Origin: Lenisia limosa
Lineage: Eukaryota > Protista > Breviatea
Assembly (NCBI GenBank): GCA_001655205.1
Contig: LPNZ01008715.1
Location: 1 to 49,620, forward strand
Length of the DNA stretch: 49,620 nucleotides
Reading direction: 5' to 3'
Below, in pieces: positions 1 to 49,620 of the stretch; position 1 is the first letter of the stretch, and the number at the start of each line of letters is the position of its first letter. The position numbers and the translations under genes were made by a program. The notes beneath the pieces are model-generated. The model was not told the origin of the DNA. It was given only the letters and a program-made list of their open reading frames with translations, and did not search any database.

Positions 1-3000
1 GGGGGAATCCTGGAAAACTGGGATGGCTGGGGAATCCTGGAAAACTGGGATAGCGGGGGAATCCTGGAAAACCGGGATGGTTGGAGGGGATGGTGACTCT
101 TTGGAGGTTAGATGTGAACATACATCATGTTGGAGAGGAATATGGGGCTCTTCCGCCTGCATGGCATTTTCAGACTCTGGACTAATGGGAGTGTTGTCAG
201 GTTGCTTCTCAGCCAATATCTGACTAGCTTGAATGACAGTGTAATCAGGAGTACTGTGTTTTGGCATTTGCAGAGCTTCAGTAAGAGGGCTGGTGGTGGG
301 TGTTGACAACTGCTCTTCTTCCATTGTGACAGGAGTGACTAGTGGCTCTTCTTCTACCTCCATTCCTTGTTGACTAACCGGCTCTGAGTATTCTCGAACT
401 TTATTCGGCCAATTGATTTCAGACATAACGTGTGTGGTGTCTTTGAAATCAATTTGATGCGGTGTCTGAAAGGTTATAAAACATTATTTGTTTAACAACA
501 TCTCAAAATGAAAGTTCTTTATGATTGAGTAACCCCCACCCCCTTAAGACTTACCGTGAAAACCGCCACCATTGATTCTGTTGCCTCAATTCGGGTCACC
601 TTTGTTAGAGGCATTTGGTGGGCTATGATTGCTGGGTATGACATCTGAAGAGGTCAATGTTTTTATTTTTGTTCGAAACTAACTGGCAGAAAAAAGGCCG
701 GATGTATTGAAAAAAAAAAAACACTACATTTGGCTTTTTCAGCAATATGAAACAGTCGGTAATGTATGAAAAAAGCTAATATTACGCAGCGTCAGAAAAA
801 TGCCTCCCGTGGGGTAACAAACCAATTACTGAGATTAGTTCTATTAAGTATGCCTGCTCACGTGTCCATTAGTAATCTGAGGTACCGTAACAAACGCCAG
901 GTCACACGAGGTATCAGACGAAAGTGCCACCATCAAACAGGCCTCAGTGGCGAAAGACAAGGAAAGAACAGTGGTTCCTTCCGGAAGAGACAGTTGGACA
1001 CTGGGAGGCTACGAGTGTAACTGAATCGGTGCTTTCAGATTGCTTTAAGATTTTTTAATATTTTATCATTATAACAACATTCTAACAAACCTCTTCTGAA
1101 GAAGCACATGTTTCCACAAGCAGAATAGCTGAACCGTGACATAAAACATTTACCCAGGAGGAGGGAGATATATTATTATAGTAACCAACATCAATGCATG
1201 CATATGCTATATCATAGTATCGGAATAATAATATATACTGTATATGATATGTGCTCTTAGAGAATGACCCTCACCTTCTCCTCCTTTTGTTGAATATGCG
1301 ACTCGCCTTACGCCAGCGTCTTCAAACGCAGCAAGCAGGGGAGCTAGGCGAATGACACAATATTGATTTTAAAAAAAATCATCTAATACGTCTTTAATGA
1401 AAATGCGATTATCATATGATGCATCTTGTTCAAAATTGCTTCAAAAAAAACACAAGAGTGCTTTCATAGCAATACACTGTTATAGTGATTGTCAGGTAGT
1501 AACTTGGCAACTTCTTTGGGTAAGATTCATGTCTTTAAAACAGCCAGCCCACCCTTGTCTTCGTTGACTTCAGAAGATATTTCAAAAGGTGATAGCATTT
1601 GGGGCTCTGCAGCTGCTTCCGATGAAATGTCTTGGACTTCCCCTTCCCATCGATCACACAGGACTATGGCCACTGCTACGGCTTTTTGGAGGGATTCGAG
1701 AGGCTAAAGAAAATGAATATTGTCGGTTTAAAAGAGGGATAAGCAAGACACGCTGATGGTGCTCAATACGAAGGAAATGTAATATTAATAAAATGAAATA
1801 TAACAGCAACCTTAGTCAAGGCGTCATAACCCCAATGGAGGTCAATATAGTCGAGAACCGCATCTTTGTTGTGATCAAGTACCTATAATATTAACTTTAC
1901 TCTTAGAAAAAATATTAAATGCCAAAATTATATGTATGTGTCAAAAATGATAATGTCAAAATATTTGTGTGCATGACAGTTGACAACTGTAAGCATTTGG
2001 TGCTGTATTGTTGTATTTAAAATTCTGCTTACAAATGTTGGGTCTTCAAGCTCTTCTGTGTCTTGAAAAATCTTTGCTTGAACTAAGGTGTCATACACAA
2101 ATAGGCCAGGAAGGTGATTACTAATACATATTATACATTTTTGATAAAATAGAGTATATACAACCTTATTTTTTTTATTTCTCATTGCTATATTTTCACA
2201 CTCCTCTTACTATCAGCAATCCACTGGAAGAAAGACGAAAATGGTTCTTTCAATTTCACTACAACGTCAAACCGTCAGATGTGGAATGTAATCAAAATTA
2301 TAACAAAAAGACAATAAATACTCTTGTAATACGCTCTATCTGTACCCTCTCAGACATGTTGCAGTAACAATACAATCCACAGAGGTTAAGGCTGCGTCAA
2401 CGGCTTTGGACAATGGTGTAATCATAGACATTGGTGGCGCAAGTCCAGCAAATCTGGAAGACCTAAATCCCATCAGAAATGTAAAAAAAAACGAGATAAT
2501 TACACAAACTAGAAGTCATGACGCACCAATTAGCGATTGTAGTTAGCATTTGTACCGCTGACGCAGCAACGTCAAGGGCTCTACCAATACAGGCATCAGT
2601 ATACGCAGGGATTGGTGAAAACTCTTTGGCAGTGAAAGCGAGGATCTTCTTGAGAGCCTGGAACAGTGCATTACCAATGTGTTATCAAATAAGACAGCAT
2701 ACAATTCTGTTGAGAGCTATGGTAGAACCCAGAGTTTTACACAAAGGCGCTCGCAAGTAACCTGTGTCACATGCATGGGCCAGGTCATCCTAATAGTCAA
2801 TAAGTTTTTTAAGTTATAATTCAAGATATCATATGATATGATACAGTAGCTGAATCATTATTTTAACAATAACGCCATTCACATAAAACATACTATATAA
2901 TATGACAGCTTACAGTGAGACAGTTCTTTTCAAACTCATTATACGCTCGTTCGAGTCCTGTCATTACTGTCTGGAAAGGGGTAGCCACTTTCTTCCAACG

Positions 3001-5233
3001 TTTTAATATTCTTCCTGTTGCCTCTGAAGCATGGCTGAGTGAAGCCCTAGGAAGAAATTAAACATACTATCATCCCAGGAAATATCAATATTACAGAGGA
3101 TTACTGATATGTTCAGTTTGGAAGAGAGCCAAAAAAACCTATCACAAATGAGTACTCCAACCTTAGCTCAATTGATACCTTGGCAAGAGAGGCCACCTCG
3201 TGGAAATTCCCTAAAACTGGCACCTAAAATACCATTAATGAACTGAACACACACACACAAAAAAAAAAAAAAAAAACTTGGGGAATGGAAACACTCTTTC
3301 TTGTTTGAAATTAATTAGCATACGTTTTTTGATTTTAGTAGCCTCAGAGGAGATAACACCGGTTCAATATCTCCTAGAAATGTCAGAATCAGAGTAAAGT
3401 AAAACTGAAACTGTTGACAATATGGAGGAAAGCAATGCATCGTCAACAAACCTGGTGAAGTGTATGAAGTCATTAAAAAATGCCCATTTGCATATAATAT
3501 GTTATATTTCATAACGAAAATAATCGAGAAAGTATGTATTACAAGGGAATGCAGAAAAACTGATTACTGACCTTTCATATGCATACATGCATCGACAGCT
3601 TCCCTGTGAACAAACGTGTTGAGAGTTGGGCCGAGGATGAAAGAGTTCAGCATTGTATCGTACTGGGCTGATAAAGATTCAATTGTAAATCAAGGTAATT
3701 AATAAAAAATATATTTCCCTATTCACGAAGCTTAAAACCAAATCAATTCAGGTAATTATCTTGATTTGGTTACTTTTCAGAAAAAAAAAAAAAAAATAAA
3801 NNNNNNNNNNNNNNNNNNNNNNNNNNNNNNNNNNNNNNNNNNNNNNNNNNNNNNNNNNNNNNNNNNNNNNNNNNNNNNNNNNNNNNNNNNNNNNNNNNNN
3901 NNNNNNNNNNNNNNNNNNNNNNNNNNNNNNNNNNNNNNNNNNNNNNNNNNNNNNNNNNNNNNNNNNNNNNNNNNNNNNNNNNNNNNNNNNNNNNNNNNNN
4001 NNNNNNNNNNNNNNNNNNNNNNNNNNNNNNNNNNNNNNNNNNNNNNNNNNNNNNNNNNNNNNNNNNNNNNNNNNNNNNNNNNNNNNNNNNNNNNNNNGAA
4101 GGAAAGAGGGAGCCAGAACGCAAAGACGCCACCACCGGTGACATTAGATTGGAGTATACATCCACAGCTTGTCCTTCACTGGTCTGAAGAATAAGTCTTA
4201 GAGCTTCTTAGGTTGTAGATAATAAATATTATCTCATACACGAAACTAAAAACATCGTAGAGCTTCAAAAAAGAATATTATATACCAGCTGACCTCAGGT
4301 AGAGGAGTTGGCTTTCGTAAACTGTCAGTAAACGGATCAGCATATCTAAACATAATCATTTGGGGTATCTGTGGAGGCCCTAAATATTTTCCAATAAACC
4401 AACCGAACACAGGGGTCCGCTTTCTCCGATTGGTACCACTCCAAACTAACAACAGGCGAAGGGCTAGTGGTGATTAGCTGTAAAAACGGTTCACTTAGAT
4501 GATACTTGACCACAACATTGTCCTTATGCAACAATTGCCTACTCTCCTCCGGGAACGGTGCTTGTCCTGATGATTGAACCTTGTTCGCAATCAACACAGT
4601 GGATAGAACCGTCGCGACAGCCTGCTGAGAGTTGGTGGCCTGTCAATGGTTATTGAACTGTTGAAAATGTAAAATTGGCAAATATCTCTCAATATTAAAC
4701 AAAATGGCTTCACTTTGGTAGGAATAAAAACATATACTTATTTGTCTACGGAAGAAAGGCAAACAACACAAGTATGAAACTACATACGACATATTTTTGG
4801 AGATTGTAAACCACATTTTAGGTCAATAAGACCGCAACACGAATGTCTTTCGCTTACAATTGTTTTGCCAGGCAATTGCAGTTACAGGACTCTCGAATTT
4901 CATTGTCCATATTGACTGAAAAGTTATCATGTAAACGTTGAGTATTTCAATGAAATATATATTTCAACGTCATTTCAATGAAGTTAAAGGAGAATACCCT
5001 TTTCAATAGCATACCTTGCCAGAGGGTCTGAGGAGAATAAGCTGGCAATCCTCTGTCGAAACGACGGTTAATGATTCAGATGGATCAAATGATAGGGCAA
5101 GGATAGTGCTTGGGAAACTCTACAAAAAGTTATGAAAATAAACTCAACAGGTAATTATGGAAACTGATAACTGACCTTCATTGCAACTGATTTCTATACA
5201 ATATACTTAGAACCACGGTGTCCTGTGATCCAT
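1..5233 (-). CDS. ANAPC4: Anaphase-promoting complex subunit 4-like protein (multi-exon; 3' end beyond window start; start codon uncertain, ATG candidates at 5181 and 5233)
   Basis: Hand-spliced GT-AG exons give [35 protein letters not shown] / [19 protein letters not shown] / [20 protein letters not shown] / SPVVSLEW / [17 protein letters not shown], matching the order and motifs of the APC4 N-terminal WD40-like region. A helical part follows ([35 protein letters not shown]) resembling the APC4 long domain. Gap 3801-4097 interrupts the model. Confidence 0.75.
2..82 (-). repeat. 27-bp coding tandem repeat, at least 3 copies, encoding IPVFQDSPA in the low-complexity C-terminal region of the APC4-like gene
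   Basis: GGGGAATCCTGGAAAACTGGGATGGCT, GGGGAATCCTGGAAAACTGGGATAGCG and GGGGAATCCTGGAAAACCGGGATGGTT lie head to tail inside an open minus-strand exon (1-465). Confidence 0.9.
3801..4097. other. Assembly gap (N run); other gaps at 10931-10986, 11614-11726, 12937-12946, 16425-16507 and 30245-30254
   Basis: N characters in the sequence; several abut homopolymer tracts or repeats. Confidence 1.
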
Positions 5234-5454
5234 TAGGGCTTGCTTGCAAAAGAAATTATAGAATCAAGCCAGATTACAGAGATTATTTTGCTAGCATGTC
5301 AATAGAATAATATAATAAGTTAGTTTGAAAGTGAACCTGCTGGACCACTGGACTTTGACAACTATAAAAAAAATTTCGGCATATTTCGTAGAGACTCGGT
5401 TTCGGGATCAGTTGCCTCAAGACCCCAGCCAGGCCCTTTTTCAATGTACAACTA

Positions 5455-7827
5455 ATGGCAGTGATTGCAGAAGTGATAGAGGAAGACGAGGCGTCTGGGG
5501 TCCAGTTAGTTATCTCTCCCCGCCATGTTCAGAGCACAGCATTGATTATTCTCGTGATTACTGGGCTTGTTTTAAGGTATGATTCTTTGAATCAATATTG
5601 GATGTTTATAGCTACTTCGGTTGTGAATGGGTATTTTTCTTCATTTGCTGTTGACTGTTTTCCCAGTTGGGTGCAATTCTGTTTTGTGGATTTATTGGTC
5701 CTTTATAATAATAAAAAAATGTAACATGATCAGCTTGCCACTTGTTGGTGTTGACATTGACACATGTATGCATGATCGTTTCTATCCTGAAATCAAGGTT
5801 GGGCATCGTGTATGTTATTTTACTGAAACAGCAACTATATGTTTATTTTTACTGTTATAACTGACGTGTACTTGTTGTTCATATCTCACTAGATGGTGAC
5901 CTCCCTCCCTCGCTCACACATTTAGAGAGGACTATTTGGGCTGAAAGCACCGCTTGTCCACGACCTTAGTGTTACATGTCTCGTGATATGCGCAATCTGG
6001 CTCACATATGCCACTGCCGCTCCTGATCATTCAGTAGGCACAATATATTATGTGTATGTAACCTCAGTATTTTCAAGGAAACTCCGTGTGTCCCCTAATT
6101 CATCGCGTTGCATCCTTATTCTTGTTTGTTTTTAAACTAATTGACATATTTAGATTGAGCGCCATATGTCTAAAAACACCGCTGCTGGGTTTGTGGTTGA
6201 TTATATTCTTTTTTGTCTTCTCTTTGACAAACAGTAATTTGGGTTGAGATATGAACATTGACTTCTTAGGATTCAACACTTTTCCCATACAACTGTCATC
6301 CATGAAAAGGTTTGGTGTTCTGTGTTGACGAATAATTCGAAATGACATGAACATGTCATACGTAGTATTATACTATATGAATCTCATTCAATGGTTTTAT
6401 GTCTTTGTGACACAGTCCAACATATTTTAGGTGACACTGAAGTCAATAAAGAATTTCTGGAATTCAATGGTATGGGGGGCATTCCTGAGTACAAAACGTT
6501 CTTGTTTTACTTGCAGGGTGACTCGGAAGATGAAGAAATAAGTAGTGATGACAGTGAGTATCATCGAAAATCAAATGAAGATAGTCAGAGGGGTGTGCAT
6601 GAAAGGTCATGGACTACGTCTTGATGTGTGCCTATTTGAATAATGACCTAAAACCTCACTTATTCTACTTGTTATTTATTAATTTGATAGAGTAGACAAA
6701 TTCAAGTGGTATACCCTTTTTCGATTATCCTTGTGACATAATTTTTTTAGACTCATGGATTGCGTTTAATCCTCAAACAGTTGCATTTGTACTCTTAGCT
6801 GAACTATGGTGTGTGTATTATTAATATCTTGGTTTTTTGTATATCGTTTGATGGTGTTGTTACAACTGTAGGCATTTGGCTATGTACCAATGGAACTCTT
6901 CACTCAAGCATGCAATGAAAGACAATTTATGTAATCGACACCCAAACAGGTGGGACTATTAAGATTGGATTATATATGTCATTTTCAAGCATATGAATGA
7001 TATTTTGTGAAGGCATTGATTCATTTCAACAATTTAACTGTTTCATCTCCATAGTGTCAGTGGGCACTCCAACTTCTTTCTTTTCGCTTCCCTTGCAATA
7101 CTTATGACCATCGCGCGTCTTGGCACAAGCCTTAGAAAGTATGTGGTCAATTTTTAGGAAGGCAAATGATTTGTTCCTTAATTAGTTAATGAAACCAATA
7201 TCTTTTCAAACAAATATTACCCAATATACATCTGCATCCAATACATATTGTTACCATGTAGAATACGACTGTATGTGACAGTTGTTCTGTATCTCATGTT
7301 TGTTTTCCTTGCTTCTACAACTCTTCTGAACACCTTTTTTAACGGTAGGGAAGTATTCTTTTTTGAGACAATTCATTCTAAAATTCAGTATCAGAAAGCT
7401 ATTCTTGGTAGTTGGATTCTTGAATAGTTATTGATTCTCACTACCATTTAGGCTACCATACAGCTCGTCAAATGGCCCTTGGTTTTGCTTTCGGTGCAAT
7501 ATCCTTCCTCTGTTTCCAGCGCTATGTTCTCCCCCAACGTATGTGACTTGATTGGGTCATAACTTGGGCTTCCCTTCGGTCCCAAAAAGACCGTTTAAAT
7601 ATCGATATTTATCGAGGATTTATCGAGATATTCAGTCTTTTTGGGGCATTATATGTAATATGTAGAAATGTATTGCAAGAAGTTATGTAATACACTCCAT
7701 AATTGGAATTCCTAACATTACTGACTCTAAAGAACGTGAGACTCTCGCAATATTGGCGTTGAGGGGTTTGATAGGTGTGGTTGTTCTTCTTCTATCCGTA
7801 CAGTTCGCGCCTATACTCTATGCATAA
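5455..7827 (+). CDS. Multi-pass membrane protein with C-terminal PAP2 (lipid/dolichyl-pyrophosphate phosphatase-like) domain
   Basis: Spliced exons give hydrophobic segments, then SSLKHAMKDNLCNRHPN (C1-like), VSGHSNFFLF (C2 SGH) and FFNGYHTARQMALGFAFG (C3-like GYHTxxQ, as in DOLPP1-type enzymes); stop TAA at 7825-7827. The join across 6517-6750 is uncertain, so two genes cannot be fully excluded. Confidence 0.55.
7581..7645. repeat. 65-bp intronic foldback: perfect 11-bp inverted repeats around an internal palindrome
   Basis: CCCAAAAAGAC (7581-7591) pairs with GTCTTTTTGGG (7635-7645); internal AAATATCGATATTT palindrome and two TTTATCGAG copies. Confidence 0.7.
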
Positions 7828-8383
7828 GAACTTGATGTATTATTGTTCATGAACTACAACACTTGTCAATTTCAAATTAAATTACATATTAAATACTTAC
7901 TTGTAAAATGCACACAACTTCAACATAATTCAACCTTAGAAAATGGCCTGAACGGCAAATCTTGATAAATAAGAACAGAGGAGTCCAACAACAATAATAG
8001 TATATTATGGGAATCATAAAGTGGTATTAAAATAGTAGTATACATAGCTATATAGTACGTATAATATTGTATGATTTGTGCAGTTTGTCATAAAGCAGTA
8101 TATCATATATTAAACACAATTACCAACCTTTGTTTTTGTTAGAGCTCTTTCATTGCTCCTTCTTGTCTACACTCCACGCCAAAGCAGTTGGTCTAATCAC
8201 ATTTATTAGCATTATAAGGATACTATAATATGTACCATCATATGTGTGTGGATAGAAACAGACAATAATCTTAAATACAAACAGATGAGAAGACCCCCTA
8301 GTATATATTACGACAAAAAATAACATTACAAATGCTTCAAACATACGTTGTGTCAAAAACAGGATTCATTACCAACCGTGTCA

Positions 8384-9947
8384 TTAATCTGGGGCTTGGG
8401 GATAACGTGTGCCCTGACTGTGGTGCCATTAGGTTGTCGCCAAGAGAATGGACTAAAGAAATTTAGTGCATAAGTCTAGTGATACATCTTCATTGAACCT
8501 CAAAAGATGTTCAACAGAGGTGGCTAAGCACTTTTAAACAAAAAGTATGGACCACCCCCCTCCCCCCGGGTTCTCATATTACGAAAGAGCACGCCTCACA
8601 TACTTGGTACAGTAGCTGTGGGAATTGATGTAAGATTTGCGTTTGATGTCGTTTTTTCAGCAAATCCTGTGCGACAAGTGAAAATCACAAGGGGTTTTCT
8701 TTGATTTATGGGAATGGAATAAAAACAGATATCCAAAACAAAATCCCCACTGCCTAGATGATGATCGCACATATATCCCCAAACTGACCTTGTTGTCTTA
8801 GGTCCATTTGCCCAGTCTTGAAAGCATCGGGCTTCTTATGTCGCACAACATCTAAAGAATTGTGTAAGTATTGGGCAAGCATATGATGAAGCCAAAGTAA
8901 TAACATCAATATATACATATTCTAGTAAATGTATAGTATGTATATGTATGCACATGGGTCAGATGATAAATTAGAAAAGAAACAGCTAACACCACTCAGC
9001 CACACATATCAGAGTTTAGAACATGAATAATCGCAAAATTTACACAATCCCAAAAACCCAACGATGAGTACTGACGTTCTTCTCGTCGAAATAATTAATT
9101 TCCAAATTGGCAGCCATCTCCTGTCCTAACAACCGAACAGCCTATTCAGTCAACACAAAATGCCCAATGTAGAAAGGAAGCAACAAAATTAAGCACGTAT
9201 ACCACAAGACAACAAAGACATAAACAAAAAAAAAAATGCTCTTTTGCTTACTTGTTTTTCCTTTATTGGAGAAGAAAGGTCAATTTTATCCACACGGTAA
9301 CCGTTCAGAATAAGATAGTAGTGAGGCGTACTTTGAGCTAGAGTAAACTTAGTTATAATAATAGGAAAATGAATCATATTGTAATCACCTCTTCACTCTC
9401 TAAATCACAATACCCACAAGGTCGCTTCATCATTCGAATGTAAATATTGTTGAGAGGACCGCAAGAAATAACACGTCCTTCAATAGAAAAGAGGTAAGTC
9501 CTGTTTGGTTAAATGTTAAATATTTAAAGACAATGGAAAGCATTTCCTATTAAAAAAACATTCACTCATTCGACAAACCCAGTTTGATGGTTAATTTCAT
9601 AGTACCGCACATGCCGATATGTGAAAATGACAAAGATCGAGACAGTGATTGACGCAATGATCACTACTAAGTAGTCCTGGTTTGTAAAAATAAAATAAAA
9701 ACAAATAAGAGCTGAATTATATGCAATCAAAAATCTTGCTCACTGATATTTGTACTCCGAAATACGTCAAAAACGCCAATGTAACAAGGGTGAAGATAAG
9801 AAGAAGCCAGCCTGCCGTGAAACGCTTGTAACGCAGGCCTAACTTCATGACTCCTGACTCATTTCTTGTAAATGGCCAATAAGGGTTAACTTCTAATTTA
9901 CGCTCTAGGGCCTCTAAAGGTCCAGCTTTGCCTTTGAAAATCGGCAT
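8384..9947 (-). CDS. TMEM249: TMEM249 (CatSper auxiliary subunit, DUF4579 family) homologue, about 8 exons
   Basis: Spliced protein: ERKLEVNPYWPFTRNESGVMKL..GWLLLIFTLV / DYLVVIIASITVSIFVIFTYRHVR / TYLFSIEGRVISCGPLNNIYIRM / HYYLILNGYRVDKIDL / LLGQEMAANLEINYFDEKNVSTHHVVRHK. It is colinear with human TMEM249 as I recall it ([77 protein letters not shown]). Splice phases are consistent across these homologous exons. Confidence 0.85.
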
Positions 9948-10240
9948 GATTAAAAGTGGTGGCGTCAATCAATAGATAAAAAGATATACGTATGAAAATC
10001 GGTATGTATATAGATCTAGTTAAATTTTATAGATTATTCTGCTTAGAAGAGGGAGGAAGAGAAGAAACAAAGAGGAAATATGATGAAAAGGTTAAAGTGT
10101 TTTCGAAAGTTTTCGATAACATCGATAAATTGTACTAGTTCTGGAAAAACACGATATTTTGGAGCAGTTTTGGAGTTTTCGGTTTTTAGCACATATTTTT
10201 GACTGTATATAAAAAAAATAAAACGAAGTTTGGAAACATA
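9948..10240. promoter_or_regulatory. Probable bidirectional promoter between divergent TMEM249 and STAT-like genes
   Basis: Only 293 bp separate the two divergent ATGs (9947 minus, 10241 plus); contains a purine-rich GAGA-like tract near 10045-10080. No specific factor site is claimed. Confidence 0.5.
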
Positions 10241-13200
10241 ATGGCCTACCCCTTGAGATCTCAGGGTAATGCTCCCGATGTTGACTATCCATCTAAAACG
10301 GACGACGCCTATTGGGGTGAAGAAGACTATGAAGATGATGACGACGATGCTTATTCCCCAAATAGATCTAGACGTGGAAAACGTAACAAAGCTCAGCAGA
10401 GAAGGAAAGGCGACCAGGTTCTCCTCTCCCCTGTCACACCAACGCCTAGTTATAGATCAGGAGAGAAGGTAACTGATGTTTCGGACCATTCCTTGTATGG
10501 ATGTGGAGAGAATTTCTTCAAATTCCCGTAAGTACAACTCTTTTCTCCTTCCAATCTTATTTTTAGGTTCAATATGAAGGTTATCTTCGACCATGTCCAC
10601 GAAATGGAAACAATCAAACTTGTGTCTCGTGAATATGACAATCAGATCTACTTTGATGTCCGTCCTAACAAGCTCATCCCAATCAGACTTGAACTTGAGG
10701 TTGGAAGAGATAGCGCTTGATAAAATATATAATTGTATTAGTGTTGAATGTTGTTCTTATGTTTCTTTCTTCACCTTCGTAGAACCCCCTTCCTCCCATT
10801 CCAGCATCATCCTACTACAGTCTCCGATGCGAGCTTCAAGGAATCACACATCAACTGAAAGTCAGTGTTGGATTTTTTTACGTTTTGTGCTACTTCAACG
10901 CAGTACCCCCCCCCCCTTATTTTTGTTTTGNNNNNNNNNNNNNNNNNNNNNNNNNNNNNNNNNNNNNNNNNNNNNNNNNNNNNNNNCAAAGTCAAGCGTA
11001 TGCCGAAGTGCAAAAAGTGTGAAGGCAGTATTTCACCCATTGCTGTTGGTGAAGGCAAAACCTGGGTCGTTTCCGAGTTCGACAAACTTACCTGCAAGTT
11101 TGTTGGGTTTCAGATGCACCTTCCTGAAAAACGGACCAGCATTACACTAATAGAGGCCTGTTGTATTCCAATCACACGCATACTTTTTTTATAGATTGAG
11201 TACCTGCTTTATTATTATTACAGGTTTTTTTTGGCCCTTGGTCCAGACAACGTTCTACATCAGAAAATTCACCACATGTATTTTTATATCCTTTACAATC
11301 ACTTACAAGCCATGTTCCATTTTTGATATTATTAATTGTATTATTTCAAGCCTCTTGTGTGATTGTAGTGGTTCCAAAGGTTTTCTGTCTCCCACAGCTA
11401 TTTTGTAATTCATTCAAACCTTCGCACGTCCACCTTGTACTGACCATATAGCGTACAATGGACCAACCGCATCGATATTCCCATCAAAGTGGCATGCTGC
11501 ACTGTCCAGCATGACCTAGCGCACTTCCGCATCCTGTTCGTCATCGAGCGCATTGACGAAGGCAGTGATGAGCCTGTCCTGGTAACTCGAATGGCGTGGG
11601 GGGGGGGGGGTAANNNNNNNNNNNNNNNNNNNNNNNNNNNNNNNNNNNNNNNNNNNNNNNNNNNNNNNNNNNNNNNNNNNNNNNNNNNNNNNNNNNNNNN
11701 NNNNNNNNNNNNNNNNNNNNNNNNNNTAGTGGATCCAAGTCCGCTGTGCATTCTCATTATCGTTGCATGCAATCTGATATATTTCAGTATGGCTCCTATT
11801 CTGTCCCGAAAGCGAGCTGGAAAGGCTCCTCAGGCACGACCCCCCGCGTCTCAGAAATCGGTGTGCGGGTGCCTGTATTACTCATTATATCATTTTCCGT
11901 GTGAAACCAATCCTCAAACCTAAGTGTATACCGTCATATCACCTTACGGAAACATGTGGAGATACCAAACAAGTCATTAATAATCCATGTAGACCGCAGT
12001 GGACCGTCGCCGTCCTGCTGTCGAGCATGTTAGACGTATGTTTCGGAAGGGAGGGGGGGGGTACCAATAGCAGCATAGTGTCAACTTGTCGGTTTCACAC
12101 ATGCCACATCTCGTGTCAATATTTAGTGCTTTCCTATTTCAGTGACATTTTCCCATGAAACTGATCTCTTCCAGACAAGTAATTATACATCACCAATATT
12201 TACCCTTGTAGCGGCCCGCAGAAAGCGCAGTCGCAATGCCTATGAAGACATCCCGGATATGCCGGCGGTGATGGCGGTGTCTGATAAGATTTCGCCGTTT
12301 GGGGCCGGGGTACAAGCTGTCACGCAAGGCCAAGGTTTGGCTGGATTATATACATACATTCTTTGGATGTACATGCGATGATAGCGCTCCAACTAGCACA
12401 CCTGAAAACTACATCGATAAATGATTTTAACATATCGTAGTCCTTTGAAGTAACAGGTAGTTTTGGTATTAACATATTTGAGCGGATTTCAAACAGTTAG
12501 AAAGGCAGTCTACATGTACTATAACTTTTTGCGTATCAATATCCCTTACTTTGTACCAAACCTACATCATTATTTGACATGCCATATATTGTATAGTTGA
12601 CTGAAACTTCAAATCGCTCAATCTATGAAATAACAATCAAATACCAGTCTGATGTGGTATAACCAGCATATAGCATATATTATGTGCATGTACTATGAGG
12701 GAAAAAATTCCATATTATTCCATGAAGTAATTAAACTGATGCATTCCGTAAGTGTGATTCACAATTATTCCATCCAGTAGGAGATTGCTTGGAAAAGATT
12801 AAGCCCACAGTGATAAAGGCATTTCTCATAGTGCCAATTAGCCCTCCACTTCTTTCTATTTTACCATTCATTCGCAGATTTACTATTTAGAATTGTGTAA
12901 AAAATGAAAGCCCAACACAATACCATATTTTTGAATNNNNNNNNNNGCGTTTGCGCGGCATATGAAGATATCAGATCATTGCAGGATTTTCCTAAGTAGC
13001 ACGGATGATAATCATGAATTACTCTAATTACTTGAATTTCCATGACCACTTCAGATTTGTCTGAAAGCGTCACTCGTATTGTTGGTGAAACTCTGGGGCC
13101 TGCTCCTACGGGTAGGTTGTAACATTTTTTTTAAGGATCTTACACATTCATGGTCACTTCATAATTTTTTTAAACAATTGGCAGGATATAATATGATTGT

Positions 13201-16200
13201 ATATGTAACTTGTACAGCTGTCGCCCCTGAGCTGATGCAAACGCACAACATCGACATGGCCCTTTCCAATGGCTTTGAACAGATGCCACAACCTGCGCTC
13301 ATGGGTAAGCTGGATGACTACATTTCCTTATACAGCCATTAGCCTAGTTATTCTTCTTCTAAGTATTCAGATTCCCAAACAGGACCAACTCCCTCTAAAG
13401 GTTTGTAATTTGCTTTTTGACTGTTCTTTTATCTTTAACAAAGGGCTTTGTTTTGTTATTTCTTTTTAAAAGTTTAGATGAAATTGCTAGGCATCTCAAA
13501 ACTCTCGACTCCCTTTTCTCCAACAATGTAGGCGCAATTATATTCCCACGTTCTACATACTCTGTATTACCACTGCGTATCCCATTGAATGGGATCACGA
13601 TGACGCACCCACGAACATTACCCTCACCTCACTTGCCTATTCTATTTTAACTTTCAAGACTCCCGTATCTGTCGATGTTTTATGGGGAGCTATTTTCCCC
13701 ATCCTTGCCTGCTACAGCTCCAAAGCATCATCTTACCATAAACTGCTTATGTGTGACATTCTTGGTGGGAGGTTAATATAGTTTTTTTTATATATTATGT
13801 ACATTAAAGTTGACCCCCCCCCCCCTATCTCTATCGTTGCCTGATGTTTTCATTGTTTATTGTTATTAGAAGAGAGCCCCTATTTCAGCATAACGATAAT
13901 TACTCACACTCACTTAGACACGAGCCTCAGCGGAGAAGTTAACATTGAACACTTCCAAGCCTTCCGCAAGTGGTTTGGCGAAACATCTCTTTGGATTGGC
14001 AAGGTTCGAATGGCTATTTTAACTCCTTCCTGAGGGTCTCGCTTATTAAAGTATAATCTGGTCGCCAAATTACATATTACATGTATAGTATGATATTTTA
14101 AAGGAGTTTCTTATTTTGGCATACTGATTGGATAATATTATGTCTCTAATGACGGCATACCTTAATTTAAGGAGTTAACTCTTCAGCTTGAGATTCTGAA
14201 GCCAATCGCGATCCGCAGGTTTGTGTTTGATAAACAGGATGCTGTTTATTTTATTGTTTTTGTAAAGTATTTTGACAATCTGTAAACTGCACTTAGGCTA
14301 AATATTAACTGCTTCGCAACAGAATTACCTAACCCCCTGCTCTATAGTTGGTTCCATGGATTCGTATCGTCACACAGCGCCAAGAGCTGCCTTCTGAACT
14401 CCTCATTAGCCGTCGGTACATTTGTTGTGCGTTTCTCACAGAGCCGGGCAGAGGACAATGGTGTGTTAAAAATAATATGTTTTGGTTGCTGTTTATACCT
14501 CAGAAGTGAACTAAAAATGCCACCTTCTAAGATTTTAGGACTCACGGTTTCAACGGTGTCACTATATCACAATCAAGGTTCGCCTGTCATATTCACTTCT
14601 TGTTTCAAACAAAACAACAAATGGCCCTACTGCTACATGTTGACAATCCCCCACTTATATGTTCCAGTTGTTGTTATTGAGTACCCTGTGCGATTAGATC
14701 TCAATGGGGAGTGCTCAATGTGGGTTGCCTTTACTCGAGACAAGGACACCCCAAAAACTGATGTATGATGGACTTGAGTTTGGCTGTCGCTGCAAGTGTC
14801 TTATTTTTTTTATTTATTTTTTTTTCTTCTTTTTTTTTCGATTTAACTTTTTTTTATTTGCTTTAACTATACATGCTACGGGCGCTAAATCCGATTTAAT
14901 TCGATTATTTTTTATTTTTAATTTCAAACTGCTTTCTCCTTTACACAACAATCAGAAGAAAAAAGTAATTTGTCTCATTTAGAAGTCGAGTAATATACAT
15001 TATATATTCAACTAAACATAACATCAAAATACAAAAATAGAGACAGGATTGTATTACTTTTTGGGCTTCTTTTTAGTCGTGGTCTTGGTGTTCGCTCCTT
15101 CTTTAAGTTGTCGCTTACGGTTTGGCTCCAAGCTGGCTATGTCATCGAAGTTTCAAAAATAACCTAAAATTGTCACCATTGATAAAGTATACAATGTGCT
15201 ACTCCATTTTGAATAAAAAAAGATGGCTTTACATCCCTTCGGCCCGGCCATGGCACCCATTTCTGTGAAGAATCTCTGATTTCGAGCTTTGACTTCCTTC
15301 AAGTTGTCAACTGTAGTGACTACTTTGTCGCTTAGAAGGGTTACTACACGCTCGCCTGGCGAAAGGGGAATGCGAGCCATTGGGGTGATACTTTCTGTAT
15401 TCGGTCCGACTTCTACAACCTTGGTAACAATGTCGAAGATAGCTTAAGATGTAACATTTGTTGAACAGAGGATTGTTGAAGCTCCAAGAACTTTCTTGAG
15501 AGTACTTGGTGAAAATATCATTGCTCAAAAGAGTCGCCATGGAGGCCATACCTTCCAAAAAAGTATTTCTAGCTCCAATATCGTTCTGAACTCGCTCTTT
15601 GGCGAACTGTACAAGTGCGAATTGGAACTGTGTTGAACTGTAGGGTTGCTTCTCATTCAGCTTCGTGCGGAATTTGGCAACTTCTTTTGTCTCAGGTTTA
15701 GGTTTAAACTGGGGGAACGGATCAATGCGGAGTGGGGTCATGAAGGCGGTACCAGGTGGGCTTTCGAGGTTGATGGAATAGAGGCTCTTGAGGAAGGGAG
15801 GTGTGAAAGCTGGTCGTGATAAGCTTCACATACTTTTCTAAGGAATAGATTCCTCTCAGAAACGTTGAGGAAGGTGAGAAACTCGGGCCTTGCTTCCTCC
15901 GTTTCACGTCAAAAGGAACTTGTAAAACTGGATCAGGTCTATTTTCCATCTCAAACAGGGGAAAACCAAAGAAGAAATTTTGTCAAAAAAGCAAAAAGTA
16001 ATTAATGATCACTTTCAGTTGGGCTTGTCTTCTGAAAAAAGCTAATGCTTTGTTAATATTTGAATATTGCACAAAATATAATGAATAAGAACACAATGGG
16101 TCAAAGAGAGAACTTTATTGTTTTAGTGAACAAGATCTTCTTTTTTTTTGTTTTTGGTGAAAGGTAATCTTACTCCAAAATCCCCCTTTTCTATTCTGGC

Positions 16201-16679
16201 TCCCGGGTGTTGAATTTATGCATTTCTACTTCAAATATCAAGGGAGTAAAAGGTCTAAAAATTATAAATTAAAAAATAATCGGATTAAATCGGATTTAGC
16301 GCCCATAGCATATTTATACTTGTTTTAAAAAATATCCCATGGCCTTTCGCTAACTTACATCTAGGTCGTGACAAAAACCTACTCCAGCTTCGACCAACTC
16401 CTTGACACATGTGCAGATGTGTTCNNNNNNNNNNNNNNNNNNNNNNNNNNNNNNNNNNNNNNNNNNNNNNNNNNNNNNNNNNNNNNNNNNNNNNNNNNNN
16501 NNNNNNNTTTGCTTATCTCATTAAATCTTTATTTCGAAATGCTGTGTTCAAGACTTGCAGTTTGGCGCATAAAGGGCAATCACTCACACCGCAGGTATAT
16601 TACCCCCGGAAAGGAGGCCCTCCCCTTAGAGTATGAGTTTCCGACTGGCGTCCAAGCCTTCTCGTCGCACCCTCAATGA
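10241..16679 (+). CDS. CudA-type DNA-binding domain plus linker-SH2 protein (STAT-like transcription factor), more than 20 exons
   Basis: N-terminal acidic then basic stretch (WGEEDYEDDDDDAY; RSRRGKRNKAQQRRKG). CudA-like core: KCKKC...IKVACCTVQHDLAHFRILFVIE...APILSRKRAGK. Pre-SH2 helix: VNIEHFQAFRKWFG. SH2: WFHGFVSSHSAKSCLLNSSLAVGTFVVRFSQSRAEDNGLTVSTV...TYSSFDQLLDTC. Tail: YITPGKEALPLEYEF...HPQ, stop 16677-16679. Four N gaps fall inside the gene. Confidence 0.75.
14879..16305. mobile_element. 1,427-bp TIR DNA element flanked by TA on both sides, inserted in an intron that splits the SH2 domain
   Basis: Left end CGGGCGCTAAATCCGATTTAATTCGATTATTTTTTA (14879-14914) versus reverse complement of right end TGGGCGCTAAATCCGATTTAATCCGATTATTTTTTA: 36 bp with 2 mismatches. 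TA at 14877-14878 and 16306-16307. Host exons resume in frame on either side (..TPKTD | VVTKTYSS..). Confidence 0.85.
15054..15949 (-). CDS. Four-exon gene of unknown function carried by the TIR element; 205 aa, basic NLS-like C-terminus
   Basis: Exons 15949-15883, 15809-15552, 15442-15233 and 15136-15054 with GT-AG introns of 73, 109 and 96 nt join in frame (618 nt). Product: MENRPDPVLQVPFDVKRRKQGPTFTPPFLKSLYSINLESPPGTAFMTPLRIDPFPQFKPK...AIFDIVTKVVEVGP...SSLEPNRKRQLKEGANTKTTTKKKPKK*. The first intron donor is the least certain. Confidence 0.7.
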
Positions 16680-16826
16680 TTTAATGTTTCTTATGTTCTT
16701 CTAGGTTCTATTTCCCGTTCTACGTTGTTTTGTTGTATTTTTTGAGATGTATTATTTGCATAGAGTTTATTTACCACTGGGTTTGACTACTATTATAAAT
16801 ATGTACATTAAAAAAAAAAGTTGCTC

Positions 16827-19666
16827 TTACACCTCAGATTCCTGCTTTTTGGACATGGCATAATTGTATCGTTTTTGGTCCTGAATTGTGAGAAGGGTCA
16901 ACGTACAATTTCTCAAAAAGTCCACCTCTATCCACACATACGTCAATAAGTAAGCGGTATGCAATGACACAGCCAATCGCTGCAAGGAACAACATTGTCA
17001 ATGTCAGCAGTCTGCCCGCAGTCCACTGAGGCGCGGCAGAGGGAAGAGGTAGAGAGTTACATTCCTAGGAAATAAGCGTTATAACTTCACATCAGAGGTG
17101 CCCACTTTGATGAACGAAAACTGAAGAGGGGTGTAGTCGGACACCATTGAGACAGTGACTGTGATACCCACTGAGCCCGAACGAACACATTCGAACGACA
17201 GGGTCAGGGAGGCCGTGTCTTTTTCCCAGGGTGCCTGAGGGGAAATGGCAAATGGTTATGTTTAAATATGGTAAAAAGATGTTAATTTATCAAAAAGTCA
17301 CAGTACTTGAATATTCGGTATTTCACATGATAGTCCCTACATACTTGAACAAGTGTTCCTGACTCTCTCATGCCCAAAATGTTTCGAGGCTCCACTGTGA
17401 ATACGGGGGAAAGGAAGTTCAATGGTTGCCTTCTAAAACCCAGTCAGAGATAATGGTTTAGAAATAAACGAATTCAGTTAACGCATTTTGCCAAAACTGA
17501 AAAACAGCCAAGTTCTTTAACGAACAACGAACTCCCTACCCAGTGTCACTGAAGAAGAAGACAATGCGATCCGTTTCAGGACCAAGAGTGGTGAGAGTGT
17601 CACTGGTTGCTTTCCAGCTGGCAGCAGTTTGGCCTGACTCAATCACGCGGCTGGGTCCGGTAGAGGCCGAGCAGCTGATACTGAAGAGTTACAGGCTTAC
17701 GGTGCGAGAAGGTCTTTTTTATACATGGACATTTTAATCAAGTACCACAATACAACCGCGCGGAGTCGGGAGCGCATAGATTATATATGTGGTAAGCGAG
17801 GTGTTATAATTATGTAATATTGATACATATATGACTTGCATAAATTTCGGTTCACATTTCGATAAAACAAGATTATTTTGAAGGCACTCGTTTTGAGAAA
17901 CACGAGGAATTGTAGTTAAGCCTGCCAAGTACCTTGTTCTTGGTCCCTTGTGGACGGCTTCGCAGACACTGTTCCAAACTATCTCAAGCTGATCAAAACT
18001 CCCAATGGGGTAGATCAATGTCACTAAGGACTCGCCGGGCTACAATTTGAGGAAGGAAAAGCATCGTAAGAGTAGCTCTTTGAAATACGTAGTATCACGG
18101 TTACCCCATCCCCTAACCTTGGTACAAGTAAGCATTATTTGCATTTCCATGACGCCCGAAGAAACTAGGTGCTGGGGTGAGATGTTTCCCGCCAAGACTG
18201 GATCAGCAAAGATCTTATTCGAGAATCGCACCTCAGGGCGTCCTATCAAAGGTCATAATAATTAATTCCGTGATAGGCAATATATACATCAATATTATGT
18301 AGAAATGAGAAAAGGAGTATCAGGCCATGCCATGCCGTATTTATATAGATGATGCAAACGTGTGCAAAAACCCTCATGAACCGAATGAACAGCCTAGCCT
18401 GTCTTAACATGCCTACCAATATCTTGACTTCCCATTCCGGGTGACAAAGTCAGGGTTGCAGAAAGGGTGCCTTTTCTCGAGTGGGTTGGTTTGGGGTTTT
18501 CTGATGTCAATGCCCAAGCGTCATCAACAACACCGTCAGCAACAACAGTATTGGACTCTCCTGAAACGTGAGGTTAATGGCGTAAACTGTCAATCATGGA
18601 GGAAATGACAGTCTGGTTCAGCAAATGTTCAATATATGGGAAGATAATAAAAAAAGGAATCCAAAAAATCACATAGCAAGAGGTGATATACCAGATGCGG
18701 TTGTGAGAGTCACTTGAAGACCATTTCGAGGACCGCCACCACAAGTCTTCTTCAGATAAAACTAGGTTGTTAAGAGTAAGGCAAAGTGTGATATGAATTT
18801 TATTGCTGTCTAAATCAGGTCGTATGAAGATATTTTATTTTGGTTTAAATCAAAACAAATATCATATATGTATTAAAAAACCAATGGCAAATACAAAAGT
18901 TTCTGTGATTCAATTCAAAATTCAGAATGATATTAAACATAAAAGCGAGAAATCACCAACAGTGTATGGATAAAAGAACTGGTCAGGGTCAGCAGGGACA
19001 CCATCAGGTGGGGAAGCCAGGAAGATGGTGGTTGCAATGTACGTTTCACAGGCCTGTTAGAATGTCAAAAAAAAAAAAAAAAAAATCAAGGGGGAAGCGG
19101 TGTATTGACCGTCATACAGAATTGTGTCAATTCAAACTTGGAAGTACAGAAAAGATAGAAGACCCTATATAATCCATTGACAGTTTCTTCTAGAGTACCC
19201 CATTCACATTCAGACAGCCGAAGTAAGCAACAAGACTGTCTTCTCTGTCAAACTCGCCATCAATGGTCCCTTCGACCGTCGGGACAAGGCACTGGTTATC
19301 CTTGGCGACAGGCTTATTGTCGGAGTCAACTTCCATCAACGATGGCAACTTCTCATTCACTTCATCAATGTCAACTTGCACGGTGAAGGCGAAACTGTTG
19401 GAATGCTGGAGGGGTTCGGGGTGTAAAATAAAATATGTTAACAAAACAAAATCAACTCTGATGACTTAACATTTTGAGAAATAACCAACCTGATCAAACA
19501 GAAAGTCTTCGGCAAGAGTGCTGATATTGGTACCAGCTACCGCGACACTGTTGGCATATATTGGCGCAGAGCCGAAAAGAGAAACGTCAAGGGCAGAGGT
19601 GGATAGAAAGAGGCAGGTTGTGAGAATGAGAGTGAACATAGTTTGAAAAGTTGAAAGGAGAACCAT
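16827..19666 (-). CDS. Type I single-pass membrane protein with signal peptide and three Cys-bounded beta-rich extracellular repeats
   Basis: Signal peptide (MFTLILTTCLFLSTSA-LD). Repeats: LVAYFGC...FYLKKTCGGG, MQIMLTCTKPGESLVTLIY...EIVWNSVC and LTLSFECVRSGSVGITVTV...FSFIKEC. TM segment: LLTLTMLFLAAIGCVIAY. Short tail DQKRYNYAMSKKQESEV*. Confidence 0.7.
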
Positions 19667-20300
19667 GTCTTAAGACGCTCGCTTGCGCCTTTACTATACA
19701 AATCAGAGAAGGAGGGGAGGAGGGAAACTACATAGAGAGCTACAGGTCTACTTTCCGGAATTTGGAATAGTCTGTGTCTATATGCGGCTATGATGCTGCG
19801 ATTTGTTGTAAATTGCTCTATCTCTCTGTGTCTTTTATTTCAAATGAGTTGGAGCAGGAGTTTTTTTATTTACATTTGCGTTTTATGTGATCCATCGTGA
19901 TCTCGGAATTCGGCAAGAGGGACTCAACTCTCTTACCACTGAGCATATTTGTATTGTAGTACAATTGTAGTAGTGTAATATATATATATAATATGTTGTA
20001 ATTTATTAATTCAACAAGTGTGACTAGTCGCTGTACAGTTTGACACTCCAATTACCAAAAGCGGAAACTCCCACAACCCACCTTACCTTCCCGTCCACCA
20101 TACCTAACGCTGAAGGTTTATGAGGCGAAATAAACTGCTGCCACTGGTCAGGTAATTTGATGCTAATTTTGACAAGTGTAGTGTCACTGGAAATCTCTAT
20201 TGGTGAATTTGAAACTGGTAATCCTAAATACAATCAAAAACTAATTGACCATAACTGTTTCATATCAAAAGATGTCGTAATAGGCAACTAGGAGAGTGTT

Positions 20301-23300
20301 ATGACAAGTGGTCGTCTTGAAAATGAAAAAGAAAATGGACCTGCTATCCACTCTCTGCTTCCAAGGTGGGCTTGTCAAGAGATGTAATGTTATCTTGAGG
20401 AGTATTGAATCAATCTGGTAATGGGTGACAAGCTTTCACCAATCAAATACTGTCGAAAATATTTCAGCTGACTTTTTAGATCCCTCTTAACCCGGTTTAC
20501 GCAAGGATGCCCACCACCGTCAGAATGTACCACTGAAATCATCCATGCTGGTCTGATATTTTGAAGATCCCCTCTTCCCCTCATCTTTACAATTACAATT
20601 ATACTTACTATTATAGGTGTTGTCATGGCAGATGTAAGCGCTGGTTGTCTTGTTATTATCATATGAAATTTATATTTACTTCATTGGAACTGATTCATTT
20701 TCCAGGTCTCAGGATTCACAGCCTTCACAAAACAATGCCGTCCAGACCAAGTGGTGGCCGCTCTCAACTCTTTCTTCGACATCATCATCAACGAGGTATG
20801 ATGCCATATTTTTGCGCTAAACACTCGCTAATTGGGGCTAGTAAAATGTTTTCATAAATTCATTTTTTAGGTGACAAGTAGATCAGGTGACATTTTGACA
20901 TTTGCTGGTGATGCTGTCATATGCTTCTTCCCTGAAACAATTGGAAAAGTTATGGTGTGTCCATTGTCATATTATAAATGGTAGATTGAAAAGACTGTTT
21001 TGATTTCCATTTATTTTTTATGCCTCACACAGACTAAAACGGGAAGAATGCACATTCCAGACCTGCCATTGAGTTGTAAATCAAGTGGTGTTCTGCCCAC
21101 TCAACTAACGGACTCTATTAAGCTTTCCTTCAGTTCTCGAAGTACTAATAATTCAAAAACAGAGTAAGTACTTCGCAGTTTCCTAAGAATACATATGTTT
21201 CATCGTTTTCTGTTATATTATGGCTCACTTTCTAGAAACAAATATGAGGCTTACAGTGACGATGACACTGATGAAAGTAATGATGATGAGGACGACGATA
21301 ACACGTTTGTTTTCTAATCCCGTAGTTGTCGTAATTGATTAGTTACACCAACCTGTCGCCTTTTGCACGCGCTGTGTGGAGCAGCGTGCATGCTTCTGTC
21401 GCTATCAGAGACGAAGTTGGTTGCTGTATCAAAAAAGGAGTTGGCTGGAAGAACTTTTACTTTCCAAACACAAGTTTAAATTACCGAATTGTAGTTATTT
21501 CCCGATATACTCGGAGTTCACATTGGAATTACATGCGGAAGGGTAGTTGTGGGCCACGTTGGAGGCCATGCTGGACGTTGGGAATATGTTCTCACTGGCA
21601 AACCAATGGTATGAAAACAATCTCTGAAATTGGGAAATCTCTTATGGTTGTTTTACCACACTAGAGTGATTTACGACGAATACTTCCACGAGCAAAGTCG
21701 GGTGAAATTATCGCCTCTGTTGATGTCAAAAACATAGTCCCTGAAAACGCATTTGAGGGTATGATCCATGTTATGTTTACTAGTTAGCCTTTCCACTATA
21801 TTTGTGTATATTATTACAAAAATCAACAAAATTGGATACGTTTACCACACAATTCTATAAGTCTAAAATCAATCATACAACCTGAAAGGGTATACAACCT
21901 GAAAGGGTTAATTCAAACATGGAGGCAAAATATATTTTGTATGGGGGTCCGACCCTCTGTGTTTCAGACCTTCATTTCTGTTACGATGTTTCTCAAACAC
22001 AGTATAATATACATACTTGAATATAGTCTTGATTTATATTGAGTCGTTGAGAAGTTGGGTTATTGAACGACTTAGATTGTCTCATTTACTATTAACAAGA
22101 GTATCTTGTCGCATAATTGGACTAAAACAACTTAAAAACAAGACATTAGAATTTTCTTATTCATTTATTGCCCAATATACTTGAGGTTACTTTTCATTTT
22201 TTTTAAATCATTGAAATGTGTCAATTCACGGACAATGGAAAATTAACTAGTCGATGACGTCATTCTTGGTCAGACCTCCATTTACGATATTAGTTTACCT
22301 TCATGATTCAAACATACTTTTATTGTTATTAAAACCTACCATCAACGTTCCAGCTGAAATTCTTCCAAATGAACAGCTGGAATCAGAGGCACCCACTCCA
22401 ATGCCCCTTTCAATCACCAATAGATCAATGGTATGTCAGGGACTTTGATAATATTATTCATGGTATTTGTTTTCTAGTTTAGAAATACTTTTAACAAAGT
22501 CCTATTTATTATTCCTAGAGTTCATCAATGCCAAATGTAACGAAAACACCAACGGAGATACCATCATCAGTATGGTCCTAACACACATTCTTGCACATCA
22601 TTATAATAAGTTCTTTCCAAAGGTGTATTGCTTTTTGAAACACAATTTTAACATATTAAGTATCTGTTTATATATCAACAAATCAATTTTATAAACTCAA
22701 CATATTTAGCCTGGTTCCGGAAGAGATCATTGGGCAAAGATCAACAGTGCTATTCTTCTCTCTAAGGTGAAAATATATATGATATACTATATCTTTTTTT
22801 GCTCACACTTTAGATGTTTTCCCACCCAACAATCAAACAATTGGTTCCTACTGACACTGTACAAAATCCGAAGAGTACCCCAACGGAAGATGATCCCATT
22901 TCTGACACCACTACCTCCACTGCACGATTTGACTTGATCCCCTCATATCGCTGTCGCAACCATCTCAACATTGAGTATGTTCGGAGAAGAAAGTGAAGTG
23001 TTAAAGTTAATATTTAATAAATCATATATGATATGTAAGTGTTGAGTGGTATAGCATATCCCTGAGATTATAAACAATCATCTCTGATGCACCTATTTAA
23101 AACAAGAGAAACACGCAAAGATCTGAATCAATAGAATAACAGGACTTGAGTGTATTGTTTTGTGTTTTCTAATTATCCAGAGCTGTTGGGGAGCAGTCCC
23201 CATGCAGTCCACTTAGCCCCCTAAATCAAAAAGTCTCCAACAGTTTAGGTATGATTATGGTGTATTCGGAGATGTAGGAGACCTTTCAATTCCTGAAATA

Positions 23301-26300
23301 GTTTATATTGGGCTATTAAATCATATAATACTAGTACATGTAAATCAGAATGGTACAAAATGTAAAGTGCATCTCAATATATATTTTAGCAGTCACCCAT
23401 GGTTGTTTCATTATACCCAGATGCTGTGGACTTCATTATCCATGGTTTGGGTACTGCCAAGCATCCAGGATACAAAGAATGGCCCGCAATCAAAATGATG
23501 TTGGAGAGGTCATATCACGGTTGAAATTTAAAAATATCATATCATAGTATTTCAAAAATTGTTTGAGAAAAATTATATAATTATATAATTGTACATATGA
23601 TATAGTATAGCGTATATGTTATATTTGTATCATATAAAATTTGTTTTTTGAAGCTCAAAATTATGTGAAACAAATTTAATCCTCATAAGCCCTGACGCAT
23701 GGCTGAGGTCCTACGTTACAAGCGAAGTAGCTGCAAGAGTGAACATTGCGGATACGTCATCTGCATGGCATGAAATCAGAACAGTCACTGTTGTTTTTGT
23801 AAAGGTATAGGGTGAGATTTCATGTATAACCATTTTGATAATTAATTATCAAGCTTTTATCTCAAAACAGGTTCTTGATCATTTTAGCTCTACCTAATGA
23901 CTGATACTTCAAACTCGGTTATGAAGGTCTCATCAGCACTCGAGGTGATACAGCATCAACTTTCGATTTTCAAAGGGGTATTACGTCATTTGGCCATCGA
24001 TGACAAAGGAACAGTGGCAGTCCTTACATTTGGTGCTATTAATTCGTAAGTCCTGTTCTTTTTTAGATCAACTACCTTCTAACATACGATGAGCTAATTA
24101 GCATTCAGGCATACGGATGACTCTATTCGAGGCATTGAAGCTTGTTTAGCCATCCAGGATGGACTTCACTCAATCTGCAAAACTTCAATTGGAATCACTA
24201 CAGGTCGCTTCAGGGTTACCAAAATAAAGCTATTATACAATGTATAAAATAATGTGAAAAGAAACAAATTTTTTGGAACGTGAATGCACACTGTTCACAT
24301 TCTTAGTATATTCCTTGAAATAAGTTTAATTTTTAACAGGACGACTAATTTGCTGTTTCGTTGGAAATAGTGTCCGACGTGAGTTTGCAGTGGTTGGAGA
24401 GACAGTCAATCTTGCTGCGCGGTTGATGTCGAGTGCTGGAGGCTGTATTCTCTCTGACCAGTAAGCAGGGAATTTTTATTTCTCTATAAGATAGTGAGGG
24501 CACTTCTGGTAACGATACAAGCGCATGGAATTCAGTTTCTTAGGAAATGTCCACCAATTTTCATTTAGTTTTTTTATTAGTTTAATAATATAATGTGGTA
24601 AGTTAGATGGTTTGGAATGAGAAACTCATTTACCCACCAGTCTGTTTTCGTTTATGTACACATAAACACATATAAACGCATCTTTAGGACAACAAGACGT
24701 CGATGCGGTTCAGCTATTGTTTTCCAAAATCTCTCACCAGTTTATGTATGTGTGGGATACAGAAGAAATCAATCTCAGTTTTTCATTGAAACTATGTTCT
24801 TAAATAGTGTTCTCAAATGTTTAGGTAGCTATCGCCAAACGAGTAACCAAAGTTATTGTCTTCAAACCACTTTCAAAGGTTTGTCTCAATTGGTATTTTG
24901 CATACAATCTCTTGTCATTAACGGGATCAAATAATCTATAATATAATAAGGCATATTCAGTCTTATAAAAACAATAAATATACACTCTTTCAAGTTTCCA
25001 ATATTGTATTACTAATGTGTATTTAGAGGAAGACTACATTTGGGCAAATCAACTTGGTTGGAAGGCAAACCGAGTGCCAAGCTATTATTTATGCAATTGA
25101 GGCTTTGCGAGATGATGGGCAAAGTAGAATTGTCACCCTTTCTGGCGGTTCCGGAGAAGGAAAAACTGCTATAGCAAGGTTTGATGTTGTTAATACAGCC
25201 AATTTGAATTAACAATATCAAAAGTTTAAACAAAATTGAATTGCTTGTGAACGAAAGATTTTCTAGAATGTTGATTTTTTAGTTGGGCCAGGATGTATGC
25301 AATTGAATCGGAGATGGTTACTATTTCGATTAACTTTCAGGTATATTGAGATTTGATTGTTTTTTTCTCATAATCAACACCTCATCTTGCAGGTGTCTGA
25401 AAATGATAAACATTTTATTTGGCGGCAATTGATGATCAAGTGCTTCGATGTATTGAAAGATTACAATATGAACGGTTTGTAATAAATCGAACTCATTAAT
25501 AGATTTTACATACATTTAATTTCTACAGTATTATATCAACTCTTTAGATTGCGATGTCTGGGAACCATACATGCAGAATTTGAGTTGGCTGGTGAGACCA
25601 TCTTCAGTGTCCCAATTTGAACCATTGGCCTATGAAATAAATTCAAAAGTTGGTGGTCATGTCTCTTCAAATTGCTATACCCGCAGATTTGTATCGCTTT
25701 CCCACTTGAGATATTGCAATCATCGTACCAGTTAATCTCATTACTTGACGAGTCAGGTTCTGGCATCAATAGCTTTGGTCCTCCAAAGGGTGGCAAAGCT
25801 GGTTCCGATCTTTATCATCTTTGACGACACTCACAACGTTTCTGCTGAAGCCTGGGAGGCTATACCACAAGTCATTTTGCAGTCATGTGAGTAGCATTGT
25901 ATTGTAATACTTATGACAATGCACAATATTTAAATAACTCAAATATGGTCATCACAGCATTACTATGTGGTAGTCTTCAAGATTATAATGTGATGGTTTG
26001 ATAGTATATTACAGATTCCCTATTATGAAGGTTATTATATGTTAATATGTGATATATATCACTTGCTATTAGGTAACACACTCTGGCTGATAACACATCG
26101 ACCTTTTGGTGGTGAGTACAGTGCTTTGCCACAATGGGATACAATGACGTCTTGCTACCACTCAAAAGTAAGGGGTATTGTAACAGCTTTATTTTACGCG
26201 TAATCTTTTAGATCTCCTTGAATCTCAATCCACTGAAAGTTGATGAAGTAGAAGATTTGGTCAAAGACAAACTTAATGTTGAATATGTGGGAAGAAATGT

Positions 26301-29300
26301 CAACTGAAAATTAGGGTAAACTAATATTATTTAGAATACACATAGCACATACATGATACATGTATATTGTGATTGATTTGGACAATAAAATTTGTTTTGG
26401 ACACTTCACACTAACAAAGCAGATTGACAACCAATCAGTTAGTTTCTTCTATGAAAACACACAGGTATAGACATGGGAAACAAGTTGTCTTACAGTTGAA
26501 TGTTATCCGTTTATAGTTGCCAAAATTTAACTCTTTAGGGAATTCCTGAAATGATTATTGACCTATGTTCAACGGCTGTTATTGAGGGATACGTCCAAGT
26601 TGACACAATGAACGCCGTTTGCCGCTTGAGTCCACAGAAGTAAGGATTATATTATTTAAAATAATATTGTAAATTAAAAAAATTACTTATGTTTTTGGAT
26701 CTACACCTATTGTCCGATAAATCTAGTAAGAAAATTAGAAAAACAGTTAATGCAATATTGCCAGCTAGCGGCTTACTTTTCAGAACAAGTCGAACGGAAG
26801 AGACTTATTTCTCCTTATACATTCAGGGTGATCTTGTTGGACATTCAGGTGGGCTTCTGTTTATTTAATCATTAATCTGCTATTCCCTTTTCATTTTTCT
26901 TTCAATCTTAACATAGTAGGAATTCGGCTCTCCGAGGGAACTGTAAGGGCGGTCACGTCACATATCGATAGATACCCCCCAGAAAGTGTACTGCTACTCA
27001 AAATGGCCAGGTACTAAGCAATAAATTATTGTCTTAAAAAACCTTATACGATATTGTGCCACCATTAGCGAATGTTTAATTTTGACATCGTAAAAATAAG
27101 GATTTGATATAAAATACATTTGAAAATATCTGCTTTATAAACTGTCTTCAGGTCTTGACTATATATAGTGTTATTGGGCGATCCTTCACAGTTCGAACGT
27201 TGGTTGCGATATTTCCAACCGCTATCAAACATATGGTGCTGATTCACCTACTTCGGGTTCTCGAGAAAGAAGACATTGTTTATAGTGATGATGAGGTTTG
27301 ATACAGGGTTTTGGAGTCTTGACAAATAGCAATCTGTTTTGACAATTAATCCGTCGTAGGATCTTAATAGTTGGCGGTTTGTGTCTCTGGCGGTTCAAAG
27401 AGCCTGTTATAGTCTCATTCCAATCGAAGATAGAGGGCGCATCCATCACAATATTGCGGATGTAATTGATCAGCAGGTTGGTAGAGATATAGTACGATAG
27501 AAACATATCAAATGAAGATATTTCAGTGTGTACTGCACGGGTTACAGTTTCATTCATAATATGTCAAGAATGGTTCCAAGACCTACAGTATTCTACTTCA
27601 AATGACGTACCACTTGCTGTCAAGCCTTTCACAGGCGGTTTTCTCGGACGTTATTGTCTTAAAAACTCTGAAACTTACACTGAAAACAGGTGAGCAAATT
27701 ACAATAATTATACGTTTCAAAATAAATGCTGTATAACACAAGTTCATCACAAAAAGGCGAAATAGCCCTGCGACAACGTCAAGGCTCACACGCCGTCCCC
27801 GCCTTCAAAGCAGCCATTAATGTTCTAAACGACAACACTTCCGTTTTCATGGTTTGATCAATACACCACGTTTGTGGAGTATATTACTTTCAAGAAAGGA
27901 TGGGGTCTGTCAAAAGATACAATCTCGCTACTTCTCTTGCTAATTAAGGCAAATGGCATGCTTAAAGCCTTGAGCTTGGTCCATGGGATGTAGGAGGGTT
28001 GTCATAAATTTCAAAAAAATGCGTCTTGCGTTATTTTAAATTATCATATCATATTATTTACTATTTCCTCAATATTAAATCTCATTAATAGTGAGGATAT
28101 AAATTAGACACTTTAGTTCTTCTCCAGAAGTCAAGAAATTAGCAACAGAGCTTGAAAGAGAAGCCGTATTGGTTTGTTTACATTATTTTATTTCAAGTTT
28201 TGATAATCTGTTGCGAAAATGATAAGATTTCATTCTGACATCACAGAAACAACTTGAGATTGTTCAATTGTGGACAAGGTGGGATATTGAAGAAACGTAT
28301 CATATATGCATATCAATTAAAATTTCACAGCATATTTCCTCTAAAAACGCTAATATATTTGAGCTGGTTTATAATGACACCTTTTAGATGTGCATTAGTG
28401 AGGCTGAATGTGTTCAGAGGGGACAAACGTCAAACAGAATTTTGGGCTTCCAGGGTTGTGGGGCATTGATGTTGGAGTATATTGGTCACGTATTTGACTT
28501 GTATATTATTATTACAAATGTGTAAATAGGTCAATTTATATTGAGTTTTTGAAAAGTTCTGGAATTTGATTGAATCATCTAACAATATGATATGATTCTA
28601 TGGATTATTCGACAAATTCCATTCCTGCCACCGAGTGAAGCTCTAACAGCAACACAGCTTGGTCGATTAGCAATTGCGTCTAAAAATCCTGCCATCAGTG
28701 AATATGCATTCTACATTCAAGGGGCGGCCCTTCGGCGAACCTCTTCTCCTGCCGTCGCAATAGATGTAATGAAATTTTCATAATTACTGGTGTTTTTTAG
28801 TTATATTTAACCACTTACCCCACTTTACATATTCCAATTGCTTTTGGTGCGTAGTTTTCTTTACTATTCATAGGCTCTTGAAATGGCCTTAAACACAAGC
28901 CCAAATCCCATTGTCAACAAAAACAAGTCCGTATACAGTAAGTAGATGGTTTCACATACTACTTGTATAACACATAGCATTTGCTTCTTGGTGTAACACT
29001 GACAACTTTAGTTGCTGGAAACACTGTTCACTCTAAGGAAACAAACAAAAACGCATTCCGAAAATCTGCTTCTGCTGAAAGACGGGGGAGTATCACCGAT
29101 GCAAACATGGTAGATGTACGATTGGAACCAGTATATCATATATAATATCAATTATAATTATCTTGTGAACACATTGTTTTTGTTAATTTCCCAGGAATTC
29201 CCTTGGAGCAATGTGCTACAATGGCCTTCCGCACCTCAGTCACCACTACACATGATATTCTTGGAGTTGTCTGCTGCGTCGTTGGCATTTGGGGCCCCGA

Positions 29301-32300
29301 TAAAGGTAATATAATCTAATTCCATTTCAAAACATGGTATTTTGTTTAATTAATACACATCTAATTACCTCCAGGCGTCAACATCATTGACTGCAGCTCT
29401 TCATATTATGAATTCACATAAGCCATCATCTACCTCAAAAGGGAAGTAAGCAAAATTACAAGAATGATTACTTTGTCACTCATCCCACTATCCTTCTATC
29501 CAGTTCACAAAAATAGTCAAATAATATCTCTTTAGTATGACTCTTCGAGCAACAACAGTCCTGCAGCCTCTCTCCAAAACTCATTCAACATCAACGGAAG
29601 ATATTGCGTTCTACCTTCGCGATCAGCGATCTGATACTGAAAGATACTACCCTTTAGCCTCAGCAATGTCTGTCGCAATTGAAGTACGTACTGGTTGTCT
29701 TGGTTCATATTGGAATTTTAGAAATAACAAATACTATATACTATTGATAAAAATTGCTATATGTAAGTACCCCGGTTTGAATGCGATCACCAGTATGTAT
29801 GCGATCACCAGTATGAATGCGATCAGGAAGTTAGAGTTTTTTTCATTATAAAATCCCTAAAATCCCAAAAACACAAGTATTTTTGACATAATATGTAGCG
29901 TTTTAATCCTGAGAGTATATTAAATCAGATTAGAAAATAATATTTAGATATTTCTACCCTCTCCCCCTCCAACAACAGCTTATCGCATCAACATCGAAAT
30001 TGTTGAGACCGCTGAAGAGTACGACAAGCGCCGTCTCCAAGTTGCCGCCGAGATAGCAAAGGAGCGCCAACAAGAAAAGGCCCGTAAGGAAAACGAGGTA
30101 GTAGAGAGAGAAGCCAACCATCCTGTTGGAAGAGGACGTGGGCGTGGACGTGGACACGGACGTGGTCGTCGTGTTACTGTACAGCTGTTTCTATTGTATT
30201 TTGGTATTTCTAAGTTTAAATATAAGTTGTTTTGAAATTTTTGGNNNNNNNNNNTTGGTGATCGCATTCAGACCGGGGTACTTGTATTATATTGATATAA
30301 ATTCTTGTAAATTCCCATTTAAACTCGTAGGTGGTAATGCGTCTTGGTGAGACATCGGCTGTTCCAGCAATTCTTCGTACCGCAGGACCCGCTAACGTCA
30401 AGCGAAATACCCCAGTTGATACCACAGAGCACAATCTGAATGAGCACAAAATTCCAATATTGGATCAAGACTTAAGTAAAGGGCGTAAATTTTTGCATTT
30501 TTTGTAAAAAGCAATATTTGATTGTTTAGCAGTTATCTTCTTCAATTCAGAGCTACTCATATCACCATTTAGTCTCAAACAAGTCATCAGGAAGCCTCAC
30601 ATCTCGAGGTCACGTGACCAACAGAGTCAGCCTCACAGACCCAAGATCGACGTCATCAGGCTTGGGACATGATGACGACAAACTATGCGAGGTGCTACAG
30701 AGCTGGACAAAGGTATTTTAGGAGTGCTCTATTGTGACTAATTGCAATTGCGTTCTGATAATCAATGATAACTTCAACCCCTTCTCTGTTATTTGGCTTT
30801 TGGTTGATGATAATCATACCGAGAAACATAGGCATGTCAATATCTTAACATTGTCAAGATCTAATTGTCCAGGTGATGAGATGTACATCTCAGGGCAGGA
30901 CCGCTTCAGGGGTAAGAGCTTTGTCAGGACTCTCCGTAAGTGTGTATATTGATGCTGAAGATGTAAAAGGGGAAACTACTCAAATTGAGTATTGTAAGAA
31001 GCCCGTTGCATGATGCTTAATTTCTTTTTAATTCTATAAGGTTGCGATACCTTGGAAAGTTACTCCAGCCAATTGTGCTGCCCAGCTGGCACATGTAAGT
31101 AATACAAGATTAACCATCAGCTTAAATTTGACCTTTTTACAAAAGTAATGATATTGCAAAGATTATTCATAATGATATATATAGATATATATATATACTA
31201 TATGTATAATCACATACACATGCACTAATTTGACATGGTAAGTCTATTCTAATTGTAATACATTTATTATCTTTTTAGCAACTGACTTACCAGGCTGATG
31301 CTCAAATCATGGTTGGAGAAGTCTCCACGGGTGTCTCCATTCTGAAAGAAATTATTAATGACCCATCAGTGGGATGGATACCAATGTATTTCCCTTTAGA
31401 TTAGATAGAAAACAGAAATTGTGACAACACAATATGGCAATCTGTTTCATTTAATGTTCCATTATATTGCCTAAATTTTACCAGTGATGGGACTTAGCGT
31501 TACCTCATCCCCAAATAACAATTAAGTGTCGACATATTCGCTGTTTGGCTATGACTTGCCTTGCAGAGGCTGGGGCAAATACAATCAGCCCAAATGCAAC
31601 TGGTAGGATATTGATAACAGAAATGACAAAAACTAAATATTTCACAATATAAAATAGGGATAATAGAGTTCTTTCTAAATATGAAAAATTGTCCTTTTTT
31701 CAACTAATACTTTTTAGATCCTTTCCACCAAACAATTAAGCAGCGTCGCCACAGTATGTCCCTGGCAATGACCGTTCAAATCCCGTATGATGGATATAAT
31801 TGGTTTTACGGTTAAATACAGTTATTTTCTAGACATTTCCATATTATTCCTAGTTAAATAATATTGTCTCAGATATTTTTTTATTTTTACTGATATACAA
31901 ACATTCATTGCTTGGCAGATCACCTCAATACACCCCCACCGCCAGTTTTATGAGCCCTAATGTATTTAAGACCAAATCATCACAAGGTAAGCTCACTGCA
32001 ATATGACATTCATCATGAAAGGGCTCGTTTTTCTGTTATATTTGTATTTGTTTTTCGGTAATATTTAAGACGGCGCGAAGTGATTAACATACTCAGGAAT
32101 TACAATACCTGGTGGAGAACTCTTCACAAACGCTTGGCTTGAAGCAACTAAATGTGGCGAATTTGGTGTTTCACTTCAGGTATGAACTATCATTATGAGA
32201 AATACTCGTGCAATTAGACGTAATCTGGCTAAAACTACATTATATAACGCTGCACTTAACGATTTATATTAGGCACTTCTCGGTAGTCGATACCAACATG

Positions 32301-34550
32301 CAATGAACTCGCGCAAACTGATCCCATTGACATTTTTCATTTCATCTGGTTGGAAAGTGTAAAATAGTTTGCAATATACAACTCACTAACATTGCTTTTA
32401 TATTGTCCTACGCAAATCGATATACTATTCAAATTCAATAGTTTGAGCGTTTGTGTTCACATAATTTTTTGGTAACACCATATTGCTGGTGAACTAAAAA
32501 CTCAGATCGGGTACGACGACAACTAGACCATGACGAGGAGACTGACATGCTGACATGGCTCAATCAAACAGCTCTTATTCTTGAGAAAGCACCGGAGATA
32601 AGTATGAACTGATTAACAAAATATGTATTTCCACCAATTTATTATTGTTTGTGTGATGTACGTTACCATAAATGCAAATATAATAATATTATTCATATTG
32701 TAGCTCAAATGTTCCTCTTCAACCACCAAACTTCTTCAACCAGGTATGAACGCTTTTGTCTGTGTTTCATAATATCACAGTATTATGTTAATCCAGTTGA
32801 CAATTAAAGGGAAGATATTACAGTACAAGTCATTGGTTTATTACATACAACAAACAGTATTCAATTGCCAACGTATTTCACGGCATCAGTCCTTCTCGTC
32901 CGGTCATTGGGAGAATCCAACGTCATAGCTCACTACTTACCAAAGGTTTGAGAAAGTTAAATAATGAGTCCAAAAAATGGCAATCCATCATTATGGATAA
33001 CAAATATTGCATCAGATCATTCAGTCACTCTAAAAGTTCCTAATTAATGTGACCGCATACTTCAGATGACGATGTTCCCCTCAACGTTTCCAAGGGAGTT
33101 CTGCCATTACAACAGAGTGCTCACCACGGAAATGTTTGTTTTCTTAGTGTCTATGATTAAATACGGGTTATAACGAATTAATAATATTCTACAGTTCTAT
33201 TATTTTCATATTTATACTATTATTATGTTATTATTACAACTTCTTATCAGCTCAGTTCCTGCATGTAGATGATGTCAACATTGTTCCCATTTTGTCTTCT
33301 GCTTCTACGAATAAACCAATTGTAAGCCTCAAGTTTCTTTTTCAAAATACAGTAACTATCAAGATTTATTCAAGAAAAGAGCATGGACCGCTGACTAACA
33401 GTCCAATTGCGTCACCTTCCTTTTTTGGACTTGTGAGGTCCAGATCCACCCCTGTCACGTCATGTCGGTCTCCATCAATTTGTCGCCCACCTTCAGTTCT
33501 TGGTCTGTTGGAGATTTTAACCTGATGTCGACTGTATTATTCCCTTTTCCAATTGAAGCCTTTTTTTTGACCGATTATAATCATTATTAGAGGTACCTGG
33601 TTGCAAGAAGGAGGAACCTAAGCCGCTGTTTCAACAATTAAAAACTGTAGAACCAGAGGTAAGAATTGGCTGAGTAAGATACCCGTTTGAAAAGTTTCTA
33701 AAAATAGTTCTAATGGTAAAGAATACATATACTATATACATAATAATCTTCTAATAATACTATCTATTGTGAATCAGGTAGAATTTATTTCACAGTTCCT
33801 TGAGTACTCCTCATCTGACGAAGATGACTACTTTTCCGAAGAAGTTTCGCAGATCAACAAGCATGCAATGATGAAAAATAAATCACGTCTTTCCGGTGTG
33901 ATTTGCGTGTAAAATGATGCTACATGACATAAAAGCTGAGTATTGTTGAATAAGTATGACTGAATTGGTACAAAATATTATTCTTTTCGTTTGATATTAA
34001 GCTATAACACTGTTATATAGGTGTTCCACATTTGAAAGCAATTGCAACGAAACCTTCAATATCACCTCAAAACTATGGTAAGTCAATGGAACTTCATACA
34101 AATAATATTAGTTTTCGGAATTACAATATATTTTTCTGAATTTCATTTTAGTACAATTTTAACCAACATAGCCGCAAGACACAGTACGCCAAAGTCGCCA
34201 TGGTTTTCTGCTCCTTTGGGTGTCATTGAGACAAAAAAACCCGCAATAAAACAAGAAAAATTCCATAGGTACATCAGAGCTTAATTTATTCAATGCAGTG
34301 TGTTTATTTTTTGAGATATTTATTGGTTTTTATCATAATTATTTGTTAATAACCCAGGCCTGACAATCCAATTGAAATCCAGAGAAATGTCGAAAACGCA
34401 GATTTCACAGGTTTGTTTCAAATTCAATCATTTGTATTTTCTGAGATTTAGAGTCTAAAGAAGTGAGTATGCCGTTATTACTGTTTAGGTACATGGGGCC
34501 CTCTACACGATCTTGTCCTTATGTTTCATCGCAAAGACCTTCGCAACTAA
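20301..34550 (+). CDS. ADCY10: Soluble adenylyl cyclase-like protein: tandem class III cyclase domains, STAND-type AAA ATPase and long helical/TPR-like tail; dozens of exons; both ends approximate
   Basis: C1: VVMADVSGFTAF...SGDILTFAGDAVICFF...VHIGITCG...GRWEYVLTG. C2: EIRTVTVVFVK...KGVLRHLAIDDKGTVAVLTFG...SIGITTG...RREFAVVGETVNLAARLM. NTPase: LVGRQTE, Walker A GGSGEGKT (25144-25167), Walker B IFIIFDD. STAND winged-helix motifs: HIDRYPPESVLLLKMASVIGRSF and WRFVSLAVQRACYSLIPIEDRGRIHHNIA. Upstream exons (about 19800-20290) may exist and the 3' end (34250-34600) is unresolved. Confidence 0.88.
21875..21908. repeat. Perfect 17-bp tandem duplication in an intron of the cyclase gene
   Basis: ATACAACCTGAAAGGGT occurs at 21875-21891 and 21892-21908. 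Confidence 0.85.
29781..29826 (+). repeat. Three subterminal ~18-bp tandem units at the left end of the element
   Basis: ATGCGATCACCAGTATGT, ATGCGATCACCAGTATGA and a truncated ATGCGATCAG. Confidence 0.85.
29979..30235 (+). pseudogene. Orphan terminal exon inside the TIR element (charged coiled-coil followed by an RG-repeat)
   Basis: After a CAG acceptor at 29976-29978 the frame reads (A)YRINIEIVETAEEYDKRRLQVAAEIAKERQQEKARKENEVVEREANHPVGRGRGRGRGHGRGRR...*. It is phase 1, incompatible with the phase-0 host intron, and no upstream ATG exon is visible within the element. Confidence 0.55.
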
Positions 34551-34796
34551 AATTGTTTATTGTATTTCTTACTTTAGTTTCTTATTTTTATTAGTATTTT
34601 CTTGATTTTTCTTATTTTTATGTTAGAACTACATGTATATTAAATTTGAAGCATTCAAAAGTAGTTGGTTTAGTTTGATAAAAGCAAAGTGCCCAAATCT
34701 GATAAAGAACATGATATAATAATATATATAGACAAAATTTATACAACAATTTTACATTTCAATTCATTTGAATCTGCGAGCTGATAGAGGAACCTA

Positions 34797-37700
34797 TTAT
34801 GTTAATAGGCCGGATAATAAGCGTATTGATACCTTCTTAGTTGGAGAATCCAGATCAAGTTCACTAGGAGGCGTTGGGGGAAGAGACGTACAAATCGGAG
34901 TCAGATCAAAGTCTGTTTTACTTTGCCTGAGGTCAATCATAAAAATAGACAGTTAACAACAAATACATGCATATATTCCAATTATCTATAAATGTTAATT
35001 ATAGGTAAAAGATAACGTGAGTAATAGCTTACGTTAAGCATAATTCGCTGAGACGTTGCTCTGATTGCTTCATCATCTAGAATATCATTTACATACTCTC
35101 TCCAAATGAGATTAATACACAATTGACAATCTCTCTGCCAATATGATATTGCATTTGCACATTGTAAGCCCGCCACCTACCTCAATACTCTCTCTTTCAT
35201 CCGAAATATACTTGTTCTTTCGTCTGAGCTTTGCACCATGTTTGAAGAATCGACGAGCCAAAAGAAGACAAATACCTGCAATTGCGATCACTACAATATT
35301 AGTAACGTTGATAATCTTAAATATACCATAATTAGTCCTTTTATTTCCGTCAACAACAGTGGAGGCGACAATTGCAATCATGGATGTGATAATCAGAACA
35401 ATTGCATATAATTGAGTAAGTGGCTTCCGCAATGGCATTGTTTCACTCAGGATGAATGTATACAGACCTACAAAATTAAAACTTGACATAGCTTACATAA
35501 AACCAGGTAAATACTCGCCAGTTGTGATGCTGTCCCAGGGAAGGCCCCAACACATACAATGCCAATCACGTTTCTAAATGCTTAGACACAAAGAAACTAT
35601 TCATATCTTAAAACTGTCATATTTATTTATGAAAATTGAAATGTTAATCTTTTGGTTTTTAAAACAAGGTAAATGATAATATCTATCAATTCGTCACCCG
35701 TACCTGAATATAATATCATATATCAAGAAGTAAGGAGAGTCTCTCTGTAAGATAAACGAGAATTGCGGGAAGCAATGAGAGAATTGCCAGTTGTCATTCC
35801 TAAATGTTAATTACAATTAATGACTTACCAAGAGTATTTAATAAGAGGAATAATGAATGAGAGAGGCAAGAGAATCAACACAAAACAGAAGAACAGAGAC
35901 ATCAACAGAGCTACAATCCATGTGCTACTACCATATTTATACTGAAAAGTTAGTCGAAATTATTTAATGATGAAATGGTATTCTGCTTGGCCTACGTCTA
36001 CAGAATCTCTCACAACATTTTCGTCTCCAACATGGACAAAAACCTAATGTGTAATATTTAAAGAGAGACTGTAGAGTAAATATGGCACACCTATTTGGTG
36101 AAAATATAATATGATTATGTCTACTCTACAAAAATAATGTTACACTAGGTTGACCTACCATTAAACTGGCACATAGGCGTGAGGCAGGAATCACCATGAA
36201 GCTACACACAAGCCAAAGTCTCATGGTTAACTGGGCTATATTTGGTGGCACAACCATCTATATATTGTAAGAATGCGAGTGTAACAAAATTTGAAAAGGT
36301 ATGACACATTAAGTGGAATAGGTAATAAAACACATTAGGTAATTTGTAAAGACCAAAATTAACCAACGTTTTCATTTTCAATATAGGCGGATGCAACGCA
36401 GTTTGTTGATCTCAAAAGAGCTGTCTGTAGAAATGTAGAGGAGTGGCACGTTAAATCTGAAATATGATTTATTTGCAACATGTAAACTAAAATATACTGA
36501 AGTGATATTTGGACCATTCCTACTTGGAGTTTGTCTTTTTTCCGAAGGTGAAAGAACACTTGTTAAGTCCTATATTGTAAATGTAAAGTACACCATTATT
36601 TTAAGACTTACCAGTACAGACTTTTCAATATTCAATACTGGAGGTTTAATTGCGTTCATCTACTTTGTTAGCGGCAGTTTGAGCACATAAATTTATTATT
36701 TAACTCTGACAATTTAGAATTTCATAATTTGTTCGATTTTGTTATTGGCAAAATCTATTGTTACATTTGAAACCTACATATCCTCCTTTTGGTTTCGCTT
36801 GTGGTGTATCAATGCTCTCATTCACTTTCATAATAAATTCTAAATAATTATTGTGAAAAAAAAGGATTCCAAAATAGTTGTGTTTGTTTACACTACTTAC
36901 CAATATCAGGGACTAAGGATGAACACGTTTCATTGATAGTACATGGAGTCTTTTTCAAAATGTAGAGCCATAGAATAAAGAGTAAAACCATCTAGATGGT
37001 AAAACGGGTCATTTTACAAACTTTGGCGATGACTTCCATTGGAATAGATACAGGTAATCCAACACAACTGAAAACTGGGATTCTCTTAAAGTCCAGAGTT
37101 AATGGTGAGATGAATAGGAGAATCAACTCAATTGTAACAGGCCATCTGATTCGAACAGAGCCGATCACACTGATAATCTGAAGACAAGTAATAATCAGGG
37201 ATAAAACCCCAATTCTGAAGCTAAACGCAAGCATTAGTTCGTTTTCTTTTGGTCTGACGTATTGAATTGAAGAGAAAATAATAATTGTGCTTATTGTCAA
37301 GGACAACGCTGTAAGCAAAGGGGCATGGCGACACTTAAAGCAGTAGGTGCCTTCGGCAAAGTAATCATCCGCACATTTGGCACACAAAGTTCCAGTGTAA
37401 CCCTGAGAACAAACCTACAATTTTATTACTTCAAATAAGAACTTGAAGTTGGAATGTCCAGGACATACTTCATTTTTTTCTCCTCCAGAACACGACTCAG
37501 CAACCAAGCATTTACTTATGTCAGTTGAATCATCTGATACAATAGAACTGATCCAATATCCAGCCATGGGTACTGGAGGATCCTTGCCGTTACATAGACC
37601 GCCTAGAGATTGAGAAGGCACATTTACAATTGCTTAAGGAAAAGCCTGATATTGCTTGCTTTGGAAATCATTGTATCTGTTTCTAATATAAGAGACGTAA

Positions 37701-40700
37701 CTCCACACTTACCAGTTGGACAAGCCTCACAGACACCATCTGAAGTTCTGTAATACCCAAGGTCACAATTACACGACGACTGGCCAATGTTGAAAGTTGT
37801 CTCGAACATTGCACATGGTTGACAAGGAGCTGAGCTTGTAACTGACTGATGTGTCAAAAATTAGATTGTTGTTTTTGCACAATCTTGAAACATGTTTTCC
37901 CAATTATAGGATAGTTTTATCGCCCACCTTGAAGTAGCCTTCAGAACAGTCCTTGCAGGTGTTGCCAGAAATATCCATTTCAGTTCCTATAAGAGAGATG
38001 AATCATTGTCTACTCTTTGTGAGAAATAAAAGATCTAAAACTGAAACAATACTCACTAAATATATTGACAAAAGAAAAAAATAACAATGTGACCCAAAAC
38101 ACAGAGTTACCTTTAGGGCAAAGACAATTAAGCGTTATGTTGTCAGTGACAAATGGTATCATTCCAGGGTTACAGACGCATGCAGTGCTTTATAGTTACA
38201 AAGGAGATTTATCACGCAGAAAACTTTCATGTTAAGCATTTTAATAAATATATTTGTTGAGACAATGAGTTGCATTTATGGCTAAACCAGCATTTTGCAC
38301 AATATTTTAGATTTACCCACAAAGGTTCTTCAGAGGTCGTTGCGCCAATAGGGCAAGGTTGGCACTCGAACGATGGTAGTGGACTGATTGTGGATTAGTG
38401 ATAGCTATGTAATATGTGGGTCCTCAAAGCTCCGGACAGCATTCAAAATTCACCAGACACATCAAAACTCTCGGACAGCTTGAAGTTGACCCCTTGTATG
38501 GGTCAACAGTAGTGTTTAATACAAAACTGATTCGACAGATAAATAGAAAAAATGACCTCTTAATGTTCCCCAATTGTTTTTTTTTTCAATTTTGAGCAAG
38601 TGTCAAAAATCCGTGAAATTTGGTCTCCCGGGGGTGGCCCCTTTTGCCTTTTCACGGATTTTTTTCTTAATCTATCCCTCTTTTAGTGTTAAGAAACAAA
38701 AAATTGTACCCCCGGAGTAATTGGTTATGGATTTCCTCTTGCTTTGGCTATGTAATGGTGAAATTTGAGAGAAAAATGTTCAAAATAGTGCTTTCTACAG
38801 GGTCAAACTTTCCCGGATAGTTGCCATTTATTCCTTGAATGTGACCAATTAGAACGGTTTTGGTTATTTTTGGCAGTGACTTAATTTGGGTTTGAGCTAA
38901 GAATATGTAAAAACCGCATTCAATCCTGTGATTATGACTGAAATTACTTTCGAAAATAACATGAAAATAAAGTTTATAGTACTTTTATTGGGAAAATTCA
39001 AGCTGTCCGGGAGTTTTGATGTGTCTGGAGATTTTGAATGATGTCCGGAGCTTTGACTATATACATATATACTTTTCATAGAGCTTTGTATTCAAGTCAT
39101 ATACCATAGTATCACAGCAACAACTTTCAATTGGGGTTACAAAGATGTAATATCAAGTGTATTAAATATATAATATGCATGTAGGTAAAATCGTTAAATA
39201 ACACCAAAATTAGGTTTAACTATTAGTCGCAAAGTGAACAATACGTACCTGTAGTATCCATATTGACAAGGTAAACACTTCTCGTCCTGAAGATAGAAAC
39301 CTGCTTTGCATGCACAAATACCGTAATAAAGAACAAACCCTAAAAATGTAACAAAGAGAAAATTATAGAAAAAATAAAATAGTATTCAAACCTTTATTGC
39401 AAACGCAGCTTTCTTCAGCAACAGAAGCTGTTGTGTTTGTTGATGCGTGTTTCCTGCATGGGGTACATACTCCCATGGAAGCTGGTCGAGTATCATTCAA
39501 CTGGGAACCCTCATTATAAGACCCATGGGGGCATGGAGAGCATTGCCGTCCGTTATCGAGATCAACCAGGTAGTACCCAGGGCGGCAGGTGCAGTATCCG
39601 AGCTCCATAGTGTCACTATTATTAATTGTTTCGTTGCATGGTAGCGCAGTTATGTTTTGAGCAATTGAGCTGATTGTGAAATAAACTACTGACTTACTCA
39701 ATACCAAGATGTGGTGATGATAGTCTTAGTTGATAATCAATACCCGGCTTCAGGACCACTTTCAGACCATCAAATAAGACCTTCCCTGTGCGTGCAAAAT
39801 AAGCCTCGTTTCCTACTTGTATGAAAATACTCAATGAAGGTGTAGCATCCGCATTGGTGATACAACAAATATTTCACAAAATCTGGAAATACCTGATATG
39901 GCAGTAGGTTCTGGTGAAATTATCAAATTACATCTAAATTGTAAATAGAACTATGTAGCATTTTATCACAAGGTGAAACAACCAGACCAACTTGAGAGAT
40001 TTCTTTCCAAGTGAATTAGCTCCAACTTCTTTCCCAAAAGCAAGAATCTGACCGGTAATAGCGATTGAGTCACTTATGATGTCTCCTCGTCTTCTGTTGC
40101 TTATTGAATCCCAAAAGTCAGCCGACATCCGAGAGGGAACATTTGAGAGTGCGATCTCAGTGGGTGTCTGTTGGGCCAAGGTAAAAAATGACAATTTCCA
40201 TGTGCTAGAGTAAAATCTCCTTGAGATTGAATGCTAAGATACATTATTTTCCGTCTGCGATTGTTGCATCTTTATCAAAATAATCTCTGAAATGATAATG
40301 AATCACCATAAAAGTTCATAGAATATTATCTCTTTTCCCTCCCACCGCCTCCACAGTTAATGTTGTTGAAGATGCGGTTACAGTAATCCCATTGACAGAT
40401 ACTAAAGTTGAATTATTACGTGAAATACCAAATAATCTTCAAAACTAATATTATTTGTATATTTATACAAATATCAAAATATCAAATCAAAATTAACAAT
40501 TATGCTCTTTAGTTTATAGCATACTATCTAGAAGCAAGACCCCCCATTCAATGCAAATTGCTGGTGAGGGTAATGGGCAATACATAGTGAAAGGACTTGA
40601 TACCGAAGGTTCAGATTCGAATACTTCATCTACACAATTACAAATGCAAGTTCAATAAACGAAACAAAAGGTAAAGTCATTTTAGTTGACATTAGCATAC

Positions 40701-43700
40701 CATCTAACGATGACCATCTGCACTTTCCACCGTCAACATCTATATTGTGTCCAATCTATCTCATTGAGTAGGTAACATTTGCGCTTATGGTGAAACATGT
40801 CGATTATATTGTGATACTATTTACTAAAGGAGTCAATTCAAAGCGGTCCACCTTGAAAACATACAAATATCGATCTCATATGTATTAAATACAGTGTGAA
40901 ACAAATTTAGACAATATCACCTGATAATAAAAAAACGGTTATATTTAAAGTGTCAATCCGGAAAAGCCATTTACCAGGAAGACGGAAGAATCTGAAGCTA
41001 AAAGTGTTGACAGTTCAGCTTTTCCTAATAGGTCATCCTTAAAAGTAATATTTTTACCTTACCATTAGACTGAAGCACTTGGGGAACAATTACGTTGATT
41101 GAAGGGCTGGGTAATACGACAATTGGCGGCATTGAGGGTGCAACAAGTGATGCCGTATAGCCATTGAGAAGAATAACAGGGTGAATGAACGATGCCTCTG
41201 TCCATCCAGGGTTTTTGCCGGTAAAGTTACAGGTCTTAGTCAAAGGTTCACAATAGCCCTGGAATGATAATATTGATGTTATTATTTGTCCTCAACAGCT
41301 TGATAAATGGTGAATAGCAACTTAATATAATAACTTACAATTGCAGTTACAATAAGTCCAGAAGACTTTTGGAAACTAGTAGGAATCACCTCTCTTAGTC
41401 TACAATGTTAGATGTGGTAATAAAACTCAAAATGATTGTATAACTATATTGAAATTGTATTTATTGGAGAAGGCAGTGTTGTCAATTTAGCATACTCAAA
41501 AACAGATTCAGATTTTGTGTCCACTGCTATGTCAAAGTTACAAGTGACATTCAATGTGTCTTGAGAGGAATACAGGCCGTTGCTGCTGCAGTAAAGTAGC
41601 ATTGGATTTCGGTATATTTGAAGTTCCAATGTTAAGTTCTAAAGATGTAAATTGAAATCTGGTTATTCAATAGCCCACAAAATATGTCAATCCAATGTCA
41701 TAAAGTCCCGAATTTATCTGAGGTACATTGAATTGAATCATTGAATCGGAAAGACCAATTAAGGGTAATCTGATGATTGTACCATCCTTTCCATAAAGAA
41801 ACACTTTTTCACTGCCTGGGTTACATATCGCAGGAATTTGACCAGATATCGTCACTAAGCCGCCTGTTGAATCTGCTAACATTGGAGGGTCTATTAAAAC
41901 GCCTTCAATGACGTTGAGGGAACAGCTCAGTCTGGTAATAGCGATCATAATAGAGTCATTATCAGGTAGCATTGCAGGAGGTCCAAAATCTGTCAATAGA
42001 ATCTCATATTTGCTGTGTGATGCTAGAAAATAATTTGTTCGCTCATCATCAAGAACAGCCTGCAAAGTTTGATCATGCTCAGGCTTCAATACTCCCCTTA
42101 TGAATTCAGTTGAATTGAAATGAGAGATTTGGAATTCTCTTTCATTAGGAGAACTCGGTGTAATAATCTGAAATATTAATGATAGAAGAGAAGCCACCAA
42201 CAATTATTGAACACTGCAAGTTGTCAAATACCATTTTTGAAGGAAATTCGATTATAACATCATTTTGAATCACAACAGTTGCACCACACTAATAGTAGTG
42301 AAAACAAGTGAAACAATCTAAAAACTGGCAGATACTACAATTGCAAAGAAAGATTAAGTATTTTACAAAAAAATAATATCAAAGGATACACATTGAAGAC
42401 ATACAATATCACATCGGTCTCCAATCCATCCATCAAAACAGTTACATTTGTATGGCGCCACGCATTCTCCATACCTGTTTTGATTAACAAAATTGCTTGT
42501 GTTGTTTTTGTATATCATATTTAATACCGTGAAATTATTGCTCATATTAAGAGTACATGTAGTATATTATATGATTTAGAGTATACTATATGATATGCAA
42601 GTATGTATATTATATCATATCAAAGTATTCAATTAGTTGAACTAATTCTCCTTGAAAACAAATATAACTTCCGTTTTGCCGATAGATAGCCCAACTAACT
42701 CGCATCCCTCAGGGCACATTGTTTCGGAACAAAGTGTATTAGTTGATCCAGGGAGACATTCACAACCTCCTTTGCTGCCACACTCCATCCCCTGTAATTA
42801 TTAACATAAATATATTCCTGAATCGACAAAGAAATGATAACAGCGGGTAAAACGGAGTGGCAGTTATAATAACATAAACATTTAATCCACCAATAACTGT
42901 TTCCTAGGAAAATCACAATTTCAAAATCCAATCTAACTTGAGGGCAATTATGCTGGCCAGACGTAAAGCACATGCCTTCAGTTCCTGGAACGATGTCTAC
43001 AAGATCGCTGCATGCTACGTCTTTCACACATGCAGCTGATTGACACCATCCCGATGAATGCGATGGAGACTCCTTTGATTTGATTAGAATGTGAATGATA
43101 GTGACGATGCAATAAAATCATGTAATATTTTGGCAGTACAAAACATTCTAAATATAATTATCAAATTTCAAGATTGAATTTCAAAACGAGGAATATGGTT
43201 GAATAGATTGACCCAGAAACAGCATTCATAGTACCATGCAAGTGACTGCTGCTGCATCAGCACACTTCCCGTCAATACAGAAAGAGTCCTGGAACCTAAA
43301 ACCAATGTTAAGAAAATAATTTCATGAAATTGACTTTGTTGAAAGGCAGTAGTATATGGCAATTGATAGTTTCTGACAAGTGACATTAAAGCAGTCCACT
43401 AACCCTTGGTGCACCATGCAGTTCGCTTCCAAAATCATCTCAGAAGAGCCAGAAATAGGATTTCCTATGCTATCCACCCATCCAAAATTCACGTTACTGC
43501 AGTCTTTCTGGAGGCATTTTGATGGAGTGGCATTAGGTAATGCAATGCAGCTGCCATTTGAACTACACGTATGGCATGTTGATGAGCAAGGTTCACGGCA
43601 ACAATGACCGTCCAAACAGATGAACTCCCCACAATCCGAATCAAGTACACATGATGTGGGAAGACAGGAGTCATAATCATCCAAGATGAATTTACCATTA

Positions 43701-46700
43701 ACACATATGCTAACACCGAGGCTGCTACTGTACCTGCCATATTGACATTGGTTTTGACAAATTGTTGCGTTACGAATCCTCCCGTCAGTTAGAACACTAG
43801 AAACTGAACAAATTGGAATTGGATCCGTCTTATCATAGTTAACAATTTTACAAGGTGGAGGGCTGCAAGTTCGATCTACTGGGATAGTAGCCCAGCCTTC
43901 AGGAGTACATTTCCATGCTGTTTCAATAACTGGGTCATCATCTAACAGATCAATAAGACCATCTTTGCAAGCTGTTCGACAAATGTCAGAGTTGTTATAA
44001 CCAATGCAGTCAACTTGCTCAAGTAGTGTACTGTCATAAATGGGGTTTTCAGAACAGGTGTGTATAATGCACATGTTTGAAAAGAGGTTCAGTGTACCAT
44101 TAGCTTCACAGGTAACCTGAGTATCACCAATTAAAACAAATCCATAATTACAGCTGAAATCACATTTGTCACCATATTTGTGACCACTATAGCAGTTGAT
44201 TTTCATTTCGGGATCTATTAAAGCAATGCCAGGATTGCATGCTACTCTGTCATACTCAATTGCTGAGATGTTGAATGGACATGTGATATGGTCAAGTGTA
44301 TCATTTGAGGTATATCCCAATTTTGGTGCTAAATTACAGTACTCATTGTTAAAACAATCGCCTGTAATCCAGTCAGGAAATACAGAAGGACACCCAGTGT
44401 ACAGGCATTTTTCCTGACTCGCGTCAATTTTTCTTGATTCTTTCAAGCAATATAAGGCGGAAATAGATGGCTCGTAACTGCCCGGACAAATCAGATCACA
44501 TTTATTTCCAACAGCCATTACCACGTCACAATTGAAATCCATTCCTTCAGGTAAAGTGGAGTGAATCACCTCACAAGTAATTAATGAGCATGTTGGATAA
44601 ATGGGCAAGATTTTAAATGCATCACAGGTGTAATTTTGTATCGATGGCTCATAAGATGGATCACAATCAGGTTGAAACACTGCTTTGTCTAAGACTGTTA
44701 CGTTTTTGTGATGTGTTCCATTAAAATACTCAAAGGAACAATAGTGTTGGCATTGCGGTATATCACTAAAAGTCTCATCTGAACGACATACCACAGGCTC
44801 ATGAGAAGTTAAAATAGTTCCGTTGTGACACTCTACGTTGAGGGTTTCCCCGTACATAAGATGGCTTTTATCTGTATACGTTTGAAGAATCCCATCAACT
44901 GATGTGACACTTGGGGGGACAGGACACCACACGGCCACACAATTATTATTAACTTCTAGTTCCCTGTTGAGGTTGCAGTATGCATTCGGCGGGCTAATAC
45001 CGTTGTAATATCCCGGCTCGCATGTGAAGTCAGCTGATTCTCCTTTCAAGATCGTAATTGAGTCACCAACTATACCCAATGTTGGAGTGTATAAACATGC
45101 CTGAGGACGACAATAAAGATCTTCAATAGGCCCACTCCAATGCCCGTCAACACACATCGTGTTTAGAAGTAATGGCATTCCGATGGTAGAGTAATTACCT
45201 GTAGAAGGGCCAAGAGAGGAGTTACTACAGGTGATATCAATGGTTTCACCTTCTAAGTAGCCAGTTAATTCAAGACTGGTTAACAAGCCATCAGCGTGGA
45301 AGTCAGGATGGTAACATGAAATAGAGTGACACTGAAGAAGGGGGCCATCAACAAACAGCCCATTGCTTACATTGCAAAAGTAGTAGGAAGATATGAAACC
45401 TACTACCCAGTCTTCAAGGGAGACTCGAGTAGTATTGCTGCATTGTACGTTCACTCCCTCAGTGTCAAAAGCGAATGTGTAATCAGATTCATCGTAGTCA
45501 GTTGGGGTGCCGCAGTCGATGTTACAATTGAATGCGTCCAGAAATTGTCCATTCTTGTCGCATAATATAGTGGTGTTATATGTCGTAATATTTGAGTTTG
45601 AGCAGTAAACGTCATACTGGAACCCATCAAGAACCTTAATTGTGATTGCAAAAGGTTTTCACTGTTACATATACTAGTTATCATTTTGTAATAAAACATA
45701 ACGTATTTATTTCATTAATATTTAAAAAATGCTAGAAGACAGAAAGAATCATATACTGTGCAAACTGCAAAATTAGCTATTATTACAATACTCATGTATA
45801 TACACTAACCAGGTCATTGATAGAACTGTCATGGCTTGTAAAGTGCATGAATTGTGGAGCTGCATCGCAAACTCTGACACATCTTCCAGTGGGTTCTGTT
45901 TACGTTAGCATACAGTCTAATACTAAAAAGCCCATAATAATGCCACTTTTGTTCAGATTCATATGTCTCCAAAATGGGAAAATATAACAGGTAGATTAAC
46001 AAAACATACCTGAGTAATGAGGTCCAATACACTCTGATATGATTGGAGCGTTCATTGGAAAGGCCAAGTAACCTTGGAAGATAAGACCAAACTATCAATT
46101 CAACAAATTACCTTCGTCACACTGATAGATCACATTGTCTCCAACACTTGATGTTCCGGTATATGTCGAATTGTGCATTTCTGGTGGGGCTCCTCTGCAG
46201 TCAGGATCTGTAAAAATGAGAAATAATTACCATAATTTTGATTGAATATTTCCTCTCAGTACTGTCAAAATCACAATATAATGGTAAAATAAACTAAGGA
46301 TATAATATTTTGATTTGTGAGTCCATCATATTTTACCATGATTCGGGTGAATTTGTTTAAAAATTAACAATTAACTGCTTAATTCCCAAGTTACCATAAT
46401 GTGCCAGGAAAATGTCACTCAAGTAAACATCAGCAGTAGTACAGTTTGTAAACCTCAGTCCAATGCTATACAAGACTATGCTCTCGGTTAATTGGTCATG
46501 GCCGCATTTGAAGAATGCATTTGATCGTGTGTATTGGGTTGCTTCTTCACTTAAAATGGTTTGATAGTTCATCAAATTGTACATTTCTGTGATAACTTCT
46601 TCACACATGGGCACTATTGCTACTGAGCACATCGGATCAGCGATTACCTACAAGGAAAATTGTGTTTTAAATAATCACTTTACAGTTTAGAATTCATTTA

Positions 46701-49620
46701 ATGTAGTAACCTACATTCGTTTCTAGTTCATAAATATACAGTAAAGAATAATTTATATGTAAATATATATTATCTTGGAAGGCAATTACACATTATGAGG
46801 CATAACCAACTTCTGCTACAAAGTGTAGTGGCTTCTTAAAGTAGGAGGTGGCGTTATATCTCCATGAAACTCTAACATCCTCTTGTACAAATGGGATACT
46901 ACTGTACTGTACCTTGAAAGTAACAATAAATTAATATAGCATGCAAATGTATTCTTCTACATGTATTTATATGTCAAACTATTGTGATGATAACAAAAAT
47001 AGTCTGAAAAATTATCTATTTCTCAAGATTTGCGTCAAGTCAAGCTTTATTAATATTCTTGATATCTTACCTGTGTTACCATGTTTTTGTGAAGAGTTTC
47101 ATTGAGAGAAAATTGAGATACTGGTCCCTGAATTGTTAAAAGACTTTACCATTTTCATAATGTATTAGTTCCAGTGAAATATATATGACCACCTACTGAT
47201 TCGACAGTTACATTTAATGAAGACGGATTATACAGTTCTTTGTATTCCATTGAGGAAGGTACTAAAAAATTATTTCAGATTATTCAGAATTACAACTGTT
47301 TAATTTACAGGAATAAATTGTTCTTGAATGAGTATATAGATTGGAAATGCACTACATTACTAGATCATGGATTTTGACAATAGAAATTTAGTCCCCCCCA
47401 ACAAGAACAAACTGCAGGTGGCTCAGGCCCTTCCCATTTGCCAGCTTCGCAATTATACCCAGTTATTGCTATCAAGGGGGGCGGACAATTCACATGAACC
47501 AGCATTTTGTCGTGGTGGAAGTCAAGCAGATCATTTGGAATAATGTCTGCAGAAAGGAATGACTGCATTGGTTGACATTGTCCTTGGAGGTCAGTCTTAA
47601 GCAATTGAATTACTTTACTATTTGAATTTGTCGAATTGACTACAATAGTTGTTAATGAAATACATAATCACGGTATAATATATAGCATTGTTTATGAATA
47701 CTGATCTATTAATACGTACCTAGGCACATGTTATCGTACAGCAGTGCAGATGTTTCACACTTGTCACAAAATAGTGATGGACTGCATAATTGCCTAAGCA
47801 GTTAAAGCAGTGTGATTTTTAAACATGTGGAAAATACCTATTAATATGCATATCATATGATAAGATTACTATCTAAAACATATATTTTTGAACACACGAT
47901 AATGTATAGATGATATATACTATAAAAAACAAACCGTGACTCGCTACAATTAATGTTGCAGTAATCATTACATGAGACAAGTGGGTCGATTTCTCCATAA
48001 TTATCCTATAATATTATTTTGCTTTCTTTAATGAAAGACTGATTTCAATTTCAAAAAAGATGAAGTCATAGTGGTTGTGGTATGCTTAATGATTCCAACT
48101 TACTACTAGAACTAATTCTGGTATAGGTATGTCAGTAATTGTCAGGCATGTTGCACTTGCTCCAGCAACAGGTTCATAAGGCAAAACAGGAGGATCTAAG
48201 ATGTGCGGGTATTCAATCTGATCACTGAATGCAGTCTCATCTATACAATGAAACTTCATGATGATGGGATAGACAGAGGATAGTAAGAGTGATATATTGA
48301 ATTATAAGCACACATTTACACTCTGAAGACTAATGTATGTATACATTAGGGGAAACAATACCCCAATGATTATATTCCATCCAATAATATCATTAAAAGC
48401 TAAAAGTATGAAAATCTCTGATTTGACAATTAAAAGGAATCAAGGCCTACGGTATAAGCGTGCACTGAAGGACGATACCCACCCGTATTGTCCAGGAACT
48501 CTATACCTAATTAGAAACTGCTGATAAGAATAAATATAAAATGTCGATGATAACACGTTCAAATAAAGTTAATCTTTACTTTTGCCTAGTATCGCCCTTA
48601 TTGAACCAATTAAGTCAGTTTGACTAGCTTCCGCTTACGATGGAGGAGAAGTCTAAGAGTTAGCGCAGAAGAATTGTTCTCTTACAATATAAAGATGGAC
48701 CTTCAATCTGTCTCCACTTTTGCTATTGGTAATTTGCAAGGTGTCACCATGGTATACACCATCAATTGTAATCCATTCCTAGGATTATAAATAATGTTTA
48801 CTGCCTACAGAATAGCCTTCCTCAGTCTCAATCTTATAGCCAACTTGATTAACTTCAAAGTTGTTTGAGAAATTTAGTGCAATATTTATTACCACAAAAA
48901 AGTCTAAACAATGAGGTGAAAAATTTCAAGTTGAGAGTTGAACAAAAAACAGAATAAATGTTGTACAGGTGTAGTTTTTTTACTTTGACAGAATAGCATA
49001 CCACGAAACGTGTGTGGAAGTGCATCAATTTGAACCTTCATTCCTGACTCCGAACAGCCACTGTTGTAAAAAACGTATCCATAATCTTCATCATAATCTC
49101 TATACAGGTAAAGTGCTTAGATTTTAATGGTAGGGATATAAAATGTTAAGTGTGGAATCACTATTCTATCCGAAATCACGAAATATGATAACTCAATTAT
49201 GAAACGTTATAAATAAGAAGGTGATAGTCAGAAATACAAAATATCCCTCGAACGGGTGGGCACAATCGGTTAGCTTCGTTACCTAAAATGTAAACACAAG
49301 TTCTAAAACCCTTGGTATGTCACCAACTTTTGAAGCTAAGAAATGTCCAGAATTTCTTTCCAGTTGAAAATCTGAACTTGTTACAAAGTTGACAAGAAGA
49401 TATTTAAAATTAACAAAATATATTCTCTCAAACTGAAAACAAAACCAATCTGTAGACTCGTATCATTTGAGTGTGTTTAAACCTCAACATTCAACCTCTC
49501 ACTGTCACAGCTTGTAGATTGACTTCCTACCAGACAACCGTCATGACAATTATCTAAAAATTCATATAGGTGAGTGCACACGACCGCGACCTGTAACATA
49601 ACCGCGACCGCTTTTCAAAT
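34797..49620 (-). CDS. Very large cell-surface protein: sushi/CCP array, EGF-like, IPT/TIG-like and Cys-rich (ephrin-receptor-like) repeats, then a multi-pass membrane C-terminus; 5' end beyond window
   Basis: Sushi: CRGAPPEMHNSTYTGTSSVGDNVIYQCDEG and CDFSCNYGFVLIGDTQVTCEANGT. EGF: GECVAPYKCNCFDGWIGDRCD. TIG-like: STGGLVTISGQ...IQFNVPQINSGLYDIGLTY. Cys-rich: CTCRPGYYL...CSPCPHGSY. Juxtamembrane: CLVAESCSGG...CAKCADDYFAEGTYCFKC. Several hydrophobic helices follow (e.g. IGVLSLIITCLQIISVIGSVRIRWP); stop at 34797-34799. Confidence 0.78.
38424..39056. mobile_element. ~633-bp MITE-like element with ~60-bp imperfect TIRs in an intron of the large surface-protein gene
   Basis: Left TCAAAGCTCCGGACAGCATTCAAAATTCACCAGACACATCAAAACTCTCGGACAGCTTGAA versus reverse complement of right TCAAAGCTCCGGACATCATTCAAAATCTCCAGACACATCAAAACTCCCGGACAGCTTGAA. 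No coding capacity and no clean TSD. Lies between host exons ending near 39250 and starting near 38388. Confidence 0.8.

Follow-up and report, generated by a model that had tools for sequence, protein, structure and literature searches.

A breviate gene with a STAT-like layout: a conserved front domain, an SH2 domain and C-terminal tyrosines in one transcript

A single spliced and expressed gene lies on the forward strand of Lenisia limosa contig LPNZ01008715.1, at 10241-16679 of the window (the whole stretch of DNA analysed, 49,620 nucleotides). The STAT-like layout of its 617-residue product is supported: a conserved front domain is followed by a spacer, an SH2 domain and C-terminal tyrosines. 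As far as sequence comparison goes, the product is without demonstrable membership of the STAT or CudA families. We propose, tentatively, that it is a signalling protein acting as a DNA-binding switch operated by SH2-phosphotyrosine binding. STATs have been recorded in animals and their unicellular relatives and in Amoebozoa, and plants have an odd STAT-like protein; the first joining of the DNA-binding and SH2 parts in such proteins is unsettled. In the eukaryote tree, breviates sit between Amoebozoa and the lineage of animals and fungi. The protein is a concrete test case for whether SH2-coupled transcription control predates the STAT family and takes more forms than it. It also bears on whether the CudA/STATL type occurs in this part of the tree, and raises the question of which kinases would drive such a protein where classical tyrosine kinases are absent.

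Joined up, the 20 exons of the gene model give 617 codons, and the frame is open across all 19 junctions. One spliced polyA-RNA contig of 1593 nt with GT..AG joints spans from about 10579, inside exon 2, to past the stop codon at 16677-16679. Eighteen introns are removed GT..AG along it (13 directly in the contig alignment, five from contig arithmetic and unique AG/GT candidates); the donor of the last join lies in an N gap. Intron bins with coverage in the DNA run have none in the RNA. Exon 1 (10241-10527, aa 1-96), which has the start codon and encodes an acidic run as well as the basic cluster RRGKR, is outside the RNA contig and is backed by its ORF, a GTAAGT donor and a following intron of 39 nt whose phase is correct. 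The end of exon 1 and the position and phase of this intron are the same in a homologous contig (L001) from an independent Logan run. The protein on that contig, P0002, shares 50% identity with the front domain across 181 alignment columns; with the open frame over 19 junctions, this independent homologue leads us to dismiss a chance origin.

Four runs of N interrupt the locus. The gap at 10931-10986 covers intron 3 and runs 5 nt into exon 4 (CTTTG in the RNA), and its true size is 32 nt according to a DNA contig. The gap at 11614-11726 (true size 45 nt) is entirely within intron 5, and that at 12937-12946 is inside the 720-nt intron 8. The gap at 16425-16507 (true size 84 nt) begins 17 nt before the end of exon 19 and runs on into the last intron; of these exon letters, 15 nt come from the RNA, and the remaining AG also fits at 16593-16594. 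The exonic letters lost are only these 5 nt and 17 nt, supplied by RNA, and the rest is intronic. Four gaps at one locus, and the fact that neighbouring genes can be merged in Logan contigs, might suggest that two adjacent genes have been fused, either by chimerism of the RNA contig or by joining across the gaps in the assembly. Such an artefact is very improbable, given the 18 GT..AG removals along one contig, the single 617-codon frame with no stop between the parts, and the DNA contigs that span three of the four gaps. The first-pass annotation had placed the front domain and the SH2 domain in one gene, with separate genes as the outcome that would overturn it, and had asked that the four gaps be closed by cDNA. 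The RNA contig joins the exons with a continuous frame over all four, and the exons of both domains are in one mRNA and one ORF. All the motifs quoted in that annotation are likewise exonic and fall in the single frame of this transcript; they are given below with the exons that hold them, all on the forward strand.

The front domain (aa 98-272, about 175 residues) is encoded by exons 2 to 6. It starts in exon 2 (10567-10699; FDHVHEMETIK...YFDVRPNKLIPI), which is 68% identical to P0002 and is joined at 10699/10783 in the RNA to exon 3 (10783-10860; RNA joints and splice sites). Exon 4 (10987-11097, its first letters supplied by the RNA joint as above) has a CxxC (C176, C179) in the motif KCKKC (11006-11020, aa 175-179). 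Exon 5 (11452-11595; RNA joints) encodes the domain core, KVACCTVQHDLAHFRILFVIERI, with KVACCTVQHD (11486-11515, aa 217-226) and the conserved C220, C221, H225 and H229. Exon 6 (11788-11860; APILSRKRAGKAPQA), placed by the RNA contig and 71% identical to P0002, has the basic motif ILSRKR (11798-11815, aa 257-262) and the end of the conserved domain. Not everything once read as coding survives splicing. Exon 4 stops with KLTC at 11097, and FVGFQMH, formerly read on after it, drops out, FVGFQMHLPEKR... being intron. A GGGG run was rejected as coding, since exon 5 stops at 11595 and the run is therefore intronic.

The domain is known in two members, the Lenisia protein and P0002. Eight Cys/His that could be metal ligands are common to both (H105, H107, C176, C179, C220, C221, H225 and H229), and H163 is conserved too. 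The 1.8-kb contig of P0002 encodes the domain without an SH2, which leaves the Lenisia gene as the one instance seen of the domain paired with SH2. When exon 5 was searched with phmmer against 1.84 billion representatives, P0002 was found at E 3.5e-5; the other match, P0001, is a spurious repeat protein and was rejected. P0002 itself matches no Pfam family at E up to 1, in a model set that possibly lacks PF28397, and no PDB sequence at E up to 10. Exon-level Pfam scans returned SH2 only, and exon 5 found nothing relevant in PDB. A word search with P0002 returned P0002 alone within a length window of 182-579 aa, outside which full-length CudA and STATL fall, and a metagenome contig scan with P0002 found none.

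Language-model features of the front domain are nearest to clusters of PF28397 (DG1062_N), at 0.92, 0.90 and 0.89, and eight of 30 matches carry this family, which by these matches is present in haptophytes and oomycetes. The only other named neighbours are the DNA-binding domains of LAG1, p53 (0.78) and SPT23/MGA2, all beta-sandwich DNA binders. Since shuffled proteins reach at least 0.9 in 4-10 of 100 cases, this similarity to DNA-binding families is a lead only. A literature search for 'DG1062' gives instrument names only. The domain is probably all-beta. A single-sequence AlphaFold model of P0002:1-185 is all strand and, at pLDDT 42, unusable; in an Atlas fold search it gave TM <= 0.36 to generic beta-sandwiches, which is noise. 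MAFFT of P0002 with the separate exon translations misplaces fragments, and this alignment was left out of folding.

The CudA/ECudA core has 120 residues with two DNA-binding motifs. If the front domain were homologous to this core, the Lenisia protein would be a member of the CudA/plant STATL lineage and the breviate counterpart of plant STATL. The feature matches, which indicate a eukaryote-wide family PF28397 with haptophyte and oomycete members, are in keeping with such membership, as is a domain order like that of plant STATL (PMC8331091). However, no CudA or plant protein is among the phmmer matches of exon 5, a weak query of 47 residues, and the first half of the SH2 domain is nearer to classical than to STAT-type SH2. 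We consider membership possible and on the unlikely side.

Upstream of the front domain are the 96 low-complexity residues of exon 1, whose RRGKR is likely a nuclear localisation signal. It is one of three basic clusters, the others being SRKRAGK and RRKR (aa 294-297). Downstream, exons 7-12 (11993-12035, 12212-12334, 13055-13111, 13218-13304, 13371-13400 and 13478-13527; RNA joints, frame and composition) encode a Pro/Arg/Ser-rich spacer that is probably disordered. Exons 13-15 (13659-13764, 13918-14003 and 14187-14218; RNA joints and contig arithmetic) encode the pre-SH2 region, including FQAFRKWFG (13953-13979, aa 455-463). Exons 13 and 14 have no STAT or other relevant PDB match in the exon-level search.

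The N-terminal half of the SH2 domain (WFHGFVSS...GTFVVRFSQS) is on exon 16 (14348-14460), which matches Pfam SH2 (PF00017) above the cut-off (E 7.4e-5; 23.2 bits against 21) over profile positions 1-33 of 77. The betaB Arg is intact, as annotated before, at R510 in GTFVVRFS (14415-14438, aa 505-512), and the basic residue at alphaA2 of the pocket appears, in the translation, to be Ser. The best PDB match of this half is SHP-2 (E 0.002), and the nearest domains are those of SHP-2, NCK and GRB-type proteins, not specifically STATs; a word search with the SH2 exon gave no candidates. The C-terminal half lies on exons of 13, 31 and 26 residues, too short to score singly. Exons 17-18 (14539-14577 and 14668-14762; contig arithmetic, unique AG/GT candidates and frame) encode the middle of the domain. 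Exon 19 (16365-16424, with its last 17 nt in the N gap) encodes the C-terminal helix region (SFDQLLDTCADVF) and is placed by the RNA contig, which has 15 letters between 16424 and 16593.

The last exon (16595-16679; RNA joint and frame) ends with the stop codon, and the last 27 residues of the protein hold two in-frame tyrosines, Y591 in YITP (16596-16607, aa 591-594) and Y603 in YEFP (16632-16643, aa 603-606). HSHRR, taken earlier for the coding sequence before YITP, is intronic; the true context is NFGLKR-YITP. When the Src SH2 motif GL-x-x-R-L-x-x-x-P is aligned here, YITP is probably in the last SH2 strand, not in the tail. Two tyrosines downstream of the betaB Arg were rightly annotated before, and the tail position probably holds for one of them only. 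Y603 is the better candidate phosphosite, because Y591 is probably inside the SH2 domain.

An SH2 domain nearest to those of adaptors and phosphatases would also suit a cytoplasmic SH2 adaptor, in which the front beta domain is a protein- or lipid-binding module and the basic clusters are incidental. P0002 matches no DNA-binding family in Pfam or PDB, and generic beta-sandwiches are all that the poor model matched in its fold search, which is compatible with this reading. Against it, all named language-model neighbours are DNA-binding domains, and three basic clusters resemble nuclear localisation signals. An adaptor is improbable on balance; should the front domain not bind DNA, the protein is simply a new SH2 adaptor.

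The DNA-binding switch is favoured by the single mRNA, the SH2 match, the conserved Cys/His domain, the DNA-binder feature neighbours, the all-strand model and the basic clusters. It is weakened by the missing Pfam and PDB matches, the unusable model, the lack of a coiled coil, Ser at alphaA2, the probable position of Y591 in SH2 and a pairing seen once. In such a switch, DNA would be bound by the front domain, folded as a beta-sandwich that metal stabilises. The protein would stay latent until it is phosphorylated at Y603, or with lower likelihood at Y591, by a dual-specificity (TKL-type) kinase. Two molecules would then bind each other reciprocally through SH2 and phosphotyrosine, and the dimer would act in the nucleus in the manner of Dictyostelium STATs. 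Breviates are reported to lack FAK/c-Src (bioRxiv 10.1101/2020.04.29.069435), and in Dictyostelium STATs are activated without kinases of this kind (PMC4196871).

Like the p53 DNA-binding domain, the front domain is beta-rich and has Cys/His pairs about 40 residues apart as a possible zinc site, zinc binding being purely inferred; it has no sequence match to p53. It is quite unlikely, but conceivable, that the switch is the breviates' own, with a lineage-restricted, zinc-stabilised p53-like DNA-binding domain that became linked to a tail tyrosine and a classical (Src-type) SH2 in an independent fusion. If true, phosphotyrosine-driven dimerisation of transcription factors would have been invented a second time, convergently, in a host without classical tyrosine kinases.

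The plant STATL domain order is reportedly a CudA-like region plus SH2, as given by Yamada et al. in 2008. Plant STATL proteins have a DNA-binding-like region and then SH2 (PMC8331091), so a candidate intermediate between CudA and STATs, as the protein was first annotated, would not be a new architecture in itself. Like plant STATL (AtSHA/AtSHB), the Lenisia protein has a putative DNA-binding region upstream of a single SH2, lacks the usual STAT coiled coil and belongs to a host without classical tyrosine kinases (PMC8331091). Compared by description only, plant STATL differs in that its tyrosine sites are said to be poorly conserved and its SH2 to be a proto, STAT-type one, whereas the Lenisia SH2 starts with WFHG, as classical SH2 domains do, and is followed by two tyrosines. 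As in Dictyostelium and Acanthamoeba STATs, the SH2 has a betaB strand of the GTFxxRFSxS type, there is a C-terminal tyrosine and the host is without JAK and Src. A coiled coil, a STAT DNA-binding domain recognisable by Pfam and an EF-hand linker are present in those STATs (PMC4206453), and none of the three is detected here: low-complexity sequence precedes the front domain, exon scans give no STAT_alpha or Dict-STAT-coil, and the Pfam and PDB searches with P0002 reveal no STAT_bind-type domain. CudA proteins of Amoebozoa, again compared by description, are nuclear factors with a conserved core of about 120-174 residues and no other recognisable domain (PMC5923282, PMC8808424); unlike the Lenisia protein, they are without SH2.

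Intron 18 (14763-16364) is 1602 nt long, and no RNA contig of the polyA run lies within it. It contains an antisense ORF of 144 codons and a pair of 51-nt inverted repeats at 14868-14918 and 16266-16316.

The locus at 10241-16679 (+) in the window is a real gene, in which a real SH2 domain is joined to a conserved unclassified domain in a STAT- or STATL-like layout. The window DNA is eukaryotic and rich in introns, with a G+C content of 33-44% and no Rfam match at gathering score. In a public polyA run (2016 polyA metatranscriptome), which belongs to the same study as the small DNA run that is the probable source DNA, a 1593-nt RNA contig starting at about 10579 spans 10640-16639 as many pieces with GT..AG introns between them. 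Where a splice joint was not listed directly, it was located from the contig arithmetic and from AG/GT candidates that were unique. The RNA contig places exons 2 to 20, all on the forward strand, at 10567-10699, 10783-10860, 5 nt in an N gap plus 10987-11097 (exon 4), 11452-11595, 11788-11860, 11993-12035, 12212-12334, 13055-13111, 13218-13304, 13371-13400, 13478-13527, 13659-13764, 13918-14003, 14187-14218, 14348-14460 (exon 16), 14539-14577, 14668-14762, 16365-16424 plus 17 nt in an N gap (exon 19), and 16595-16679. Together with exon 1 (10241-10527, +; open reading frame and donor, outside the RNA contig), these form a 617-codon open frame terminating at the stop named in the first-pass annotation. 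The DNA run covers the intron bins at 11240-11439 and at 14840-16239, yet the RNA depth of both is zero, indicating that the RNA contig is processed mRNA and not contaminating DNA. A second RNA-run contig, unspliced and of very low depth, lies at 12377-12876 within the 720-nt intron 8 and extends into unlike sequence on either end; its possible origins are pre-mRNA, carried-over DNA and a repeat.

The transcript also bears on the four gaps, which the first-pass annotation had proposed to close by cDNA: the reading frame of the RNA contig is unbroken over all four. Three of the four are bridged by Logan DNA contigs, and their true sizes differ from the N counts, being 32 nt for the 56 N at 10931-10986, 45 nt for the 113 N at 11614-11726, and 84 nt for the 83 N at 16425-16507. 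Exonic sequence within the gaps amounts to only 5 nt (exon 4 start) and 17 nt (exon 19 end), both filled by the RNA contig. The Logan DNA contig has one extra G after 12052, which is intronic. On the joined model, all motifs quoted earlier are exonic and in frame, but three stretches that had been read through with them are intron: the residues following KLTC, the GGGG run ahead of the second gap, and HSHRR ahead of YITP, whose true context is NFGLKR-YITP.

Since the RNA contig begins at about 10579, exon 1 is without RNA support. It ends in a GTAAGT donor, and removal of the 39-nt intron behind it brings the frame back. L001, a Logan contig from a different run that encodes a homologue of the front domain (P0002, 331 aa), has a 58-codon ORF ending in NFYGNNPNYFQLP, which a GTAAGT intron separates from the beginning of the conserved domain, and the position and phase of intron 1 are identical in L001 and the Lenisia gene. 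The upstream neighbour gene lies on the opposite strand within about 300 nt, leaving little space for an alternative first exon. L001:327-640 keeps intron 1 but has zero introns through the conserved domain, against five in the Lenisia gene; the reason is either a strong difference in intron density between the two organisms or a contig derived from partly spliced RNA.

P0002 was one of two phmmer matches of exon 5 among 1.84 billion cluster representatives. The top match, P0001, is a 1043-aa tandem-repeat protein in which one 14-residue stretch was matched five times, and was taken as a low-complexity artefact. The joined protein was used for the frame check and for pairwise alignment with P0002, while database searches were made exon by exon. 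Across aa 98-272 the identity to P0002 is 50% (181 columns, of which 91 are identical and 129 positive). The CxxC of the first-pass annotation is conserved, as are the CC and two His after it; the shared Cys and His are H105, H107, H163, C176, C179, C220, C221, H225, and H229, and a metal site formed by them is a reasonable guess. In P0002, the common APILSRKRAGKAPQA motif is followed by about 150 residues of acidic/basic low complexity, and no SH2 appears before the contig ends. No Pfam family or PDB sequence match was found for P0002, and neither word search nor metagenome gave relatives. For its first 180 residues, the nearest Atlas clusters by language-model features carry PF28397 (DG1062_N; 0.92, 0.90, and 0.89), a similarity that by the calibration of this search is a lead only. 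PF28397 is carried by 8 of the 30 feature matches listed (taxa recorded: haptophytes and oomycetes), and apart from it the 30 matches name just the LAG1/CSL (0.84), p53 (0.78), and SPT23/MGA2 (0.76) DNA-binding domains. That these named neighbours are all beta-sandwich DNA binders is a lead, and the sole positive sign, for the CudA-type DNA-binding domain proposed earlier. AlphaFold run on P0002:1-185 as a single sequence without alignment gave an all-strand model (pLDDT 42), with which an Atlas fold search returned unrelated sandwiches only (TM <=0.36).

The SH2 assignment with an intact betaB Arg holds. Exon 16 matches positions 1-33 of the Pfam SH2 model above the cut-off, and the invariant Arg is present in GTFVVRFSQS. 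We take the RFSxS of this motif to be STAT-like and the WFHG opening to be of classical type; the alphaA2 position reads as Ser. Among solved structures, the best match of exon 16 is the C-terminal SH2 of SHP-2 (E 0.002), followed by GRAP2, NCK2, ABL, GRB7/10/14, SRC, and SYK. STAT is absent from the 60 structure matches listed, and exon-level searches with exons 13 and 14 (the pre-SH2 region) gave no STAT match. Matching the SH2 end by eye to the GL-x-x-R-L-x-x-x-P pattern of Src would put Y591 of YITP within the last SH2 strand. Y603 lies in LEYEFP, 15 residues ahead of the C-terminus, and would therefore be the more credible free candidate phosphosite.

The domain layout resembles that of STAT and plant STATL, but the protein fails two tests of STAT membership, that for the coiled coil and that for STAT_bind. 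In plant STATL, a DNA-binding-like region ahead of SH2 is already known, and phosphotyrosine function is doubtful (PMC8331091). FAK and c-Src were not found in breviates in a survey including Lenisia (bioRxiv 10.1101/2020.04.29.069435). STATc activation in Dictyostelium is described as running via TKL kinases (PMC4196871), which gives a precedent for phosphotyrosine switching where classical tyrosine kinases are absent.

Within the gene, a 51-nt inverted-repeat pair (14868-14918 and 16266-16316, 90% complementary) flanks an interval of about 1.35 kb in intron 18 (1602 nt), where an antisense ORF of 144 codons (15307-15741, -) has no Pfam match. This interval has no RNA-run contig, and its DNA depth is higher and uneven, as for a repeat. 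Elsewhere in the window, a Cys-rich ORF of 710 codons (43322-45454, -) has a Sushi repeat match (E 1.6e-4), and the nearby ORF at 39363-39707 (-) has weak ephrin-receptor-like, TNFR-like, and cEGF matches below the cut-off. Both ORFs probably belong, as exons, to a single large extracellular protein.

Follow-up and report, generated by a model that had tools for sequence, protein, structure and literature searches.

What does a short element with terminal inverted repeats (TIRs), lying antisense among the coding exons of an SH2 gene, carry? An earlier note on this DNA had read a four-exon frame of 205 codons from it, and had proposed an element with an intact, spliced, non-transposase gene, accessory or captured, under selection. 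We compare the element with related copies in other contigs of the genome, with DNA and RNA contigs, and with protein collections. Our reading, to which we give a probability of roughly 0.85, is that the element is a non-autonomous internal-deletion derivative of a ~4-kb TIR transposon, further decayed, at a TA in an intron of the SH2 gene. The window is the whole stretch of DNA that was analysed (49,620 nucleotides), and positions refer to it unless another copy is named.

Termini and flanks

A repeat search of the 49.6-kb window identified inverted-repeat arms at 14868-14918 and 16266-16316, which are 51 nt long and 90% complementary. The 21-nt TIR core has two sites in the window, one in each arm, against none expected by chance. 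Each arm contains the 8-mer ATCCGATT two times, at a spacing of 10 bp, and the 8-mer is absent from the rest of the window. In gene orientation, which is that of the minus strand, the 3' TIR spans 14870-14918 and holds ATCCGATT at 14889-14896 with a one-mismatch copy 10 bp inward; the 5' TIR spans 16266-16314 and holds the 8-mer at 16278-16285 and 16288-16295. These paired motifs, one helical turn apart and shared by the ~50-nt TIRs of the parent element, are probably transposase-binding sites.

The ends of the element were placed by alignment with termini of other copies (L001, two in L002, and L010); in each case, the likeness ends abruptly beside a TA. The window termini recur on four further copies, and likeness to five other family termini reaches 10-11 bp past the ends given in the earlier note. 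The element is therefore about 14870-16314 (~1,445 bp, ends +/-1-2 nt, gene on the minus strand), a placement on which repeats, BLASTN, and copy alignments all bear. The repeats that had been described as 36 bp long are thus real, as is the motif repeated within them, but their arms continue 10-11 bp farther outward. Likewise, the element does have TA on both sides, but the TAs originally assigned to its flanks (14877-14878 and 16306-16307) lie inside the TIR; the flanking ones are at 14868-14869 and 16315-16316, exactly where likeness between copies stops. The termini of other copies are also adjoined by TA, within +/-1 nt. Because no empty site was found, the TA on the low-coordinate side, with its counterpart on the high-coordinate side, is a putative target-site duplication. 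A 3-bp duplication, Harbinger-like or of the Fot TAA type, was ruled out, as the flanks do not match.

The host gene and its oversized intron

The host gene is represented by a 1,593-nt polyA RNA contig, from which ten GT..AG introns of this stretch have been spliced out. One GT..AG junction joins 14762 to 16365 and delimits an intron of 1,602 nt on the plus strand (14763-16364), whereas neighbouring host introns measure 66-183 nt. Joined at the RNA junctions, the host exons form one open frame with the motifs WFHGF and GTFVVRFSQSR, both hallmarks of SH2 domains; a Pfam search of the unspliced ORF pieces of this gene gave no SH2 match, and the domain is recognised only after RNA-guided splicing. 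From the junction at 14762 and 16365 it follows that the element is wholly intronic, antisense, and located between SH2-coding exons. The nesting described in the earlier note is correct as to orientation and neighbouring exons, but the element occupies intron and not coding sequence. The host removes it together with the intron. In this manner, the element explains the oversized intron of an SH2/STAT-like gene.

Copy number and a longer relative

The element is present in several copies. Depth in the genomic run is 66-215 within it vs ~34 in unique flanks, a ratio of ~2-6, and variant DNA contigs differ from the window copy by 5-10%. The largest ORF of the window copy, used as a protein query, returned two sister ORFs, both from one ENA assembly; the contigs that hold them were taken for comparison together with two further contigs, and all copies compared come from one sample or assembly.

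Comparison with L001 reveals what the window copy has lost. By BLASTN, window positions 15885-15806 match L001 7758-7838 at 90% and positions 15810-14873 match L001 10169-11104 at 86%; the intervening 2,330 bp (L001 7839-10168) are missing from the window, and the two sequences are otherwise collinear, with one internal gap. The deletion junction lies at 15806-15810 on the minus strand. It is located by this collinearity and by the breakpoints of DNA contigs from the genomic run, which part from the window at 15809/15810; in one of them, the sequence past this point is that found after L001 7838.

L010 supplies the opposite end of the long form, which starts with the terminus of the window copy (L010 3011-3081). 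It has the same 5' TIR (92%) and 5' region (81%, with an extra segment of ~175 nt), followed by L001-type internal sequence at 96.5% up to the contig end. L001 has the same internal sequence, the 3' end, and the 3' TIR; the 5' TIR was looked for in the L001 contig and not found. Read together, L010 and L001 would make up a parent element of ~4.0 kb with the termini of the window copy. A single intact full-length copy was not seen among these contigs, since L001 is without the 5' TIR and L010 stops at the contig end. The larger partner that the earlier note had envisaged is thus found in other contigs of the genome, as a ~4-kb long form with the same termini.

A decayed gene remnant

The deletion removed the entire putative catalytic region. 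In a tblastn search, the window matches residues ~513-745 only of the conceptual L001 protein, whereas its acidic triad falls at residues 274-430; the catalytic region is therefore absent from the window copy. The earlier observation that the element has no DDE triad is correct, as the triad region lies in the deleted part.

The remaining pieces of the gene are damaged, as defined by DNA alignment of the window copy with L001 and L002. The first coding exon, which had also been taken as exon 1 of the proposed 205-codon gene, persists at 15811-15949 (minus strand), with the ATG at 15949-15947 and the first ~21 codons as in L010 from 3536. The ORF from this conserved ATG is 75 aa long (15949-15722) and runs across the deletion junction, about half of it being out of frame. 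The last large exon persists at 15237-15810 (minus strand) and corresponds to residues ~513-708 of the L001 product, by three-copy alignment, tblastn, and protein alignment. In the window copy it contains a frameshift of 4 extra nt at ~15514-15517 relative to L001 and L002, and it has lost 18 nt between 15459 and 15458, a breakpoint that recurs in DNA and RNA contigs from sister copies. At 15446-15444, where both L001 and L002 have a sense codon, it has an in-frame TAA. In the three-copy alignment, the remnant of the last intron (15164-15236, minus strand) has lost its conserved donor, AAG/GT, which reads AAG/GG through a T>G change at 15235, and the last exon (15054-15163, minus strand) encodes a basic tail and ends with the ancestral stop, TAA at 15056-15054. 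The basic C-terminus of the reading frame first described is accordingly present. Within this last exon, the loss of 1 nt between 15153 and 15152 leads the frame into a TAG at 15139-15137; most other genomic copies have the extra base. Judged by these lesions, the window copy can be regarded as encoding nothing functional.

How, then, could an intact four-exon frame have been found? A brute-force search over introns of 20-200 nt, with no more than three GT..AG introns at a time, counted 56,379 combinations by which one can read from the conserved ATG to the final TAA without meeting a stop; the same search returned none with zero or one intron, so that two ad hoc introns are the minimum for any such frame. 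With this many alternatives, the existence of one stop-free path is not evidence for a gene.

Expression and selection

Most of the element has no RNA coverage (depth zero). The sole RNA contig within it (15241-15458) has 20 mismatches and contains the 18 nt that are missing in the window, and must therefore derive from another copy. It is unspliced across the second intron of the proposed 205-codon gene, through which the ancestral frame also passes straight. RNA contigs spanning the proposed junctions were sought for all three, and none was found; the protein itself is a fragment of a transposase-like product. These are two of the outcomes that the earlier note had itself set against its reading.

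Sequence change between the window copy and L001 gives a similar picture. Substitutions at codon positions 1, 2, and 3 number 11, 9, and 15, divergence is 5.3% in coding vs 7.5% in non-coding sequence, and codon differences comprise 12 synonymous and 21 non-synonymous changes. The pattern appears close to neutral decay, with purifying selection leaving no clear sign. Among copies, in-frame 3-nt indels occur at 15087 and 15773, and indels of other lengths lie outside the coding remnant; the 3-nt indels may hint at past constraint, as expected of a once-functional gene.

An intact, spliced, expressed, and selected non-transposase gene of ~205 aa in the 1.4-kb element is scarcely credible on this evidence. 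In its favour, three GT..AG introns can be chosen such that no stop interrupts the path, and two indels within its putative exons are multiples of three. The path is, however, one among tens of thousands; it spans the deletion junction and avoids the frameshift, the stop, and the mutated donor, it treats as intron a segment where the ancestral frame is continuous and a sister-copy transcript is unspliced, and no RNA covers the window copy.

A related proposal is regulatory: by analogy with the KP repressor of P elements, a shortened product of the derivative, be it the 75 aa read from the first exon or a piece of the C-terminus, would control how the family transposes. The copy does keep its start codon and the 5' region near the promoter, and conservation of the C-terminal tail extends across diverged families. 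Against this, the ORF from the conserved ATG reaches only 75 aa and is about half out of frame past the junction, three breaks interrupt the tail, and there are no transcripts; a regulatory product of this kind would be very improbable. We therefore return to the decayed deletion derivative, and to the gene from which its pieces came.

The parent gene and its product

In L001, positions 7835-10920 can be divided into ten exons separated by canonical GT..AG introns of 37-185 nt. The conceptual product has 745 aa and no stops, with one frameshift (marked X). The parent gene is thus predicted to have about ten exons and at least 745 codons. In the first two exons of the long gene two frames are open, and the N-terminal frames are ambiguous.

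The L001 product contains three acidic residues in distinctive contexts: D274 (FADETAF), E393 (LMEGARIH), and D430 (QVGDQY), separated by 118 and then 36 residues. The second is E in L001 and D in the relatives L006 (TMDGARIH) and L007 (MTDGHNIH), and the context of the third D reads QSNDSY in L004 vs QVGDQY in L001. All three residues and their contexts are kept between families that are only 25-40% identical. We take the contexts of this D..D..D motif (DET.., ..DG..H.., ..LQ..D..) to be those of pogo/Fot1-type transposases, and we infer that the gene encoded a transposase.

After the third D, a tail of ~315 residues follows in the L001-type product and ends in a basic stretch. Its ancestry is clarified by L004, which belongs to a diverged family in the same genome and in which the tail forms one ORF of 278 aa, without interruption, immediately behind the third D. 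The pieces from L001 and from the window align with this ORF in collinear order (29% over 117 aa, E 9e-10; 28% over 112 aa, E 7e-9), which indicates that the tail belongs to the long gene of the parent. The coding remnant in the window, once proposed as an accessory or captured gene under selection, is instead what is left of the parent's own gene, namely its first exon and its last ~230 codons. The tail itself appears to be lineage-specific and to resemble nothing known.

Alternatively, the long form could itself be a non-autonomous carrier, its gene a captured or unrelated cellular one, and the D..D..D motif a coincidence; the window copy would still be its deletion derivative. In support of this option, a transposase fold is recognised neither by Pfam, nor in the PDB, nor by structure prediction, and protein-language-model scores stay below 0.9. 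We nevertheless consider a cellular origin improbable: all relatives among 1.84 and 5.8 billion proteins are repeated, decayed copies in the same assembly, with no single-copy cellular gene among them, the acidic triad and its contexts persist across families of such low identity, and ten of ten named language-model neighbours are DDE_1/pogo. A transposase-like parent gene remains the preferred reading.

Superfamily assignment

Standard searches returned little for this family. Pfam searches with single-exon ORFs (window pieces, long-form exons, and relatives) gave no match to DDE_1 (PF03184) or to a helix-turn-helix (HTH) model; the N-terminal exons of the long form, of ambiguous frame, likewise have no Pfam match, and HTH_Tnp_Tc5 appears among the language-model neighbours only. 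A PDB search with the family profile gave a chance match only (E 4.2), and the ESM Atlas returned nothing for the window exon and nothing for the L004 tail (score 0.41). An AlphaFold model of the 278-aa L004 ORF, from a 7-sequence alignment, has a pLDDT of 45 and is too poor to use. Exhaustive phmmer and profile searches of 1.84 and 5.8 billion proteins found relatives in the same assembly only, plus a spurious bacterial amidase, and a sequence-cluster look-up returned no names. With the L004 ORF as query, the protein-language-model search gave ten named neighbours, all of them DDE_1/pogo/HTH_Tnp_Tc5 clusters, at scores of 0.80-0.84; a score below 0.9 counts as a lead only.

Membership of the pogo superfamily (IS630-Tc1-mariner group) is likely, given the motifs, their spacing, the TA flanks, and this sub-threshold lead. 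Published ranges for pogo are a TA target-site duplication, a length of 1.2-5.2 kb, a product of 300-977 aa, and a DD29-59D triad, and Mover, as well as four Fot-like elements from ichthyosporeans, have been reported to have DD36D (PMC7386202). The present family resembles pogo/Fot elements in its TA flanks, its TIRs of the 40-60 bp class, its parent of ~4 kb, its product of at least 745 aa, and its D-D-D triad with a spacing of 36, although L001 itself has E at the second position and the D is found in L006 and L007. It differs from them in that its single exons have no Pfam DDE_1 or HTH score, in that its gene is split into ~10 exons, and in the ~315-residue tail after the third D.

Two suggestions of the earlier note can be revisited here. 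That the element is non-autonomous, has TIRs and TA flanks, and is of the Tc1/mariner-IS630 kind is supported. An undescribed transposon family holds in the weak sense that single exons are too diverged for Pfam, whereas the motifs, the DD36D spacing, the TA, and the neighbours point to the known pogo superfamily.

Comparison with other non-autonomous elements

The window copy follows the pattern of Ds elements derived from Ac, of deleted P elements, and of deleted Tc1/mariner elements: it has the termini of the long form and one clean internal breakpoint, it has lost the catalytic region, its copy number is low, and residual ORF pieces remain. This internal-deletion pattern is textbook, with no notable difference. 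With Stowaway and Tc1-mariner MITEs it shares a non-autonomous nature, TA flanks, TIRs common to a larger partner, and an intronic location; MITEs are, however, shorter than ~800 bp, have no coding remnant, and reach high copy number, whereas this element measures 1,445 bp, retains gene remnants, and exists in only a few copies, with a depth ~2-6x that of its flanks.

A captured host gene of the Pack-MULE type was also considered and rejected; the only relatives of the region are transposon copies in the same assembly, and the region corresponds to the 3' portion of the gene native to the element.

A proposed history and its implications

The following history would account for the locus. The parent is a TIR transposon of ~4 kb with an intron-rich transposase-like gene. 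One deletion of 2,330 bp, probably by abortive gap repair, took everything from just past the first exon to codon ~512 and spared the two termini, the first exon, and the tail. The deleted copy, which lies at a TA, could at best have been mobilised in trans by a full-length relative. Later decay added two frameshifts, a stop, the 18-nt deletion, and the loss of a splice donor.

The analysis removes a false "cargo gene" and carries a wider lesson: a hand-built, stop-free spliced ORF is no evidence for a gene where tens of thousands of such paths exist. At the level of the family, the tail may conceivably represent a novel accessory domain, in a pogo-like clade that is rich in introns and specific to protists, and derivatives that combine promoter, first exon, and tail may be trans-acting regulators, an idea that we regard as a long shot. 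The termini, parent structure, and catalytic triad are now defined for a family that is diverged, rich in introns, and likely pogo-like, and that goes unrecognised by standard domain models.

The host SH2-domain gene

The element lies in an intron of a host gene whose exons (window:13053-16424, + strand), when spliced by the junctions of the polyA RNA contig, can be read without interruption and clearly show the SH2 signature, WFHGF plus GTFVVRFSQSR. Pfam detected no SH2 domain in this gene when queried with unspliced ORF pieces.

The window copy and the long form

Within the window copy, contig depth in the genomic run falls to zero at window:15499-15614, with both sides covered, a pattern that filtered records can leave. 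At the 5' end, the segment immediately inside the 5' TIR measures ~175 nt in the long-form copy (L010:3082-3255) versus 16 nt in the window copy; either L010 has gained an insertion or the window copy has lost a second short stretch. In the long-form contig L001, exons 1-2 of the transposase-like gene, its first two internal exons (L001:7835-8292), are open throughout in two frames, and the N-terminal frame and DNA-binding domain of the predicted protein are therefore ambiguous.

Other repeats

On a further contig, L005, an inverted repeat pair of 44 nt, 93% complementary (L005:4311-4354 and 6109-6152), encloses ~1.8 kb; the contig has high coverage, and the pair lies at its end. Since the sequence has no relation to the element studied, it is probably another TIR transposon family.

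Further copies and relatives of the element

Contig L002 holds two members of the family: a first copy of the element and, in a more advanced state of decay, a fragment at L002:10361-11135, which has its own 3' terminus bearing the paired ATCCGATT motifs. Directly downstream of the first copy's 3' TIR lies a large imperfect palindrome (L002:3941-4357; 442 nt against its own reverse complement, 79%), and tandem-like repeats occupy L002 8211-8970. A related subfamily copy, with ~54-62% protein identity, was found on a short contig (L006:1-673); it carries an in-frame stop, and its second catalytic position is a retained D. Parts of long-gene exons 1, 5, and 6 are fused in this copy, which marks it as another deletion derivative.
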